From assembly GCA_000004695.1 (NCBI GenBank), contig CM000152.2, positions 4,384,001 through 4,448,000 of the forward strand: 64,000 nucleotides of DNA, written 5' to 3'. This DNA comes from Dictyostelium discoideum (taxonomy: Eukaryota). A program made the position numbers and the translations under genes. This document shows positions 1 through 64,000 of this stretch, one piece after another. The notes beneath the pieces were generated by a model that was given only the letters and a program-made list of their open reading frames with translations, made no database searches and had not been told where the DNA came from. How positions within the stretch are numbered: position 1 is the stretch's first letter; the number at the start of each line of letters is the position of its first letter.

Positions 1-73
<73 letters not shown>

Positions 74-74
74 G
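1..74. repeat. (ATT)n trinucleotide microsatellite, about 25 units
   Basis: Perfect ATT tandem repeat read directly at the window start. Confidence 0.95.
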
Positions 75-371
75 AAATATCCAAAGAAACTTACTGTAAC
101 TGCCCTGAATCTTTCTTGACCTGCAGTATCCCACTAATCGTTGTTATCAAAAGAAAAAAAAAAAAAAAAAAAAAGAGAAGAATTTGTCAATAAAATGGTC
201 AATTATAGTTATTTCTAAATTTTTTTCAAATTTTTTACATACAATTTGTAATTTAATTTTTTTATTATTTACATCTACAATTCTTGTACCAAACTCTACA
301 CCAATTGTATGTGGTGAATCTGGGACGACTATAATATATTAAAAGATTATATATAAATGTATTTGATTAGT

Positions 372-402
<31 letters not shown>

Positions 403-454
403 TTTTTTTTTTATTTTTTTTTTATTTTTTTTTCACAAAGGATGGTGAACTTTA

Positions 455-595
<141 letters not shown>

Positions 596-1821
596 TTATT
601 GTATTAAACAATAAAAGAATAAAATAAAATATAAAAAAAAAAAAAAAAAAAAAGTTAGTAAATATTTTCACTAAAACTGGTGAAAATAAAAAAATATCAG
701 CGTAATTTAAATGTTATTGGTGAAAGAGGTGATTAAATATGTATTATATTGTTTTTATTATTGTTATTATTTATTTTTTTATTTTTATTTTTTATATTTT
801 TATTTTTTTATTTTTATTTTTTATATTTTTATTTTTTCGATTTATATATATATTTTTGATTTTAATTTGTTTATTGATTTATTCGTTTTATTATTTTATT
901 ATCACACTAATATTGTTTTTATAAAACTATTGTTTACCTGTATAGTGGATTTGTGTTGTTGTGAAAAATAAATAAAAATTATATTAAAAAAAAAAAAAAA
1001 ATTCAATTTTTTTTTTTTTTTTTTTTTTTTTGAATTTTTTTTTTTATTTTTTTTATTTTTTTTTTTTGAAATGAAATTTTTTAAAACCTGGGTTCTGGTG
1101 TAATTTATAACTTTGGGAGAAAAAAAGAAAAAAAAATAAAAAAAATAAAAACAAAAGAAAAAAAACAAAAAAATGCAAAATAAGCAAAAAAAACAATAAA
1201 AAAAAAAAAATAAAAAAATTAAACAAATAAAATATCAAATTCTAAAAAAAATAAATGTCTACTTTTTTTTTTTTTTTTTTTTTTGTGTGGGTTTTTTTTT
1301 TTGGTTTTTTTTATTTTTTTTTTTTTTTATAAATTAATTATTAGAATAGAATTCAATTCTGTGCAAAAATAGTTTTAATAAATAAATAAATAAATAAATA
1401 AAATTTTCTAATATTTATAAAAAATATAGTTTTTTTTTTTAATATGATTTTGATAAAATAAAATAAATTTTTATTTTTTTTTATTTTTTTATATTTTATT
1501 TTTTTCTTTTTTTTTCATCGATTTCTTTTCTAACATTAATTAAAATGTCAACGTGTTAACACACGAGATGTGTGGTGATATTAAAAAATTTTTTTTTTGA
1601 TTTTTTTTTTTTTTTTTTTCTTTTGTTTTTATTTTGATTTATTTTTTTTTTTTTTAAAAATCTTTTTTTTTTAAAAATTAATTCCAAATTTCCAAAACAG
1701 GACCAAATATTTTTATTTTGCCTGGATAAGTAAATAAAACAAATGAATTGTTGAGGAAAAATCTCAATTTTAATTTTTTTATTTTTTTTTTTTATTTTTT
1801 AATGTTTTATTTTTATTTTTT

Positions 1822-3295
1822 TTAAAGTGTGGGGTTTGAAGAGATTTTAAAAACTTTAAAATCAAAATTATCAGGAGCTTTCTTTGCAACATCACCCATA
1901 ATTGATTTCTTTTTTTCATTTGATTTATCACTTGCCAATTCATATAAAGAACAAATATTAAATATTAAAGTTTCATCAATTGATTTTTCATATTTTTGTT
2001 TTTGAGGAGTAGTAGTTTGAGTTGTTGGTGATGGATCAATTGGTGAAGTTTTCTCTTGAAGCACACCTTCCAATTCAGTGATAGCACCACCAAGATCGCA
2101 AGTGTATAACATTGAAATACATTTATTATTTATAGCAGCTATATTATTTGGTTCGATTTGAATTACATCTTCAAAATATTTAATAGCTGATGGATATTGA
2201 TCACTTGCAATTGAGTAAAATCCATGATTCATTAATGATAAAATTTTTAATGAATTATTTAAATTATTATTATTATTATTATCATTAATTGTATTTTTTA
2301 TAATGATATCAACAAATTTGAATATTTTTTCAGCACCTTTTAAATTACCCATTTGAAGATGAATTCTACCTAAAGCTGATAAAATGTAAATATCAGCTTC
2401 AAACTTTTGAATTAAATCCTCTAATATTTTAATTGCCAATAGGAAATCTCTATTCTTTTGAATTATAAAAGTCACAATTGAAAATATGATACGACGTTCT
2501 CTTTCCCTCCAAAGTGATAATAACTCTAACAATGATTGTAATGTATTACCACCTTGTTCAAAAATCTCTTCAACACTAATTGTACTTGAAATTGGTAACA
2601 TTGGTGTTGATGTATTATTATTATTATTATTATTACTACTATTACTATTATTACTTTCTTCAATTCTTGGTGATATTAATGATGCTGTAGTATTCTCTAA
2701 TTGTGATAAATAAATATTATGATTCTTTGATAATTCTTCTGATACGATTGTACTTGTTGATTTTTTAATTATATTATTATTATTATTATTATTATTACTA
2801 TTATTTTTACTAATAGTTTCATTTAAATTTTGAATTTCTCTATTTTATTATTTGAAATACAAAAAAAAAAAAAAGAATTAATATTAATTATAGTACAGTT
2901 TAAATATTATAATATATTTACTTTTTACAAATTGATAATAAAGCATATAAAGAATCTAATTGAAACTTTTCAGTATTTAAATGACAAGCTAATTCAGCTT
3001 TAATGATTCTCATTGAGAAAGGTACCATTGAACCTTTTTTACCAGGGAATAATTGAGGATAGGATTCATAACAATTCACAAGGTCTCTAATATCACCAAT
3101 ACCTTTAATTTCACTATCGGCTGCTGAATATGATCTCATTTTTACATGTGCAATAATTCTACATAATTTATATTGTAATATACTTTGAGGATTATTGGTA
3201 TTTGCTATACATAATTCTGCAACTTTAAATACATTATTCCAATTACCAATTTTCTTTTTGGGGATAAAATTAAATATTAATATAAATATATGAAA

Positions 3296-3363
<68 letters not shown>

Positions 3364-3835
3364 GTATTTTACATACAATTAATCTTTTTAAAGTTGTTTC
3401 ATCACCAACTAAACTTGAAGAATTTGAATATTGTGGATTTGGAAAGTAAGATATTGGTTGATGTTGTGGTAATGGTTGAATAGATGTACTACCAAATGAA
3501 TCAAAATTTGATACGGAGTTAGACATTTGCGATGCTTGTTTAAATCCACCATTTTGTGGTGTTGTTGGTGTTGTTGCTGTAACAAATTGATGTTGTTGTT
3601 GTTGTTGTTGTTGATTTGTTGGTTGTTGTTGTTGTTGTTGTTGTTGTTGTTGATTTTGTGATAAATTTGTAAATGAGTGTGATCTAGATAATGATTCATG
3701 TAATGGTGATTGTGATTGCTGTGATTGTGATTGTGATTGTTGTGATGGTTGTACAAAATTATTATTTACAATAGGTGAAGTACCAAAATTATTTGAGCCC
3801 CTATTCAATGTATTATGATTTGGTGGAGTGCTCAT
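1822..3835 (-). CDS. TPR-repeat protein, about 600 aa, 3 exons: complement join(3377..3835, 2922..3253, 1822..2839). Possibly TTC15/TRAPPC12-like.
   Basis: Minus-strand ORFs 2918..3835 and 1822..2601 join in frame across two introns. Intron 1 is about 2840..2921 (GTAAAT...AATAG). Intron 2 is about 3254..3376 (GTATGT...AAAAAG) and contains an (AAT)n run; unspliced, that run produces the spurious poly-Leu seen in the ORF track. ATG at 3835 with an A-rich leader. The C-terminal half has TPR-like helical repeats (SALGRIHLQMGNLKGAEKIF, AIKYFEDVIQIEPNN). Poly-Q/N/S low complexity in the N-terminal exon. Confidence 0.7.
3302..3360. repeat. (AAT)n microsatellite inside intron 2 of the TPR gene
   Basis: Direct tandem repeat. 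It explains the artefactual poly-L translation in the six-frame track. Confidence 0.9.
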
Positions 3836-3915
3836 TTTGTTTATATTTTATTTGTTTATATTTTATTTATTTATTTTATCTGTTTGCCAGTCTCAGCAAA
3901 AATTAATTAAATTTG

Positions 3916-3946
<31 letters not shown>

Positions 3947-4159
3947 TCAAAAAAAAATCTTTTTTTTAATAATTTTTTTTTTTTTTATTTTTTCAATTTT
4001 CAAAAAAAGGTTACCTTCTGTATTTTTTTTTATATTTTTTTTTTTTTTCCAGTATTTGGTATTTAATTACTTTTTTTTTATAAATCAAGTTTATAAATTT
4101 TTTTTAAAAAAAAAAAAAAAAAAAAAATTAAGAAAAAAAAAAACAAAAAAAAAATAATA

Positions 4160-7100
4160 ATGAATTTATCAACGTCAACAACAAATACACCAATAGTAAC
4201 AAATACAACAGGAACACCAACAACATCATCAACCGCAACATCAACAATAGAACATAAATCAGAATTAGAATCACTTGAAAATTATTTCACAGCATTACAA
4301 AAAGCAGTAAATGAAGGTATAAAATTAAATTATAATATCATTAGTAAATTTGATATAGTTTGTAATATTACACCATTATTTGAAGTTTTAAATAAACAAG
4401 AGGTTGACTCTATCACATTGAAATGGTTAAATCTATTAACAAGTTGTCTTGGTCAAGGTACTGGTGGTCCAGCTTTCTCATTAGTCATTGGTAATTTAAT
4501 TTCAAAATTATTTGATCGTTCACCAAATGGTAGTAAATCCTCAACTTCAATAGTTAAAAATTTAATAACTCAATTACAAACAAAACAAATACAATCAAAT
4601 TTAAAAATGTAATATTTAAAATATTTATTCAATATATATATATTTATTTATTTTAAGGTACTAATACTAAACTCACATTTACATGCATGCACAGATCAAT
4701 TATTGATGTTTTATCAATTATATTTAAAAATAGTAAAACATTAGCAATTGTTTATATTCAAGAGATATTAACGATATTATCAAAGATGGTTAAAGTTTCA
4801 AGTGAAACATCAGGATTTAAAGCATCATGTATGAGATGTATTGGATGTTGTTTAGATAGTGTTGGATATACTAGAGGTGCAATTCATGTGGATACATTTA
4901 AATTGATAAAAACCATCTATCCAATACCAGTTGGGAATAGTGGTGGTAGTGGTGGTGGTAGTGGTGGTGGTAATAGTGGTATTGGTCAAATGTCATCATT
5001 ACTTGCAACTAATAACGGTGTATTAGCAGCTGCCCAAGATTTTAAAATTGAATGTTTAAATTGTATTTTACCAATTGCAAAATATTATAATCAAAGTGAT
5101 TCAAAATTATCAGGTTTTGATGAAAAGATTCTAACTTTTCTTCAAAAGATATTAGATGAGGATTCTTATCGTCAAAGATATAAATTATCGGAAACTTTAG
5201 CATTGGTTTTATCAACATTTTATTCAAAAGAGCAACAACAGCAACAACAACAACAACAATCATCATCGTCACAACAAAATCAATCACAAAATCAATCACA
5301 AAACCAATCATCATTATCAGCATCAGGTAAAGATCAATCATCGGTATTATCATCATCATTACAGGGTATTCAAACAAATCAATCAAATGGTGCACTAGGT
5401 AGTGGTGGTGGGTCAATTAAGAAATGGTCAATTGAACAATGTTTAAATTATTTAAATAATTTATTAGTAACAACATTGGTAAATAAAAAAGATATTAGAA
5501 CCAATATTACAATGGGATATAGTATGTTTTTAAGGGAATTATCATTATCAGATATTGAACCATTAATTGATACTATTATTTCAACCATTTTAAAGATAAT
5601 TTCAACACCATTTAATAAATTCATTGGCAATTTATCATCAAATTCAACAGTTTCACCAACACCACAACAAATTAGTGAACAAATTCAATTTAAATCTTGT
5701 GTATCATATATAATTAGAACTGGTTTAGGTGAAAAATTAAGTGAAAATGGTCAGCAAAGAATGTTACGTTATTTATTAACTTTGGTAACTTCATCAACTA
5801 CAATACAATCAACAAGTACTCAGCCAACAGGTACTCAAACAACAGCCACTACAACATCATCATCATTATCAACAAGTACAAATTCAACTACAGCAATAAC
5901 ATCAGATTCAACATTAAATGAATTAATATTATATGTATCATTAAAAGAAAGTTGTTTATTAATTAATGAATTGGGTGAAGGTGGGTTGGGTGGTATAGTT
6001 GAAGATTATTCAGCACAATTGATACAATTATTCAGTGATCGTAATCAAAGTACAAGAGTATGGGCAGCAATTTGTTTAAGATCATTGGCAACTCATTTAC
6101 CAAAATATATTTCACAATTTTTAACAGAATGTTTAACAAATTTAAATAATTTAATTGGTGAGATTGATAAATTATCAATTCAACCCGATTCATTGAAAAG
6201 AATTATGAATTCATTAAAGGGTAATTCACAAGGTTGCGCAGCATTAATTTCAACTGTAAAGACTACGGAATTGGGTGTACCAGCGACATTGTTAAATCAA
6301 ATTACAAAGATTTCCTCATCGTTGTTGTCGAATCCAGATTTCCTCAATCCAGCTATTACATTGGCAAGATTGGAAGCAGGTTGGACCATTATGAATTCCT
6401 TGATCAAGTATATGGGTACAACATTTGTTGAATCGATATTGGTTAGTTTGTTTGGATTTTGGAAGAGTTGTTTCAATATTAGCACAGTTCATCCTACAGC
6501 AGAGAGGGATATAGTGATTTTTGCACGTACTAGAGCCGATGCATTAATACCCTTACATAGTTTAATAGTTTATAATAGTAAGTTATTGAATTCAAAAGTG
6601 ATTGGCACAATAGTTAATTTCTTGGGTAATACATTGAAGACCGTTAGTGAATTGCCAGCCATTAGTACATCATTTCAAAGTTCAACCAATGAATTAACTC
6701 AATTGTTAGAGTATTATTTAATTCGTACATTCTTGGCATTGCCAGCTCAATCATTTGCAACCCATCATACCACATTGATGACTATTGTTACATCGTTAAT
6801 ATTGGATGGTGTTCAAAATACAATGTTTCCATCATTGTTACATCGTGATGACGAGGATGTATTATTACCAGATTTGAAATCAAGTTATTATCAATTCGAA
6901 TTGAATTATCAAATACCATTCACAAGTCAAGATAGTTCAATGACATCATACACTGAAATCAATGATTGTTTCTCTCACAAGTTGACACAATTCTTAGAGA
7001 TACGTGTTGTAAATAGTGCCATCGAGTTATTCTCTTATCTATTCGTTAACCAACCAGATAGACATAGAACTCAATTGATTGATCATCTTTCAAATTGTAT

Positions 7101-10100
7101 TAAAGATACGAGTACATCGACCCTTCAAAAGAGTATTATGATAGTGAATTCATTGACAGCGATTCTATTCATATTAAAGAGTATGTCACATAATAATCAA
7201 CGTTTTGGAAAGAGTGATATTACATCGACTGTACAAAGATTCGTTCAAAAGTATTTTGGTGATGTCAATGCATTACTTCGTAGAATTTCTTCCGAGTCTT
7301 TAGGTCTACTATGTAGAATCGAGGGTGATAATGTAACGTCAGCAATCATTTCCTCGTTGACTGAAATCATTAGAAAACCAGCTAAAGAAGTACCAGTTTC
7401 AGTTAGAGCCGGTTCTGCATTTGTTTTTGGTTGTATTCAAAGATCAGTTGGTGGTATGATGTCTCAAAAATATTTACCAACTACAATTGCAAATTTACAT
7501 GTATTGGCACAAGATCAAATCTCACCAGACGTTAGTCATTATGCTTTACATTCATTGTTTGTCACAATTCAAACTAGTGGCTTTGATTTCACTTCATTCG
7601 CAGCGCCAACTCTAATGTTAATTCAATCATTATTAATCACCGAATCACCTCCATATTATCTATTGGGTAGAATTGTAAATTCAATCGTAGTTGCATTAGG
7701 TCCAGAATTTGAATCACTCAAAGATATCATGAGTCGTTGTAATAATACATGTTCAATCATTGAAAAGAGTACTGACCCATTGATTAAAGCAGAATCCATT
7801 TACTTCTATCAAAAATTAATCATGTTTGCTCCAAATTCAATAAATACCACCAAATTAATACCAAATTTAATTTCACAATTGAAAAGTCCCTCTCTATTAC
7901 TTCGTGTTGCCTCTGTAACTTGTTTACGTCAATTAATTCAAAAACGTTCAAATTTCCAATTAGATATTCAACCATTGTGTGAAACATTATTTATGATGAT
8001 TGATACTGAACGTGATTATCAATTACAAAAAGAATTAAAATTATTATTATTCACTTTAATTGATACCATTGGTCCTTCAAATCCTTCAACTTGGTTAAAA
8101 ATTTGTATGGCTATAATTTTATCTTCAAAACAAGATGATAATTTATTAGATTCTTCAACTTCACCGATTAATTTAAAACAAATTAATAATAATCCAAATA
8201 ATTCAAATAATACAGATAAACAACAACAACAAGAAGAAGATGATGAAGATTTAGATCAAAAAGTTGTTGTTGAAACATCAGAAAAAAAAATTGGATATGT
8301 TCATCGTTGGTTTACAAAAATATCAGCATTAGAATGTGTTAGAAGAGTTATATCAGTTGTTAGGGATGAACCAAAACATTTCAATATGGTAATTGCATCG
8401 AAATTACCAAATAAAAATGATTATTTAGTTTATCATTTACATAATTTAATTTCAATTTCTTACAAGGCAGCAACATCACAAATCGATTCAATGAGACCAG
8501 TTGGTATTTTATTGTTAAAGGATATTTTAGAAGGATTTTCAAAAGCTATCGATCCAGATTATGAAGGTCATTTATTGTTGGAATTATATCAAGCTCAAAT
8601 TATGTCTGCGCTTAGACCTGCTTTTGATCCTGGTGCATTACCAACTCAACTTTCAAATGCTTGTTCAGTGTTTGTTAGTTTCATTGACTCTGCGGTCTAC
8701 TATGATAGTGTTGCCATTAAAAAGGCTACAACCATTCTATCGAAACAAGTTAAAGATTTAAGAACTTTAAATTTCCCAATCTATAATGAAAAGACTACAA
8801 CATTGGTACAGGTTTCCATACTTAAAGCGTTTGCACAATTGTATTTATTATGTCTAAAAGATCAATCATTATACTCAATTCTATCATCAGTAATTAATCC
8901 ATTGTTAATTTATTTACGTGTACATTGGATAACTTTCCTAAAGGAATATTCAATGTTGGTTTCACAATCACCTCAAATCTTTCCATTATATAAACCAATT
9001 CTATTCTCACCATTAACTTATCAAGATAGTATTGAATATTTTAAAGATGCTTATCCATCAGTTATAAAAGCATTGAGTTATTTATTACATACTCCTTATT
9101 GGTTAATTGGTAGAGAAGATAGTAGTAGTGGTAGTGGTAGTAATATTAATAATAGTAGTGGTGGTAGCAGTGTTACAAATAGTTTACAATCATCAAGTAA
9201 ATTAATTTCAAATTTAACACCAGAAGAAAAAGAATTTTTAAATGAAACTAAACCATTTGATGATTTTTATTTAATTTGGGGTTTAGCTTTAATGCCAATG
9301 GAAAGATATTTGGAAGAATCAATCAATGTTAATTTCAATGTAAATTTGATTTCATCATCATCATTAGAGATTCTATCAATTTTATTCCAATACAATAGTG
9401 GTGAAAATGCTACAGCAAGTAATGTAGTTCGTTCAACAGTTGATGTAATCCCTTTTGATATGATTAAAATGGATAAATTCAAAGAGTTTTGTTCAATTTT
9501 ATTACGTATAAATACTTTTGAAAATGATCAAATTCAACTATTAATAATTGAAATTATTACAAATTTAATTTTAAATTTTGGTACTGATATTGAAAAATAT
9601 CAATCAAAACAACAATTATCAAATTCTTCTTCTTCTATTAAAAGTAGTAATGATAGTATAAATAGTAATGGTGGTAATAATAATAATATATTTGAATTAA
9701 TGATTCAAATTTTATTGAAACCATTAAATATAATCGATTTTTCTTCTTCAAGTGGTAGTAGTAGTAGTAAAAACTTTAATGAATCACAAGTTCAATATTA
9801 TAGTAAATTATATCAATTCTATTTAATTTTAATTAAATATTTCGGTCAAAATGTTGAACAATTTGAAAAGTATTGCCCATTATTCATTTGTACAATCATT
9901 AAAGGTTTATCTTGCTCAAATCAACCAAATTTAATCACTTCTTCAATTCAATTATTAAATCATATCATTAAATCTAGAAATCAATTCCCTGACTCAAACT
10001 TTTCAAATCAATTAAATTTAATTTTAAATACTTTATTTTCAAATTTAATTGATATTTTAAATAATGATTTGTAAGTTTAAAAACCTTTTTTTTAAAAAAA

Positions 10101-10973
10101 AATAATAATTAATTTTGTTAAATGATTTATTAATATATATATTTTTTTTTTTTTTTTAAAATTTAAAAAGACATGAAATTAAACAAGGATTTTTATTATT
10201 AATTCCAATAATTTTAGTAAATACGAATAATTTATCAAATCAATCATTTGAAAAATCAATAGATTTCTTTAAAAAGGTATTATCATCTACAACTACAACT
10301 TTAACAACAGAAACAGAAACAGAAACAGAAAAATCAATATCAATACCAATTAAGGATAAAGTTTATATTCTTCAAGTTATTAGAAATATAGTTAATACAG
10401 GTTCACAACAACAATCAACTTCACAAGTTTATCAATATGCAAAATTACTTGTTAAAAATTTATTTTCAAATTTCTTTAGTTTATTAATTTTCCCATCCCC
10501 AATTGAAACTACAATTTTTAAACAAGAAGAAATTGAATTAAACAATGAATTAATTAAAATAATTATACTTTCTTTACCATTTTCTGATGAAAATAATAGT
10601 AAGTTTTTTTTTTTTTTTTTTTAATTAATTTTAATATCTTATATAACTAATTTTTATTTTTATTATTATTGTTATTATTTTAGAAGCAAATGTATTATCA
10701 GTTATAATTTCTAGTTTAATTTTATTCCTTCAACCAAATTCAAAAAATCAAACTCAATTCCACCACAATGTACTCCAAATTTTATTAAACTTTGCTTCTA
10801 CACAACCTCAATTTAAAGAGGCAGTTTCAAGACTACCTTTAGATCTTAAACAACAATTAGAACAATCAATAAGACAAAATATTGAATCTGCTGCAAAGAA
10901 AGAGGTCAAAGTTGCTCCAAAACCTCAAATTCAATTAACTTTTGATTTCTCTAAAGTCGCTAATAAAGAGTGA
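4160..10973 (+). CDS. Giant HEAT/ARM-repeat protein, about 2190 aa, 4 exons: join(4160..4607, 4658..10070, 10171..10598, 10684..10973). Possibly a HEATR5/Laa1-family adaptor-associated protein.
   Basis: ORF 4160..4612 continues in frame into ORF 4687..10074 across a 50-nt intron (GTAATA...TTTTAAG, 4608..4657). The donor GTAAGT at 10071 overlaps the apparent stop. The 100-nt and 85-nt introns both start GTAAGT and end in T-rich...AG. Frame is preserved to TGA at 10971. The protein is long, alpha-helical and repeat-rich, with S/T/Q-rich linkers. Family assignment is tentative. Confidence 0.7.
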
Positions 10974-11482
10974 ACCCAAATAAAAAAATAAAATAAAATA
11001 AAATAATTTACATTTAAATCGATAAACAAATAAATAAATAAATAAAAAAAGTTGAATTTCTTGTAATATTTAATTAATTTGTTTTTTTATTTTATTTGTT
11101 AGTTTACTCCTTTTGCTATGTTGGGTATGTTTCTTATTTTTTTTTTGGGTGGTTGATTAGTTTTTGGTTTTCATTTTTTTTATTTTAGCACTGTCTATCT
11201 AGTTTTTCCACCTTTTTTTTTTTTTTTTTGAATAAAGATAAAATGCAAAAACATGAATTGATTAGAAGAGGATCGTTTTTTTTTTTTTTTTGATATAAAT
11301 AAACTATTGTAGTATACAATTAGTATGTTATTTTTATTTATTTATTTTAGGTTTTTTAGTTTTTGTGAATTTAAAATGGTATGTTATTTTAGATTAGGTA
11401 ATTAATAATTGATTGGTGGTGTAATTGTTGGAATTGGTTCATTTGTGTTTATGCTCCATTCTTTTTTAAATTTTTTGAAGGT

Positions 11483-12292
11483 TTAAATAATTACAGTTAA
11501 ACCTGTATTTTTTATATTGTGCGTTTTCTGCAAAATGAAAATTAATATTGATAGTTGGATCTGGTTTAAATGCTTTGTTGTTTGTTTGTGGTTTATAAAG
11601 GGTGTGTATAATTTTGTTGTTTGGTTTTTTGTTAGTGACCAGTTTTTGTTTCCATTGCAATTTTTATATATAAAATATTTTAATTTGTCGTGGTTTATGA
11701 AGTTGATTGTGTGCTGACAATTGAAAAACAAATGACCATAGGGATCATTATTCATTTCATTGTTGCAAATGGGGCAAACTTTGTTGTGTAGATGATTAAT
11801 CGGAAGACATCTAGTAAAGAATCTTTGCATTGTATCCAGGCCTTTTGGATCTTTTAATTTTTGAATTTTGACAAATAGTTGGTCGTATGTGTATTTCCAT
11901 AATAGTTGTATTGATTGTTGGTGCGAAGTAAGAGGTAGATCTGAATATTTCTTTCCAATATAGTCTTTTGATTTGCATTGGTGATTGTTGAGTATTGTCG
12001 AGTAGATTTCTTTGAGTGTTGGTGGTAGTGAAATATTATTTGTGGTTAATATTTGAGAGGTTTGGTTTTTTGTTAATATTGGTTGTAGGGTTTGAACTTT
12101 ATCTTTTAGATGTCCAATTTGAGTTGCATAGTTTTCCCATTCTTTTTTGATTTTTATAAGGTATGGAGAAGAGATTGATTTGTTGATGATTTGATCCATC
12201 CAACTTATCATGTATATTGAATTGTTTGCAGATTTATGCATATCCAAATCTTTTGAGCAACTTGTAGTAATTGTATATTCCACATACCCCAA
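11483..12292 (-). CDS. Retroelement ORF2 C-terminal Cys/His-rich (zinc-finger-like) region
   Basis: 269-aa ORF ending in CPICNNEMNNDPYGHLFFNCQH (CxxC...HxxxxC pattern), typical of non-LTR ORF2 C-termini. Confidence 0.6.
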   Translation of the reverse strand: MGYVEYTITTSCSKDLDMHKSANNSIYMISWMDQIINKSISSPYLIKIKKEWENYATQIGHLKDKVQTLQPILTKNQTSQILTTNNISLPPTLKEIYSTILNNHQCKSKDYIGKKYSDLPLTSHQQSIQLLWKYTYDQLFVKIQKLKDPKGLDTMQRFFTRCLPINHLHNKVCPICNNEMNNDPYGHLFFNCQHTINFINHDKLKYFIYKNCNGNKNWSLTKNQTTKLYTPFINHKQTTKHLNQIQLSILIFILQKTHNIKNTGLTVII

Positions 12293-12599
12293 CCACCTTC
12301 TTTTAATGGTTTTAATGATCTATCATAACACATCAAAGGTAATTTTGCACGTGAATGGATGGTTGATGTGTTGTTTTCAATGGAATTGGTATTGAGAGTT
12401 GGTGATTCAGAATTTGCCGGAGAATTCATTAACCATGAGATTAATTTATTAATTTGAATTTCTTCATCTTTTGTAAATTCTTCAAGGTATGATAAATATG
12501 TTATTGGTGATAGTGAGTAGGTGTTTATGATGGTTGTTTTTGTTTTTAATGTTGTGCCACTAGTTTTCCATAGTACTAATGATTTATTCAGTGTTTTCA

Positions 12600-13865
12600 T
12601 TGTTTCTGGTAATTTCCTATGTAAACCATTATGATTAAAGAAATAGCCAAGGACTCTTTCTGATTGATATTTTTTGGTTATTGGTATTCTTTTTGATTGC
12701 GGAATGTTGTTTATTATGTGTTTATCTGTGATTTTGTGGGGGTTGATTTCTATTATTGCACTTTTGTCAAAATTTAATGATGATGATGTTGAAGCGCAGA
12801 AATTATCGAAATGTTTAATTGATTGTTGTTGTTGTTCGTAGTTGATGTTGTATGTTGCAAATTGGGTAAATTTGATTATAATTTGTGGATTGGGTGAAAT
12901 TGGTAATCCAATTATTGTATTGTCTGCATTTATTGTTCTTGCTAATATTTCAATTACAATTACAAATAAAGTGGCTGAGATTGGGTAACCTTGTTTTACA
13001 CCTCTTTTAATATCGAATTTTCTGGTCGTTTTACCATTAATTGAAATTTTTGCTTATGAGTCAGATAATAGCTTGTTGATTAAGTTTATTAATTTTATTG
13101 GTATACCAATATGAATTAATGTTCTTTTAATACTATGGTGAGAGATAGAATCAAATGCTTTAAAGTCAAATAGTGTGATGATATGAGGTTTTTAGATTTG
13201 AGGTAGTTGATTAATTCATTGATGTTGATGATGTTGTCTATGATGAATCTGTGGGGTACGAAACCAGTTTGGTTGTTGTTGATGATGAAAGGAAGTATTC
13301 TCAGAAGACGTGCATTGATTACTTTGGAGAGGATCTTGTAATCAGTGTTTAGAAGTGTAATAGGACGACGATTTGATATGAGTTAGGGGTTGCCTTTCTT
13401 GTATATTGTGTGTATAAGGCCTTCGGTGAATTCTGTTGTGATGTGGTGAGGGTTTTCTAGTATATCGTTGAATAATGTAGTGAAAATTGGTTTAACTTGG
13501 TTTAAATGATTAATGTAGAATGCATTTGTAACGCCATCTGGACCGAGTGATTTGTTGCAGCTTCAACTTCATCTTGTATAAATGGTGAGTCTAAACCATT
13601 CCAATATTCATTTTTTATGATGGGCCATGTGTTTAGCATGAGCTGGTGAGTAATTGGACAACATATTTGTAAGCTATATAGATTTGTGTAGAATTCAACA
13701 AAAGCATTTTCAATTTGGTCGGGGTCGGATGTAATGATGTTACCATATTGGATTGATTCAATTTTTGCATCTTTTGATCTTTTGTTTAGTATTGCTGATA
13801 GATACTTGCATCAATCCAAACATATTAAAAAAACATATTAGGTATTTCTCCATTTATATGTTTTT
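12600..13865 (-). pseudogene. Retroelement reverse-transcriptase region, disrupted by stop codons and frameshifts
   Basis: RT-like translation (...YLDDI-like blocks, LNKSLVLWKTSG...) can be followed on the minus strand. It is interrupted, for example by an in-frame stop near 13050 and by frame changes between the listed ORFs 12208..12600 and 13866..14942. Confidence 0.55.
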
Positions 13866-14942
13866 TTAAATGGAGAAATACCTAATATGTTTTTTTAATA
13901 TGTTTGTGTGGTTTTGATGTAATTTGTTTTTGTTACATATATTATTGTATTCAGCGATGCATTGTTCTTCAAGATGTTTGAATTTTGCTGCTTTTTCTAA
14001 TGGTATTTGTTTTACACGTTGAGTTTGTTTGTCTTTGTTATATTGATAGTTTTTTAGAGTTTTAATAATTTTTGATTTTACTTTTGACCAATTTGAAAAT
14101 TGATTGATTGATGTGTTATTGTGATTAGTTATTAAATGATTGATAATATTGATTGCTTCATGGTCATTTGCAGTACCAGATGATAATATCCATCTTTTCT
14201 TATGTTTTTTTATTTGAAAAGGTGAAGAAATTGTTGTTGATACTGGATTATGATCTGATAATGAAGATGGAATTTGGTGGACTTGTGAATATATATTTTC
14301 AGGGTCTATTCTATTGTATTGAGTATATATTCTATCTAATCTGTTGCCATGTGTATGAGTTGGAGTGTTTTTAAATTCACCTTGATCAATTAGACGGTGT
14401 TGGTATGTGTAGGATTGGATAATATCATATAATAGTGAATTGTCGTTGTGGATACAGTTGAAATCTCCTGCGATAATAGACACATGTTGGGATTGGTTTG
14501 GTATTGGGTTTGTTGAGTGGATGTGGGGAAGTGTTTGTAGTGAAGTTGAATATGAATTCTTTTTGATGGTATTATTTGATGCTGGTGCGTAAATTCCAAG
14601 AATACCAATTGGTAATTGATTTGGAAATATAACGTCTACTAAAATAGCTCTACCATCAATTGTTGATATGTGTTTGAGTTTGAGTGTGTTTGGGTTATGG
14701 TTAAGGATGATTACACCATTTCCTCGTTTGGTGACAGAGATGATATGATCGGGAAAATCATGTTTAAGTTGTAATGGTGATGAATTGAGTTCAGTGAGAA
14801 TTGAGATTGTTGGACGAGGTGGAAGTTTTGATATAAGTAGTTGTAGTGTGTCAACAGCTTTTTGGTAGGAATTGTGTTGATTGTTTGGGTTTTCAGTGAA
14901 TCCTCTACAATTCCATGTTATAAAGTTGATTTTTGAGCTCAT
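13866..14942 (-). CDS. Retroelement ORF2 N-terminal region: apurinic/apyrimidinic (EEP) endonuclease domain
   Basis: 358-aa ORF with EEP-family motifs (ITWNCRGF..., SIIAGDFNCIH, DRIY) typical of L1-clade non-LTR ORF2 N-termini. Confidence 0.7.
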   Translation of the reverse strand: MSSKINFITWNCRGFTENPNNQHNSYQKAVDTLQLLISKLPPRPTISILTELNSSPLQLKHDFPDHIISVTKRGNGVIILNHNPNTLKLKHISTIDGRAILVDVIFPNQLPIGILGIYAPASNNTIKKNSYSTSLQTLPHIHSTNPIPNQSQHVSIIAGDFNCIHNDNSLLYDIIQSYTYQHRLIDQGEFKNTPTHTHGNRLDRIYTQYNRIDPENIYSQVHQIPSSLSDHNPVSTTISSPFQIKKHKKRWILSSGTANDHEAINIINHLITNHNNTSINQFSNWSKVKSKIIKTLKNYQYNKDKQTQRVKQIPLEKAAKFKHLEEQCIAEYNNICNKNKLHQNHTNILKKHIRYFSI

Positions 14943-16312
14943 ACCTTACTAGGTTTGGCAGCACCAGTATTGACTGGTTGTGTAGTCAAGGCATTGCTGC
15001 TTCTTCTTGTATTTATTGTATTTGGAGTTGGTGCACTTGGTTTGTTTGGTTGAGATTGTAGAGGTTTTTGTGGTACAATTGTTGGATCGGTTGGATTGCT
15101 CATTGATAATGAGTTTTTCCCGTTATTATTATTTGAAGAATCACTTTTGTGTGAAATTTCATTATTGTTTTGGGATTGATTGTTAATATCAAGTGATTCA
15201 TTTAGTGTAGCTTTTGAACCACTATTTTGAAGTGGGTTATTATTGCGATTGGAACTTGCAATTTCGTTGATTGGTGGGGTGTTAATGTTGTTTTTAGGTG
15301 GATGATTGTTATTGTTAATATTTGGGTTTTTGAGAGCATTTTTTATAGTTGTTGCCATATCTGCATTTTTTGCATGTTGAATTTTGTGTTTAGTGACACT
15401 ACATGTTGCAGCTTTGATATATCTTGTGATACCAGATGGTTGTTCGATCTTTTGATCAACAATGTTGTGTGTGTGATCAATGTTATAATGTAGCTTTTAA
15501 ACGCAACAGCATATGAGTATGTGACAGTAAATGATTCAATTGATGTACAACTGGTGAATTTGGTGAGGTTGTTTATAATTGCATCGTTTGCATGTTTGGG
15601 TGAGTACGTTTGAATGAATGTTTTAATGATTGCATAATCATTTGATGATATTTCGAATCTATAGTTGAGTTTGTGGATATTTAGTGCAAGTTTGTTTTGA
15701 AGGTTGATTATTGAAGTTAATTTATCAACGTTGCAATTTACGAAGGCAGTTGCACCAATTATTTTAAATGCTGATGGCGACAGTATATCTTCGAAGAGTT
15801 TGTGAATGTTTTTGTGAATTTGTTGAATTCTTGTGTCATCTTTAGAGGTTAATTCTTCACGGATGTGTGGTTGATTAAAGTAACACTTAATGTTGATGGT
15901 GTTATTGTTTTTTTCTAAGAAGGAGAGTGGTCTTGTGATTGATGGAGGTGCAATGATATCTAATTGATTATCAAGTCCTTTGTTAAGTGAGAATTGATTT
16001 GTTGGGGTTTGTTTTTTAGGTGTGTCGATTTTTGCACTTTTGTTTTTTGTTGTTGAGGTTGTGGAGGTATTATTTGTATTGGTTGTGTCGTTATCTGAAT
16101 GATTTAACTGGAATTCAGTTGAGTGATCATCAGCCGTTGTTGAAAAGTATATAGGACGATAGCCCTTGCTTTATTGAGTAAAACTAGGGCAAAATTAAGT
16201 GGAATGAATGTGGTGGTGAAGATATAGCAGTGATTTATTTATTATATGAATAAATTCTTGTTTATTTCTTTGTTTCGTTTCTTTGTTTTGTTTCGGTTTT
16301 TATTTTTAGAAG

Positions 16313-16325
16313 AGGATCGAACACT
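16313..16325 (-). promoter_or_regulatory. External B box (ex-B), a TFIIIC-binding element, about 30 bp downstream of tRNA-Gly
   Basis: Minus-strand GTGTTCGATCCTC matches the B-box consensus GGTTCGANTCC and sits just 3' of the tRNA. Dictyostelium tRNA genes commonly carry such ex-B boxes. Confidence 0.6.
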
Positions 16326-16355
16326 TGATCTATTCAAGATTTTTTTAAAAATATA

Positions 16356-16426
16356 TGCGTATGCTGGGAATCGAACCCAGTTCGCATCCGTGGCAGGGAT
16401 GCATCATACCACTAGACCACATACGC
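16356..16426 (-). tRNA. tRNA-Gly (anticodon GCC), 71 nt
   Basis: Reverse complement folds as a canonical cloverleaf. Acceptor stem GCGTATG/CATACGC. Anticodon stem CATCC/GGATG with loop CTGCCAC. T-arm CTGGG-TTCGATT-CCCAG. Discriminator A. Identical to the copy at 29344..29414. Confidence 0.95.
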
Positions 16427-16439
16427 TTTTTTTATATTT

Positions 16440-17040
16440 CTGAAAAAAATTTACCAAAATTTATGTCGTAATGGGGAATAAAATCAACAGCCATTATCTG
16501 CGAAAACATCTGGAGAAGAAAATTCATGAAGGAATAACACTCAAAAACTTAAGAAAAGAACCACTAGTACACGAACTAAAGAAAACTCAAACAGCAGCCG
16601 GGAAAGAACAAAAAACAACATATACAAACTAATCAGACAAGAAAAAAAAGCAACCAATAACGAACAAAAAAAAAATTCAAAAACATCATCTCCCTGCAAT
16701 TCGAATGATTTAGCAAACACTGGAACTCACCACTACACACAGTAGCACTACCATCAAACCTCAATAAATATATTACATCATTCAACACACTCCGCACCCC
16801 CCAACTTTAAAAAAAAAAAAAAAAAAAACCATACAACCTTAAAAGGCACCTGTAATATTTAATAATAAAATGAGATATATCTCAAGAAGAAGCAACTAAA
16901 AATTGCGTTATTCCATCAAAAAAAAATTTATGTCGTATTTATAATCAGTCCTATAAAAAAACATTTAGTAATAATTGTTTATAATAAAATTAATAATACA
17001 TATATTACTTAAATAAAACCCGTACACATCCCTGGTTGGT
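16440..17040. mobile_element. Possible retroelement remnant (TRE5-like?) on the 5' side of tRNA-Gly
   Basis: About 600 bp of C/A-rich, non-coding, non-AT sequence begins about 15-50 bp upstream of the tRNA. It contains an internal direct repeat (AAATTTATGTCGTA at about 16459 and about 16917). There is no ORF. The position matches the preferred TRE5 integration site, but I cannot confirm identity from memory. Confidence 0.3.
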
Positions 17041-17225
17041 TGAGGCCATTAAAAAGAAAAAAAATACTTTTTCAAAACTAGAATTCAACAGAATCACAAA
17101 AACAAACGGAAAAAAAAAAATAAAATAAAAAAAAAAAAAATAAAAATAAATAAATTTTTTTTTTTTTTCTTCTTACTAATTTTTTTTTTTTTTTTTTTTT
17201 TTCTACAATTTAAAAAAAAAACACA

Positions 17226-18349
17226 ATGATTTATGGTGATACAAGAGAATTTAGAAATATTCATTTCCATTTAAATAATATCAGGATAGTAGGAGCAATA
17301 TTTGGTCAAGATGGTTTTATTCATAAAAAAATCCCACTCGCAACCAAAGTGATTTCTATAATTTGTTCAATTTTATTTGCACTTAGTTTAGTAGCACCTT
17401 CAATGTTTGGTTCTTATAAAACCTGTTTATCAATTGAAAGTCTAACAAATTCATTTTTAGATAATCGTTTGTATTTTTTTTTTTTTTTTTTTTTTATTAT
17501 TTATTAATTTTTTTTTTTTTTTTTGATTATTTATTAATTTCTTAAAAAAAAAAAAAAGTTTATAGAATTATATTATCAAATTTTGCACATTTATCAATTT
17601 ATCATATTGTTTATAATATGATAACATTTTTAGATCTTGCAAAATTAGAAAGACTTACATTTGGAACATTAAAATATTTTTATTTATTGTTTTTATTTGG
17701 AATTATTACAAATTTAATATGTTTATTTATTTATTTCATTGGTAGAAATAATGTTTGTCATTTAGGTTTCTCTGGTGTACTATTTGCATTGATTTATATT
17801 GAATCAAATTCCTCAGGAAGAGATGTATTTTTATTTAATGCAGTTAAAATTCCATCAAAATTATACCCATGGGCAATGTTAATTTTAGCCCATGTTTTTG
17901 TACCAAGAAGTTCATTCATTGGTCATTTCAGTGGTATTGTTGTTGGTATTTTATTTATTAAAGGTTATTTAGATATCTTTATCTTATCAAATCAAAAATT
18001 ATCAGAAATTGAATCATCTCAACTTATGAATATATTTACAACTAAAAATAGTTATTTCCCAATAATTAAATTTGGTGGTTCTCGTAGATCCTATAATACT
18101 GATAGAAAAAGTTTAGATGGTTTATTTTTTGAATTAAAAAATTTATTTAACCCACAACAACAACAACAAAGACAACAACAAAGACAACAACAACAACCAC
18201 AATCACCACAACCACAACAACCACAACAACCACAACAACAACCACAACAACAACCACAACAACAACCACAACAACATCAAAGAGATAATTTTAGAAACGA
18301 TAATAATGATAATAGTAATAATTATGATGAATATGATTTCTCAAAATAA
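17226..18349 (+). CDS. Rhomboid-like intramembrane serine protease, 2 exons: join(17226..17466, 17634..18349), with a C-terminal poly-Q/P tail
   Basis: Exon 1 and ORF 17618..18349 join in frame across a 167-nt intron (GTTTGT...TTTTTAG). The protein has a GFSGVLFAL motif (GxSG catalytic serine) and LAHVFVPRSSFIGHFSGIVVGILF (catalytic His in an AHxxGxxxG-like context), plus several hydrophobic helices. Confidence 0.55.
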
Positions 18350-19157
18350 CGAATAAAAAAAAAATAAAAAATAAAAAAATAAAAAAAAATCGCCACATTA
18401 TTTTTATTTTTTTTATTTTTTATTTTTTTTAATTAATAATAATAATAATCCAAAGTTAAATTCATTGTCATTTTCATCTAAAAATAGTTTGTGGTGATAT
18501 TTTAGTAGTTTGGAACTGTGTTGAATAAAAAAAACAAAAATAGAAAAAAAGAAAAAATAAAAAAAATGAAAAAAAATAAAAAAAATAAAAATTTGGGGGA
18601 ATAAAAATGATATTTTTAATTAAATTTAATAATTATTTTTTTTTTTGAAAATTGAGTATGGTTCTATCCAAATTTGTAACGAATCTAGCAAAACGAAGTT
18701 TTGTAAAATATTCTGGTAAAGAGGCAAAGAAAACAAATTCTAACGTCTTTTTTTTTTATTTTTTTTTTTACTTTTTTTTTTTTTTTACTATTATTTTATT
18801 TTTTTTTTATTTTTTTTTTTATTTTTTTTATTTTTTTCAATAAAAAAAGTAACTAATCTATAGATATATAAATTTTTTAATTTTAAATAATAAAAATATT
18901 TTTTAACACATTTTCCCCCTTTTTTTGAAAAATAAAGAGTTGTAGAATAAAAAAAAAAAAAAATAAAAAAAATAACATAATTAAAAAAAAAATAAAATAA
19001 AATATTAAAATATTAAAACCAAAACAAGATTATACCTAAGTAATAATAAATAGATAATATTTTTAAAAAAAATAATTTAAAAAATCGGATATCATAATTT
19101 CACAAAACCAAACGTATAATTTTAAAAATTATAACTCGAATATTATTTTTTTTTTTT

Positions 19158-19203
<46 letters not shown>

Positions 19204-19317
19204 CATATATTAAAAAATAAATTAATAAATAAATATTAAAATAATAAATAAAAATTTTATATATAATATAAACCAAAAAAAAAAAAAAAAAAAATGGAAA
19301 AAACAAAAATTAATTCA

Positions 19318-20526
19318 AATGAATTAAAAGTCTTGATAAATAATTTTGGAACAGTTCCTTTATTTAAAATTGATGAAAATGAAAACCAAGATGTTACTTT
19401 AAAAAAATTAAATAGTTCAAGGTAAATAATTATTTAATTTTTTTTTTTTTTCATTTATATATTTTTATTATTTAAAACTAATTATTTATTTTATTTTTAA
19501 TTAATAGACCAGTTGGGTATCATCAATTTTGTTTTGATTCAAAATTAAACAAATATAAAAGTATTGATAAAGGTGATTTAATTGAAAATCAAAGTGAAGA
19601 ATTAGCATGTAATCCATACCTTTATTCAAAGAATATTAAATTTGTACATGAACGTGATATGGAAATGTGTTATATTTGTAGGGATAGGGATGCTCCATCA
19701 GTATGTTTATGGAGTTGGGATTTTGGAAAGAAATTAGAAATTTCAAAATTAATATTAAACATGTTATTTATGGCATTTGAAGAGAATAGTGGTATTGATT
19801 GGTATTTATCAACTGAAATTTCCAATGATATGGTTTTAGCATTGCGTAATAAAAACCATGAAAAAGTGATGAAAACAATTCAAGATGAATTTTTCAAGTT
19901 ACCATTAGAACTTGTTTCACCAGTTTATTTTGATAAGAAATTAAATTTAACAGAATTGGTGGGTGGTTCAAAGAGATTCTATCTTTCATGTATTATGTCC
20001 AATAGTGGTCCTTATAAAACTCAATTATTCCGTTCGAAATTCTTAACAAAATTCACTCAAGAAGATGACGACTATCTACATTTACACACACCTCCAAAAT
20101 TCAATTACCCATTTAATATCTACTTTGAAGTTTCATTATCATCAAATAACTCCACCACCACCACTACCTCAACTACTACTAAAAAAGAAAATCAACAAGA
20201 AAATCTTGATATTAATGGTAAACAAAACAATAATAACTATTATTTCGTTGAAATTGATGAAAATATTGATACAGTTCAAGATAATAGCACCTTTAAAACA
20301 AAGAATTGGGATTCTGGTAGAGTTGGTGATTGGTTATTTGATATGGGTTTCTATGACTTGATTGAAAGGTTTTCCTTTCAAAATGTTAATGGTGAAACTT
20401 TATTAACTCGTGGTTTATCAATATTACCAAATAGTTTTCTTCAAAATTCTACAAAAAGAAATAAATATATTGAAGCAATAAATAGATTATTATCATTAAA
20501 TAAAATGGATTCAATTTTATCGCCTC

Positions 20527-20610
<84 letters not shown>

Positions 20611-21281
20611 TACAATTACAACAACAACCAATTGAACAACCAATTGCAAGTGCTGATGATCAACAAATGTTAGTTCCAACTGCAAATGCTTCACCATTGT
20701 ATTCAAATCAATATAGTGAAAAATCAATTTTATTTTTAAATTATTTAGACGAAACAAAAAAAAAACAATTAAATAATTTTAAAAAATTACCAGATGAATC
20801 TTCAAAAAATCAAATAAATCTTGATGATAATAATGAAAGCAAATTAATATTAAATGATTTAAATTCAAGTAATTATAAATTAATAATTAAAAATAATGTT
20901 ATTCATGTTCATAAATCAATACTTTCACAAAATTCAGATTATTTCAATGCATTGTTTACTTCAAGTTTTTTTGAAAATTTAAATAGTACTTGTACTTTTG
21001 AAAGTGATGATGAAAAATTAACAATTGAATCATTGGAATTATTAATGGAATTTATTTACCTTCAAACTCAAGAAGAAGCATTAAATTTTTTAAAAAAACA
21101 AGATTTTAAACAATTAAAAGTTTTACTTCATTTATCCGATAGATTCCTTTTTAAACAAAAAGAATTAATTGAAAAATTTATTGTTTGGTCTATAAAATCT
21201 GTAAATTTAAAAATAATTGATCAAGAATTTAATAATAATAATTTAATTTCGCTCTTTACAAAATATTATTTAAATAATTAA
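19318..21281 (+). CDS. SAM-domain + BTB/POZ-domain protein, about 620 aa, 2 exons: join(19318..19421, 19508..21281)
   Basis: ATG at 19318. Donor GTAAAT at 19422, acceptor TTAATAG at 19507, in frame with ORF 19659..21281. SAM-like block WDSGRVGDWLFDMGFYDLIERFSFQNVNGETLL. BTB block KLIIKNNVIHVHKSILSQNSDYFNALFTSSF...LELLMEFIY. Long (CAA)n poly-Q tract. Confidence 0.65.
20526..20609 (+). repeat. (CAA)n coding microsatellite (poly-Q, about 28 units)
   Basis: Direct tandem CAA repeat inside the SAM-BTB CDS. Confidence 0.95.
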
Positions 21282-21678
21282 TTAATTAATAAAAATAAAA
21301 AAAAAAATAAAAAAATAAAAAAACCAAATAGAATTAAAAGAATCAAATAAAGCACCATTAAAAAAAAAAAAAAAAAAAAATTTTTGATTAAAATGAAGTG
21401 AAATTATAGCGTTTGTTGGTCTCATTTAAAAAATCATTCCAAATCAAAAAAAAGACTTAATAAAAATCAAGAAAAAAAAAAATCATTAAATTTATTAAAA
21501 TATCTTATATGATAAACCTTGTACCAAAAAAACGTTTTTGACATGATGATTTTCAGATAATTCATAAAAAAATGGTTTTTTTTTTTTTTTTTTTAATTTT
21601 TTTTTATTATCTACTCTTTTTATAAGAGCAGAAAAAAAAAATCATTCTATTTTAAAACAATTAAAGATAAATAAAAAA

Positions 21679-22097
21679 ATGATAAAGGTAACATTTATCA
21701 TTTTTTTTTTTTATATAATTCAATTTATAAATTCTCAATCAACTTTTCATCTAAATGAAAAATCATTAGCATTACAAATATTAAGTGATTGTTATGGTTA
21801 CACTTTTCCAGATCCAACAACTGCAGACCCATGTGGAGTTTTAAATGCAATTTTTTGTAAAGTAGGCGCAAATCCAGATGGTACCACTTTTATTTTTGAT
21901 GTCAGACTTTTAGAAAATAATTATAGTTGCACAATTGGTGATCTTTCAAATTTTCCAAATTTAAAATCATTATCAGTTTATGGAAATCATTCATTAGGTA
22001 CTGCTTTTTTTCAAAATATTAATAATTTAACAGTATTAAATGATGTGTAAAGTTTTAATTATTATTATTATTATTAAAAATTTTTTTAAAAATGTTG

Positions 22098-22143
<46 letters not shown>

Positions 22144-24201
22144 ATCAAAAATAAAAAGTACAACCAATATTCAATCAGAAACAATTCCAATTAATGTTAA
22201 ATTACCAAGTACTTTAATTACATTTATTATTAATAATTTATTAACAGCATTACCAATTGGATTTTTTGAAAGTAATATTCAAAATCTTTATATTTATAAT
22301 GCTGGATTTAGTGCTAGTTATCCATCATCTTTAAAAACAGTCAATAAACAATTGACAGAAATGGTATTAAGTGTGAATCAAAACTCAATACCTCCATTTA
22401 ATATGGGAAGCTATCTTTCAAATTTAAATGAATTAATTTTAAATGTAATTAATGAAAAGTCAATTATTGGATACACTGATTATTCTTTCCCAACATTTCA
22501 ATCATTTAGAATTTTCAAACATCTTACTGTAAATTTCCAAAATAATCAAAATGAAAATTCAATTCAACTTTTTAACTTCCCATCAACTTTTAATAATATT
22601 CAATCACTTTCAAAATTAAATATTAATGGTATTGGTTTCACTGTTGATTCATCATTAGGTTATATTGATTTAAGAAATAATCCTCAAACTTTTGATTTGT
22701 AATTATTATTGTTTATTATTATTAATTCACATTAAATAGTTTTTATTTTTGTAACTAATATTTTTTTATTATTTTTTAGAATAATTAATGGAACATGTGA
22801 ATTATTTTCATCATGCACTACAACTAATGATTGTGTTAGATTACCAAAAACTTCAAGTTTAACTGTTTTAGAATGTTCATTTAATATTAGTAATATTAAT
22901 TATTTAAATATTACAAGTTTTAAATCAACATCAAATAATTTATCACAAACACTTCCAGAAATTAATAATCCATTAGAAATTAATTCTTTTATAATTTCTA
23001 ATACAGCTGTAAGTAATTTTTTTTAAACAATATTAAAAATAATAATAAAATTATTAATTTTACTTTTTTCAAATAGATTACAGGAATAATTCCACAAAGT
23101 TATTGTAAAATTGGGAAATCAATATTCCAAGCTCAAAATAATAAACTTAATGGTGTTGTACCATCATGTTATCAATGTCAAGGTGGCTCACTTTCATCCG
23201 GTATTCTTCCAAATAATTTTGATAATTTCAATTCATCAACACCAAAAAGTTGTCCTGCATTTTCAGTAGATGATAGCTATAATCGTACAATCGATACCAT
23301 TGGTGGTTTATTGATTGTTAATGGTATTGATTTAGGTTGGTCAATTACATCCACTATGACTATTGGACATAGATATTCAATTCCAAATTACCAAATTGGA
23401 TTTCAAATTCCATCAGGTATTGGTAAAAATAATCAATTCAGTGTATCATTTACAAGTGATAATACTCATACTTTCTATTACGATTATATACCACCAACTA
23501 TTGCTTCATATTCGATTATTGAAATTAGTGGTAGTAAATACTTTGCAATCGATGGTAATGGTTTTGATACCAATAATGCAAATGTTGTTTTATTCAATAA
23601 TGGCCAATCAATTAATTTTAGTACTGCATCCAATGGTAGAATCGTATGTACTTCTATTGATTTATTATCTCAATTAGTTCAAGGAATGAAATATCATTTA
23701 TCAATGAAAGTTGGAGGTCAAGATTCAAATGTATTCACTTTTGGTTATTATAATATCACTGTTTCAAATAGTAGTTCTTTATCTTTCAATACTGATGGCG
23801 GTTTAATTAGTATTGATGGTTCATTTGGAACAACTAATTCAAGTTTAGTATATGTTGAAATTAATGGAATTAAATGTACAGTTGAATCAATCACATATGA
23901 AAAACTAACAATTAGTTATCCATCATCAATTAGTGGTAATTTCATTCTTTCTATTAATATTGAAGGAGGTCAACTTAGTATTCCAATTAAGATTTCAGAT
24001 GCCAACACTAGTGGTTCTGTGACTAGCTCTTCTTCTACCACCACTTCTACCAGTTCCTCTACTACCACTACTACCTCAACCAATTCACCTACTACCTCAA
24101 CTAATTCTGGAAATGAACCAAATCCTTCATCCTCATCAATTTTATCAATATCTTTCTATTTATTAACTTTGGTATCATTCATTTCTATTAATAGTTGTTA
24201 A
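21679..24201 (+). CDS. Secreted/GPI-type cell-surface protein with N-terminal LRR region, IPT/TIG domains, Ser/Thr-rich stalk and C-terminal hydrophobic tail. 4 exons, approx. join(21679..22046, 22159..22698, 22780..23008, 23076..24201).
   Basis: N-terminal signal peptide (MIKVTFIIFFFYIIQFINSQS). LRR-like repeats in exons 1-2. Exon joins use donors GTAAAG/GTAATT/GTAAGT with T-rich...AG acceptors and keep frame. IPT/TIG-like beta-rich repeats (ISGSKYFAIDGNGF..., VEINGIKCTVESI...). TTSTSSSTTTTT stalk. Ends SILSISFYLLTLVSFISINSC (GPI-signal-like). My position count and the ORF track disagree by 1 nt in exon 4. Confidence 0.55.
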
Positions 24202-24609
24202 AAAACAATAAAATATTATTTAAAAAATTATTATTTTATTATTTTTATTATTTTATTATTTAATATATATTACTAATCTATTTAATGTAGTTTAAAAAAC
24301 CTTTTTTAAAAAAGGCAAACTATAGTTGTTTAAAAGGAACCACAAAAATTTAAAATCATTGGAGGTATTAAAAAGAGTGCACGATATTTACAAAAATCCA
24401 TGAATAGCCTGGAGATAGATTCGTTGAATTAGTATTGTTGATTTTTTTTTTTTTTTTTTAAAGGAAATAAAAAAAAAAAAAAATCTATAAAAAAAAAAAA
24501 AACCAAAGCTAATTAAAAAAAAAAAAAATTCGATTGATTATTTTTTTTTTGACCATATTACTTATATATACTTATTATTTAAATTTTAATAAAAGCCACA
24601 TGACTCTAT

Positions 24610-24640
<31 letters not shown>

Positions 24641-24783
24641 CGTTTTATAATTTTTTTTTTTTATTTTTTTTATATTTTTGTTATGAGTAAATAAATATTA
24701 ACAAAAGATAAAAGCAAAATAATTCATTGCATTTTTTATATATTTTTTTATTTTCTTATTTATTATTTATTTGAAAAAAAACG

Positions 24784-24821
<38 letters not shown>

Positions 24822-25128
24822 GGTATAATAAGTTTTGATTGGCCAAAATTTAAAAAACAAAACTTAATAACGAGACTATATAATTACGTTACAAATTAAT
24901 TTTTAATTTTTTACTTTTTTTTTTTTTTTTTTTTTTTGAAAAAAAAAAATTTCGAAATTTTTTTTTTTTTTTTCGTTTTTTTTTAGTATAAAAAGACATT
25001 TTAAAACTGATATATTTTCATTCAACAAAACATTTAATTGTAAGTTAAAAAAATAATAAAAAAAAAAAATATATATATATATATATATATTTCCTTGGAA
25101 ATAAATAAAAAATTATTATAATAGTGCT

Positions 25129-25216
25129 ATTGAATGATGATATATCACCGCCCCAGTCATAATTTTTGTGCTGATTCGGATTTACAGAACACGCCAGTTT
25201 TGCTTCTGACACCAAT
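25129..25216 (+). ncRNA. Candidate box C/D snoRNA (about 88 nt)
   Basis: 5' ATTG-aa-TGATGA (C box at 25135-25140)...CTGA (D' at 25171-25174)...CTGA (D at 25206-25209)-cac-CAAT 3'. The 4-bp terminal stem ATTG/CAAT flanks the C and D boxes. The surrounding region is an intergenic non-AT island with no ORF. Confidence 0.35.
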
Positions 25217-25412
25217 AGTCACTACTATAATTATTATATTCATAATATTTATGTAGTTCAATATATTAATATTATTTTATTTTTATATTATAGATTTCTC
25301 GCTAAATAATTTCTATGAGCTTCCTCCTTTGAATTCTCTGCTTTTTAATAATTTCTTGAGGTATGTTACCTAATTGATTCAATCGCCAAATCTTGATATT
25401 TTTTTAAATGTT

Positions 25413-25482
25413 TTGAATGATGAAACAAACAGACCTGATCTGAACAGTCAATGTTGACCAAAACTAAGAAGTTCTGACTCAA
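25413..25482 (+). ncRNA. Candidate box C/D snoRNA (about 70 nt), about 200 nt downstream of the first candidate, same orientation
   Basis: 5' TTGA-ATGATGA (C box at 25417-25423)...CTGA (25435-25438, D'-like)...CTGA (D at 25474-25477)-c-TCAA 3', with terminal stem TTGA/TCAA. Confidence 0.3.
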
Positions 25483-26113
25483 ACATTTAAAAATATATTA
25501 TTTTTTCAGGCGAAAAATATATACTCTTTTTTTAAAAATAATTCGAATACTAATCGTGTTTTCTTTTTAAAAAAATAGGTTTTTCGTTATTTAAAAAATA
25601 TTGTTTTCTTTGTTTAAAAATTATTGTTTTTTTTTTTTGTTCAAAAAATTATTTTTTTCTTAATTTAAAAATGCTTAATAAAAATTTAAATTTTATTTTC
25701 TTTAAAAAAAATCCCGCGTCAACTTTATTTTTTATTTTATAATGATTTTTATTATTTTTTACTTGTTAATTTAATAAATTGCCGTATTCGAGTTTAAATT
25801 TCCTGATGATATGAATGTTAATTGTCATTGAGGAATTTAATTCATTTATTGTTTTAATCTTTTTTTAAAAATATACACATTTAGTTTATTGTTTTTTAAT
25901 ATTTTTATTATTTTTTTTTTTTAATTTTTTGATTGAAAGATGTGTTCCAACTTTTTTTTTTTTTTCATTTTTTTTTTTATTTTTATGAAAATTTTTTATA
26001 ATTTTTTTTTATTTTTTTTTACCTTCCAACAAATGACAAAACAATAAGAAAAAAAAAAAAAAAAGAAAAACAAAAAAAAAAAAAAAACAAAAACAGATAA
26101 AAATAAAATTAAA

Positions 26114-26453
26114 ATGGAAGAAGAACAAGTTTATCAAAAAGCATATGAATGCTTTCAAAGAAAAGAATTTGAACAATCTTTAAAATTATTAAAAGAGATC
26201 AAAGAAAAGAACCAATATCAATCTACTGTAGAGATTCAAATGAATATATTAGTTGCAGAATTTTATAATAGAAATTGTTTAAATCATTTAAAATTAATTG
26301 AAGATTTAAATCAGTTATTAAAATCATTAGTAACAAATAAACAACATCAACCACAACAACAACCATCACAAGACAATTCATCACCAATATTATCATCAAC
26401 ATCAATAACATCACCACCACCACCAACCATTGGTTTAGATTCACAGCCACAAT

Positions 26454-26484
<31 letters not shown>

Positions 26485-27017
26485 ATCAACAACATCAACA
26501 ACATCAACAACACAAACACAAACAATTAATGATTTACTTGACAATGAACAAGCATTAATATTATATAATCAAGCAGTTATTTATTTTAATATTAAACAAC
26601 ATGGATCAAGTTATAAAATATTAGAACAACTTTTTTCACAGGTTTTATCTTTTGATGACTTTTTAGGCATTAGAATTTGTTTACTCTTTATAAATGTTAC
26701 AATAGAAGGTCAACTTTATGATAAGGCATATTCTATTTTACTTTTTTTAGATAAATCTTTTGACCATTTTTTTTATATTAGTGGCGATAATGAACAAACA
26801 AATAACAATAACTATCAAAATACACAAATGACTCCAACTGAATTTAAATTTTTAATTCATTTTTATAAATCTAAAATTTATTTATTATCCAATTTACATT
26901 ATTTAAAAGCATATGAAGATATTGAAAAAGCATTAGAATTAAGTTTAAAGGTAAATAATTTAATTTAATTTTTATTTTATTTTATTTTATATTATTTTTA
27001 TATTTATTAACAAAGAA

Positions 27018-27048
<31 letters not shown>

Positions 27049-28237
27049 TTTTTAAAAAAAATAATAATAATAGATTGACTATTCACCATTAATAGGATCA
27101 TGTAATTCATTAAAAGCAAATTACTTTAGTATGAAATTAGATACACAAAATACAATAAAACATTTATTATCATCAAATATATCATCAACAACAACAACAA
27201 CAACAACAACAACAAACTCAATAGTAAAATCATCACTTTCATTTGGTAATGATTTAATTATGGAGTCAATAACACCAGGTATCTTTTATAATAATATTGG
27301 TTCATTACATTTTAATATTCAAGATTATACATTAGCAAATTATTATTTTTCAAAGTCATTAAAAGAAACACAACCAACTTCAACTTCTTCAACAACTGCC
27401 ACAGCAACCACAACCACAACACCACAAACATTAATATCAACGGATAAAAGAGCTCAAGTATTTTTTAATACAGGTATAGTTTTAATGGCAAGTGGAAAGT
27501 ATGAATTAGCTTTCTCTTGTCTTCAAGAATCTTGTATTTTATTAAGATGTAGTCCTTTGGTTTGGTTAAGATTAGCTGAATGTTGTATATTAGCACATCA
27601 AAATAAATTAAAGGATAAATTATCACAATCAGATAATTCTACTACTGATGATGATAATAGTAATAATAATATTGATGGTTCTATAGAAAAAGATAATGAA
27701 AAGGATACTAGCGAAAAGGATAATATTAGATATAGGCAATCACAAACACAAACACAAACACAAACACAATCACAATCACAATCACAATCACAATCACAAT
27801 CACAATCACAATCACAATCACAAACACAAACACAATCTCAACCTCAACAAACTCAACAACATCAACAACAACAACCACAACAACAACCACCACAACAACA
27901 ATCACAATCACAACCTGAAGTTAATGATAACTTTGAAAGTAATATAGAGAAAATTAAAGGAAAAGAGGATGAAGAAGATGAAGAAGAATTAATTTTTGGT
28001 AGAATTAAAATTTTAAATGATTCTATTTTATTACCAATCGTAAGTGGTCTTCATAAAGGTCTTCAAATTGGTGATAGTGATGTTGTTCAATCTAGTCTTT
28101 CAGCTTCTGATGATATGGAAGAGTCTTTAAGTAGACTTGGTACTTTATCACTAGACTTTGCAAATAAATGTTTAAGAAATGCTCATTACTTGGAAAAATT
28201 AATTTTACAAAAAAAGTCTGAAAGAAATCAATCAAAA

Positions 28238-28327
<90 letters not shown>

Positions 28328-28516
28328 CAAAATAATGAAGATAGAGAAATGGAAAATGAAGATGAATTATTTCAAGAATATCATAATGATTTATTATTAT
28401 CAATTTTAGCATCACAAGCATATGTTTCACTTTGTACACGTAACCCTATTTTAGCATTATCGGCATCTCAACAAATTTTGAATATTTATTCACAGAATGA
28501 AATTAATAATAAAAAT

Positions 28517-28554
<38 letters not shown>

Positions 28555-29041
28555 TACAACGATACCAATTAATCCGAAATATAAATATTATGCACATTTA
28601 TATGCAACCGAAGCATGTTTATTTTTAAATTTACAAAAACAAGCAATTCAATTTCTATCTTTAGATTTTATTCAACAATTACAACAACAACATCAACAAT
28701 ATCAACAACAACAGCAACAACAACAGCAACAACAACATACATCTTTAGCATTGGATTTGGAATCATCTAGTACACTTTATTTAAATCTGGCAATAGCTCA
28801 TTTAATTAATAATGATTTTGAAAGTGCAGAGATATCAATCCAACAGTTACAATCTTATTTGGTAAATCAATACAACCAATATCATAATTTTTATAGTCAA
28901 AATCAACAAATGATTCAATTGCAACAACTATATGAAATTTCAAAAAAAATTAATTTATTAAAAGTTTATATCGAGTTAAGAAAAGGAAATACAGAAAATG
29001 CATTAAATATAATTTTAAGTGGAAGACCTTCTCCAAATTAA
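26114..29041 (+). CDS. TPR-like helical repeat protein, about 920 aa, 2 exons: join(26114..26950, 27074..29041). Possibly CNOT10-like (CCR4-NOT subunit 10).
   Basis: ORFs 26114..26968 and 27131..29041 join in frame across a 123-nt intron (AAAG|GTAAAT...AATAATAG). TPR-like segments (GIFYNNIGSLHFNIQDYTLANYYFSKSLKE; VFFNTGIVLMASGKYELAFSCLQESCILLRCSPLVWLRLAECCILAHQ; the last resembles a CNOT10 signature as I recall it). Multiple coding microsatellites: (CAAACA)n/(CAATCA)n, (AAT)n, (CAA)n. Confidence 0.6.
27741..27838 (+). repeat. Compound hexanucleotide coding repeat (CAAACA)n(CAATCA)n encoding (TQ)n(SQ)n
   Basis: Direct tandem hexamers within the CDS. Confidence 0.9.
28239..28326 (+). repeat. 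(AAT)n coding microsatellite (poly-N, about 29 units)
   Basis: Direct tandem repeat in the CDS. Confidence 0.95.
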
Positions 29042-29343
29042 TTATTGGTTTTATAATTTTTTAAAAAATAAATATTCTAATTCCTTTTTTTTCTTAATAT
29101 TTTAAACATAATTACTTTTTTTTTTTTTTAATTTTGGTTTATGGTTTTATGTGGAATTCATATTCTTTATAATAACTTTTGAACATAATACAAATTTTAT
29201 GGAATATAAATTCTAATTTTGGTAGATAATCTTGTTTATTTATAGTGGCTAAAACATAGAAAGACCAAATTACATAAATTTTCATTTTTAAAAAAAATAT
29301 TAAAAAACCAGATCATGTTAAAATTTTTATAAAACATAAAAAA

Positions 29344-29414
29344 GCGTATGTGGTCTAGTGGTATGATGCATCCCTGCCACGGATGCGAACTGGGTTCGAT
29401 TCCCAGCATACGCA
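29344..29414 (+). tRNA. tRNA-Gly (anticodon GCC), 71 nt, identical to the copy at 16356..16426
   Basis: GCGTATG-TG-GTCTAGTGGTATGAT-GCATCCCTGCCACGGATGC-GAA-CTGGGTTCGATTCCCAG-CATACGC-A. Canonical cloverleaf, anticodon loop CT-GCC-AC. Confidence 0.95.
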
Positions 29415-29445
29415 CAAATTTTAAATGCCTGATTTATTAGATCAA

Positions 29446-29458
29446 CTGTTCAACTCCC
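29446..29458 (+). promoter_or_regulatory. External B box (ex-B) about 32 bp downstream of tRNA-Gly
   Basis: CTGTTCAACTCCC matches the B-box consensus GGTTCGANTCC, in the position typical for Dictyostelium ex-B boxes. Confidence 0.5.
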
Positions 29459-29763
29459 ATTGAGATCGGTATATTATTTATTTTTTTTTGGTAATATATT
29501 CCGTAGGAACCTGATAAAAAAAAAAAAAAAAAAAAAAAAAAAACTAAATCGTATGATTTAACCAAGATTACACAAAAAAATTCCTTGAAGGTCTGATGAA
29601 GATTAAAGAAAAAAAAAAAAAAAAAAATTAATTATTCATTTCTAATGATAAGTTTTTCAAGATTAATAAATTTTTTTACAATCTTGTGTTTATAATTAAA
29701 AACTAATTATTGATTAATGCGTGATATTTATATTTTTTTTATTTTTTTATTTATTATTTTATT

Positions 29764-30423
29764 TTATGAAATTAATCTAATACAATCATAAGATAAATAA
29801 AATAAATTTGAATTTGTTGGATCTTTTACTAATAAAAATGTTTGATGAAATTGATGTTGAGATGTAGTTTTGTATGTGACTTTACCAGTTGCGGTAATTA
29901 AAATATTTGGGTTTTCTTTATCATCACTTGGGACTGGTTGTGCATCAAAAGTTTCAACGACATGAACTGAGTTTGGTATCTCTGCTAATAATTTCCCTAT
30001 ATGTTCTGGTCCTTTACATTCTGTACCATTCCAAATTGATACACTATGATCTTTATAAAGTCCAATTAAATCTGCTCTTGATGAATCATATTTTGGATAA
30101 TAAAATTCCTAATGTGTGTTGAAATAATAAAAAAAAAGATGAATTTTGATTTGAAAATAAACCAAGTTTAAAAATCATAATTTATTATTATCATCAAATT
30201 AAATTGTTTCATTATTGTTTTTTTATTTAAAAATTAGAATTTATTTTATTAATTATTATTATTATTACTAATTATTGTTATTATTATAGTTTCAATCAGA
30301 AAAAAAAAAAAAAAGGTGATTTCAATATACTTTTATAAAAACTTCTGCTCTTGGCGTTATAGTTTCGACAATCTTTTTTAATTTTGCATCTACATTCCCA
30401 TTTGTTGGGCTGTTATCATTATG

Positions 30424-30454
<31 letters not shown>

Positions 30455-30489
30455 GGGTTATTATTAAAAGTATTTTTTCTAAATGACAT
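29764..30489 (-). CDS. NTF2-like (nuclear transport factor 2 family) protein, about 163 aa, 2 exons: complement join(30343..30489, 29764..30108)
   Basis: Exon 2 translates to EFYYPKYDSSRADLIGLYKDHSVSIWNGTECKGPEHIGKLLAEIPNSVHVVETFDAQPVPSDDKENPNILITATGKVTYKTTSQHQFHQTFLLVKDPTNSNLFYLSYDCIRLIS. It aligns by eye with NTF2 (FYYxxFDxxRxxLxxLYxxxSxLxWEGxxxxGxxxIxxKLxxLP...HxIxxxDxQP...ILIxVxGxL...FxQxFxLxxxx...FxNDxFRL). Exon 1 (MSF...poly-N...IVETITPRAE) joins via donor GTTTTT and acceptor ...CATTAG. Total length is a multiple of 3. Confidence 0.7.
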
Positions 30490-30539
30490 CTTTTATTTTA
30501 TTGGTATTATATATATATAGTTTGGGTTATTATTGAAAG

Positions 30540-30578
<39 letters not shown>

Positions 30579-31469
30579 ATATGTATGAAAATAAACGAAA
30601 GATGTAAATTTGAAAAAAAAAAAAAAAAAAAAAAAAAAATAAAAAAAAATAAAAAAAAAATAAAAAAATTTTAATTGAAAAATTTTAAAGAGAGGAAACC
30701 CGTCAAAATAAGAAAATTGAAATTATTAATATTTTTTTTTTTGGTAAAAAAAAAAAAAAAAAATAAAAAAAAAAAAAAAAGTGTTTAATTTTTTTAAAAA
30801 AATTAAAATTACAAATTTAAAATTAAAAAAAGATAAAAAGGTTATCAAGTTCAAATAAAAACAAAAAAATATCCTTTTAATGAAAAAACAGCAGCATTTA
30901 ATTTTTTTTTTTTTTTTTTGAAAAAGAAAAAAGAAAAAATAAAAATAAAAACTTCACATTTACAATTTAAGTAATTACTGAGACCAAAGGTTTTCCTTTT
31001 TGTTTTTTTTTTATTTTAATTGTTGTTATAATGATTTTATAATTAAAAAAATAAAAAACAATCAAAATATTTTGGGGTTTTGGTTTTTCATTTTTTTTTA
31101 CCAAAATAGTTTAAAAGATTCAAAAATTACTAATTTAGAATAAAAAAAAAAAAAAACAAAAAACATTTTTTAAAAAAAATAAAAATAAATAAAAAAAAAA
31201 AACAAAAAATAAAAAAAAAAAAAAACACCGTATGGAAATATGAAATATTTTTTTAGTTTAAAAAATTTTAATTATTAAAAAAAAAAAAAGTTTAAATAAT
31301 TTCAAATATTTAAAACAAATAAATTGACTGGACAAAAATTTTATCATATTTAAAAAATTAAGATATTTATTGGATAAAAAAACAATAAAAATAAATAAAA
31401 AAAAAAATAGAACAAAAAAAAAAAAAAAAAAATAAAAAAAATAAAAAAAAAAAAAAAAAAAACCCAACA

Positions 31470-32002
31470 ATGTATAATTTTAATACAATTGAAAAAGTAT
31501 TAAAAAGTATAGGAAAACCACAATCATATAAAATTTCATCATCTCCATCGTCTTCATTGTCATTAAAATCACCCTATTGTATGGGTGCAAGTTGTCAAAT
31601 GATAACTTCAACATCTCATATACCATCTGTTGTTTTAAAAAATCATAATTCAATTTTACCTTTTGTAAAAGAAGAATGTCCTCATTATTTACAAAATAGA
31701 ATTAAATTATATTCTTCACATCCAACACCAACCGATGGAGTATCACAACCTTTTTCATTATATAAAAATAAACTATTATTTAATAATAATAATAATTTTA
31801 TACCTGCAAATAGATTATACTCCACTTCAATAAATAATTATAAAATTTCCCCAAATTATAATGAAAATAATAAAAATAATATTCCAAATACAATTTTTAA
31901 TACAAATAAAAATAATAATAAAAATAAACAAACAAAAGTGTTGTTTAAAAATCCTGATAATACATTTTTATATAAAAATAATAGAAATCAATCAACATCA
32001 TC

Positions 32003-32046
<44 letters not shown>

Positions 32047-32561
32047 CACAACCACCACAACAGAGTCATTTTGAATTACCTACAGCATGTTCAATTTCTG
32101 ATCATAGTTTAATTGTTGAACCTAGTGAAGAATATAAAAATTGTGTTAGATTTGAAACACCAAAATCAAGTTATGTTCATGAAATTATTGAAGGTATACT
32201 TCCAAAAGAGCTTGTGTCTGGTTCAAGAATGATTACACCAAGTGAGCCTCATTGTATCTATGTAAATTTTACATCTGCTGTGAAAGCTTATCAAGCTGAT
32301 CAATATATTAGACAATGGAGTGAAAAGAATTTACCCTCTTTGAAATCAATGTTAGTGAGACAATCTTTGGATACTTTCTTTCCATATGAAAAATCAAAAA
32401 TTGAAAAGGTAAACAATTATTATACCACAAAATATGATACAACATTTACTTCAAATTTATTACAACAAAATCGATTTGACATTGAAAATGTAAATTATAT
32501 TAATGTATGTTTTATTTTTCTTTTTTCTTTTTTATTTTTTTAATTTTTCTTTACACCTTTT

Positions 32562-32611
<50 letters not shown>

Positions 32612-33045
32612 TAAATCTAATTTTTTTTAATCTTAAATTTTTTTTTTGATATCATTTGATATATTTTTTTTTTAATTATTTATTGTTCTTTTTTTATTTA
32701 TTTTATATAATATTTTATATAAAATGTTTTTTTTATTTTTTTATTTTTTTTTTTTGATTATAGTTTCCAGAATATCCAGTTCCAAAATTCAAATTAATCA
32801 ATAATAAAAATGAATGTGATAAATTAGTAACTGAATTATTATTAAATGGAAAACCAATTAATTCAATTTCAAATGAAGATGAAATGGTATTTAGTTTTGA
32901 TTTACAATATAGACATATTGATAATAAACCAAATACTGTTCATTTCTATGTTTTAACATTATCAAATGGTAAAAATAATTTAATCCTCAATTTAGATTCA
33001 TTAAATGGTATTCCAAAAATTGTTTCAAAAATTTTTAATTCACCT
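31470..33045 (+). CDS. Hypothetical protein, partial (3' part lost in the assembly gap): join(31470..32504, 32764..33045..>). Exon 2 resembles a DEDD 3'-5' exonuclease domain start.
   Basis: ORF 31470..32543 ends at a GTATGT donor (32505). Exon 2 begins after ...TTGATTATAG, in frame with ORF 32884... Exon 2: KLINNKNECDKLVTELLLNGKPINSISNEDEMVFSFDLQY...PNTVHFYVLTLSNGKNNLILNLDSLNGIPKIVSKIFNSP resembles the Exo I block of Mut-7/WRN-type 3'-5' exonuclease domains. It ends at a second GTATGT donor (33046). The gene then runs into the N gap. Confidence 0.45.
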
Positions 33046-33052
33046 GTATGTA

Positions 33053-33113
<61 letters not shown>

Positions 33114-33158
33114 AAATAAAAAATAATGATTAATTTGAATTTTGAAACTAAATATTCT

Positions 33159-33258
33159 NNNNNNNNNNNNNNNNNNNNNNNNNNNNNNNNNNNNNNNNNN
33201 NNNNNNNNNNNNNNNNNNNNNNNNNNNNNNNNNNNNNNNNNNNNNNNNNNNNNNNNNN
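33159..33258. other. Assembly gap (100 N)
   Basis: Run of exactly 100 n characters, flanked by a (TTCATT/TTTCAT)n hexamer-like repeat on the right. Confidence 1.
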
Positions 33259-34661
33259 TTCATTTTCATTTTCATTTTTATTTTCATTTTCATTTCATCT
33301 TCATTTTCATTTTCATTTCATTTTTTTTCATTTTCATTTTCATTTCAATTTCATTTTCATTTTCATTTTCACTATTAGCAACTTGAGTGGAAGTTTGTTC
33401 AATATATTGACTGAATTCTATAAAACCATTAATGATAGCATTTATTGTTTCAAGTGAAATTTCAAATCCTTTTGTTTTTGTTAATATCTCTATATTGTTT
33501 AATGTAACGATTGCATTTGCTTCAAATTCTTTTGAATAATTTTCTAAATATTGATCCCATTCATATTTGGTTGATTTTGGTGAATTAACTGTAGTTGAAT
33601 TGTTATTATTATTATTATTATTAATATTTTGTTTAAAACTTGATTTTAAATAAGACATTAATCTTTGAGAACGATCAGAATGATTTCTATTTAAAGTTAA
33701 ATGACTATCAATTTTTAAAACTGTATTAATTGGTAAAGTATTTATATCTGGAAAAGATGTATCAGTTTCCATGTTATTAATTATATTCTCTGAAATATAT
33801 TTAATACAATATTGTTGTAATGATTCAATTGGTGCTATTAATTGAATCTTTGAAGGGGTTGCTAATGTATGAAATTTACCACATGATACTTTATCAATTA
33901 CAATCTTATTCTTTTTTAATGATTGAATGAACTGTGGTGAAAATTGATTTCTTGCCCCATCATAATGTGATAATTCATTAAAATGATATTGAAATTCTAA
34001 CATTTCTTCTTCAGTTAGTATTCCTTTATCATTAATTCCTTGACTATCTTTATCATTGTCGTCGTCATCATGGTGGTCATCATCACTATGGTCGCTTTCA
34101 TCATCATCATCATGGTTATCTTTGTTTTTATTTGTATGTTTAGTTTCATTATTTTCATTTTTATCTTTAATTTCAAAATTTATTAATTGACTTGTTGGTT
34201 TATTAAATTTAATATTTTCACTAATGATTGTTTCATCTTTTGTAGTATCAACTTTGAATTGAATAGTTTGAAAACCACCCTCACCATTACCAAGTGCCAC
34301 AGACATCCTAATGTCATCACTAACTACTAATCCACCACCCATTACTATTAATTCACCATTATTTGTTACAAATGCACTATGATAAGCACCTGATGATATA
34401 TGTTTAATCTCTACCAATGGTAATTCAATTAATATTGGTTCAGTTGAATAATCAATACCTTCAATACCTAATTGACCATTTAAATTTTCACCCCAACCAT
34501 AAACTTGATTTTGATAACCATCTAATGCTAATGAATTATAATATCCTGATGATATTTCAATTATATTTCTTAATTGTTTTAATTTCTTTGGTATAATAAT
34601 ATTAAATTGTTCTTCCCCTTCTTCTTCTTCTACTACTTTTTCTACTACTTTTTCTTTAATT

Positions 34662-34744
<83 letters not shown>

Positions 34745-35250
34745 AAATTCATCATAATGACCAGTTGAAATACCTCCACCATTTGAATAAACTTCACCTC
34801 TGTTTGTTAAGTATAAATAATGATTTACACCACATGCTACAGATTGAATTTCAATATTATTTTCAATAAAGTAATCTACTGGTTTAGGTTCATTATTAAA
34901 ATTAAAACCTATGAATGCAATACCATTATGTGATACTCCAATTGAATTATTTAATGAACAATCGATTGCTTTAATTGGATATTGAAATTTTAATAATCTT
35001 GGTATTAATGTATCAATACTTTTACCCCATTCCCAAACTTTACCTTGATCTGTAATTGCATATGACTGATTCCAACATGATACTGATACTATCTTTTCAT
35101 TCTCAAATTGTTTATTTAATATTGGTACTTTACTATACACTAATGAATTATTACCAAACTAAATTTTAAATTTTAAAAATTTTTTTTTTTTTTTTTTTTT
35201 TTATTATAAATTAATTATTATTTATTTATATGGTATTATTATTATTATTA

Positions 35251-35295
<45 letters not shown>

Positions 35296-35538
35296 TAAGA
35301 AAAAAAACTTACTTCAGCAGAACTATTTTCACCAAATACCCAACATCTATTTTTATTATCAATTGCTAATGAATGAGCTCTGCCAGCACAAAAATCAATA
35401 AATTCTATATCTTTTTCACCTTTTACTTCGGTTTCTTCTTCTTCTGAAAATATGTTTACTTGTTCACTATTTGAAATATTAAAATATAAAGGTTTTGGTG
35501 TTTTAATATCTGACAATGGAGAACCATGTCCTATTCTA

Positions 35539-35580
<42 letters not shown>

Positions 35581-35659
35581 AGTAAGAGTTTGATTAAAAT
35601 TAATTAAAAAAGAAAGAAATTAAAAATAATAAAACAATACCAGATCCCCAGCAATACAT
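33259..35659 (-). CDS. RCC1-repeat (regulator of chromosome condensation-like) protein, >700 aa, 3' end unresolved because of the gap: complement join(35641..35659, 35313..35539, <=33290..35158)
   Basis: ATG at 35657-35659 (MYCWGSG). Donor GTATTG, acceptor ...AAAAAAAG at 35540. Exon 2 encodes ...GRIGHGSPLSDIK... and ends at GTAAGT (35308-35313). Intron 2 carries (GATT)10 and (ATT)n. Exon 3 (ORF 33290..35140) has classic RCC1 blades (KVWEWGKS, VYSNGGGISTGHYDEF, VYGWGENLNGQLGIEG, LIVMGGGLVV). It has poly-N/poly-E/D low complexity. Its C-terminus, an (EN)n/(MK)n repeat, runs into the gap. Confidence 0.7.
34664..34741. repeat. (ATT)n microsatellite, coding poly-N on the minus strand
   Basis: Direct tandem repeat inside RCC1 exon 3. 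Confidence 0.95.
35256..35295. repeat. (GATT)10 tetranucleotide microsatellite in RCC1 intron 2
   Basis: Perfect GATT tandem repeat. Confidence 0.95.
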
Positions 35660-36382
35660 TGGAAGTAGTTTTAATTGTTTGTGATTATAAATAATAATAA
35701 TAAAAAAAAAAAAAAAAATTGAATTTTTTTTTTTTTTTTTTTTCAAAGAATCTTTTTGTTTGTTGACAAATGAACCCAAATTTTTTTTTTTTTTTTTTTT
35801 AGTTTATTTCTCTAATTTTAATTACTTCTAATTTTATATTTATTTTCATAAATTATTGTTTCATTAGAAATAAATTTTTTTTTTTTGTAATGGATCGAGT
35901 GTGGAAAGAAAAAAAAAAATTTTAAAAAAAATAAAGAAATGAAAAGTAAATTAATATAATTATCTTAATTGTCTTTATTTATTTTTTTAACTTGATTTTT
36001 TATTTATTTTTGATATGAATTTAGTAAACAAAAATGGACCACTCAAAAATAAACGAAATGATATGAAATAATTTTTTTTTTTTAAAAGTTTAAAAAAAAT
36101 TAAATCCAAAAAAATAAAAACTAATATGTATAAAAGAAGATAAAAATTATTTTAAAAAATATTGAGCTTTATTAGTTTATTGATTCTAAATATGTTACTA
36201 TTTTTTTTATTTCTGTACATGTGAAGACACATTTATATGTACCAGTAAGCGAGGCTGTAATAAAAACTTTGATTTAAACAGCCTAAATGTGTCCTAACAA
36301 AAAAATGTATCCATTGCAAAATACACAACTTTTTTTTCTTTTAAAAACGTGCATTTATTACAAAATACAAAAATTGGATTTG

Positions 36383-36506
36383 AATTGCCAGAAGCCATTT
36401 CAAACAAAAACATGTTATAAATCAAAATACCAAACTAATTAGAAAAAAAAAAGTTTGGTATTTTGATTTAAAACACGTTTTTGTTTTGAAATGGCTTCTG
36501 GCAATT
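36383..36506. repeat. Long near-perfect inverted repeat / hairpin (about 54-bp arms, 15-nt A-rich loop) flanked by about 40-bp direct repeats
   Basis: Left arm AATTGCCAGAAGCCATTTCAAACAAAAACATGTTATAAATCAAAATACCAAACT. Loop AATTAGAAAAAAAAA. Right arm AGTTTGGTATTTTGATTTAAAACACGTTTTTGTTTTGAAATGGCTTCTGGCAATT. About 3 mismatches or indels over 54 nt. Direct repeats CTTTGATTTAAAC...TGTGTCCTAACAAAAAAAT at 36267-36307 and CCTTGATTTAAAC...TGTGTCCAAAAAAAT at 36520-36559. Confidence 0.8.
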
Positions 36507-37048
36507 AAGAACAAGAAAACCTTGATTTAAACTGTTGCTATTATGTGTCCAAAAAAATCACACAAGTAACCACCAATCCTTTTCATTTAAGATATAAAAA
36601 AAAAAAAAAAAATAATGATTAAAATTAAAAAAAAAAAAAATTAAAAAAAAATAAAAAAAAAAAAAAGAAAAAAAAATAAAAAAAACGAGAACGAAATTCG
36701 AAGTGATTTGGAAAATGTAAAAAACAAATGAAATTTCAAGCCAATATTATTTTTTAAATATATAAGAAAAATAAAAAAAATAAAAAAACAAATAATTAAA
36801 AATAACATTATAAAAAAAAATAATAAAAAAAAGTGTGTGTGATAAAAAAGAAAATGATGATCAATATCCAAATTGGGGTTGTAGTTCGAACAGTGTTGAT
36901 AAAAAATTATTACAAAAAAAAAATAAAAAAAAAATAAAAAAAAAAAAAAAAAAAAAAAATGAAAAAACAAAAAAAAAAATTTTCAAAAATTTTTAAAATT
37001 TTTTTTTTTCACATTAATTACTATCATATTTATACCTACACACACAAA

Positions 37049-37316
37049 ATGTTTGCTTTAAGATCAATTCGTTCAGCTACTAAAGCTTTCCAAACCACTT
37101 CAATTGTTTCTCAAAGGTATAAAAATAAATATAAATATAAAAATAAAAATAAAAATTAGATATACAAATATATAAACATTGTTTTTTTTTTTTTTTGTGA
37201 TCTTATTTTATGTCAATGAAATAAAGTAAAAACAAAATACAACAAACAAATAATAAAAAAATAATGACAAAATAAAGATAAAAATATAAAAATAAAAATA
37301 TAAGATTATTGAATGG

Positions 37317-37357
<41 letters not shown>

Positions 37358-37920
37358 ACATAGTTTAGTAAATACTAATTTGAAACATTATAAAATAAAA
37401 TATTTATATAAAATATATTTAGAGGATTTTTACAAACTACCCTTAAAAACGTCCTCTTCCCAACTGAAAGACAATTAAGACGTCAATACTTAGCTGATAA
37501 TCACATCAAAGTAGGTTCACCAGAATTCGATAAATTTTATGAAGATTTACAACCATCAGAACTCTCAAAACAATCTGGTTTAAGTGATGCCCTCCTCGAT
37601 GACCCAATCCTCCACATTTGTGTCATCAAATACAACAAAAACATTGTCCAAAGGTAAGTAATCAACCAAACACTCAAATTTAATATAAATAAAACTGAAC
37701 GAATTGAATTATAAAAAGAAAATAGATATAAAAATCAATATATACTAATAATTAAAATCAACAATAACAGATACAACTTAACCCCAGAACAAGAAAAAGA
37801 TATCATGGAAAACTATAACGTTAGTGCTGGTGACCCATCACTCGAACAAATTTTACCAATCCCAGTCCCAGCAGTAAATATTACATTATTATTACATTAT
37901 TATTTTTATTTTTATTTTTA

Positions 37921-37999
<79 letters not shown>

Positions 38000-38099
38000 A
38001 TTTATAAAGTACACATTTACTAACTCAATATATATAATATTAAATCAATTTTAGCATATCTTCGAAGAGTTACCAATTGTCAAAGTTTTAAATAACTAA
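37049..38099 (+). CDS. Small (about 148 aa) probable mitochondrial protein, 4 exons: join(37049..37116, 37423..37653, 37771..37873, 38055..38099). Identity unknown.
   Basis: N-terminus MFALRSIRSATKAFQTTSIVSQR has a presequence-like character (basic, hydroxylated, no acidic residues). Donors GTATAA/GTAAGT/GTAAAT and T-rich...AG acceptors keep the frame across all joins. Intron 3 contains a (TAT)n microsatellite. Ends ...HIFEELPIVKVLNN*. Confidence 0.5.
37926..37997. repeat. (TAT)n microsatellite in intron 3 of the small mitochondrial-type gene
   Basis: Direct tandem repeat. Confidence 0.9.
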
Positions 38100-38700
38100 A
38101 TAGGTTTATGTAATTACATACTGATGTACTTTCTTTTATTACACTGAATGGTGAAAAATATAAATTTCAAAAAAAAAATAAATAAATAAATAAAAAAACC
38201 CAAAAAATAAATAAAAAAAACAATTGATATATAATAGTAATAATAATAATAGTAATAATAATAATATTTCTTTATGTAGTATTTTTTTTTTTTTCTTTTT
38301 TTTTTTTTTAATAAAATTTATTTATTAAATATTTTCATAATTAAAGTAAAATAAAGTAAAATAAAAAAAAATAAAATAAAAAAATTAAAATTAAAATAAA
38401 AACAAGATATTAAAATTTTTATTCTTTTTTTTTTTTTATTTTTTTTATTTAATCTTTTTTTTTAATTTACTTTAATTATAATGTTGGAAATGTTGAGTTG
38501 TTGATTTGCTCAAAATAAGTAAATATACCCCAAGAGCGCCAAAAAAAGATTGGTAGATCCATTTTTTATAATTATTTGATTTATTTGGATGAATATCCAA
38601 CTAATCAATAAAATGATATTATTAAAGAATACCTATTCTCTAATGTTACCGACACCAACATTACTAATAAAAAATATGGCAACAATAAATGGATGCAAGA

Positions 38701-39161
<461 letters not shown>

Positions 39162-39805
39162 ATTATAGTTTTTGTCTTTATTTAATTTTTTAATTTTTTA
39201 TTTGTTTTGTGTTTAGAAAAAAAAAAATAAATAAAAAATAAATCACATCCTTTGCAAAGGATATTTCTAATTTTTAGATTTTCATTTATTTTATTTTATG
39301 GTATGATCCACCCTCTTTTTGAAAAGAGGATTATTTAAACAGATATTTAACTCGAAATTTTAATCCCTTTACAATAATTTTCAAAAATAGTCTTTTATTG
39401 TGAAAATCTTTTTTTTTTTAGACTTTACTATTTTTTTTTCATTGAAAAAACGTATTCTTTTTGGTTCTTTTTTTTTTTTTTTTTTTGTTTTTTTTGTAAA
39501 ATAAGTTTTTGTTTTTTTTTTTTTTTTGTTTTTATTTTTTTTTTTATTTTTTTTTTTTATTTTTTTTTTTTATTAAAACTTGCTGTATTTGATAAATGAA
39601 TTATGACACTTTAGTTGGTGTGATTTTGTATACATTTTTTTTTTTTTTTTTTAAATGTATTTAATTTAATTATTTTTTTTATTTTTCATTATCTTTTTAC
39701 AATTTCAATCATGGACAGATAATAATTAAAAAAATAAATAAAAATAAAAAATTTCTTTTTTTAAATGTGTATTTTTTTTTTTTTTTTTAATATTATTATT
39801 ATTAT

Positions 39806-40200
39806 TTATTTTCCAGGATCATTTTCAGTGTTATTATATTGAGCGACAATAAAGTAAGACCACATAGCTTTATCACCTCTATGAAGGAAAGAATTGAATG
39901 GAGAATCGATTGAACCAGTGCGGTTGCCAATCTTGATATTCATCATCGATTTCATATACATATTTGTTGTTAAGACCCTGAAAATGAGCATTACTTTCAA
40001 ACAACCATCTTAAATTGGGTTGTTCTTAGAGTGAATATGCATCATCCAAAGCTACTAATACAGTAGCCTCCAGACGAATATTCTGTTTTGTAATTTGTGC
40101 CATGTTCTTCATTCCAACGCTGTAATATTCCTGGTGTATCTGTTGCAACATCATAACCAATTGCAACACACAATTATAATGGCAAATATAATTAGACAAG
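39806..40200 (-). pseudogene. Scrambled fragments of a BBE-like FAD-oxidase paralog (pseudogene debris) downstream of the intact gene
   Basis: 39806..39925 encodes RTGSIDSPFNSFLHRGDKAMWSYFIVAQYNNTENDP, near-identical to residues of the intact gene (about 120 bp, roughly 90% nt identity to 40820..40935). 40060..40200 encodes AIGYDVATDTPGILQRWNEEHGTNYK, which resembles the BBE C-terminal region. This piece lies upstream of the first, the reverse of their order in the protein. Stops and frameshifts between the pieces. Confidence 0.6.
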
Positions 40201-40610
40201 AACTGTTAGCATTACAAGAATATTATTAATAATTATCAAATTATTAAATTATTATAAAAATTAAATTAAAAAAATTAAAATTTAAAAAAAAAAAAAATTT
40301 TTTTTTTTTGATTACAAACACCCAACACCACAATACTCAACACCACAACTTTAAAACAATAAAATAATGTTTAAACATGTATATATAAAACCAAAATTGA
40401 CCTCTGAATCCACCTCTTCTTGCTGTTTTGATTTAACTCTTATTTAAAATGTTAAAATTTTATCTTTAGAAAAAAATTAAAATAAAAAAAAAAAAAATAT
40501 AAAAAAAAATAAAAAAAAAAAAATGGAAAAAGTGTTTAGAAAAAAAAAAAAATTAATTATTATTTAATAAAAGTATTATTTTAATTGTTTAATTTAATTA
40601 TTAAATTTAT

Positions 40611-42259
40611 TTATTTCTTTGGTAATTCAATTGATTGTGGATAATTAAAATAATTATTTGGATCATATTTTCCTTTAATTTCTTGAAGTTTTTTATAATT
40701 TGATTTGGTGACATAGAGTCCGGTTTGCCAATCTTCAAATTCATCATCTGGATAGTTATTATTTAATTTATCACCAATTGAAGAGAGTTTAGAGTTTACA
40801 AGTTTTCTAAGACCAGAGAATAATGGATCATTTTCAGTGTTATTATATTGAGCGACAATAGTGTATGACCACATAGCTTCATCACCTCTGTGAAGGAAAG
40901 AATTGAATGGAGAATCGATTGAACCAGTTCTATCTTGATTTTGTTTACCACCATGATAGAAAATAGCTTGATTAATATTTAACAATGTTTCTGGTTTAAC
41001 TAAAGAGGTTGAATTGATGATATTGGTGACGGCATATTTATAGAAATCGTTGATAGCCTTTGGTACATCGTTTTTAGATAATTTCTTAACGAATCTTCCT
41101 TTGGTGAATTGTCTTAATGGATTATTATCATAACTCATTGAGCTAATGACTTCCCAGAATGTTTTCTTTAAAGTTTGGATATCCATGGTGGTGACTTTAC
41201 CCAATGGTGTACAGGTTGGATTTGATGGTGGACAAAGGAAACCGGTTAACAATTTTCTGAATTCGAAATCGCCCTCTTCAAGTGGACCATTGTAAAAGAA
41301 TGTAATACTAGCGGATGGAGTCATATTTGCGGATTTCAAAGTTAATTGAGAATACATATTGGCATAGATATTTTCACGAGTTTGTTCAGTGGCAGAACGT
41401 ACATAAGAATCCAATAAGGCGAGAGCTTTATCTAAATTGACAATATCGAAACGAATGGTATTCTTGTAAAAGTATTGTGGAATTGGGTAAACTTTAATTT
41501 TGTAATCTACAACAACACCAAAACCACCACCACCAGAACCAGCCAATGCCCAATAGAGGTCACTATATTTATTCTTTGGATTGGCTTTAACAATTGAACC
41601 ATCTTCAAGTACAACGGTGAATTCTAATATGTTATCAGCCATATAACCATATTTACCACCAAAGTAATTTGATCCACCACCCAATACAACACCCATACCA
41701 ACAGTTGGACAACTACCAGCAGTTGTTGCCAATAATAATTTAGTTGTGGCATTATATAATTCAATAACTTGTACACCAGCTTGTACAACAACAGTTTGAG
41801 CTTCAACATCAATTTCAATACCTTTTAATGAACTTAAATCAATATTAACAGTTTTATTTAACATTGAAAATTGTGTTGCTGAATGACCACCTGATCTAAT
41901 TGATACCTAAAATTAAATTAATTTTTTAAAAAAAAAAAAAAAAACAAAAAAAAAAAAAATTAATTAATTAATTAATTGAATTTAAATTTTTAAAAAAATA
42001 ATAAAATGATTTTATAAAAAAAAAAAAAATAAAAACTTACACCTCTATTAATACTTTGTGCATATAAAATTGCATCACTAATTTCAGAAGCATTCGTTGG
42101 TTTAATATAACAGTATGCTCTATTATTCATTAATGGATTAATAAATCTATAATAATTTGGATTATTATAATCAACACATTGGACGGCTTGAGTTTTTGAA
42201 ATTTGATTAATAGTAATTAATACAAATGATAAAAATAATAAAATATTATTTAATTTCAT
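40611..42259 (-). CDS. Secreted FAD-linked oxidoreductase, berberine-bridge-enzyme-like (PCMH-type FAD-binding + BBE C-terminal domain), 2 exons: complement join(42041..42259, 40611..41906)
   Basis: Exon 1 has a signal peptide (MKLNNILLFLSFVLITINQISKTQA) and joins via GTAAGT/...TTTTAG. Exon 2 begins VSIRSGGHS (the FAD-binding RSGGH motif) and has a GSCPTVGMGVVLGGG glycine-rich loop. The C-terminus ...GKYDPNNYFNYPQSI matches the BBE-domain signature. In frame with ORF 40611..41864. Confidence 0.8.
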
Positions 42260-42289
42260 TTTATTTTTTAAAAAATATTATTTAATTAT

Positions 42290-42325
<36 letters not shown>

Positions 42326-42531
42326 CAATATGTTTATGGTTTTTTTTTTTTTTTTATTATTAAAAATACAAAAAGGTTATTTTATTTTATTTTATTTATT
42401 ATTACAATATTTTTATTAGTTTTTATGGAAATACAATTTTAATGGTACAATTTATTATTATAATTATTTTGGATGATTAAAAAAAAAAAAAATAGTTCAA
42501 TTTATAATAAAATATTTAGAGGGAAAATAGA

Positions 42532-42581
<50 letters not shown>

Positions 42582-42889
42582 TAATTAAAATATCAGAATT
42601 TTTCTTAAATAATCATTGCGAGTACACAAGCAATGAATTTGTGACCTTTTAGTTTTTTTTTTTTTTTTTTATCTGAAAACATAAAGTTCAATGAATAGAA
42701 GGAAAATATCTTTTTTTTTTTAGCGAATTTTTAAAAAAAAAAATTTTCCAACCAATTTTTAGCGATTTACTTTTAAAAAAATGCGAGTAACTCTTTGAGA
42801 TTAAAATATCTAAATAACCAGAGTTATAAAAAATAAAAAAAATCTTTTATTTACCTAAAATCTCAAAAATAATTTGATTCTAATCATTT

Positions 42890-42920
<31 letters not shown>

Positions 42921-43174
42921 TTAAAATTAAAAGAAAAAGAAAAATCTAAAAAAAAAAAAAAAAAAAAATTTTAGTCTTGATAAAAAAAATGATTTATTAT
43001 TCGTTCGTTCATTCCATTTTTTTTTTTTTCTTTTGTCTGAAAAAAAAAAAAATCAAATATCTTTTCCTAATTTTTTTTTTTTTTTTTTTTTTTTCATTTT
43101 TTTTTCATTTTTTTTTTCTTTATTTTTTTTTCTTTATTTTTTTTTTCTTTATTTTTTTTTTTTATTCTTTTTTC

Positions 43175-43219
<45 letters not shown>

Positions 43220-43472
43220 CTTTATTTTTTTTTTTTTATTAAAACTCTTTATTTAAATTTCTTGTTACCAATATGGTAATGTTGAAAATGGAAATTATTT
43301 AATTTGAGAAAAAATAAAATCAAAAATTAAAATTATTATAATTATAAAATCTAAATAATAACCACACTATATGAATTAATATATATTGTTTATTTAATTT
43401 TGTGTAAAATCATTCAAATGTTAGCGTTTGTAAACACTTGGTGGTTGAACATAATTATAAAATTAATTTTTT

Positions 43473-43533
<61 letters not shown>

Positions 43534-44569
43534 GGATCTGAAAAAAAGTCGATATAATCACACCCCTATTAATATTTTTAAAATAAATTTAAATAAATTC
43601 AATGTATTCAATTATAGCCTAACTGTTTGATAGTATTAATAATCCACTATATCAACATTTAGATTGGCCTTCAATATTATGTGCACTTTATTCTTTTCAA
43701 ATTTTAAAAATAACACTAATATATTGAACCTTTGATTTCAACTAAAATAAAAATATATTATACTCTAAAAAAGGTATGTAGTTAAATTGCTATTATTATT
43801 ATTTTTATTTTTTATTTGAACAGAGGGTGTGTGGGTGTGCATTCAAGTGGTTATCATAATAATTTGGAATTCCTGAAAATAAAAAAAAAAAAAAAAAAAC
43901 AATTCACACACAATCAGTTTCTATTTATAAATATTTTTTTAAACAAAATGAAAATAAAAAAAAAAACATTTTATTTTTTTTATTTTTTTATTTTTTTTTT
44001 TATTTTTTAATTTTTTTTTTTTGGAATTTTTTTTTTTTTTTTTAATGTCATCTAAAAATACACGCACCTGTGTGTTTTTTTCTGTGTGTGTGTTGAAACA
44101 ACCCTTTTTTTAATTATTATTATTTTTATTTTATTTTTTATTTTTTTATTTTTAAATATAGTAATATTACATCAAAAATAAAAAAAATAAAAATAAAATT
44201 TAATGTTTTTTTTAATTTTTAACATTAAAAAAAAAAAAAAAAAAAAAAAAAATTAAAAATAGTTACTTCTCTCTTTCACACCACAACAACAACCAACAAC
44301 CAAATAGAATATTTATTCAATTTTTTATATTTATTCAAATTAATAATAATAGTTATACAATAACTATTTAGATAGATATCAAAATAACATAATACAATTT
44401 AAATGTGTTGGGAAATAACAAAAACAACATATTAAAATAAATAAATAAATTAAAAAAAAAACAAAGAGAAAGAGAAAGAGAGAAAATCAATCTAATAGGG
44501 AAACTTTTTTTTTTTTTTTATAAAAAATAATTGTAATAATAATTAATTCACAATCAATATTTCATATAC

Positions 44570-44603
<34 letters not shown>

Positions 44604-44700
44604 AAAAGTATTTATCATTTTCTTTTTGTAAATTCATCACCATCATTATAACCAACACTTCTATATAATATTAATAGTAATAATAATAATAATATTAATA

Positions 44701-44755
<55 letters not shown>

Positions 44756-45231
44756 CAACAATAATACAACTCACCCACCCACACACTTCACACACACCAC
44801 CCAATCTTTTTTTTTTTCTATTTTTTTTTTTTTTTTTTCTTTTTCTTTTTTTTTTTTTTTTTAACTCCTTATAATTTGATTATTTTTTTTGTATTCAATT
44901 TTTTCTTTTTTATTTTTAATTTTGTTAATTATTTATTATTATTATTATCATAAATAAACCATATAATTATATATAATATATCCATAAAATTTGTAACTAA
45001 AAAAATATATTAAAATTTCCTACTCTCTAGAAGGAAATTATCTTAACACTGTCGTGACTTTGTCCACATTATTTTAAAAAAATAAAATAAATATATAATA
45101 ATAAAAAAAAAAAAAATAAAAAAAAAATAATTGTAATAATATAGTAACAACAATAAAGACAACAATAGTAATATTAAAAAAAATTAAAAATTTTAAAAAA
45201 AAAAAAAAAATAAAAAAAAAAAAGAAAAATA

Positions 45232-46227
45232 ATGTACTCAGAAGATCCAGAAATTCCTATGAATCAAGAACCATTTAATAACAGTAATAATGTATCATTT
45301 AATAATTTTAATAATTTTATGAATGTAAGTTATTTGTTTTGTTTTTTTTTTTTTAATTACATTTTATATGTGTATATTAATAATATAATTTTATTTTTTT
45401 GTTTTATTATTTTTATTATTTTAGCCAAATGAAGAGGAACCAACAGAAGAGAAAACAGTTGCACCAAGAACAGTACATATTGGTAATTTAGAACATAATT
45501 ATAAACATGGTTATGGTAAGAATGAGATTGCAACCTCTAGATACTCTAGCATTAGTCGTATACCGCGTATCATTGTATCACAATTGATTCGTTTAATCAA
45601 TGTTTACTTTATAATCATCATAGTTTTATCTTTTATTGATGGTGTAAGTCCAACTGGTAAATTTACAACATTAGGTCCTTGGTTAATTACAATTACAATT
45701 TCAGTTTTAAGAGAAATTATTGAAGATTTAGTAAGTGTGGTGGTGTTGTTTGTTTGTTTGTTTGTTTATTATTAATAATAATAAATAATAATTATATTAA
45801 TATATTTTTAATATTTTATTTAATATAGAAAAGACAAAAACAAGATGAAGCAGTAAATTATGGTACATCAGAAGTATTTAGAAATGGACAATTTGTTCAA
45901 ACATTATGGAAAGATATTAGAGTTGGTGATATTGTTAAAGTACGTAATAGACAATATTTTCCAGCTGATATTTATATATTTTCAACTAGTGAACCAGAGA
46001 ATGTTTGTTGGTTCGAATCAAAGAATTTAGATGGCGAAACCAATTTAAAACAAAGACAAGCCACAAAAGAAACAATTTATCTAAAAGATAATGCTGAATT
46101 ACTTTCAAATTTTTGTGGTTTAATTGAATGTAATTCACCAACTAAAGATTTACTACATCTTAAAGGTTCTTTCTTTTTTGATGATAATTATGTAATTTTA
46201 ACACCAAAACAATTATTATTAAGAGTA

Positions 46228-46323
<96 letters not shown>

Positions 46324-49300
46324 TATAATTTATAATATATTTTTATTTATAATTATTTATTAATATAATATATCTATTTATAATTATTTATTTATTTATT
46401 TATTTATTTTAAAAGGGTACAAAATTAAGAAATACAGAGTGGATTAATGGTGTTGTAATGTATACTGGTATTGATACAAAATTAATGCAAAATACAGAAA
46501 AAGTTAAAGAAAAGAAAAGTCATATTGAAGATTTGACTAATCATTTTATAATATTCATATTTTTTTTACAAATTTTATTATGTGGTGGTAGTGCAATTGC
46601 AAATGGTGTTTGGAGTACAAGTAATCACGATGTTTGGTATTTATTATTTACAGCAACTGGTATAGTGGAGGGTGGTAAATCATTTTTAACATTCTTGGTA
46701 CTCTATAATAATATTATACCAATTTCATTCTATGCTACAATTGAAGTGGTAAGATTCATTCAAACCTGCTTCATTAATAATGATGTTGAAATGTATCATG
46801 AAGAAACTGATACACCAGCACTTGTAAAAACTGCAAATTTAAATGAGGAATTAGGTCAAATTGAATATGTTTTCACTGATAAAACTGGTACTTTAACTCA
46901 AAATGCAATGACTTTTAAAAAATGTTCAATTGGTGGTTATGTTTATGGTGATAATTCAAGTACAAATACAAATAGTAACAATAATAATTATGATGATAGT
47001 AATGGTGGTGCAAGTGGTAGTGGTAATGGTAATGAAATTAGATCAAATGAAATGATGTCATTAGAAATACCAATTTCACCAACTTATCATACTGGTATTA
47101 CAAATTATGATTTAAATAATAATAATAATAATAATAATAGTAATAATGGTAATGGTAATGGTGCTGGTTCATCATCATCATCAAATTCAAATTCAAATTA
47201 TACAAAACAATTAATACCATTTGTTGATTTAAATGATGATAAATTATTAGAAGATTTACACGCAAAGAATGAACAATCAAGATTGATTGAAGAATTTTTC
47301 TATGTTTTATCAATTTGTCATAGTGTTATACCATTACAAGAGGATGGTAAAGTTAGTTATATTGCAACATCACCCGATGAGAATGCATTGGTATTTGCTG
47401 CTAAATCATTTGGATTCGAATTCATACACAAGACAACCAAAGCGGTCTATTTAAAAAAGAATGGTGTCGAAGATTTGAAATTTGAGTTATTGAATGTTTT
47501 AGACTTTTCATCGGAACGTAAGAGAATGAGTGTCATTGTCAAGACGCCAACTGGTAGGATCATGTTATATTGTAAAGGTGCGGATTCAGTGATCTTTGAT
47601 AAATTGGCACCCAATCAACCAAATGCCGATACTTCAATTACTCACATTCAAGATTTTGGTTACCAAGGTTTAAGAACACTTTGTGTGGCCTCCACTCAAT
47701 TGGATGAACGTGTCTATCAACAATGGGCACAACAATATCATGCGGCTTGTTCATTAACCATTGGTTTGGATGTACCTTCACAATTGGAGAAAGATAAAGA
47801 GATTGAACGTGTTGCTGAATTGATTGAAACCGATTTCCAATTGTTGGGTGTAACCGGTGTTGAAGATAAACTTCAAGAGGGTGTACCTGAAACCATTCAA
47901 TTACTAACTGAAGCCGGTATTAAAATGTGGATGTTGACTGGTGATGGTCAAGAGAATGCTATCAACATTGGTTATAGTTCAGGTTTAATGAATGAAAATT
48001 ATGAAATGATCATTATCAATGAACGTACAAAAGAGAATGCAATTCAAGAATTAAATAGACATGTTGGTGAACAAATTATACTTCAACAGGAGAATAATAA
48101 CAATAATAATGATGGTAATGATTCAAATAACAACAATGGTGGTGATGATGATGATGGATCAATTACAAGAAATGAAGAAAGAAATAAATTGGTATTGGTT
48201 ATTGATGGTGGTACATTAAAGTTTGTATTGGATGATGCAGTTGGTTTTACATTCCTTAGATTGGCTAAAATGTGTGATACTGTTATATGTTGTCGTGTTT
48301 CAGCACATCAAAAATCAAAGATTGTTAAATTGGTACGTAAAACATTTGCTCCAAAAACTTTGGCAATCGGTGATGGTGCCAATGATGTAATGATGATTCA
48401 ATGTGCTCATGTTGGTATTGGTATCAATGGAAAGGAGGGTAATCAAGCCATTTATGCAGCAGACTATTCAATCTCTCAATTTCAACATCTTGGTCGTTTA
48501 TTGATGGTGCATGGTCATCATAGTTATCGTAGAATGTCAAAACTCATTTGTTATATCTTTTATAAAAACATTGTACTATACTTTTGCCAATTTTTATTTG
48601 CCATTTTCTCTGGTTGGTCAGGTCAAACATTATTTGAAACTTATAATCTAACAGCCTACAGTGTAGTTTACACTCTCATACCATTGATCGTCTATTGTGT
48701 CTTGGAAAAGGATGTCAACGAGCGTACAATCTATCAACATCCTCAACTTTACAAAGAAGGTATTCAACATAAATATTTCAATCATTTCACTTTTCTACAA
48801 TGGATTGCCAATGGATTCTATCATGGTTTCGTGGCCTTCGCTTTGGTGTATTGTACAGTGGTAAAGAGTAATCCATTCACCAATGGTCAAACTCAAGAAC
48901 TTTACGCATTTGGTATCATTGTCTATAGTTGTGTCATGCTAATTGTCACCTTGAAATTGGCTTTGGAAACTCATCATTGGACTTGGATCAATCATTTGGC
49001 AATGTGGGGTAGTTTAGTGGTATTCTTCATTTGGAATGTAATTTATGCAACTATCAATACCACCGCCGTCGGTTCAAATGTTTACTACGCCATCTTCCAC
49101 ATTGGTGAATCGGCTCACTATTATCTACTCTTGGTTTTCGTACCAACTTTAGCCCTTTGGAGAGATTTCACTTGGAAATATGTTTATCGTACTTTCTTAC
49201 CTGATCAGTCTCATATCATTCAAGAAATTCAAAGAAAAAATAATAATAACGCTGCTAATAGCAAATTTAAAGATGATTTAGATATTAAATCTTATCGTCC

Positions 49301-49391
49301 TAATAATGTAAAAAGATCAACTTCCTCTTATTCAATTTCTCAAGAAGGTAGTAATTCAATACCTTTAAAAAATTTAAAAAATTCTAATTAA
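45232..49391 (+). CDS. P4-type ATPase (phospholipid-transporting flippase), about 1257 aa, 4 exons: join(45232..45324, 45425..45730, 45829..46224, 46416..49391)
   Basis: All three donors are GTAAGT/GTAATT and acceptors T-rich...AG. Frames verified by codon counting. Motifs: [41 protein letters not shown] (P4 signature), DKTGTLT (phosphorylation site), TGDGQENA, GDGANDV, and 10 TM-like helices. Large N/G/S-rich low-complexity inserts in cytoplasmic loops. Confidence 0.9.
46228..46322. repeat. (ATT)n microsatellite (about 31 units) forming most of P4-ATPase intron 3
   Basis: Direct tandem repeat between donor GTAATT (46225) and acceptor at 46415. Confidence 0.95.
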
Positions 49392-49624
49392 TAATAATAA
49401 ATAAATCAATAAATGTATATATTTAATTTTAAAAAAAAAATCAAAATCAAAATCAAAAAATCAAAAAAATTGTGTGAATTTTTTTATTTTTTTTTTTATT
49501 TTTTATTTTTTTTTATTTTTTTTTTTTTTTCGTCAAATTTTTTTTTTTTGATTTGAAATTTTTTTTTTTTTTTCATTTTTGATTTTCATCATTTTTTTGA
49601 ATAACAAATACATATACAACAACA

Positions 49625-50218
49625 ATGGCTGATTCAGATGTTAAAAAAGTTACTAAAGGAGAAAAGAAGACTCGTGAAGCTATGAAAAAATTAGGTTTAG
49701 CTCCAGTCAGTGATATCTTCCGTGTTACCATTAAACAAAAAGAAGGTGTAAGTATTTTTTTTTTTTTTTTTTTTTTATTATTTTATATTTTAAGCAACAC
49801 AAAAAATATTAATAAAATTTTTTAAATAAATAAATATAAATGAAAATTATATATATAGGTCTTAGTTGTTGTTGCTGAACCAGAAGTTTATGCTTCCCCA
49901 TCAGGTGAAACCTACGTAGTTTTCGGTGACCACTCATTCGATGATATCGCCAGTCGTTTACAAAAAGCTGTCCCAAAGGCCAACGTTGATGACATCGTCA
50001 AAGCTGCCATGCCAGCACCAACTGCCGTCAAAGAATCTGAAGAATCAGAAGAAATCGTCGCTCAAGCCGTCGACAGCTTTGATTACAAAGGTGTCAACCC
50101 AAAGGATGTCGAAGTCGTCATGAAGGAAACTAAAGCCTCAAGAGAAAAAGTCGTTGAAACTTTAATTGCCACCAAAAACGATCTCGTCTCTGCTGTCTTA
50201 GAACTCACCACCAACTAA
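49625..50218 (+). CDS. nacA: Nascent polypeptide-associated complex alpha subunit (NAC-alpha) with C-terminal UBA domain, 2 exons: approx. join(49625..49745, 49866..50218)
   Basis: MADSDVKKVTKGEKKTREAMKKLGLAPVSDIFRVTIKQKE | VVVAEPEVYASPSGETYVVFGD... aligns by eye with the NAC A/B domain of NACA/Egd2. The C-terminal UBA-like block is NDLVSAVLELTTN. Only the donor GT at 49746 (GTGTAAGT) paired with the acceptor CCTTAG at 49865 keeps the frame. The better-looking GTAAGT at 49748 and TATATAG at 49857 do not. The exact join is therefore uncertain. Confidence 0.8.
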
Positions 50219-50231
50219 ATAAATTTCTAAA

Positions 50232-50273
<42 letters not shown>

Positions 50274-50307
50274 ATCATTATTTTATTTATTTTTATATTT
50301 AAAGATT

Positions 50308-50535
50308 TCATGTAATTTACAATGTAGCAGTATATCACCAAATGAAATATTTTATTACAGTGATCAAAACTTAAGTTCAAATGAAACTGATATTATAAAT
50401 AGTACTGATTGTTTATCATGCCATTCAAATTCATTTGTTAATGAAATATCAGGACTATTATATCCATCTCCAATTAGGCTCAACATCATTCCATTGTGAT
50501 GTTAAAATTGAAGAAATTAAATTATCATTAATTTA
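50308..50535 (+). pseudogene. Duplicated 3'-end fragment (about 230 bp, roughly 90% identity) of the downstream tgr-like gene. No start, truncated.
   Basis: TCATGTAATTTACAATGTAG...ATGAAATATCAGGAC...CCAATTAGGCTCAACATCATT...GATGTTAAAATTGAAGAAATTAAATTATCA matches 53768..53990 of the tgr-like CDS. That is the last IPT/TIG-distal extracellular segment before the TM helix. There are scattered substitutions and indels. Confidence 0.8.
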
Positions 50536-51412
50536 CCACATTTTCTTTTTTTTTTACACACGAATAATATGGGGTGAATTTTTTATTATTTTTTGTAATT
50601 GTTTTTTTAATTATTATAAAAAATAATTAAATATTTAATAATCAAAATAAAAAAATAATTCTAAAAAAAGAATGAAAATAATTAAAATCTAGATAGTAGC
50701 TGTTAAATACCATGTTACCACCATTATCAGTAAGTACCCTCCATTTTAGTGAGAACCAGTAAATACGGGTAGGAAAAGTTTCTTTCAATGGGCTACATAT
50801 CGAGACTTCAATTATCCAATTATTTGGGGTTAAAAACTCTTCTCTTAGAATGTGCCCGAATAATGGGAAGCACCTAGTGTAATAAAATAAAAAAAAAAAA
50901 AAAAAAAATTAAATTCACACACCAAAAAAAAAAAAAAAAGATTAAATTTTAACCTTCCTAATAAAAAAATTTACAACAAAAATTATTTTTTATTTTTTAA
51001 AATGTGTTTCAACAAAAAAAACAACACCAACCCCTTACCCCTTTTCAAATTAATGGAACTCCGCAATCATGCTCATTCACCAGATAGAATCTATTTTTAG
51101 AATTTTCATTTTGTTTTTTTTTTTTTTCATTATTTTTATTTTTATTATTATATTTTCTTTTTTTATTTTTTTATTATTATTATATTATTTTATTATATTT
51201 TTTTTTGTTTTATTTTTAATTTTATTATTTCTTTATATTTTTAATTTAATTTTTATTCATTTTTTTTTCCATTTATTTATTAAAAATTGTTTTTATTATT
51301 AATTTTTTTTAGAAAATTTTTTTTTCCAGTTATTATTAAATTTCTCTTTTTTAATTTATTTTATAAAATTACTTATGTAGTCAAATTCAAAAAATAAGAA
51401 TTTTTGATAGAA

Positions 51413-54134
51413 ATGGAACAGAAAATAATAATTCTATTTTTATTTTTGTTCTCAATTTTTAAATTAGGATATTCAGTGAAACCATCACCAATTGGTAAGT
51501 TTCATTATATTTTTAATTATATAAATAATTAGTTTATGTAATTAATTTTTTTTTTTAGATGTAATATATGAAGATAAATCATTTACATTTATTTTTAATA
51601 GTAATCTCCCATATTTTACCCGTTTAATTTTATATCAAAACCAAACAACACCCAGAAATGAAATGGCACCAAATTATTTTGATTGTAGCCTAGTTGTTGC
51701 TAATAAGAGACATTGTTTATTCCATTCAGATGAGCCATTCTCAAGACTATGGGGTAGTATTTACAGTAAGATATGTGCAAGAAATGTATCAAGTCCAGTA
51801 GAGGATTGTTCATTAAGGGTTTCAGCTTTGGATTTTTATCCATTACCATCTAATTTGAAATATAGTAAAAAACCAAAAACGTCTGGGGAAGATATAATAA
51901 TTACTGGTTCATATTTAAGATTCATGGGTGGTCCTAATTTCCTTATAAATTCCTTTGATTTTGATAATCCTTTTATTGTTAAAGGTAATTTCTCTGATCC
52001 ATCTTTTGACTGTAATTATCTTACTGTAACTATTCCACCAGGATCTGGAAAGTGTGAATTGTACTATGATGAAACTGGTTTATTTTCTGTCCCATTTTCA
52101 TACGAATCACCTAAAATATCAAGTACTGTTTCTAACTTATCAAAACAAATATTAGTAATTAATGGTGATAACTTCTTTACAAATAAAAACTTGGTTAGGG
52201 TTTCTTTTGATGGTATTAATCAACCCAATTTTATTATTTCAGTAAATCATACACAAATTCAAGTGAATAACTTTAATAGAGTCGACCCTGGCCCAATGTC
52301 TGTTAATGTATCTGTCGATGGTATCTCAATTGAAAACAATTATATTCATTGTTCCCCAGCAATAATAACATCAATATCATCAGTATCAAATCATTTGGGT
52401 GGTACTGTAACAATTAAAGGTGAAAAATTATCTTCAACTTTAAATTCATCATTGACTCCATCGATTACAATTGGTGATAAAAAGTGTATATTTATTAGAT
52501 CAAAAATAACCGAATTGGAATGTCGATTGGATCCAAATGAATATGGTGGTAAGAGTTTATCAGTTGACGTTAATTTCGGTGGTTGTAGTTCAACAAGTCC
52601 TAATGGCGTATCATTTACATATAATTTTCCCACATTATCAAGTGGATCATATTCAAATGGTATCGTTACATTAATTGGTACAAATCTTGGTACAAATAAA
52701 GAATCACTCATTCAATTATATGGTAATGAAATAAACGATAATATAAGTATTGACCAATTTAATGTATCATCAGATGAAAAGACTTTATCATTTAAATTAC
52801 CTCTTTTAAGATGTAAATCATTTAATATTAAACTCACTCGTTCAAATATTTCCTCAAATACACTTTCAATTTCTGCATCATTAATAATAAATGTAATAAG
52901 TAGATCAACAGTATCAAATGGAACATTAAATATTGAAATATATTATATGGATTGTCAAGTAAGTTCATCACCAAGTATTACTGTTGGTAATTCATTTTCA
53001 CCCACACAATGTTCGATACCATTACAATCTTTAACATCTGGTTACTATGAAACAACATGTCCAACACCATATGGTACTGGTATTAACAAACAATTCTTAT
53101 TCAAATTAAACTCAGAGACAGTGAGTGATGAATTTTCATATGCTCTCCCAACAGTCCAGAATAGTAAAATTTCTCAAGGTAATATAACATTTCATGGTAA
53201 CAATTTCGGTAATTCAACATCATTAGTTCAAGTATATTTAAATGGTAGTGATATTACATCAGAAATTCTAGAATTGGAAGATCATCAATTTACTATTAAA
53301 AAATTGGATTCATTTGAAAATGGTCCAATTAATATTACTGTAGATGGCAATAATATGGAGTTATTATTTAATTTAAAATTACCACCTGTCATTTATGGTA
53401 TAACAAATAAAGATAATAAAGCAATTGCTTGTGGAGGTCTTATCACAATTTCTGGTAAAAATTTATTGACAAGTGACAATGAATTCAAAGTTAAGGTATT
53501 TGCAAATAAAAGAAATACTACAGTAATTGTTCAAGATGAAAAGATATTAATAGTTAGAGATGAAAGTAAAGAAAGCCCACTCTTTGTTTCAACATTGATT
53601 GGAGATGATTTAGGACCAAATGCAATATTGACATATTTAGAACCAAAGATTACAGTAATTCCACCTATTAAAATTAAAAAAGAAGGGATTTCAATAAGAG
53701 TGGGTGGCGTTAGTTTTCCAGGTATTTTTAATGCTGGCTTAGCACTTTCATCAGAAAATGTTTCTCTTTCATGTAATTTACAATGTAGTTTATCACCAAA
53801 TGAAATATTATATTACAGTGATCAAAACTTAAGTTCAAGTGAAACTGATATTACAGATAGTACTGATTGTTTATCTTGCCATTCAAATTCATCTGTTGAT
53901 GAAATATCAGGACTTTTATATCTCCAATTAGGCTCAACATCATTTAATTACGATGTTAAAATTGAAAAAGTTAAATTATCACTATCACCATCACCATCAA
54001 ACGGTTCTGAAAGAAATAGCAATTCATCCAAACTATCAGGTGGTGCAATTGCAGGTATTACAATTGGTTGTGTCGCTGCCGTTGGTCTCTTTGTTTTTCT
54101 CTTTGGTTTTGTCTTTATTAAAAAAGCTCGCTGA
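51413..54134 (+). CDS. tgr-family (TgrB/TgrC-like) IPT/TIG-repeat single-pass transmembrane protein, about 885 aa, 2 exons: join(51413..51494, 51559..54134)
   Basis: Exon 1 encodes a signal peptide ([27 protein letters not shown]) and ends at GTAAGT. Acceptor ...TTTTTTAG at 51558, in frame with ORF 51663..54134. Multiple IPT/TIG-like repeats ([52 protein letters not shown]) with many N-glycosylation sequons. A single C-terminal TM helix ([26 protein letters not shown]) and a 5-residue cytoplasmic tail (KKAR). This architecture and size match the Dictyostelium Tgr (LagC/LagB-type) family. Confidence 0.7.
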
Positions 54135-54398
54135 GGGGGAGAAAAAAGTAAGATTCATAGTTTTATGAGAAATTTTACTAGGTCAATTTCTCACGGGAAG
54201 ATAAAATAATATAAAAAGAAAATGTAAATTTCAAATCACAAATCACATATTGGTAAAATTAAAACTTAAAAAACTTAAAATAAAATAAATAAAGATAAAA
54301 TAAAATAAAAAATTTAATTTAACATATGTTTATTTATTTTATTTTATTTTTACCATATATATATACAAGGCATTCACTTATTTATTTATTTATTTATT

Positions 54399-54429
<31 letters not shown>

Positions 54430-55594
54430 TTTTTGAGTGAATTTGCAATCCAATCAGATCTTTCATATATACCATTTGATTTAATGGCACTGCATATTTA
54501 GTTGAATATACGATTTTCTATCTTTAATTGAATTTAAATTTAAAGAGTTTACAATTTCTGCGGTATTCATTGCATTGAAAATTTTTATGTTCAATAGTTC
54601 AACCCGGTGGTTGGAATGGTTGTAACAACATCACCCAATTTTAATTTATATACATGTATTGACTTTACCTACACAATAAAGTCCTATCATTAATATTCTT
54701 GTATCTTTTCTAACTTCAAATAGAATATCTAACGTTGAAAAAATATGATTACATTTTATTTTATTTATTTTATTTTATTTTATTTTATTCTATTTTATTT
54801 TATTTTATTTTATTTTATTTTATTTTATTTTAATTATATTTATTAAATGAATTTATTTTATTTATTTTTATTAATTTGTTTTATTTTTTTATTTTATTTT
54901 TTTATTTTCTTTAATAACAAATGAATACACACAACTGGACCATGACCACCTGTTTGGGAAATGGTTTTGGTTTGGTTGAAGTTCTAAAAAATGAGTTGAT
55001 TTTATTGTATGAAATAAAAAAAAGAAAAGTGAAAAAACTTGGTATATATATATTTTTTTTGTTAATTTATTTTGATTATTTATATATTACATATATTAAA
55101 ATTTAAAAAAAAAAAAACTATTTTATAAAACATATATGATTGTTGTTGTTATTGGATGAGCATATTTTGGTCAAATGACAATTTTTTTTTTTATTTTATT
55201 TTATTTTTTTTATTTTTTTTTTTTTAATTATTTTTTTTTAATTTTTTTTTTTTAAATTAAAAAATTTTTTTTTTTAAAAAATTTTTTTTTTTTTTTTTTT
55301 TTAATAACCCCTGTGCCCATAGTAATAATAAAAAAAAAAAATAAAAAAAAGATTTGTTTGTTTTTTTTTTTTTTTTTAAAATAAAAAATAATAAATAATA
55401 ATAAATATACACTATATAATAAGAAACAATATAGTTTGTGTGTATACAATCTTCTGTAATAAATAATAATAACAATAATAATAATAAAAATAATAATAAC
55501 AATAATAATAAATTAAAAACTTTTTTGAAAAAAAAATAAAAAAAAAAATAAAAAAAAAATTAAAGTATGTTCATTATTTTTATTTAAAATACCA

Positions 55595-55625
<31 letters not shown>

Positions 55626-55742
55626 CTAATTCCTTAATTTAATAAATTTTTTTAATTTATTTTATTTTTAATTTTTTAATTTATTTTTAAAAAAAAAAAA
55701 CAAAATTTTTTTTTTTCTTTTTTTTTTTTAAATATTTTTAAA

Positions 55743-55773
<31 letters not shown>

Positions 55774-55810
55774 TAATAAAAATAATAATAAAATAAAAAT
55801 TTATAATAGA

Positions 55811-56920
55811 ATGGATAAATATTATCGTGTTCCAAGAACATATGATAATGATACAGAAGCAAATGAAGTTAGAATCGGAGGTGTACATAGTCAAGTTAGT
55901 TCATCAATTGAATATGGATTAAATTTATTTAACAAACCACATGATTCGATCATTGTTAAAGCAATTGGTAGTAAGATGATATCAAAAGCAATATTCACAG
56001 CAGAGATCATTAAACTTAGAGTACCAGGATTACATCAAATCACAGAGATAGGTACCACAGAGATCGTCACTCAATACATGCCAAAGGAAGAAGGTTTGGA
56101 TAAAGTTGAAATCTCAAAAAAGTCTGCCTTCATCAAAATTACTTTATCGAAAACACCATTGGATACAACTAATCCAGGTTATCAACCACCTCTTCCAGAA
56201 TCGGAAACTCAAAAGAAACCAACAAGACCAAGAGATTACTCACCACGTAGAACTAGAGGTGGATTTAGAGGTGGCAGTAGTGGTGGATTTAGAGGTGGTA
56301 GTGGTGGTGGATTTAGAGGTAGAGGTAGAGGTGGTGGTTTTAGAGGTAGTAGTTCTCATCCTTCAACAGCAACAGACAATACAGCAGCAACAACAACAAC
56401 AACTTCACCATCAACGTCTACTACATCACCAACAACAACGACAACAACAACAGCACCAGTTGAACAACAACAACAACAACAACAACAACAATATCAACCT
56501 TCAGATAGTGGATTCAGAGGTAGAGGTAGAGGTGGATTTAGAGGTCGTGGTAGAGGTAGAGGTGGATTTAGAGGTCGTGGAAGAGGTAGAGGTGGATTTA
56601 GAGGTCGTGGAAGAGGTAGAGGTGGATTTAGAGGTGGTTCACCATTAAATAGTAATTATCAAGAATCAGAATCATCTTCATCAACAACCAATACAACAAA
56701 TACTGCAACTACATCAGCAACAAATAATTCACCAAATCCAACAACAATAACAACAACAGAAGGTAATGATTTTAGACCAAGAAGAGGTAGAGGTGGATTT
56801 AGAGGTAGAGGTGGATTCAGAGGTCGTGGTGGAAATAGATCATCAAGTAATTCTCCTTCATCATCTCCAAATCCAACAACAACAACTACAACATCAACAA
56901 CTTCTCCTACTCCAAAATAA
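55811..56920 (+). CDS. Alba-domain (Rpp25/Pop6/Mdp2-like) nucleic-acid-binding protein with a long RGG/GFRG-repeat, S/T-rich C-terminal tail, 369 aa, apparently single exon
   Basis: The N-terminal about 110 aa (NEVRIGGVHSQVSSSIEYGLNLFNK...DSIIVKAIGSKMISKAIFTAEIIKLRVPGLHQITEIGTTEIV) fits the Alba fold pattern. The rest is GGFRG/RGRG repeats separated by T/S/N-rich linkers. Confidence 0.7.
   Translation: MDKYYRVPRTYDNDTEANEVRIGGVHSQVSSSIEYGLNLFNKPHDSIIVKAIGSKMISKAIFTAEIIKLRVPGLHQITEIGTTEIVTQYMPKEEGLDKVEISKKSAFIKITLSKTPLDTTNPGYQPPLPESETQKKPTRPRDYSPRRTRGGFRGGSSGGFRGGSGGGFRGRGRGGGFRGSSSHPSTATDNTAATTTTTSPSTSTTSPTTTTTTTAPVEQQQQQQQQQYQPSDSGFRGRGRGGFRGRGRGRGGFRGRGRGRGGFRGRGRGRGGFRGGSPLNSNYQESESSSSTTNTTNTATTSATNNSPNPTTITTTEGNDFRPRRGRGGFRGRGGFRGRGGNRSSSNSPSSSPNPTTTTTTSTTSPTPK
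56512..56640 (+). repeat. Tandem 30-bp coding repeat (GGTAGAGGTGGATTTAGAGGTCGTGGAAGA, about 4 units, nearly identical) encoding (GRGGFRGRGR)n
   Basis: Nucleotide-identical tandem units inside the Alba-RGG CDS. This points to recent expansion by slippage or unequal exchange. Confidence 0.85.
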
Positions 56921-57505
56921 AAAATAAAAAAAACAAAAAAAAAAAAAAACAATGTTCAATATTAATCTACACACCCTTAAAAATTAAATAAATAAAAAAA
57001 AAAAAAAAATAAAAAAAAATAAAAAAAAAAAAAAATACATGAATATATTATTTGAAAAACAGATATAAAAACTCGTTTAAAAACATTTTATATCTTTATT
57101 TTTATAAATATTTAATTTTTTATTGGGTATTAAATTATTTGAAAATAATCATGTGTGAAATATTAGTAGATAAAAAAAAAAAAAAAAAATTGATATATGT
57201 TGTAGTTGTTTATTCGTCATTCCATATTAATAATTAAAAAATAAGGCTTATTGGGTAAAAATATATTTTTTTTAAAAAATCCCAGAAAAATGATGTGAGT
57301 ACAATTTTTTAAACTACTTGGATATCAATTATTTTTAATTTTTTGTATTCTTTAAAAATAATATAAAAAAAAAAAAAAAATAACACCAATAAATATATTT
57401 AATATAAATAATTAATTTGATACTTTAAATGAATACATTAAACTTGATCCCAACTTTTTTTTATTTTTTTTTTTTCTCACATATTATAAAAAACCTTTCC
57501 ACACC

Positions 57506-57546
<41 letters not shown>

Positions 57547-58026
57547 AATTTAATAACAATTATAAAATAAAGAATAAATATTATGATGTTGTAATAATAA
57601 TTATTTTTTTATTATTATTTTAATTTTTTTAAAAAAAGGGTTTTAAAAAAAAAATACTTAAAAATGTGTTATTACTTGTAAATTTTGTTAAATTCTTTGA
57701 ATCATATTTATTTTTTATTAAAATTGAGAAAAAAAACAGTTTAAAAATTCAGTATATCTCCCTATAACATCATATTTGTATTATTAATCATTGTTTTAAT
57801 TGACTCATCAAAATATATTATATCGCTACCCCCAAAAAAAAAACAAAAAAATAAAAAATAATTAAATTTAAAAATTGAATAAATAATTATTAAATCAAAA
57901 TTTATCGTCACGTTTTTTTTAACACACACATTCTCTCTAACACATTCTCACATTTTAACACACATACATAGATAGTTAATTTGATAGATACACACAAATT
58001 TAATATCACCATTTAATATCATCCAT

Positions 58027-58059
<33 letters not shown>

Positions 58060-58671
58060 TATTGAACATAAAGAATATTTTAATATTAAATTTCCCCATA
58101 TTAATTTTAATATAAATTTAATTAAATAGTTATTAAAATTAATTTTAATTTTTTTTTTTTTTTTTTATATATTAAATTACTCATATTATCAATACATTAA
58201 CAACCACCATAATTTTATATATCTACTTTTTTAAATGTTATGTCTCTACACCCACTATCACCACCACCACCACCACCACTTAATAAAAATCAAAAACAAC
58301 AATAATAATAACAACAACAACAACAATAACAACAACCACTATCCCACTACAAATAAATAATAACAACAACCACTTATAAAATTTTAATTTTTTAAACTCA
58401 TAGATGACAAACTTAAAAAAAAAAGATGTAAAAAAAATGGGTGCATGTGTGCTATCAATTCATTCGATGTTGTACAATTTGTCATTCAAATAATTTATTT
58501 TTATTTTTTTATTATTTTTTCCAATTATTTTTTTATATATTTTTTTTTTTTTTATTTAAAAAAAATGACTATTTAAACTGATTATTAAATCTATTCCTTT
58601 TCAAAATTAAACAGTTACAAATAATAATAATAATAATTAAAACACTTCTTTTTAATTTTTTTTATTAAGCA

Positions 58672-58712
<41 letters not shown>

Positions 58713-58748
58713 AAAAAATAAAATAAAATAAAATAAAATATTAAAAAA

Positions 58749-59103
58749 ATGCAAAAAATGGAATTAGAATTTATTTTAAACAATAAAAAACAACCATTAC
58801 ATTTATTTGAAGGAATTTTCTCAAGTTTTGGTATAAACAAAGAAAATGAATTTTATTATAATTATTTAGATTATAAAAATAATAATAATACAAAAAATGA
58901 TAAAAACTATACAAAATGTAATAAAATCAGATTCAATTGTATTAATGGTACACCAATTAATAAATCAAATGTTTCCATAATAGTATCATCAAATAATTTC
59001 TGTAATTCTATGAAACCATCAATTATGAATTGTAATAATACATGTTCTGCCACTCTCGATGATTTAAAATTTTTATGTGATCAAGAATTTATGGTTATTG
59101 AAG

Positions 59104-59108
<5 letters not shown>
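58749..59108 (+). CDS. Hypothetical small Cys/Asn-rich protein (119 aa). Weak call.
   Basis: ATG ORF with non-homopolymeric composition and 9 Cys, 390 bp upstream of the DPP gene. No recognisable domain. Confidence 0.3.
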
Positions 59109-59145
<37 letters not shown>

Positions 59146-59493
59146 AAATCAAATCAAAAACAAAAACAAAAACAAACAAAATCGCTATTAATAAACAATG
59201 TACTATTTATTTTTTAAAAAAACTAAATTTCTTTATTTCTATCATTATTTTTTTTTTTTTTTTCAGTGGTTTGGTGAAATTTACTTCCATTTTTTTTTTT
59301 TTTAATTTTCAAATTAATTTTTTAATTTCTTTTTTTCACTTTTTTTTTTTTTTTTTTTAATTTTTTATTTTTTCCTTTTACAAACAAACAATTCATTTAT
59401 CCAATTCAAAAAAAAACAAACAATTCATTTATTATTATTAATCATAGTCAAAACCAAATAATAATAATTCAAAAAAAAAAAAAAAAAAAAAAA

Positions 59494-59721
59494 ATGGAAA
59501 GTAAAAAATATAAAATTGAAGGGAGAGATGAACTTTTAGATAAAGAAGAGATTTTAAAATTATTAGGAGAAGAATCAGGATCATCAGCTCCATATTCATT
59601 TGAATTTAATGATTCTAAAAATCATTTATACTTTTTATCAAATGTAAAAGATCAAAAGAATATTAAAAATATTCATTACATTGATATGAATAGTGATTCA
59701 AAAGGTTTGTTAAACATTTTC

Positions 59722-59782
<61 letters not shown>

Positions 59783-62173
59783 ATAATAATAATAATAATA
59801 ATTTATTAATACTATTTTTTATTTTTTTTATTTATTTATTTTCAAATAAATAATCAATAGAAATTAAACCATTGTTTAATTATGTTGATAAGGATGTTGA
59901 ACTATCAATTGAAGATCAATTACAAAGAGAAAGAATGAGAACTGCTGCTAATGGTATCACTCAATTTACTTTTGATCAAAAGTAAGTTTTTTTTTTTTTT
60001 ATTTATTTTTTTATATAAACCCTAAGAATTCTAAAAATTAAAATTTTTATTTTTTTTATTTTTTTATTTTTTTATTTTTTTTATTTTTTTAAGGCATCAA
60101 TTTATAATTGCACCAATTAATAATAAAATTAATAAAATTGATATTAAAGAATCAATTACAAAACCAATTATTAAAGAGATTGTTGGTGAAACATATAATC
60201 ATCAAATTTCAGCAGATGGAAAGATTGTATCATTTTTAAAGGATAAAGATATTTGGATTACAGATATTTCAACAAATGCAATGTATAGAATTACATTTTC
60301 AAATGATGAAAAACACCATAAATTTAGATATGCCGGTGATATTGGATTCATTTATGCAGAGGAGTTTTCACGTTATACTGGCTACTGGTGGTCACCAATC
60401 GTAGGAACATGTGTCAAAACTGGTAAACCAATGTATACAATTTGTTATTTGGAAGAGGACGAAACCAATGTTATGGACTACCACATACCAACATCCGACC
60501 TAAGAGGTAAAACCACCCAATACAAGTACCCCTTAGCCGGTGAAAAGAATTCAATTTGTAAAGTCTGTTTAGTCTCATTCGTGTTACCAACTAGAACTAC
60601 TTTTCAAGATAGTAAAATCGAAATTGTTAAAAGTGAATTATTCGACCTAAAAACTCAATTCCCATGGGCTGAATACATAACCAGAGCTGGTTGGACACCC
60701 AATGGTCACTCAATCTATTTACAACTATTAGATAGAAAACAACAACATTTAGCATTAGTCATGGTGCCATTACATGTCTTTGCTGAAGACTACTCCTCCT
60801 CCTCCTCCTCCTCGGTTAAAAGCATTCCAAAACTACCAGTACTCATTGAAGAAACTACCTCAGTTTGGATTAATATTGAATTTTCATTTCAATTTTTAAA
60901 ATCTATTGAAAATCAATTAATTTGGTCAAATGAGCAATCTGGTTATCGTCATCTTTATTTAATAAAATGGGATAAGAATTTCACAAATATTCAATCAACA
61001 CCAATCACTTTATCAACTTGTAATGATAATGATAATGATAATAATAATTGGATGGTTTCAAGTGATGATATTCATATTGATGAAAAAAGAAAATTAGTTT
61101 ATTTCACTGGTACAAAAGATACTTGTTTAGAACAACATTTATATGTTACAAGATTTGATAAACCAAATTCTGAAATTAAAAGATTATCACATGCAAACTT
61201 TAGTCATAGATCAATTTCAATTTCAAGTAACTTTAAAAAATTCATAACAACTTATTCAAATATTTCAACAATTTCAAAAACTGAAGTATTTGATTTAATT
61301 TATAATGATGATAATAATGACAATAATGATATTTATCCAATTGTTAAATCATCATTTTTTATTAATGATGATGATGATGATGATGATAATGATAAAAAGA
61401 AAATTAATATTAATATTCCAAAAATTTTTAATTTTAAAAATTCAAAAGGTGTTACAATTTATGGTCAATATACATTACCATCAGATTATTCAAAAGATAA
61501 GAAATATCCAACTGTTGTATATGTTTATGGTGGACCACATGTTCAAATAGTACGTAATCAATATAACTATATTAAACAACATTATACAAATTTTGGATTC
61601 ATTCAAGTTATGATTGATAATGTTGGTAGTGCAAATAGAGGTTTAGAATTCGAGTCTCATATTCGTGAGAAAATGGGTCAAGTTGAGATTGGTGATCAAG
61701 TTGAGGGTATTAATTATTTAGTTGGTAATGATATTGTGTCGATTGATGTTAATAGAATCGCAATTTCAGGTTGGAGTTATGGTGGCTACAATTCATTGAT
61801 GGCAATTAGTCAAAGACCTGATGTCTTTAAAATTGCAGTTTGTGGCGCACCAGTTAGTGATTGGCGTTTATATAATACAGGTTACACTGAACGTTATATG
61901 AATGTGCCTCAAGATAATATTGATGGCTATAAATTGGGTGATACAACTCATTATTCATTCCCAACTGAAGAAAATCGTCTCTTATTAATTCATGGTCTTC
62001 AAGATGAAAATGTCCATTTCTCAAATACAATTTATATCATTGATCATTTAACTAAAACTCAAAAACCATATATCTTAAAAACTTTACCAAATGAAAGACA
62101 TGGTGTTAGAAACACTGATAATAGAATTTATATTGGTCTTTTTGTAATTAATCATTTATTAAAAAATTTATAA
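59494..62173 (+). CDS. Dipeptidyl peptidase, S9B family (DPP8/DPP9-like, cytosolic: no signal peptide or TM), about 780 aa, 3 exons: join(59494..59704, 59861..59981, 60094..62173)
   Basis: Donors GTTTGT and GTAAGT, acceptors ...CAATAG and ...TTTAAG. Phase checked (1+121+...). Motifs: EIKPLFNYVD...LQRERMRTAANGITQF; AEEFSRYTGYWWSP (the DPP8/9-type motif); beta-propeller region; catalytic GWSYGGY (Ser), ...GLQDENVHF (Asp), ...ERHGVR (His) in the alpha/beta-hydrolase domain. Confidence 0.85.
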
Positions 62174-62201
62174 AATTAAAAAATAAAAAATAATTTTTCT
62201 C

Positions 62202-62232
<31 letters not shown>

Positions 62233-62524
62233 CCAAAAATTGTAATATAATATTATTTTAAGTAATCATTTTTCTTCAAAAAATAAATAAAAAAATAAAT
62301 AAATAAATAAATAAAAAAAAACAAAACGTTAAAATTTAATGAATAAAATATCCATTAATTTTTTTTTTTTATTTTTTGTTTTTATTTTTATATTTTTTAA
62401 AATTTTTTTTATATTTTTTTAATAATAAATTTTTCATTTTATAAAATTGATTTGATTTAATTATTATAAATTAAAATTTCTACAAAAAAATAATTTGAAT
62501 CCTTAAATATTTTATTCCAATTTG

Positions 62525-62555
<31 letters not shown>

Positions 62556-63230
62556 TTTTTTTATTTTTTGTTTATTGTAATAATTAATAATAAAAACTTT
62601 TTTGTAAATAATTAGTTTTAACAAACAATTTTATTAAATTTGTGGTTTATGTACATTAATGAATAAAAAAAAAAAAAAAAGGTCCAATTTACAAATAATT
62701 TCAAAAATAATTGTAAAAATAATTTTGTTCTCGTTAATGTTTATTTAATATTGCCAAAATTAATTTTTGTTTAGAGTTTTTTTTTAAAAAAAAAAAAAAA
62801 AAATAATAATAATTAGATTTTGAATTTAATTGTTTATGAAAGTAGTAGAGATGTTTTAAATATAATATAAAATTTTTAAAAAAAGTAAAATTAAAAATTA
62901 AAAATTAAAAATTAATAATAATAAATAAACTTGTTGAAAAGACACCACACATACTACCAAATTGGTATAACCTTTCTAAAAGCGTATAAAATAAATACAA
63001 AATATTAGATATAGTATGGATAAATATAAAAAATGATTATTACTATTTTTTTTTTTTTACTTTTGATGAGCACATATGTTTTTTTTTCTCTTTTGATCAT
63101 TTATCAAATAAATAAATAAAATTTTTACTCACCCTACACGCACCCCACTGATCCACTTATTCTTAAAAAAAAAACAACTAAAAAATATTTATATCTATAA
63201 TATCCTTAAAATAATAAAATAGTAACATTC

Positions 63231-63264
<34 letters not shown>

Positions 63265-64000
63265 ACCACACTTCTCAAATTATTTAACTTAATAATATAA
63301 ACCACTCCAACCATCATTCAACCACACCCTATTTTTTTTATTTTTTATTTTATCAATTAATTTTTTTTTATATATTTAATTATTATTATTTTTTTTTTTT
63401 TTTTAATAAAATTTTTTTTTTTTTCTTTTTTTATTTAAACCATTTATTTGTTTTTATTTGTTTTATTTCAAAAAAAAAATAAAAAAAAAATAAAAAAAAA
63501 TTAAAAAAAATAAAAATAATTTTGCTTTAATTTTTTTTTTATTTTTTTTTAATTTTAATTTTTTTTAATTTTTTGGTTTTTTTTTATTTTTTTTTTTTTT
63601 TTTTTATTTTTTTTTTTCAAAAACTGTCTTTTCTTTCCCTTCAAACAAAATTTATAATCTAAAAGTTTATTTTTATTTTTCCCAATTATAAAAATAGTAA
63701 TTAATATAAAAATAATAGCTTGTGTGCTTTTAAACAAAATATCATCATCATATCCATAAAATTAATATTTTTTTTTAAAAAAATTTTAATTCATCAACAA
63801 AAAAAAAAAAAAAAATAATAACTAAAAAAAAAAAAAAAAAAAAAAAAATTAAATAAGAATTATTTTCTAAATTATTTTTTATTTTTGTATTATACTCACC
63901 ACAACCACATAAATTTGGTTCGCACTCCTTAAAAAAAAAAAATAAAATAAAATAAAAAAGTAAAATTTAATTTTTTTTTAAAAACTTTTAAAAAAAAAAA

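Follow-up and report, generated by a model that had tools for sequence, protein, structure and literature searches.

The DNA analyzed here, referred to as the window, is a 64-kb stretch that derives in its entirety from chromosome 3 of Dictyostelium discoideum AX4. A tRNA-Gly(GCC) gene is located at positions 16356-16426 on the minus strand; an earlier note on this DNA had reported the gene, and both the ARAGORN call and the match to the Rfam tRNA family (RF00005, 63.6 bits) agree with that report. A motif search placed its internal B box, GGTTCGATTCC, at 16367-16377, and a T5 Pol III terminator was read off the sequence at 16347-16351. The second tRNA-Gly gene of the window lies at 29344-29415. 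ARAGORN and Rfam identified no RNA gene at either of the GTTCGA sites at 46011 and 53011, which were considered as additional B boxes or tRNA relics; the former was discarded on account of its position within protein-coding sequence.

Downstream of tRNA-Gly(GCC), with its 5' end adjoining the 3' end of the tRNA gene, is an element of 5,030 bp (11276-16305, minus strand). Its extent is supported by tblastn identity, and its limits were defined by a target-site duplication together with an A16 tail. The 14-bp duplication, CGATCCTCTTCTAA, is present as a 5' copy at 16306-16319 and a 3' copy at 11262-11275 that abuts the poly(A) tail (both on the minus strand), and the two copies are 100% identical (repeat family D15). 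Because other exact 14-mer repeats also arise by chance in a 6.3-kb stretch (D16 and D17), the significance of the duplication lies in its exact placement. Mapping of the termini and of the duplication, as the earlier note had proposed, revised the dimensions given there. The element had been placed at 11090-16290, with a length of 5.2 kb and a distance of 100-200 bp from the tRNA gene; instead, it ends at 11276, where the A16 tail is followed by the second duplication copy, and the gap between the end of the tRNA gene (16356) and the element is 36 nt if measured to the duplication and 50 nt if measured to the element itself. Positions 11090-11261 were accordingly rejected as part of the element: this stretch comes after both the poly(A) tail and the duplication, did not match the element's family and represents flanking DNA. 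The claim that the element and the tRNA gene share the same orientation was borne out, as both are on the minus strand. Blastn comparison of the element, a 452-bp fragment described below and the 11060-11261 flank with the rest of the window yielded only poly(A) and low-complexity matches and no further copies. Similarly, tblastn of the 131 retrieved proteins against the window did not result in any significant match outside 11405-16134.

Between the tRNA gene and the element, beyond the T5 terminator, we located the motif GTGTTCGATCCTC (16312-16324, minus strand), whose 9-nt B-box core, GTTCGATCC (16314-16322), begins 33 nt past the 3' end of tRNA-Gly(GCC). The core fits GTTCGANNC at 9/9 positions, and GTTCGANNC was observed five times in the 64-kb window compared with 0.67 expected occurrences, two of the five being the internal B boxes of the window's two tRNA genes. 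Compared with the 11-nt GGTTCGANNCC, the motif agrees at 9/11 positions and, with two mismatches, is absent from the one-mismatch listing. By its sequence, the motif qualifies as a putative external B box (ex-B). It begins 55 nt past the point where the internal B box starts, a shorter spacing than the ∼100 bp given in a review (PMC5911963). The ex-B label therefore depends on the motif itself and on its conservation, a related motif, TAGATCAACTGTTCAACTCC, being found at the same offset behind the second tRNA-Gly gene. The earlier note had described an ex-B separating the tRNA gene and the element. Its position between the two was correct, but the last 6 nt of the core, CGATCC, belong to the 14-bp duplication and are therefore repeated at the far end of the element.

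The element consists of ORF1, an ATGA overlap, ORF2 (encoding APE endonuclease, reverse-transcriptase (RT) and zinc-finger regions), a 3' UTR and the A16 tail. Consistent with its previous description as an APE-RT-zinc-finger element, an Exo_endo_phos domain, pieces of RVT_1 and a Cys/His motif were detected. The element had no long terminal repeats; the duplication was the only terminal direct repeat, and domains of integrase or RNase H were not found. The ORF1 remnant (14939-16137, minus strand) has lost its start codon (ATG to ACG at 16135-16137) and carries a 10-nt frameshift deletion near 15470-15480 when compared with P0111 and P0003, both of which start with MADDHSTE. The stop codon of ORF1 overlaps the start codon of ORF2 as ATGA at 14939-14942. 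The 5' part of ORF2 (13866-14942, minus strand) is an intact 358-aa open frame that contains the APE endonuclease domain (Pfam PF03372, Exo_endo_phos, E = 3.9e-12) and is 94.5% identical to P0111. This frame ends at a premature stop produced by a perfect 90-nt palindrome at 13817-13906, in which a 10-nt spacer separates two 40-nt arms that are 100% complementary. Comparison with the intact form in P0002 and P0111 revealed that the palindrome is an inverted-duplication rearrangement, net +58 nt, of the local ORF2 sequence HTNILKKHINGEIP and that it disrupts the ORF2 reading frame.

Further along ORF2, the RT domain (12748-13560, minus strand) was recognized by Pfam RVT_1 on three pieces and is inactivated. 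Alignments to P0004, P0005 and P0111 place a 19-nt deletion near 13556; in addition, the domain contains TAA nonsense codons at 13383-13385 and 13054-13056, a loss of 7 nt near 13190, a change of QGDP to QGYP (D to Y) at 12985-12987 and a 12-nt deletion at 12855/12856 that takes out DDST of the FADD motif, such that both catalytic aspartates are gone. The C-terminal region of ORF2 (11402-12747, minus strand) was compared with the intact C termini of P0017 (501 aa) and P0118 (497 aa). It retains a zinc-finger (HC) motif, CPICNNEMNNDPYGHLFFNCQH, with the pattern CX2C...HX4C (11711-11776) and carries a 19-nt deletion near 12245, a 1-nt deletion near 11603 and, near the 3' end at ∼11481, a 287-nt deletion with AAAC microhomology. 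The original TAA stop codon of ORF2 is at 11402-11404, and the 3' UTR (11292-11401) and the A16 tail (11276-11291) follow on the minus strand.

Together, ORF1 and ORF2 have accumulated six frame-shifting lesions and two stop codons, and the lesion alignments confirm the previous view that stops and frameshifts in the RT and ORF1 regions make this a dead copy. A second D. discoideum assembly shows identical lesions in its gene model ACTFIT_011390. At the protein level, the copy diverges from the majority consensus by 3.0-4.5% (26/708 positions), compared with 0-1.4% in the least diverged copies. An intact ORF1, an intact ORF2 and the catalytic RT residues define retrotransposition competence, and the copy lacks them; it can neither encode its proteins nor transpose autonomously. 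The copy is full length at its 5' end, yet degenerate, and its reconstructed undamaged length is ∼5.31 kb.

Upstream of the tRNA gene, a separate second insertion occupies 16456-16937 on the plus strand, both duplication copies included. It consists of a 5'-truncated fragment of 452 bp (16471-16922) and, on either side of it, the copies of a perfect 15-bp duplication, AAAATTTATGTCGTA, at 16456-16470 and 16923-16937 (D13). The 5' end of the fragment faces the 5' end of tRNA-Gly(GCC) across an upstream gap of 44-45 nt, and its C-module-like 3' stem-loops match T15, C26, A35 and C38 of PMC3159450. Its position, orientation and 3' stem-loops point to a TRE5-type fragment. A 53-aa ORF was also observed in this fragment.

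With regard to the 5-kb element, the assignment to the TRE3 type made in the earlier note agrees with everything found here: the non-LTR structure, the downstream site, the orientation, the distance and the duplication. TRE3 elements share the transcriptional orientation of the tRNA gene (PMC5911963) and insert ∼40-150 bp downstream of it, or 14-305 bp across subfamilies (PMC5911963, PMC5006619). We consider it very probable that 11276-16305 is a fossil insertion of the L1-type non-LTR retrotransposon TRE3-B. By tblastn, the element shares 94-97% amino acid identity with multi-copy AX4 paralogues over ORF1, APE, RT and the C terminus, and P0017, P0005 and P0111 are 94-97% identical to it; conversely, other TRE-like families are only 47-65% identical (RT and C-terminal region). 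A literature search for named DDB_G or 'TRE3-x ORFn' labels provided one usable link: DDB_G0291686, whose dictyBase name is 'TRE3-B ORF2' (PMC12405889, Table 2). This protein (P0103) is 97% identical to P0017, and P0017 in turn is 95-97% identical to the element in three of four matched segments and 84% identical across 45 residues at a frameshift. The subfamily, which the earlier note had left open, would thereby resolve to TRE3-B, an assignment supported by this one named protein link and by consistency in length and copy number. The Dd_TRE3-B consensus is 5,279 bp, ∼32 nt shorter than the reconstructed length; its 43 copies, nine of them intact, lie downstream of tRNA genes at distances of 34-188 bp (PMC5006619, Table 1).

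It is very unlikely, although the named link is a single one, that the 'TRE3-B ORF2' label is mis-annotated and that the element belongs to TRE3-A (Tdd-3), TRE3-C or TRE3-D. TRE3-A is the most abundant TRE3 (67 copies), and its 5,229-bp consensus is also near the reconstructed length (PMC5006619, Table 1). However, no protein bearing a TRE3-A name was present among those retrieved, and AAC27746.1, a protein grouped in the same 90% cluster, carries the annotation 'similar to HC domain of Tdd-3 and DRE', its depositor claiming no more than similarity to these two elements. The element's family comprises at least 15 AX4 loci (two protein clusters) with a length of ∼5.3 kb, whereas TRE3-C is 4,734 bp and TRE3-D is represented by a 1,559-bp partial consensus and 11 copies, none of which is full length (PMC5006619, Table 1).

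The TRE3-B copy is currently annotated as genes. P0021 (DDB_G0281355) and P0001 (DDB_G0281357), both from AX4 chromosome 3, are 100 and 99% identical to the window, respectively, and were deposited as hypothetical proteins. Could these be genuine or domesticated cellular genes, for example with the 358-aa endonuclease ORF under selection? The APE frame is stop-free over 1,077 nt, compared with ∼11 lesions in the rest of the element, but we estimate from the lesion density that a lesion-free stretch of 1.08 kb would arise by chance in ∼5% of cases. Moreover, the divergence of the APE region (94.5% identity) is about equal to that of the dead regions, the models get past the ORF1/ORF2 junction, the palindrome and the frameshifts only by means of invented introns, and the ORF lies inside a unit with a target-site duplication and a poly(A) end. 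A cellular role thus appears most improbable, and the NCBI models DDB_G0281355 and DDB_G0281357 both represent pieces of a single dead TRE3-B copy rather than cellular genes. The model ACTFIT_011390 (1,241 aa) begins upstream of the tRNA gene, crosses it and continues into the element. That a LINE without targeting, a TRE5 element or an LTR element (Skipper-2 or DGLT-A) lies beside the tRNA gene by coincidence is scarcely credible: Skipper-2 likewise inserts downstream of tRNA genes (PMC5006619), but the element is without LTRs, integrase and RNase H, its poly(A) and duplication are typical of target-primed reverse transcription, TRE5 elements lie upstream in opposite orientation (PMC5911963), and one member of its protein family is labelled TRE3-B.

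The anatomy of the TRE3-B copy suggests that a full-length RNA was integrated by target-primed reverse transcription. The APE endonuclease would have cut first in the bottom strand, at the junction of GTGTT and CGATCC inside the ex-B; this nick would lie 36 nt past tRNA-Gly(GCC) and ∼57 nt away from where the internal B box starts. Reverse transcription of the poly(A) RNA would have started at this nick, and the top strand would have been cut 14 bp further on, an offset that accounts for the 14-bp duplication. The site and orientation follow the rule of the family, whose copies are inserted downstream of tRNA genes and point the same way as these. Recognition of B box-bound Pol III factors (TFIIIC) may have guided the insertion, a step borrowed from the TRE literature; experimental studies of targeting are reported only for TRE5-A, and TFIIIC dependence is not experimentally established for TRE3 (PMC5006619). 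Subsequent decay would then have brought about the start loss, the frameshifts, the nonsense codons, the loss of the FADD motif, the 287-nt deletion and the palindromic rearrangement.

The first-strand nick falls at the exact center of the ex-B (GTGTT|CGATCC). We regard it as a long shot that such a nick is systematic for short-distance TRE3-B copies. If it were, the endonuclease would be positioned by a factor at the internal B box, ∼55-60 bp upstream, and the ex-B would be a preferred cleavage site, instead of or besides a docking site; such a pattern would refine the so far unexplored mechanism of TRE3 targeting in a testable way. A less likely idea is that the 90-nt palindrome, transcribed as a hairpin, could feed RNAi silencing of TRE3-B.

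The two target-site duplications are intact and thus allow the sequence before insertion to be reconstructed; an orthologous empty site would be expected to carry GTGTTCGATCCTCTTCTAATCAATTC. With a TRE5-type fragment upstream and TRE3-B downstream, tRNA-Gly(GCC) is occupied on both sides and provides a clean textbook example. The biology is already known, and the element is an ordinary long-dead TRE3-B copy; the value of the analysis is in annotation hygiene, and it opens no new question.

Overall, the element resembles Dd_TRE3-B in its ORF1/ORF2 organization with APE, RT and zinc finger, its poly(A) and its duplication, as well as in sharing the orientation of the tRNA gene at a distance (36-50 nt) within the published 34-188 bp. 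Unlike intact Dd_TRE3-B, the copy is inactive and its protein sequence differs from the family consensus by 3-4.5%; compared with Dd_TRE3-B generally, it lies at the short end of the distance range, with the first-strand nick inside the ex-B. TRE3-A (Tdd-3) is equal to this element in architecture, downstream tRNA target region and orientation. TRE5-A and TRE5-C (DRE family) are L1-type relatives that likewise contain APE, RT and zinc finger and target the same tRNA genes, inserting ∼50 bp upstream of them. However, TRE5 elements insert ∼44-54 bp upstream and in opposite orientation, whereas the 5-kb element is downstream in the same orientation and is therefore not TRE5; it is the 452-bp fragment that is like TRE5-A and TRE5-C, being upstream, with its 5' end toward the 5' end of the tRNA gene and with C-module-like stem-loops.

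A 71-nt minus-strand tRNA-Gly(GCC) gene (16356-16426) was called by both ARAGORN and Rfam, as the earlier note had proposed, and the 5-kb stretch downstream of this gene displayed a strong C-over-G and A-over-T skew on the minus strand. Minus-strand reading frames of this stretch encode an ORF1-like protein, an APE domain (Pfam Exo_endo_phos, E = 3.9e-12), RVT_1 in three pieces and the Cys/His motif CPICNNEMNNDPYGHLFFNCQH, in agreement with the APE-RT-zinc-finger element expected there. At the 3′ end of the element, an A16 tail (11276-11291, minus strand) is directly abutted by the 14-mer CGATCCTCTTCTAA (11262-11275, minus strand), and the same 14-mer recurs just upstream of the 5′ end (16306-16319, minus strand). 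Two further exact 14-mer repeats in these 6.3 kb of AT-rich DNA are chance matches; it is the placement of this perfect pair, with one copy against the poly(A) and the other in the gap behind the tRNA gene, that identifies it as a target-site duplication. Together, the tail and the duplication define the element as 11276-16305 (5,030 bp), and the reconstructed empty site reads ...AGATCAAGTGTTCGATCCTCTTCTAATCAATTCATG... The earlier span of 11090-16290 and size of 5.2 kb therefore need correction, the extra 186 bp (11090-11261) being flanking DNA; similarly, the tRNA gene lies 50 nt from the element and 36 nt from the duplication, not 100-200 bp away. Just past the 3′ duplication, the stretch 11213-11261 (minus strand) carries ...gcattttatctttattc + A17, resembling the TRE3-B 3′ end ...tttatttatatc + A16 (86% over 28 nt). 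No duplication was seen flanking this stretch, and the likeness could be an accident of AT-rich sequence or what is left of an older insertion that was extremely truncated.

Reading of the sequence downstream of the tRNA gene revealed a T5 Pol III terminator (16347-16351, minus strand) and, beyond it, the external B box (ex-B) motif GTGTTCGATCCTC (16312-16324, minus strand). The B-box core GTTCGANNC has five matches in the 64-kb window compared with 0.67 expected: this downstream motif, the internal B boxes of two tRNA genes and two others. Of the latter, the match at 46011, inspected as a further B box, falls within protein-coding sequence. An identical tRNA-Gly(GCC) gene (29344-29415, plus strand) carries the ex-B-like CTGTTCAACTCC 32 nt behind it, with TAGATCAACTGTTCAACTCC at an offset equal to that of TAGATCAAGTGTTCGATCC behind the first gene. 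Because a related motif recurs at the same offset, the comparison supports a conserved external B box, as the earlier note had read it, rather than an accidental match. No retroelement was found in either flank of the second gene (29250-29560), which serves for comparison as an unoccupied site. As CGATCC is common to the duplication and the ex-B core, the two overlap. Elsewhere in the window, the Rfam scan detected the C/D-box snoRNA genes DdR13 (25131-25209, plus strand, 100.4 bits) and, about 200 nt away, DdR1 (25414-25479, plus strand, 94.8 bits); further, the 1-kb bin of highest G+C (56001-57000; 0.378) shows a strong A-over-T skew (0.309) and is flanked by DNA of 12-16% G+C.

Scored by comparison with intact paralogues, the element is a dead copy with stops and frameshifts, as anticipated. 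From 5′ to 3′, the lesions comprise an ATG-to-ACG change of the ORF1 start codon (16135-16137), a 10-nt deletion in ORF1 (about 15475), a perfect 90-nt palindrome with a net gain of 58 nt (13817-13906), a 19-nt deletion (about 13556), a TAA stop (13383-13385), a loss of 7 nt (about 13190), a second TAA stop (13054-13056), a QGDP-to-QGYP change (12985-12987), a 12-nt deletion by which the catalytic FADD motif has lost DDST (12855/12856), another 19-nt deletion (about 12245), a loss of 1 nt (about 11603) and a 287-nt deletion with AAAC microhomology (about 11481). The indels total -297 nt, so the original insertion measured about 5.31 kb without its tail and was full length, not 5′-truncated. 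The palindrome, in the ORF2 linker, has 40-nt arms on either side of a 10-nt spacer. In it, the local sequence encoding HTNILKKHINGEIP has been rearranged as sense-antisense-sense-antisense; it is made up of inverted duplicates of the coding sequence found there, with 9 novel nt added, and resembles a scar of template switching or fold-back. The element departs from the protein majority consensus of the retrieved paralogues at 26 of the 708 amino-acid positions scored (3.0-4.5%, depending on the region), compared with 0-1.4% for the least diverged family copies, which places it among the older members.

Sequencing or assembly error as the source of the lesions is argued against by ACTFIT_011390, the model that a second D. 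discoideum assembly has for this locus, in which the same lesions are visible and the palindrome is also implied. This 1,241-aa model starts upstream of the tRNA gene, crosses it and enters the element. The NCBI models DDB_G0281355 and DDB_G0281357, each labelled "hypothetical protein", were spliced together from pieces of the dead copy (11483-12600 and 13505-15358, minus strand), and the invented introns in both skip its lesions. The sole uninterrupted frame, a 358-aa APE, was considered as a domesticated gene; we set this reading aside because the frame is as diverged as the remainder of the element and, by our own estimate, an intact 1.08-kb stretch has a roughly 5% chance expectation at this lesion density.

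The poly(A) tail, target-site duplication and full-length 5′ end are the anatomy of target-primed reverse transcription, and the position and orientation of the element relative to the tRNA gene are the fixed arrangement. The first strand would have been nicked at GTGTT/CGATCC, inside the ex-B box, and the second strand cut 14 bp beyond. By analogy with the TRE literature, the integration complex may have been placed by Pol III factors on a B box, a positioning tested by experiment for TRE5-A only (PMC5006619). Since the insertion lies within the ex-B box, with the start of the internal B box about 57 bp away, the internal B box is the likelier landmark here.

Upstream of the same tRNA gene lies a separate, 5′-truncated TRE5-type fragment of 452 bp (16471-16922, plus strand), flanked by the perfect 15-bp target-site duplication AAAATTTATGTCGTA (16456-16470 and 16923-16937, plus strand); an A20 run lies within it. 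The fragment holds a 53-codon ORF tail followed by a 290-nt 3′ UTR. In TRE5-A, the B-module and C-module occupy about 427 nt, and TRE5-C has a C-module without a 3′ B-module. The fragment is TRE5-C or TRE5-A; its remaining 3′ UTR is too short for both TRE5-A modules, which somewhat favours TRE5-C as a tentative assignment. Its last 54 nt are predicted to fold into three C-module-like stems, and positions 15, 26, 35 and 38, counted from a 3′ end at 16918, read T, C, A and C. The same four nucleotides were the ones mutated in the TRE5-A.1 C-module, in its stems III and I (PMC3159450), and the predicted fold would place them in the corresponding stems. The 5′ ends of fragment and tRNA gene face each other head to head, 44 nt apart, a position and orientation that are those of TRE5. 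TRE5 elements are inserted in the orientation opposite to the tRNA gene, and TRE3 elements in that of the tRNA gene (PMC5911963).

Protein searches placed the window in chromosome 3 of D. discoideum AX4 (DDB_G0281355, 100% identical; DDB_G0281357, 99%) and returned many paralogous AX4 models 94-97% identical to the element at the protein level across ORF1, APE, RT and the C-terminus; other TRE-like families (D. discoideum, D. citrinum, D. purpureum and Acytostelium) reached only 45-65%. One retrieved family protein, P0017, shares 95-97% identity with the element in three of four matched segments, the fourth (84% over 45 residues) lying at the -1-nt frameshift near 11603, and is 97% identical to DDB_G0291686, listed as "DDB_G0291686_RTE, TRE3-B ORF2" (Table 2 of PMC12405889). 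Another member of this 90% cluster, AAC27746.1, bears the depositor's description "similar to HC domain of Tdd-3 and DRE", which relates it to TRE3-A and TRE5-A by similarity only. Further, the figures published for TRE3-B fit, with a 5,279-bp consensus, 43 copies and a location 34-188 bp downstream of a tRNA gene (PMC5006619 Table 1). Taken together, these protein-level and published comparisons support the earlier TRE3-type interpretation and the subfamily TRE3-B, a name taken from a single named protein link. Overall, the element is an ordinary degenerate full-length copy of the already known TRE3-B, in its canonical place.

Follow-up and report, generated by a model that had tools for sequence, protein, structure and literature searches.

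The CD9-CD1 box C/D snoRNA gene pair on Dictyostelium discoideum chromosome 3: identity, transcription unit, guides and a possible second guide in CD9

In a stretch of 64,000 nucleotides of Dictyostelium discoideum chromosome 3 (contig CM000152.2, positions 4,384,001 to 4,448,000 of the forward strand; in the following "the window", to which all five-digit positions refer) two tandem units with the boxes of C/D snoRNAs lie between two protein-coding genes, which raises the questions of which RNA genes these are, whether they share one transcript and which rRNA nucleotides their guides address. Both units had been proposed as candidate box C/D snoRNAs in a first-pass annotation made from the letters alone, and real C/D snoRNA genes thus proved recognisable from raw sequence, as both have full-length Rfam matches, are listed in Table S5 of Diesend et al. 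2022 (PMC8817022) and are published. A scan of the whole window at Rfam gathering thresholds gave two full-length snoRNA matches, RF01563 (DdR13) and RF01559 (DdR1). Unit 1 (25131-25209) scores 100.4 bits against RF01563 (gathering score 65, model positions 1-80 of 80) and unit 2 (25414-25479) scores 94.8 bits against RF01559 (gathering score 70, model positions 1-66 of 66), with covariance-model E values of 1e-18 and 2e-15 for the two units, and unit 2 equals the RF01559 consensus at 66 of 66 positions.

In Table S5 of Diesend et al. 2022 (PMC8817022) CD9 is placed at chr3:4409131-4409211 (+; 81 nt, 40.74% GC) and CD1 at chr3:4409414-4409479 (+; 66 nt, 36.36% GC), CDx replacing the name DdR-x under which Aspegren et al. 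2004 had described the snoRNAs. Window and table coordinates differ by an offset of 4,384,000 that is common to both units, the computed values for 25131-25211 (81 nt, 40.74% GC) and 25414-25479 (66 nt, 36.36% GC) equal those of the table, and in both the start of CD9 lies 283 nt upstream of the start of CD1. As coordinates, spacing, lengths and GC contents all agree with Table S5, we are virtually certain that unit 1 is CD9 and unit 2 is CD1/DdR-1, i.e. that the locus is the CD9-CD1 gene pair of D. discoideum chromosome 3, at about 4,409,131-4,409,479 on the plus strand, and no evidence contradicting this identification was found. Moreover, unit 1 contains, without a mismatch, the reverse complements of two published oligonucleotides, namely the CD9 primer and the CD9/13 northern probe, and the C-D gap of CD1, 50 nt, is the one given in Table S4 (PMC8817022). 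Against the genomic sequence (25453-25473, reverse complement AACTTCTTAGTTTTGGTCAAC) the CD1 primer of Table S2 (PMC8817022), AACCTCTTAGTTTTGGTCAAC, has one deviating base, probably a misprint or a mismatch that was tolerated. Both genes are therefore already described, in the literature since 2004, in Rfam and in the RiboMeth-seq re-analysis of 2022, and unit 1 is the published CD9 and not a possible new gene. CD9 is presumably the old DdR-9, judging from the numbering having been kept.

The Rfam family name might suggest that unit 1 is DdR-13/CD13 itself, since RF01563 "DdR13" is its best Rfam match and 25189-25205 is exactly the reverse complement of the published primer for CD13; the CD9 primer, however, is likewise an exact match, and according to Table S5 CD13 lies on chromosome 5 at 2600248-2600331 (minus strand, adjoining CD2) and has 84 nt and 44.05% GC, whereas unit 1 has the length, the GC content and the distance to CD1 of CD9 (PMC8817022). 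In addition, unit 1 and the RF01563 consensus disagree at 7 positions, so that its being CD13 is extremely improbable. The name DdR13 falls on unit 1 because CD9 is a paralogue of CD13/DdR-13. Still more remote, and in our view practically negligible, is the reading that motifs and stems have come together by chance in an intergenic island that holds no RNA gene. The pattern ATGATGA-N45-70-CTGA occurs four times in the window as against 0.82 expected, two of the occurrences lying beyond these units and within coding sequence, and neither unit folds better than shuffled sequence (z -0.58 and +0.65). The guides of C/D snoRNAs stay single-stranded, however, and low fold z-scores are normal for this class. 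The bare C/D motif is thus weak evidence, and it is the Rfam covariance models that decide; the full-length matches with their E values, the exact fit to published coordinates, lengths, GC contents and probes, and the published expression of both RNAs all stand against a chance origin.

Table 1. Features of the CD9-CD1 locus, in window positions
Feature	Position	Strand	Basis or remark
CD9 flanking stem, 5' half CTATTG	25127-25132	+	sequence, fold; partly beyond the mature RNA
CD9, box C/D snoRNA, 81 nt, paralogue of CD13/DdR-13	25131-25211	+	RF01563, 100.4 bits; Table S5
CD9 box C, ATGATGA	25134-25140	+	sequence, alignment
CD9 5' antisense element, ACCGCCCCAGTCA	25147-25159	+	complementary to LSU P loop TGACTGGGGCGGT; SNORD31/ceN63 guide alignment
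CD9 likely box D', degenerate CAUA	25158-25161	+	aligned to SNORD31, RF01563 and ceN63; putative function
CD9 box C', UGCUGA	25169-25174	+	aligned to ceN63 UGAUGA and the SNORD31 C' region
CD9 3' antisense element, CGCCAGTTTTGCTT	25192-25205	+	26S Am1370 guide (also assigned Am1463)
CD9 box D, CTGA	25206-25209	+	sequence
CD9 flanking stem, 3' half CAATAG	25213-25218	+	pairs with 25127-25132
Spacer of the bicistronic unit, 202 nt	25212-25413	+	no gene recognised
CD1 external inverted repeat, 5' arm (precursor stem)	25396-25416	+	self-BLAST, fold
CD1 (DdR-1), box C/D snoRNA, 66 nt	25414-25479	+	RF01559, 94.8 bits; Table S5
CD1 box C, ATGATGA	25417-25423	+	sequence
CD1 D' antisense element, ACAGACCTGAT	25429-25439	+	17S Gm1506 guide, also assigned 26S Gm2132; snoR25/snR56 alignment
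CD1 box D', CTGA	25440-25443	+	sequence, alignment
CD1 putative box C', UGUUGA	25452-25457	+	aligned to snR56 UGcaGA
CD1 D antisense element, CTAAGAAGTT	25464-25473	+	17S Um1456 guide, Table S7; weak snoU61 match
CD1 box D, CTGA	25474-25477	+	sequence
CD1 external inverted repeat, 3' arm	25479-25498	+	self-BLAST, fold

The architecture of the two RNAs (Table 1) agrees largely with what had been read from the letters. For unit 2 the C box and both CTGA boxes, D' and D, are all present as placed, and for unit 1 the C box, the 3' D box and the stem hold, but the internal CTGA is probably not D'. According to the ceN63 and SNORD31 alignments, this CTGA (25171-25174) belongs to the C' box, and the likely D' is a degenerate CAUA; at its position SNORD31 has CUGA and the RF01563 consensus CuGc, and ceN63 likewise reads CAUA. 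None of the 7 differences between CD9 and the RF01563 consensus falls into the C, C' or D boxes or into either antisense element, i.e. the C' box UGCUGA is unchanged, and 3 of the 7 are found in the D' box (CAUA vs CuGc). The terminal stems, described before as 4 bp each, are longer: a perfect stem of 6 bp flanks CD9, and the inverted repeat around CD1, about 20 bp long, AT-rich and interrupted by one bulge (17 of 18 matches in self-BLAST, 25396-25413 vs 25481-25498), reaches well past the mature ends. The latter resembles a precursor stem, and such stems are mentioned as "data not shown" for some snoRNAs by Diesend et al. (PMC8817022).

Both units lie between an ORF with an IPT/TIG domain (stop at 24201) and a homologue of CCR4-NOT subunit 10 (start at 26114), all four being on the plus strand, and the absence of an ORF from the region, claimed together with its position between two genes, holds for the spacer between the two RNAs. 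The description of the region as an intergenic island that is not AT-only is also accurate, its GC content being 22-29% as compared to 10-14% in the flanks. The spacer (25212-25413) gave no Rfam match at E<=10 and is unique in the window save for AT-rich low-complexity matches; on the minus strand at most 33 codons in a row are free of stops, and this stretch looks leucine-rich-repeat-like, but is too short to be meaningful. A GTAAGT at 25041 was considered as intron donor of a host gene and set aside, as Dictyostelium C/D snoRNAs are intergenic with the exception of CD38 (PMC8817022). Neither a DdR1 nor a DdR13 match at E<=0.01 was obtained within 10 kb on either side of the CNOT10 orthologue in D. 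purpureum, P. violaceum or T. lacteum, i.e. the gene order with the snoRNA pair beside CNOT10 is not kept at these three dictyostelid loci.

Several further features of the neighbourhood were observed. Homopolymer runs, poly(T) as well as poly(A) and about 40 nt at the longest, occupy the intergenic region upstream of the cluster (24630-24660, 24780-24820 and 24920-24975); such long runs are typical of the genome and are relevant to promoter mapping. Two tRNA-Gly(GCC) genes, 16356-16426 (-) and 29344-29415 (+), lie about 13 kb apart in opposite orientation, are identical over the 71 nt of the Rfam match and flank the snoRNA cluster with its neighbouring genes. About 320 nt 3' of CD1, at 25795-25840 (+), an 8-bp stem (AAATTTCC / GGAATTTA) encloses CTGATGA (25803-25809), which resembles a C box, and TTGA (25828-25831), which resembles a D box. 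These boxes are 18 nt apart, too few for a methylation guide, and the arrangement resembles a kink-turn hairpin; the fold z-score is -1.93, with 9 of 200 shuffles folding equally well, and Rfam gave no match.

The tandem arrangement raises the question of whether the pair is expressed as one unit. Dictyostelium C/D snoRNAs had been introduced in the first-pass annotation as independently transcribed and sometimes clustered. Clustering is confirmed by Table S5, where CD9-CD1 is a cluster, but independent transcription is unlikely for this pair, which, on the evidence of the same paper, is probably one bicistronic unit (PMC8817022). Of the four bicistronic units predicted in 2004, three have yielded primary transcripts in RT-PCR, CD16-CD5 being the exception (PMC8817022). 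The clusters among CD1-CD17 in Table S5 are likewise four, namely CD9-CD1, CD13-CD2, CD16-CD5 and CD11a-b (PMC8817022), from which we deduce that CD9-CD1 should be among the three for which a primary transcript has been demonstrated. As three of the four bicistrons of 2004 have such a transcript, as the exception is CD16-CD5 and as CD9-CD1 is among the four, CD9 and CD1 are most likely co-transcribed.

Two independent transcription units with their own promoters are the alternative to one bicistronic precursor, and we consider them unlikely. Each gene has a flanking stem of its own, the AT-rich stretch that opens the spacer (about 25220-25290) could house a promoter, and for CD16-CD23-CD5, where a primary transcript is missing, the authors allow for independence (PMC8817022). 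That case, however, is the chromosome 5 exception to the RT-PCR result, and CD9-CD1 belongs to the four clusters among CD1-CD17. Moreover, a promoter motif of the DUSE type used by ncRNA genes is absent near either gene. The DUSE, [AT]CCCA[CT]AA, is said to have been placed by Hinas et al. in 2006 about 60 nt upstream of Dictyostelium snRNA and Class I RNA genes. None is found near 25070 or 25350; the window contains only two, at 1894 and 18150.

Expression of both RNAs is published, which answers the check for small transcripts in RNA-seq or northern data that had been suggested for the two candidates: CD1 and CD9 pass the RNA-seq expression and 5'-end criteria of Diesend et al., primer extension and northern data are reported, the RNA-seq expression score of CD1 is 15, and the northern blots are for CD9/13 (PMC8817022). 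An association of CD9 or CD1 with fibrillarin, Nop56, Nop58 or Snu13 is not among the results reported in Diesend 2022 (PMC8817022).

The maturation of the pair would follow the general scheme of the class. In box C/D snoRNPs stems join the boxes C and D, the resulting kink-turn binds the core proteins, and exonucleases trim the RNA to the core that is protected by protein. By analogy, we infer a processing pathway in which CD9 and CD1 would be transcribed, most likely jointly as one bicistronic precursor, and in which the flanking complementary sequences (6 bp for CD9, about 20 bp for CD1) would juxtapose the boxes C and D, so that the C/D kink-turn may recruit Snu13, Nop56, Nop58 and fibrillarin and exonucleases may trim the precursor to 81 nt (CD9) and 66 nt (CD1). 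The mature RNAs would then pair with pre-rRNA via the 10-14 nt upstream of a D or D' box, and fibrillarin would methylate the 2'-OH of the rRNA nucleotide opposite guide position 5.

Which nucleotides these are has been predicted for both RNAs. The D guide of CD1 is assigned to 17S Um1456 (human Um1442/U61; Tables 1, S5 and S7), its D' guide to 17S Gm1506 (yeast Gm1428/snR56, human Gm1490/U25), and for the D' guide a second target is predicted, which Table S7 lists as 26S-A2132 but Tables 1 and S5 as 26S Gm2132 (PMC8817022). CD9 and CD13 are both assigned to 26S Am1370, which Table 1 equates with yeast 25S Am1133 (snR61) and human 28S Am1858 (U38), and by prediction to Am1463 (PMC8817022). Gm2952 in the P loop, equated in Table 1 with the SNORD31, ceN63 and snR67 sites (yeast Gm2619/snR67, human Gm4166/U31), is assigned to CD13 alone (PMC8817022). 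The 49 high-confidence sites of the RiboMeth-seq study include 17S Um1456 and Gm1506 as well as 26S Am1370, Am1463, Gm2132 and Gm2952; the assignment of guides to sites is bioinformatic, and knock-outs of CD1 or CD9 are not reported (PMC8817022). If the +5 rule is applied to the window, A25469 points to a U (CD1 D), C25435 to a G (CD1 D') and T25201 to an A (CD9 D), and these nucleotides, U, G and A, are those of the published sites Um1456, Gm1506 and Am1370.

The D guide of CD9 was also compared with rRNA directly. Complementarity was tested, for the two antisense elements of CD9, on the LSU rRNA of metagenome contigs. The exact 14-nt complement of the guide, AAGCAAAACTGGCG, with the conserved GGGATGAAC after it, is present in 32 of these contigs, in all of them in the context of LSU helix 39 (H39), and in one contig (L149) the site lies inside an Rfam match to LSU_rRNA_eukarya. 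On eukaryotic LSU 13 nt of the guide are paired from position 2, or 14 nt if position 1 is included, with an A opposite position 5. The suggestion that ACGCCAGTTTTGCTT, just before the D box of unit 1, is an rRNA-complementary guide is thus supported, the pairing exceeds the 10 nt of complementarity that had been named as a check, and the site with which ACGCCAGTTTTGCTT pairs in LSU is the published Am1370 site. Among the 32 contigs with the H39 context the P loop is reached in one only (L139) and the 3' domain of 17S in none. In viral contigs the two-site 17S pattern for the CD1 targets had no match, and the 14-mer had chance matches in phage contigs only. One metagenome contig (L133, Ga0056132_1000444, 10,414 nt) carries the LSU helix-39 context TTTTGGTAAGCAAAACTGGCGGTGTGGGATGAACC at 6175-6201 (-), without an Rfam match at gathering thresholds, rRNA included; the contig may hold strongly diverged rDNA, or the tool may have failed on it.

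For CD1 the alignments with the guides of snoR25, snR56 and U61 and the published assignments support the two guides as antisense elements. A site near 17S U1264 with the sequence UUCUUAGUU, which was considered as target of the D guide, was dropped in favour of the published Um1456 (PMC8817022). What is observed here is the identity of the genes, their box architecture, and that the guides are complementary to conserved rRNA sites and homologous to guides of other eukaryotes; from the pairing, we infer that CD1 and CD9 would cause the methylations assigned to them.

CD9 may, however, contain more than one guide. It is possible, if not quite probable, that its 5' element ACCGCCCCAGUCA (25147-25159), together with the degenerate D' CAUA, is functional and acts on 26S Gm2952 as a second guide or as a pairing chaperone. 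The complement of the element, the 13-nt TGACTGGGGCGGT, is present in 23S rRNA across bacterial phyla, and in a metagenome contig (L166) it is located at about 2224-2236 of a complete LSU_rRNA_bacteria match of 2883 nt, i.e. in the P loop, at a site that we take to be near E. coli G2251. In CD13 it is the same element to which Gm2952 is assigned (PMC8817022). In CD9 the P-loop antisense element is intact, all 7 differences from the family consensus avoid both antisense elements, and the segment from D' via the linker to C', CAUAAUUUUUGUGCUGAUU, is nearly identical to the ceN63 consensus CAUAaUGUUUGUGAUGAUU, with CAUA in both. If D' begins at 25158, position 5 falls on C25153, whose partner is the second G in the GGGG of the P loop. 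This G is, as we assume, the universally methylated nucleotide that corresponds to E. coli Gm2251. The U31-type module at 25147-25176 (+) suggests conservation between Amoebozoa and animals, and the D' guide of CD9 is possibly functional. Against such a role it can be held that, given a divergence of about 9%, chance alone would leave an element of 12 nt untouched in roughly 1 of 3 cases, and that Gm2952 was not assigned to CD9 by the pipeline of the authors (PMC8817022). On the basis of its sequence, CD9 is thus weakly suggested as a guide for Gm2952. If this were true, CD9 would back CD13 at the P-loop Gm, which bears on guide redundancy at functionally central rRNA sites.

The kinship of the two RNAs with other snoRNAs can be followed guide by guide. 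CD1/DdR-1 as known from RF01559, Aspegren 2004 and Diesend 2022 and unit 2 are the same in consensus, coordinates, length, GC content and C-D gap, without any difference. The consensus of RF01563, the family named after the CD9 paralogue CD13/DdR-13, shares with CD9 the C, C' and D boxes as well as both antisense elements and differs from it at the 7 positions mentioned, and only CD13 is assigned to Gm2952. Outside Dictyostelium all alignments, i.e. those to snoR25, snR56, snoU61, snoZ223, SNORD31 and ceN63, stay below the Rfam gathering scores; nevertheless, each guide aligns beside the guide of the family that serves the orthologous site (snoR25/snR56, snoU61, snoZ223/snR61 and SNORD31/ceN63).

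In its 5' half, unit 1 can be aligned with SNORD31 (U31, human 28S Gm4166) at 27.8 bits (E 3e-4) as against a threshold of 40, i.e. the model does not place unit 1 in the SNORD31/U31 family RF00089, and with C. elegans ceN63 at 31 bits (E 1e-4) as against a threshold of 65; the Rfam searches gave no match to an snR67 model. SNORD31 and ceN63 have the antisense element ACCGCCCCAG in common with unit 1, and ceN63 in addition shares the D'-linker-C' segment including CAUA, whereas SNORD31 lacks the second guide, of the U38/snR61 type, that unit 1 carries. This second guide corresponds to that of snoZ223 (snR61/Z1/Z11/snoZ223/U38, clan CL00051): the D guide of unit 1, GCCAGUUUUGCUU-CUGA, aligns with GCCAGUUCUGCUU-CuGA, a weak match of 20.3 bits (E 0.26). 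The two guides differ by one base, a U in unit 1 for a C in the snoZ223-type guide, and this change matches an A for a G in the rRNA target AAGCAAAAC. The yeast rRNA sequence at that site is presumably AAGCAGAAC.

In unit 2, the D' guide ACAGACCUGAU plus its box aligns with plant snoR25 at 40.7 bits (E 2e-5) and with snR56 at 27.3 bits, and the D guide is weakly matched by snoU61, the family of U61 (18S Um1442). The guides of snR56/U25/snoR25 and of U61, which in yeast and human are found on separate snoRNAs, are united in Dictyostelium on one RNA of 66 nt.

Follow-up and report, generated by a model that had tools for sequence, protein, structure and literature searches.

The hairpin and the repeat array around it

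The window analysed here is a stretch of 64,000 nt of Dictyostelium discoideum DNA of the AX4 type, and the locus of interest is a 1.4-kb spacer that separates two divergently transcribed genes. On one side lies an RCC1-like gene on the minus strand, which encodes an RCC1-repeat protein and has its start codon at about 35661; beside its 3' end the assembly has a gap, a run of 100 N at 33159-33258. On the other side is cxdA, which starts at 37050 on the plus strand and whose four exons, once spliced, encode a protein identical in 148 of 148 residues to cytochrome c oxidase subunit IV of D. discoideum AX4 (XP_640649 / P30815). Near the middle of the spacer, about 720 nt and about 540 nt from the respective start codons, there is an inverted repeat of 125 nt (36383-36507), in which arms of 54 and 55 nt, separated by 16 nt, form 52 bp. 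This confirms the earlier note, which had described a near-perfect hairpin of about 124 bp with 54-bp arms. The 5' arm (36383..36436) is the 3' two-thirds of a repeat unit that we call C, the spacer or terminal loop (36437..36452) reads AATTAGAAAAAAAAAA, and the 3' arm (36453..36507) comes from an inverted unit, C', none of the three being assigned to a strand. The one extra base of the 3' arm forms a 1-nt bulge, which is present in all three D. discoideum lineages (3/3).

The plus strand of the hairpin forms 52 base pairs with two mismatches and the 1-nt bulge, and the minus strand 55 pairs, including one G-U. Folding of the RNA, a check that the earlier note had proposed, bore out the structure: the minimum free energy (MFE) was -70.5 kcal/mol for the plus strand and -74.6 kcal/mol for the minus strand, and none of 200 dinucleotide shuffles was as stable (z -13.7 and -16.3, respectively). 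When all 130-nt windows of the 64 kb were folded (mean MFE -14.2, sd 7.1), the hairpin locus was the most stable of all, at -69.4, and only one other locus, 13801-13930, fell below -38. A 22-mer of the stem, AATTGCCAGAAGCCATTTCAAA, was found in the window in the two hairpin arms only, against an expectation of 0.00. In a comparison with Rfam, plant and animal miRNA models gave nothing but generic matches to a long hairpin, all below the gathering thresholds (17-42 bits, against 53-211). A 51-aa ORF spanning the hairpin gave no record in an exact sequence look-up, and 15-16-mers from the hairpin arms gave no match in a full-text literature search.

Local alignment with shuffle controls revealed that one unit of about 70 nt is present about 4.5 times at the locus. 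Unit A (36262..36330, plus strand) is a full-length direct copy that aligns with C over about 70 nt (z 5.8, 0/300 shuffles), with D at z 6.8 and with B at z 5.4. Unit B (36342..36375, plus strand) is a 3'-half copy with the core CAAAATAC. Unit C (36368..36436, plus strand) is a full copy and the source of the 5' arm, as seen in its alignment with A and in a nine-row alignment of the arms, while C' (36453-36520) is the inverted copy that supplied the 3' arm. Unit D (36515..36559, plus strand) is a 5'-half copy and the positional counterpart of a single ancestral element, CTAAATATGTGCGAAAAACATA, in D. firmibasis, D. citrinum and D. dimigraforme. The motif CAAAATAC, which the earlier note had seen three times, indeed occurs at 36317, 36361 and 36423, where it is the core of the 3' half of units A, B and C, and it is also present inverted at 36458, in C'.

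The direct repeats of about 40 bp that had been reported to frame the hairpin are real, although the symmetry of that frame is not. A 17-nt sequence, AAAACYTTGATTTAAAC, occurs at 36263 and 36516 only, against 0.03 occurrences expected, and the similarity runs on to about 45 nt. The left repeat, however, ends 76 nt before the 5' arm, and the right one, which is unit D, starts 9 nt after the 3' arm. The two repeats are the 5' halves of units A (36263-36307) and D, and the same unit of about 70 nt makes up the arms.

The whole array lies in a G+C island (36200..36600, no strand) with 22-30% G+C, against 8-16% in the surrounding spacer. The region had been described as otherwise featureless and intergenic; it is intergenic, and the island between two divergent genes is a feature. 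Known genes for non-coding RNAs in Dictyostelium look similar to this island. On the plus strand, 168 nt upstream of the stem base, a T-rich stretch that ends in G, CTATTTTTTTTATTTCTG, is found at 36197..36215; the start-site motif published for pri-miRNAs is of this form. Such motifs occur 100 times per strand in the 64 kb, or about once per 640 nt, and this run is therefore uninformative: it is compatible with a start site without being evidence for one.

The array in related lineages

Orthologous spacers were located via both flanking proteins, and the genomes were ordered by their identity in the cxdA region; the D. purpureum locus, which is not syntenic for cxdA, was left out of the series. 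In a newer D. discoideum assembly (L005) the locus is 100% identical to the window and lies at about 4.49 Mb of a 6.43-Mb chromosome. Two further genomes labelled D. discoideum, L006 and L007, are 95% identical in the cxdA region and have kept the hairpin, with an MFE of -66 to -70 kcal/mol. They differ from the window by an additional repeat unit, by a changed and longer spacer, and by a stem base longer by about 4 bp. The extra unit, of about 85 nt, lies between A and B (L006 2200-2290, L007 2205-2295), indicating that the copy number of the array varies within D. discoideum. The inner stem has changed in parallel on both arms, from TAAAT/ATTTA in the window to CACAT/ATGTG in L006 and L007, while the outer 33 bp or so and the 1-nt bulge are unchanged. 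The intergenic spacer has another large indel elsewhere: a stretch of about 100 nt in the window (35840-35940) is without an aligned counterpart in L006 and L007 (bin identity 0.00-0.04).

Two genomes labelled 'cf. discoideum' differ more strongly. L008, at 93% identity, is without about 320 bp, corresponding to about 36275-36592. The missing stretch includes CACCAATCC and the counterpart of unit D, both of which are retained in the outgroups; the state of L008 is thus a deletion rather than an empty insertion site, because sequence kept in more distant species is missing as well. In L003, at 89% identity, the orthologue of unit A and, after it, an inverted copy that has decayed give a fold with an MFE of -32.4 (z -4.1), and units B, C and D are absent from the orthologous locus. 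The most distant members of the series are D. dimigraforme, D. citrinum and D. firmibasis (78%, 74% and 71% identical in the cxdA region), in which the orthologous spacer has no inverted repeat and a single half-unit only. This element, (AAAACTTTA)TGCTAAATATGTGCGAAAAACATA, occupies the position of unit D, just upstream of blocks that are conserved in all species. The array is therefore of local origin, and it is present, decayed or lost among sibling lineages, with arms that have changed in concert.

The conserved blocks themselves are non-coding stretches upstream of cxdA, at 36683-36745, 36855-36895 and 37008-37040, conserved from D. discoideum to D. firmibasis in a spacer that is otherwise unalignable. 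Their sequences, for example AACGAGAACGAAATTCGAA...GTAAAAAACAAATGAAATTTCAA, GATCATCAATATCCAAATTGGGGTTGTAGTTCGAACA and TTTTCACATTAATTACTATCATATTT, are likely to represent promoter elements of cxdA.

Is the stem under selection? The invariance of its outer part is not special, because 28% of all 27-nt windows in the spacer likewise show no change from the window to L006/L007. Within the island, divergence is highest at the centre of the palindrome, 36412-36477, and such rapid change is as expected from palindrome instability. RNAalifold recovered one compensatory pair, with only two effectively independent D. discoideum haplotypes to draw on, and two positions changed on both arms could be counted by eye in the nine-row arm alignment. 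This covariation would be thin evidence for selection on the structure and is not proof of it. The parallel arm change fits selection on an RNA stem, and it equally fits arm-to-arm conversion in a DNA palindrome. The strands are not equivalent: at each of the three sites where the arms differ by a transition (one in the window, two in L006/L007), the minus strand has a G-U pair and the plus strand A-C, and the minus strand folds about 4 kcal/mol better than the plus strand in every lineage. The G-U pattern weakly hints that it is the minus strand that may be transcribed, the probability of such a pattern by chance being about 1 in 8.

Origin and possible function of the hairpin

We favour, with some reservation, the reading that the hairpin is a young, locally generated palindrome of a proto-miRNA type that evolves close to neutrality. 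It would be the head-to-head junction of C and C' in a small array of units of about 70 nt that is confined to one locus. The array would have been built in the D. discoideum species complex, when a conserved element upstream of cxdA was duplicated locally, both in tandem and in inverted orientation. In the simplest history, this element would have been duplicated and joined to an inverted copy before the split of L003; further tandem copies would then have been added in the D. discoideum lineage, where a fresh inverted pair, C/C', would have replaced the decayed one; and the array would have been lost by deletion in L008. The inverted copy may have arisen by a fold-back or template-switch replication error, and the similarity of the arms would be maintained mainly by arm-to-arm conversion and recency, not by selection. 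If the G+C island is transcribed by Pol II, the 52-bp stem would be a substrate of the nuclear Dicer DrnB with RbdB, and their cutting would yield about two adjacent 21-nt duplexes. The anatomy of the predicted fold is that of a Dicer substrate, and its use as one would be structurally plausible. Its expression at present is most likely weak or nil, and its evolution nearly neutral. Against a neutral history stands the fact that long palindromes with short spacers are usually unstable, yet this hairpin persists across about 5% divergence, and selection on RNA structure could be the alternative explanation of the matched arm changes and the conserved bulge. The G-U pattern of the minus strand and the G+C island also count against the favoured reading.

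It is possible, if unlikely, that the hairpin is a working hairpin-RNA gene that has gone unlisted, be it for a young miRNA or for the precursor of hairpin siRNAs. The island would be transcribed by Pol II and its RNA would fold back, DrnB and RbdB would cut one or two 21-nt duplexes from the invariant outer 25-33 bp, and an Argonaute would then use these duplexes in trans. The earlier note had included such a reading, and in its structural side it stays plausible: the length (125-131 nt), energy density (-0.54 kcal/mol/nt) and intergenic position match those of validated D. discoideum pre-miRNAs. The published criteria for miRNAs of this species ask for a precursor below -0.2 kcal/mol/nt and for at least 60% of the duplex to be paired (PMC6161686). 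The hairpin, at -0.54 kcal/mol/nt, lies well below the former value, and 52 of its 54 arm positions are paired, so that any 21-nt duplex of the stem is at least 90% paired. The hairpin is not in Table S1 or S3 of Liao 2018, and 10- and 12-mers of the arms gave no match in the supplements of Liao 2018 (PMC6161686), Edelbroek 2024 (PMC11014262) and Meier 2016 (PMC4894637), a comparison outside which lie about nine loci of Avesson et al. 2012. Table S1 of PMC6161686, which holds mature sequences in DNA letters, served as the positive control for this search. The miRNAs of chromosome 3 in the published lists map to 3.66 and 3.74 Mb, away from the hairpin at about 4.49 Mb (in L005). One listed candidate, ddis_Cluster_1065 (PMC11014262), was considered as a possible record of the hairpin, and no identification followed: its length of 144 nt and loop of 84 fit a duplex at the stem base, but its energy of -0.5747 kcal/mol/nt was not reproduced with the full hairpin in any window or at any temperature.

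Further observations are consistent with a hairpin-RNA gene. Three lineages share the same outer 33 bp of the stem, and where their loop and inner stem differ the pairing is preserved, with at least one compensatory pair; arm mismatches that are transitions become G-U pairs in the minus strand; the plus strand has a T-rich/G motif upstream; and the locus is in a G+C island. For this clade, miRNAs restricted to one lineage, with proto-hairpins in sister species, have been documented (PMC11014262), and small RNAs of low abundance are easily missed, since DIRS-1 siRNAs dominate the libraries (PMC6161686). Against such a gene, and in addition to its absence from the miRNA tables searched, conservation of the arms does not exceed that of the spacer around them, and the hairpin is deleted in the closely related L008. 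Scanning of 21-mers with up to 3 mismatches found no complementary target in the 64-kb window, only poly-A-rich matches. The base rate is also unfavourable. About 27 miRNA loci are known in the 34-Mb D. discoideum genome, and two long palindromes in 64 kb, this one and a second described below, are far more than this number would predict were every such hairpin a miRNA gene, which makes the prior low.

Two sequence signals of known non-coding RNA classes were also considered. The upstream element DUSE, which we take to be [A/T]CCCA[C/T]AA about 60 nt before the gene, occurs in the 64-kb window at 1894 and 18150 only, and the 11-nt motif of Class I RNAs, presumably CCTTACAGCAA, is absent from it. 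The hairpin is thus placed neither among DUSE-driven non-coding RNAs nor in Class I.

The hairpin shares several traits with the validated D. discoideum precursors (ddi-mir-1176, -1177, -1178 to -1186, -7096 and -7097), which are 101-187 nt long, have -0.43 to -0.73 kcal/mol/nt, are mostly intergenic and single-copy, and have a T-rich run ending in G upstream (PMC6161686, PMC11014262). It resembles them in size, energy, intergenic position, single copy (within the window) and upstream T-rich/G run, and in its restriction to D. discoideum and the closest relatives. Its stem is also long enough for two adjacent duplexes, such as those given by mir-1180 and mir-7102. It differs in being known from sequence alone and in being missing from the lists searched. 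Furthermore, its stem of 52 bp exceeds those of most miRNA precursors both in length and in completeness of pairing, and in this it is more like the precursor of hairpin siRNAs; the authors discarded one candidate with perfect pairing, ddis_Cluster_1861, on inspection (PMC6161686, PMC11014262). A further parallel is ddi-mir-1179. According to PMC11014262, an imperfect and weaker hairpin is present in the orthologous spacer of D. firmibasis, which the authors read as emergence or decay of a miRNA, and our locus likewise has a weaker hairpin in the orthologous spacer of a sister lineage. Compared to that account, the present locus owes its changes to duplication, inversion and deletion of units rather than to point substitutions, and it has no known mature RNA.

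Young plant MIRNA genes and animal hpRNA (endo-siRNA) loci formed by inverted duplication offer another comparison. Like them, the hairpin is a long, near-perfect fold-back produced by recent inverted duplication and short-lived in evolution, and its processing would be expected to be heterogeneous. Unlike them, it has its source in a local intergenic unit and not in a fragment of a target gene, and no obvious target is thereby implied. The fullest version of the hairpin-RNA proposal would be an unlisted gene of the D. discoideum complex, seeded by duplication of the element upstream of cxdA, with a proto-hairpin in one 'cf. discoideum', a renewed hairpin with compensated arms in D. discoideum and a deletion in the second 'cf. 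discoideum', and giving rise to DrnB-dependent small RNAs from the outer stem. We regard this version as rather unlikely.

An RNA product need not be involved if the array is a DNA-level regulatory module of the divergent promoter of the RCC1-like gene and cxdA, with multiplied binding sites and possibly a cruciform. The 5' half of the unit does descend from an element conserved as far as D. firmibasis, beside the other conserved blocks upstream of cxdA, and the start codons of the two genes are 540 nt and 720 nt away. We nevertheless consider this improbable: the ancestral core (ATGTGCG / ATGTGTCC) has been lost in C and C', which read GCCAGAAGCC, the number of units differs between lineages, and the whole array is dispensable in L008.

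The earlier note had also proposed a small MITE-like element, and it is very improbable that the hairpin is a non-autonomous DNA transposon of this or of the thug-S type, with the inverted repeats as its termini and the direct repeats as target-site duplication. In favour of this are its small size, its AT-rich, palindromic sequence and the direct repeats close by; MITEs and thug-S are likewise short AT-rich DNA able to form a hairpin, and copies of the repetitive thug-S give rise to D. discoideum miRNAs. However, the direct repeats are partial copies of the arm unit, about 45 nt long, placed asymmetrically at 76 nt and 9 nt from the arms and not abutting any termini; the inverted repeats are not flanked directly by a short target-site duplication, and the arms are only 16 nt apart. 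Neither the hairpin nor the array has a second copy in the 64-kb window, and 20-mer scans of metagenome and prokaryote genome collections returned isolated, unpaired matches to unrelated bacteria (6 and 9, respectively), as chance would give. The relatives offer no clean empty site: the hairpin lies at the orthologous position in three lineages with a varying copy number of units, L003 holds an intermediate form, and L008 lacks the ancestral flank too, as in a deletion. The lack of a clean empty site, the asymmetry of the direct repeats and the absence of another copy in the window together argue against a MITE. The traceable local origin would likewise set the hairpin apart from thug-S.

To return to the young, locally generated palindrome, its interest lies in the question of how such hairpins are born. 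Amoebozoan miRNAs turn over very fast, and their mode of birth is an open question (PMC11014262). The locus offers a datable series in close relatives, from a single element, through a unit with a decayed inverted copy, to a renewed near-perfect hairpin and finally a deletion. If small RNAs map to the hairpin, it would be a clean case of the birth of a miRNA or hairpin siRNA from local repeat instability, with neither a target gene nor a transposon as the source. If no such RNAs map there, it would serve as a negative control, indicating that hairpins resembling pre-miRNAs in size and energy can arise and persist in an AT-rich genome without being genes, an outcome that bears on the prediction of miRNAs from structure only.

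A second palindrome and other features of the window

The only other locus of comparable stability contains a second palindrome (13817-13906), with arms of 40 nt that are 100% complementary, a 10-nt spacer and an RNA MFE of -56 kcal/mol (z -15). Table S1 of Liao 2018 does not list it. It lies at the end of a minus-strand ORF (13866-14942) with an Exo_endo_phos domain (endonuclease/exonuclease/phosphatase, of the APE-type endonucleases), whose frame stays open across the first arm and ends in the spacer. A tRNA-Gly gene (16356-16426) is about 1.4 kb from this ORF, as expected for retroelements that target tRNA genes. The second palindrome is probably an inverted duplication in a decayed non-LTR retroelement near tRNA-Gly, and it indicates that long inverted duplications arise spontaneously in the D. 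discoideum genome.

In D. citrinum (L001 5728-7680), a 650-residue reverse-transcriptase (RVT_1) gene lies beyond cxdA, and none was noticed at the corresponding place of the window.

The two matches to the [A/T]CCCA[C/T]AA element, 1894-1901 and 18150-18157, are both on the plus strand and compare with about 10 expected from shuffles; they may mark non-coding RNA genes downstream. In D. dimigraforme a match to the same element, ACCCATAA (L004 5541-5548), is found inside its cxdA spacer. Other RNA genes of the window are recognised by Rfam. Two tRNA-Gly(GCC) genes, the one at 16356-16426 on the minus strand and another at 29344-29415 on the plus strand, have identical Rfam scores, and the box C/D snoRNA genes DdR13 and DdR1 (25131-25209 and 25414-25479, plus strand) lie 200 nt apart as full-length Rfam matches.

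Follow-up and report, generated by a model that had tools for sequence, protein, structure and literature searches.

The stretch of DNA analyzed here (the window) is a 64-kb segment of chromosome 3 of Dictyostelium discoideum AX4, and all coordinates are positions within it. The window is extremely AT-rich, with islands of exon-like G+C content. On its minus strand lies the gene DDB_G0281399, which consists of two exons and is followed by a 3' flank shared with another locus:

42259-42041, minus strand: exon 1 of DDB_G0281399, with a signal-peptide-like N terminus, ending in ...SINRG.
42040-41907, minus strand: the single intron of DDB_G0281399, 134 nt, AT-rich, GTAAGT...AG (GT..AG).
41906-40611, minus strand: exon 2 of DDB_G0281399, including the stop codon, starting with VSIRSGGHS and encoding the BBE domain and what remains of the FAD_binding_4 domain.
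40330-40610, minus strand: 3' flank of DDB_G0281399, held in common with the chromosome-1 paralog locus (DDB_G0267624) at 98% identity.

Splicing of the two exons yields a 1515-nt in-frame coding sequence of 504 amino acids (aa), whose product is identical to XP_640652.1 ([quoted passage not shown]; UniProt Q54U09). In Pfam, this product matches FAD_binding_4 (PF01565) at aa 50 to 181 (E = 3.5e-25; 88.8 bits against a gathering cutoff of 26.4), a match that begins in exon 1, and BBE (PF08031) at aa 457 to 500 (E = 8.8e-12; 45.3 bits against a gathering cutoff of 20.6). An earlier note on this DNA had read the gene as an intact BBE-like FAD oxidase, and both the exact database match and the two domains bear out that reading: as predicted from its domains, DDB_G0281399 is a standard BBE-like/VAO-type FAD-linked oxidase.

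Syntenic orthologs of the gene are present in D. firmibasis, D. citrinum, D. dimigraforme, two D. cf. discoideum assemblies (L007 and L008), and two further D. discoideum strains (L002 and L005), and a P-type flippase gene is situated upstream of each. Together with the paralog locus on AX4 chromosome 1, they make up the eight related loci compared with the window. The chromosome-1 paralog, DDB_G0267624, is identical to DDB_G0281399 at 497 of 504 aa (99%). Its duplicated unit corresponds to 42574-40330 of the window; it stops inside a 124-aa open reading frame (ORF124), which in L002 is encoded on the opposite strand, with the gene on one side and a patch of oxidase-derived sequence, farther downstream, on the other, and it does not include that patch. 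The patch, which is made up of fragment C and a shorter piece termed the B core, and the features around it are the following:

40310-40329, minus strand: a 20-nt junction specific to AX4, at which ORF124 is missing (GGTGTTGGGTGTTTGTAATC), a near-copy of the adjacent 40330-40346 (GTGGTGTTGAGTATTGT, 17 nt).
40020-40207, minus strand: fragment A, 188 bp, missing at exactly this point in L002 and L005.
39948-40019, minus strand: a 72-nt stretch upstream of the B core, common to all three D. discoideum strains.
39917-39947, minus strand: the B core, a copy of 40717-40748, codons ~459 to 469, DDE[F/Y][E/Q]DWQT.
39816-39919, minus strand: fragment C, a copy of 40825-40928 (same strand), codons 399 to 435, TGSIDSPFNSFLHRGD(E>K)AMWSY(T>F)IVAQYNNTEND.
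39961-39806, minus strand: an ORF annotated in AX4 as DDB_G0281397, 51 aa, MYMKSMMNIKIGNRTGSIDSPFNSFLHRGDKAMWSYFIVAQYNNTENDPGK, an exact match to XP_640651.1/Q54U10 ("hypothetical protein DDB_G0281397").

Fragment C matches its source at 99 of 104 nt (95.2%; E = 2e-44), with an alignment score of 89 as opposed to 10.0 +/- 1.1 for dinucleotide shuffles. Its translation is 92% identical to aa 398 to 434 of the oxidase and retains 34 of the 37 residues of a segment of the substrate domain. A fragment of the gene with a nucleotide identity of about 90% had been proposed at 39806-39925, and the proposal stands in a stronger form, the copied region being 39816-39919 and its identity higher. Compared with the oxidase genes of D. 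discoideum and D. cf. discoideum, C shows 4 to 6 differences per 102 to 104 positions, and the copies of C in AX4 and L002 show 8 to 11 differences from the gene of D. citrinum, 15 to 16 from that of D. firmibasis, and 17 to 20 from that of D. dimigraforme. Fragment C is closest to the genes of D. discoideum and D. cf. discoideum, indicating that its donor was a gene of the D. discoideum lineage. The intact genes of AX4, L002, and L005 are identical over the 104-nt source of C, and four differences of C from the intact gene are common to all three strains, indicating that the copy is older than the strain split and has not been homogenized by ongoing gene conversion since.

In coding orientation, the B core reads GATGATGAATATCAAGATTGGCAACCGCACT, and its donor at 40717-40748 encodes DDEFEDWQTGL. 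Core and donor align in 28 of 32 columns, with one gap, in AX4 and, counted from the sequences, in 29 of 32 columns in the other two strains. The score observed for the flank that holds the B core (39920-40019) was reached by none of 500 nucleotide shuffles and by none of 150 protein shuffles. The 72 nt upstream of the core are collinear by eye with the region of the gene encoding aa 430 to 458, at a similarity not above chance (the score is reached by 287 of 300 shuffles at the protein level and by 151 of 300 at the nucleotide level), and the idea that this stretch is an older BBE remnant was rejected on the strength of those shuffles. A tblastn search with the whole protein found no further DDB_G0281399-like sequence in the 64-kb window or in the downstream flanks; weak oxidase matches at 48200-48362 and in other places have E values above 1, lie inside other genes, and are attributed to chance.

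The two pieces of the patch are joined in an order that differs from that of the gene. Along the coding strand, the B core (codons ~459 to 469) comes first and C (codons 399 to 435) follows, the reverse of the gene order. B and C overlap by 3 nt, ACT (39917-39919), which is found at both donor sites (...CCGGACT/CTATG and ...GATAGAACT/GGTTC, where the slash marks the junction), and in none of the three strains do they share a reading frame. Their donors are on the same strand, 0.8 to 1.0 kb from the patch, and B and C combined cover only ~135 of the 1515 coding nt, with an identity to the parent of ~91 to 95%. The earlier note had described two fragments in inverted order relative to the protein, separated by stops. 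The inverted order is correct for the B core and C, but not for the second fragment that the note had in mind, which is not BBE sequence; the description of stops between the pieces is inaccurate, in that B and C adjoin directly, with a shift of frame across the shared trinucleotide. Splicing of the pieces into a complete paralog, which would have made the region a real gene, is ruled out: they abut without space for an intron, are noncollinear, and occupy different frames. An origin as a processed pseudogene (retrocopy) was likewise rejected, since the copy stops within the coding sequence, at codon 435, with (AAT)n rather than poly(A) after it, and no flanking direct repeats were seen. Neither piece reaches across the single intron of the gene.

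The B-C patch is present downstream of the gene only in AX4, in L002, where it has the same orientation, and in L005, where it is inverted. It is missing from D. firmibasis, D. citrinum, D. dimigraforme, both D. cf. discoideum assemblies, and the chromosome-1 paralog locus. The occurrence of the patch in three independent assemblies led us to reject an assembly artifact. None of the eight related loci contains a tandem BBE paralog, a fuller copy, or a further BBE remnant downstream of the gene. The sister lineages without the patch also differ at the spacer by larger indels, and there is no clean empty site among them.

Where present, the patch varies among strains at three sites: the junction has a 1-nt indel, the B region has a 3-nt indel, and C has an 11-nt deletion. 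The occurrence of frame-breaking indels between strains indicates that there is no coding constraint on the patch. The inversion in L005 is derived and has a 190-bp deletion alongside it; its right breakpoint is inside C, the last ~20 nt of which are still oriented as before, and its left breakpoint interrupts a neighboring ORF. Other parts of the spacer vary as well. ORF124 is intact in L002, truncated in both L005 and the chromosome-1 copy, interrupted by stops in L008, and wholly missing from AX4 chromosome 3, where the junction at 40310-40329, being a near-copy of the sequence beside it, looks like templated filler. L008 is without 1.7 kb of the spacer, the length of the (AAT)n tract varies among strains, and in D. 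citrinum an unrelated FMO-like gene occupies the same slot.

The second BBE-like fragment of the earlier note, at 40060-40200, falls within fragment A, and its supposed resemblance to the BBE C-terminal region disappears under every comparison applied to it, from Pfam and a family HMM to nucleotide and protein shuffles. The 43-aa ORF in this interval has no Pfam match at an E value of 1 or below, and an HMM built from 49 members of the BBE family and run with filters off (--max) finds nothing in the frame of that ORF. The nucleotide score of 40060-40200 against the gene is 9, which is under the shuffle mean of 10.5 and is reached by 497 of 500 shuffles, and the best protein score against members of the BBE family is 38, compared with 34.7 +/- 3.4 for shuffles, 32 of 150 of which reach it.

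Searches for a donor of fragment A were negative in blastn and tblastx comparisons with the 64-kb window and the eight related loci, in Rfam, and, at an E value of 10 or below, in a comparison of a concatenated six-frame query with 5.8 billion proteins. A phmmer search with the 43-aa ORF against 1.84 billion representatives returned just three tandem-repeat proteins, whose scores sum 8 to 9 weak stretches and which we judged spurious. Fragment A was also considered as a relic of the FMO-like gene of D. citrinum or of ORF124, and it has no similarity to either. The G+C content of fragment A is 0.34 to 0.39 throughout, against mostly 0.05 to 0.25 in the neighboring spacer, and follows a three-base periodicity of 0.39/0.44/0.23 in the frame of the 43-aa ORF. 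This exon-like composition and periodicity indicate that fragment A resembles former coding DNA. It is a strain-specific indel separate from the BBE patch, ex-coding in appearance and unrelated to BBE.

Both an insertion in the AX4 lineage and a deletion in the other strains fit this indel, no examined outgroup having retained the segment. L002 and L005 share an identical junction where A is missing (...GTAATGCT/CCCAAT..., with the slash at the point of absence). Given that A has exon-like G+C content and codon-like periodicity and directly adjoins the BBE-derived part, the whole G+C-rich island at 39806-40207 could be envisaged as one patchwork insertion of BBE pieces and unrelated coding DNA, from which the lineage of L002 and L005 later lost A by deletion; that the presence and absence of A cannot be polarized would accommodate such a history. 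We consider it improbable, as the searches that should have revealed a donor for A (in the window, the related loci, the protein collection, and Rfam) came back empty and the exact junction shared by the two strains without A fits an AX4-lineage insertion equally well.

Judged by these comparisons, the BBE-derived sequence is very probably nonfunctional debris. For its origin, we favor, with a probability of roughly 0.55, the reading that 39816-39947 is a dead chimeric scrap of DDB_G0281399 generated by one microhomology-mediated template-switch/filler event. Two 3' coding pieces, of 31 to 32 nt (codons ~459 to 469) and 104 nt (codons 399 to 435), would have been copied onto the same strand ~0.8 to 1.0 kb farther downstream, where they were linked, against their order in the gene, at the 3-nt microhomology ACT. 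This would have taken place in an ancestor of D. discoideum proper, after its split from D. citrinum, D. firmibasis, and D. dimigraforme. A single round of double-strand-break or replication repair in which the template was switched, whether as filler DNA, by MMBIR/FoSTeS, or by templated insertion during alternative end joining, would be the most economical course, after which neutral drift may have brought the strain-specific frame-breaking indels and the inversion in one strain, the patch probably having no role as a protein. A template switch is favored because only ~135 nt survive at an identity of 91 to 95%, because relatives contain nothing larger, and because the spacer has a second templated-looking junction.

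Somewhat less probable, and to be taken seriously, is an origin in which one or two complete tandem duplicates were once present downstream and were reduced by deletions and rearrangements to ~135 to 200 bp, leaving B/C as a head-to-tail or internal tandem-duplication joint. Tandem-duplication junctions characteristically place a 3' piece ahead of a 5' piece, the region has demonstrably undergone many deletions and an inversion, and the gene is duplication-prone, having a 99%-identical copy on chromosome 1. The larger indels in the sister lineages make an insertion and the residue of something bigger look alike, and the stretch at 39948-40019 aligns, weakly and nonsignificantly, to the segment expected between C and B, as a tandem-duplication junction would leave it; both points, like the shortness of the microhomology, 3 nt being weak evidence for any one mechanism, speak against a template switch. 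A complete duplicate, however, would have to have lost ~1.4 kb that cannot have decayed by substitution, because the surviving pieces are still ~91 to 95% identical to the parent, so that several exact deletions are needed, and neither a larger remnant nor a tandem paralog exists at any related locus examined. The supposed extra fragment at 40060-40200 is, moreover, non-BBE. The original proposal of a decaying, rearranged tandem duplicate is thus upheld to the extent that the patch is nonfunctional, rearranged debris of the neighboring gene; it fails for 40060-40200, and the descent from a full duplicate is unproven.

The 51-aa ORF annotated as DDB_G0281397 is out of frame across the B core and in frame across C, which follows, and it hinges on an AX4-specific 1-nt deletion at the B/C junction. 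The frame opened by the same ATG is 51 aa long in AX4 and 29 aa long in L002; in L005 it gives an unrelated ORF of 44 aa. A gene model has been called over the homologous stretch of L002; it starts in the B frame, so C is out of frame. In DDB_G0281397, only 37 residues of the inter-domain segment of the oxidase are kept, and neither the 51-aa product nor the ORFs of the fragments match any Pfam family at an E value of 1 or below, FAD-binding and BBE domains included. The literature searched by gene identifiers and UniProt accessions contains no mention of DDB_G0281397 or its neighbors. DDB_G0281397 is best treated as a pseudogene fragment, an accidental ORF that apparently arose through the AX4-specific 1-nt deletion.

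That DDB_G0281397 is instead a real young gene, encoding a 51-aa peptide that reuses the 37 oxidase residues, or a regulatory RNA serving as an antisense or siRNA source against the parent gene, seems very unlikely. Such a role might be read into the annotation in AX4 and the gene model over the homologous stretch of L002 and, for an RNA, into the inverted orientation of the L005 patch relative to the parent gene, from which a read-through transcript could form a hairpin. But the ORF exists in AX4 alone, with unrelated short ORFs in the other strains, the patch is broken by frame-disrupting indels and by an inversion breakpoint, and the L002 model does not read C in frame; the absence of a Pfam family, of a FAD-binding domain, and of any mention in the searched literature argues in the same direction. 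Slimmer still is the chance of a newborn gene in which the start codons of the out-of-frame scrap became fused to the 37 in-frame oxidase residues and whose product, or parent-homologous transcript, acquired a function, for example, in modulating DDB_G0281399 or DDB_G0267624. If that were the case, the direct and inverted patches of different strains would constitute a natural experiment.

The main value of these results is for annotation: DDB_G0281397 (Q54U10), carried as an uncharacterized protein in NCBI and UniProt, would be better classed as a pseudogene fragment. The results also show, as a lesser point, that AT-rich Dictyostelium spacers rearrange fast, with three strains displaying a patchwork copy, an inversion, the loss of a gene, and a 188-bp strain-specific indel, and this spacer could be of use for work on repair signatures in social amoebae. 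The finding itself, a scrap of a gene within intergenic DNA that is prone to rearrangement, is ordinary and implies no new biology.

Among known systems, the BBE-like/VAO-type FAD-linked oxidases combine FAD_binding_4 and BBE domains, whereas the scrap has neither and cannot be an oxidase. With the spurious ORFs and proto-genes that form in pseudogene debris, DDB_G0281397 has in common that a lineage-specific frameshift fuses ATG codons to an in-frame leftover and that the result was called as a gene by a pipeline; it differs in being, as far as its sequence indicates, at best a candidate proto-gene. Fragmentary unprocessed pseudogenes situated beside their parents resemble the patch in being derived from the adjacent gene on the same strand, with high nucleotide identity, and in being without most of the coding region, frame disrupted, and unconstrained. 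Unlike them, however, the patch consists of two tiny, noncollinear pieces (31 to 32 nt and 104 nt) with no larger copy in relatives, and it may at no time have been a duplicate of the whole gene. In comparison with templated (filler-DNA) insertions, MMBIR/FoSTeS, and alternative end joining, the mechanism proposed for the patch is deduced from a single 3-nt junction, but the likeness is twofold: the patch is composed of short copies from a distance of less than 1 kb that meet, in changed order, at a microhomology of a few bases, and the surrounding region holds other complex indel junctions, one of which contains a near-copy of adjacent sequence.

The interval between the oxidase gene (DDB_G0281399, an intact BBE-like FAD-linked oxidase) and the pseudogene patch 3' of it holds a further open reading frame, ORF124, in L002, another D. 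discoideum strain. ORF124 and the associated features are as follows.

L002 11802-12176, minus strand: ORF124, 124 aa, in the gene-to-patch interval
L002 12290-12913: gene model, 158 aa, covering the patch and the (AAT)n tract
Window 40330-42574 and L003 4631-6921: duplicated oxidase-gene unit, of which the chromosome-1 copy is DDB_G0267624
L004 6764-8552: FMO-like monooxygenase gene of D. citrinum, 544 aa, occupying the position 3' of that species' oxidase ortholog

ORF124 matches no Pfam family and is a dying gene or one with a presence/absence polymorphism. L005 (a third D. discoideum strain) and the chromosome-1 copy retain it only in truncated form. In D. cf. discoideum L008 it is interrupted by stops, and in AX4 it is deleted, the site of its absence lying at about 40310-40330 of the window. 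At the AX4 deletion junction (40310-40346), GTGGTGTTGAGTATTGT is followed by its near-duplicate GGTGTTGGGTGTTTGTAATC, which looks like a templated insertion at a repair joint.

The unit duplicated to chromosome 1 comprises the oxidase gene plus flanks of about 300 bp upstream and 280 bp downstream; the two proteins are identical at 497 of 504 residues, and the 3' flanks are 98% identical. The chromosome-1 copy ends within ORF124, an ORF now missing from AX4 chromosome 3, indicating that the duplication is older than the loss of ORF124 from that chromosome.

The patch itself, composed of the B core and fragment C, is inverted (~260 bp) in L005 along with a 190-bp deletion (L005 7018-7275 versus L002 12230-12496), with one inversion breakpoint falling within fragment C and the other within ORF124. 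Immediately after fragment C, the (AAT)n tract extends for about 250 bp in L002 versus a few units in AX4 (L002 12500-12760 versus window 39790-39815). Translation of the sequence places the start of the 158-aa model in L002 in the patch's B frame, such that C is out of frame. No trace of the D. citrinum FMO-like gene was detected in the window or at the other loci.

Elsewhere in the window, short palindromes and tRNA genes were recorded.

39246-39261: perfect short palindrome, ATCCTTTGCAAAGGAT
39312-39329: perfect short palindrome, CCTCTTTT-TGAA-AAGAGG
16356-16426, minus strand: tRNA-Gly(GCC) gene
29344-29415, plus strand: tRNA-Gly(GCC) gene

Both palindromes fall within the spacer that precedes, on its upstream side, the next ORF of the minus strand (38701-39114), close to a block (39337-39483) that is alignable to D. 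citrinum, D. dimigraforme and D. cf. discoideum, and this spacer, with the aligned block nearby, may represent a promoter region. Of the two tRNA-Gly(GCC) genes in the window, one lies on each strand; the TRE retroelements of Dictyostelium are known to target tRNA genes.

Follow-up and report, generated by a model that had tools for sequence, protein, structure and literature searches.

Close relatives of the locus studied here are known from the tgrBC cluster of Dictyostelium discoideum. In this cluster, tgrC1 is the gene for the kin-recognition ligand and is paired with tgrB1, a divergent partner on a shared promoter. TgrC1 has a signal peptide, TIG/Ig repeats, one transmembrane segment and a very short tail, and the tgrB1-tgrC1 pair has an elevated divergence between strains. 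The tgrC2 and tgrC3 genes of the cluster lie tail-to-tail with intact Arf genes of 188 aa. Incomplete copies are also known in the family: AX4 has 26 tgr pseudogenes, and many truncated homologs are found among 777 tblastx hits in Dictyostelium genomes (10.1101/2025.08.01.668227). The partial tgr pseudogenes described so far are truncated and frameshifted, lie beside an intact tgr gene and vary between strains in presence or size. The literature on tgrC5 (DDB_G0281407, listed as tgrC5_Ax4 in a supplementary table) is limited to a transcript that is cAMP-dependent and induced during development, or to low or no expression, and reports polymorphism lower than that of tgrC1.

Here, we analyzed a window of 64,000 nucleotides of D. 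discoideum chromosome 3, AX4-type, that contains tgrC5 and a fragment resembling its 3′ coding region. The finding is of a known kind. tgrC5 is already annotated, and the birth-and-death evolution of the family is documented to leave partial tgr copies behind. The fragment is like the described partial pseudogenes in all the features listed above. Unlike them, it is found not in the tgrBC hotspot but where a transposed block begins, and its junction can be dated against empty sites.

Results

The gene at 51413-54134 on the forward strand consists of exon 1 (51413-51494), an intron (51495-51558) and exon 2 (51559-54134). Its spliced translation of 885 aa matches exactly the deposited AX4 tgrC5 protein (XP_640656.1 / EAL66685.1), and the published tgrC5 qPCR primers have one site each, at 53733-53754 and 54070-54089. 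Pfam recognizes Ig_TgrO1 (78.7 bits, two stretches) and TIG (71.2 bits, five stretches) in the product. As read from the translation, the N-terminus is hydrophobic and signal-like, and a single 26-residue hydrophobic (transmembrane) segment near the C-terminus is followed by the tail KKAR, an architecture shared with TgrC1. The closest named relatives are the TgrC1/LagC proteins with 70-72% identity, compared with 62% for tgrD1, and the gene is a paralog of tgrC1 in the TgrC branch. The original prediction of a Tgr-family IPT/TIG transmembrane gene is thus confirmed by the Pfam domains and the exact match, and the gene is an already annotated member of the Tgr (‘tiger’) family.

Unlike tgrC1, tgrC5 has no divergent tgrB partner on a shared promoter, and unlike the tgrB1-tgrC1 pair it is 850 kb away from the tgrBC cluster. 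Its upstream neighbour is nacA (DDB_G0281403, 160 aa; 49625-50218, exons 49625-49747 and 49859-50218) on the same strand, whose spliced translation is identical to EAL66683.1 and whose orthologs have Pfam NAC/UBA_HYPK on record. The nacA stop codon (50216-50218) is overlapped by an AATAAA motif and an A-run comes next. The upstream or promoter region of tgrC5 (50880-51412, forward strand) is common to the other block-bearing strains and has a C-rich element (about 51018-51045) that is conserved in another of these strains. Its last ~180 bp are 73% identical to the upstream sequence of an 865-aa cluster paralog (tgrC2 or tgrC3). Elevated divergence between strains is common to tgrC5 and the tgrB1-tgrC1 pair. 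Between AX4 and ACTFIR/ACTFIW, the tgrC5 proteins are 85% identical and the DNA is 91-92% identical, compared with 97-98% in the flanks. With dS of 0.15 and dN/dS of 0.43-0.49, the four alleles give no signal of diversifying selection over the whole gene.

Between nacA and this promoter lies a fragment of 225 bp (50306-50530, forward strand), which is a copy of the membrane-proximal extracellular coding segment of tgrC5 (53767-53984). A repeat search aligned 50329-50464 with 53787-53922 (93%) and 50466-50530 with 53920-53984 (89%), and MAFFT and BLAST widened the match to the full intervals, with 89.8-90.5% identity over about 222-225 bp. The match is well beyond chance, with BLAST E-values of ~1e-80 for matches of this kind, and the juxtamembrane copy of about 90% identity that had been noticed upstream of the promoter is therefore real. 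The two copies are on the same strand, 3,458-3,461 bp from start to start, with a gap of 3.23 kb; the fragment starts 88 bp past the nacA stop codon and ends 0.88 kb upstream of the tgrC5 ATG. It spans residues about 764-836 of TgrC5 and is truncated at both ends; the transmembrane region, the stop codon and the downstream sequence expected beyond it are absent. Relative to the gene, it carries GCA (+3 bp) after 50328 and +4 bp near 50463-50466, and the latter shifts the frame. As originally stated, it lacks a start codon: there is no in-frame ATG, and the ATG at 50310 runs immediately into TAA. Truncated at both ends, with a broken frame and no start codon, the fragment is, as far as its sequence tells, a gene relic, that is, a non-processed partial pseudogene, and presumably without function. 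In a tblastn search of the tgrC5 product against the whole 64-kb window no match was found beyond tgrC5 and the fragment, and the Tgr literature searched contained no mention of the fragment.

A GenBank model for the AX2 assembly, KAM9950156.1, reads nacA and the fragment as one gene. It places an intron at 50195-50304 on the forward strand (donor GTCTTA, acceptor AAAG), which is the sole GT-AG intron giving a 217-aa product. This product, deposited in NCBI as exactly this protein, joins NacA residues 1-153 to the open frame of the fragment, with the stop codon at 50497-50499.

The spacer between the fragment and the promoter differs between AX4 and the three other block-bearing strains. In AX4 it contains a non-AT-rich island (50690-50880) with a 165-bp, frameshifted relic of a different IPT/TIG-type (tgr-like) gene on the minus strand (50678-50842), present at this locus in AX4/AX2 only. 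The homolog of this relic, KAM9999421.1, was found by an exhaustive HMMER search, and the paralog neighbouring that homolog has a Pfam TIG match. When the island homolog was compared with the TgrC alignment by hhalign, the match was collinear, yet without significance (Prob 5%). For the island's open frame of 70 codons there is no Pfam match and no word-based homolog, and Rfam returned nothing for the nacA-tgrC5 spacer, either at gathering thresholds over the whole window or at E <= 1 for 50200-51420. About 160 bp that replace the island in the three other strains have no detectable relative. No tgrB partner for tgrC5 was found in the 64-kb window; the only Tgr-like sequence on the minus strand is this TIG-type relic. 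One of the relics of the locus may already be annotated as DDB_G0281405, an identifier numbered between those of nacA and tgrC5.

Three genomes, ACTFIZ (a strain of D. cf. discoideum), D. citrinum and D. firmibasis, have no tgr gene here and reveal that tgrC5 is part of a lineage-specific block of about 4.9 kb (50306 to about 55200) that was inserted. In these genomes nacA is directly followed, after ~0.9 kb, by the ortholog of the conserved 369-aa gene at 55811-56920 (forward strand). ACTFIZ is collinear with the window through ...TTTAAAGATT (50307), exactly where the fragment starts. The left junction of the block is placed to within some 2 bp and the right one only roughly, with the empty-site alignment resuming at 55202-55226. 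Four strains or lineages with the block were compared (AX4, ACTFIR, ACTFIW and ACTFIY), and among them the block is also an island of divergence.

Downstream of tgrC5, an Arf-like GTPase pseudogene lies on the minus strand (54402-54880, with protein-level remnants at 54435-54741). As seen with tblastn, it is interrupted by stops and frameshifts and has lost about 200 bp internally, and one stop is at a shared position in all four block-bearing strains. By blastn, this region is 89% and 75% identical to the Arf genes beside tgrC2 and tgrC3. Gene order and orientation are the same as in the tgrC2/tgrC3-Arf units, and the DNA homology sets in ~180 bp before the ATG and continues through the Arf gene. 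Unlike these units, the block has an Arf copy that is pseudogenized and internally deleted, and it lacks the cluster's neighbour gene of 314 aa. tgrC5 is demonstrably a transposed tgrC-Arf unit, and its empty sites have been mapped. Immediately to the right of the fragment, a motif resemblance noticed by eye (CACATTTT...ACACAC) looked like ancestral empty-site sequence, in which case the fragment would have been inserted separately; its score did not exceed that of random positions in the block, and it was rejected.

The left junction is the same in all four block-bearing strains, and what is left of the fragment there is 225 bp in AX4, ~155 bp in ACTFIY and ~30 bp in ACTFIR/ACTFIW, so the segment varies between strains and is largely deleted in three of the four lineages, as a dispensable relic would be. 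Since the junction is common to four lineages, the fragment is older than their split. Gap-tolerant alignments that apparently recovered the 3′ end of the fragment in one block-bearing strain were inconsistent with a second strain and were discarded.

The 23 substitutions between fragment and gene over 225 bp, polarized with only two paralogs, both from the AX2 genome, are assigned to the gene lineage (12), to the fragment (7, of which 5 are at its ragged 3′ edge) or to neither (4 ambiguous). At five sites, all four tgrC5 orthologs have the derived state and the fragment has the ancestral one, although such ‘ancestral’ states could also look so because a paralog had converted the fragment. At five of six readable gene-lineage sites, the ACTFIY fragment has the state of the AX4 fragment; it has 22 private changes against 1 in AX4, in a lineage with a longer branch and with a poor end alignment. 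The fragment had been called a decayed copy, which holds for its truncation and frameshift but not for most of its 10% divergence, which lies on the gene side.

Discussion

Our data suggest, with a probability of roughly 0.72 for the reading as a whole, that the fragment is an old, dead relic, left by the early tgrC5 lineage at the block edge, and not a recent duplication. A tgrC-Arf unit, of a kind still found in the tgrBC cluster about 850 kb away, would have been copied as a block of tgrC promoter, tgrC gene and tail-to-tail Arf-like gene. The last ancestor shared by the AX4, ACTFIR, ACTFIW and ACTFIY lineages, or an earlier one, would have acquired the block between nacA and the conserved gene that follows it. 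As its leftmost piece, the fragment would be a relic of the 3′ coding region of the early tgrC5 lineage, made during the insertion (for instance through a template switch, or if copying began inside an upstream tandem tgrC copy) or shortly after. Afterwards it may only have decayed, by two small insertions in AX4 and by shortening in ACTFIY, ACTFIR and ACTFIW. Most of the 10% difference is change in tgrC5, which diverges much faster than the flanking DNA. The position of the fragment at the edge of the whole insertion suggests that it arose in the transposition event or shortly afterwards, and not through ongoing activity. Because its start coincides with the left junction, we infer that fragment and tgrC5 arrived in one event; a duplication soon after the insertion followed by deletions would fit the sequences equally well. 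A search for a donor arrangement with a homologous spacer gave none, which weighs against the preferred reading, as do the AX4-specific spacer, the small counts (225 bp, 23 substitutions) and the many private changes of the ACTFIY fragment; the GT-AG intron that could join nacA to the fragment bears on its presumed lack of function.

Alternatively, the fragment may be not a copy of tgrC5 itself but the terminal part of a tgrC paralog that stood next to it in a tandem donor array, if the copied block ran from the 3′ end of an upstream gene through the next gene and its Arf neighbour. This is unlikely, although it would explain why the fragment is exactly at the left end of the block, and a comparable arrangement exists in the ACTFIZ cluster, where head-to-tail tgrC genes only 1.65 kb apart are followed by a minus-strand Arf gene. 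At the DNA level, the fragment is 89.8% identical to its own gene and almost as close, at 87.6%, to an 885-aa cluster paralog (tgrC2 or tgrC3), with 83.8% for the other tgrC2/C3-type paralog, and it shares 12 states with these paralogs against the AX4 gene. In contrast, three derived states place it with all tgrC5 orthologs against the two paralogs. Among 61 homologous proteins compared, TgrC5 (82%) and its orthologs (81, 79 and 77%) are closest to the translated fragment, with paralogs at <=77%, which speaks against derivation from another paralog. The tail of a neighbouring gene should moreover continue into a transmembrane region, a stop codon and downstream sequence, none of which follows the fragment. 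Neither the spacers upstream of tgrC2/C3 nor that of the tandem tgrC genes in ACTFIZ provides a donor arrangement with a homologous spacer; only promoter-proximal sequence is shared.

It is very doubtful that the fragment is a recent local duplication of the 3′ end of tgrC5, or an active donor or recipient of conversion with it, as the original prediction had proposed. The copies are on the same strand, 3.4 kb apart and 90% identical, and at 1-2 sites (alignment columns 80 and 254) the AX4 gene agrees with the AX4 fragment and not with the other orthologs. Fragments have also been proposed as recombination substrates in the tgr literature (10.1101/2025.08.01.668227). A recent origin is already contradicted by the identical junction in ACTFIY, ACTFIR and ACTFIW, by the five substitutions that are fixed in all orthologs and missing from the fragment, and by the deletions in three of the four lineages. 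These five differences also argue against a conversion donor, and there is no conversion tract between fragment and tgrC5, as their longest identical run (28 bp) is no longer than expected by chance (27.7 bp, P = 0.44).

Least probable of all is that the fragment is a genuine 3′-terminal exon of an alternative nacA transcript encoding the NacA(1-153)-Tgr-derived chimera of KAM9950156.1: past the GT...AG intron, the reading frame does stay open over 64 codons of the fragment, and the product is deposited for AX2, but the donor GTCTTA departs from the usual Dictyostelium GTAAGT used by both real introns here, the last 7 NacA residues, conserved across species, are dropped, the canonical 160-aa NacA is annotated in AX4 and three other assemblies, AATAAA overlaps the normal nacA stop, other D. 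discoideum strains have lost the would-be exon and its open frame ends only through a frameshift. The original prediction named as refuting evidence that the fragment belongs, as an exon with intact splice sites, to a larger unannotated gene; such a model exists with a GT-AG intron, but because of its poor donor and the deletion of the conserved NacA C-terminus we treat the fusion as probably an artefact of annotation (prediction).

The preferred reading, an old relic at the block edge, gives tgrC5 an internal, non-coding reference of the same age, against which its own rate of change can be judged. KAM9950156.1, probably an annotation error, is worth flagging. For the family, the useful outcome is tgrC5 as a transposed tgrC-Arf unit, with the left junction known to ~2 bp and mapped empty sites. 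More far-reaching, and improbable, are the ideas that the fragment preserves the ancestral membrane-proximal region of tgrC5 as a dated ‘fossil’, beside which the gene body, synonymous sites included, changes several-fold faster than adjacent non-functional tgr sequence, that it still serves as a recombination cassette for tgrC5, or that it is spliced onto nacA. If the ‘fossil’ were true, the divergence of tgrC5 would reflect gene-targeted diversification, by paralog conversion or transcription-linked mutation, rather than the regional mutation rate or old balanced haplotypes.

Identity and structure of tgrC5

The gene downstream of nacA encodes an 885-aa product from two exons (51413-51494 and 51559-54134) joined across an intron of the form GTAAGT...AG, and its translation matches exactly EAL66685.1 / XP_640656.1 / Q54U05 of strain AX4. 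The protein has a hydrophobic N-terminus, five stretches assigned to Pfam TIG and two to Ig_TgrO1, and a single C-terminal hydrophobic segment followed by the tail KKAR. Its named relatives are TgrC1/LagC (70-72% identity) and tgrD1 (62%). The published tgrC5 (DDB_G0281407) qPCR primers map once each, at 53733-53754 and 54070-54089 (PMC3640940), and DDB_G0281407 appears as tgrC5_Ax4 in a supplementary table of PMC12324515. Therefore, the assignment to the Tgr family in the original prediction is right, and the gene is the already annotated tgrC5. One paper reports its cAMP-dependent induction during development, at 6-15 h (PMC4739590), and a 2025 preprint counts it among the weakly expressed tgrC2-C5 paralogs (10.1101/2025.08.01.668227). 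Unlike tgrC1, which has a divergently transcribed tgrB partner, tgrC5 has none, and its upstream neighbour is nacA (DDB_G0281403) on the same strand. About 350 bp 5' of the tgrC5 ATG lie the C-rich element AACACCAACCCCTTACCCC and an adjoining non-AT-rich stretch (51018-51090); the element is also kept in D. discoideum ACTFIR and may be a regulatory site.

The upstream copy and its place in the nacA-tgrC5 spacer

A repeat search of the window paired 50329-50464 with 53787-53922 (93%) and 50466-50530 with 53920-53984 (89%), and alignment widened the repeat to 50306-50530 against 53767-53984 at ~90% identity. The upstream fragment carries insertions of 3 bp and 4 bp, the latter a frameshift. In tblastn of the tgrC5 product against the whole 64-kb window, nothing matched beyond tgrC5 itself and the fragment. 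The predicted partial copy of the gene's own 3' end is real. The published qPCR amplicon (53733-54089) covers the duplicated segment, and with both primers outside the copied part, co-amplification of the fragment is not expected.

Annotation of the AX2 assembly gives the NAC gene a 217-aa product (L003 3822-4689; window 50195-50499). The only GT-AG intron that yields 217 aa is 50195-50304, which joins NacA residues 1-153 to the open frame of the fragment, and KAM9950156.1 is exactly this product. The donor of the postulated intron, GTCTTA, is weak, the model drops the conserved NacA C-terminus, a 160-aa NacA is annotated in AX4 and three other assemblies, and the would-be fragment exon is deleted in other strains. 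KAM9950156.1 is probably a gene-prediction artefact.

The same spacer holds a second relic, a frameshifted IPT/TIG-type sequence on the minus strand (50678-50842) within a non-AT-rich 190-bp island (50690-50880). The island is found at this locus in AX4/AX2 only, and other strains have an unrelated 160-bp sequence there. Exhaustive HMMER with its minus-strand frame picked up a single relative, the D. cf. discoideum protein KAM9999421.1 (E = 2e-6); tblastn upholds the match (E = 6.6e-10), with the window copy frameshifted. Pfam places a TIG domain (26.3 bits) in a paralog adjoining KAM9999421.1, so the spacer relic derives from another TIG-type gene and is oriented divergently from tgrC5.

A lineage-specific insertion

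A syntenic tgrC5 ortholog lies 3' of nacA in D. discoideum ACTFIR (85% protein identity) and ACTFIW, and in D. cf. discoideum ACTFIY (82%). In ACTFIZ, D. citrinum and D. firmibasis, nacA is followed after ~0.9 kb by the ortholog of 55811-56920, with no tgr gene between them. The ACTFIZ empty site aligns collinearly with the window up to and including ...TTTAAAGATT (50307) and diverges beyond it, and alignment restarts at 55202 in ACTFIZ and 55226 in D. citrinum. These empty sites and breaks in collinearity show that 50306 to ~55200 is a lineage-specific insertion. Its left junction is the first base of the fragment and is identical in ACTFIY, ACTFIR and ACTFIW, where ~155 bp of the fragment remain in the first and ~30 bp in each of the others. 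The fragment is therefore older than the split of these lineages, old and common to all that bear the block.

Downstream of tgrC5, the block holds an Arf-like GTPase pseudogene on the minus strand (54402-54880). It matches, at 89% and 75%, the intact 188-aa Arf-like genes that adjoin tgrC2 and tgrC3, tail-to-tail, in the tgrBC cluster (3.65 Mb on the same chromosome, ~850 kb from tgrC5). Its translation shows a premature stop that all four strains share and, in the AX4 copy, an extra internal deletion of ~200 bp. In addition, ~180 bp 5' of the tgrC5 ATG match the upstream region of one tgrC2/tgrC3 paralog. Together, the Arf homology and this promoter-side match identify the block as a tgrC-Arf unit that has been copied and transposed. 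Near its right end is a short non-AT-rich stretch (54920-55010), absent from blastn matches to the compared cluster loci; its 500-bp bin is ~92% identical in other strains.

Age and divergence of the fragment

Of the 61 homologs compared with the frame-corrected translation of the fragment, TgrC5 (82%) and the TgrC5 orthologs (81/79/77%) are the most similar, with every paralog at 77% or below. In DNA identity to the fragment, its own gene stands at 89.8%, those of ACTFIR and ACTFIY at 89.3% and 87.6%, and the two tgrC2/C3-type paralogs at 87.6% and 83.8%. Three site states are common to the fragment and all tgrC5 orthologs against the paralogs, and at five sites the fragment retains the paralog state while all four tgrC5 orthologs share another. 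The fragment and the AX4 gene differ by 23 substitutions, of which 12 can be assigned to the gene lineage, 7 to the fragment and 4 to neither clearly; five of the seven on the fragment side lie within the final six columns of the alignment, and the ACTFIY fragment agrees with the ancestral base deduced at 5 of 6 readable sites. These shared and ancestral states and the polarity of the substitutions place the split of the fragment from the tgrC5 lineage early, and the AX4 fragment is little changed besides its two insertions. "Decayed", as the copy had been described, is thus misleading, since the gene carries most of the divergence.

The suggestion of a recent duplication, or a conversion donor, finds no support. 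The junction is common to four lineages, and fragment and tgrC5 share no identical run longer than 28 bp, where random placement of the differences between the copies predicts a longest run of 27.7 bp (P = 0.44). Nothing here points to a conversion tract of recent date.

Between AX4 and the other strains, the flanks are 97-98% identical and the block 91-92%. The block (50300-55200) is thus a divergence island against ACTFIR, ACTFIW and ACTFIY, non-coding parts included. For tgrC5, dS between strains is ~0.15 and dN/dS 0.43-0.49. Private changes are far fewer in the AX4 fragment than in the homologous tgrC5 segment, which hints that the gene body itself is fast-changing, although these are low counts and the fragment of ACTFIY, with 22 private changes, behaves otherwise.

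Proposed origin

The best-supported account has three steps. A single compound insertion would have brought a tgrC-Arf unit to the site between nacA and the gene that follows it. The leading edge of the copied block would have been at least ~225 bp of 3' coding sequence from a tgrC gene, acquired by template switching or because copying set out from within an upstream tandem tgrC gene. Separate deletions, different in each lineage, would have followed. In ACTFIZ (D. cf. discoideum, JBTAPI010000065.1), a cluster locus (L010 4981-17892) has three tgrC-type genes head-to-tail in tandem; the last two are 1.65 kb apart, and a minus-strand Arf gene comes after them. The spacer of these tandem genes has no homology to the nacA-tgrC5 spacer, and a search for ancestral, empty-site sequence right of the fragment found none. 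From the coincidence of the junction, we infer that the fragment and tgrC5 arrived together.

An 18-kb stretch of the window is 99.6% identical to chromosome CM142509.1 (GCA_054883475.1). Elsewhere in the window, the Dictyostelium snoRNA genes DdR13 (25131-25209) and DdR1 (25414-25479; both Rfam, plus strand) lie ~200 bp apart, and two tRNA-Gly(GCC) genes lie on opposite strands, at 16356-16426 (minus) and 29344-29415 (plus).

Fragments of tgr genes left by birth-and-death turnover have been described in two 2025 preprints (one being 10.1101/2025.08.01.668227). The fragment upstream of tgrC5 is a new, datable instance of these already known remnants.
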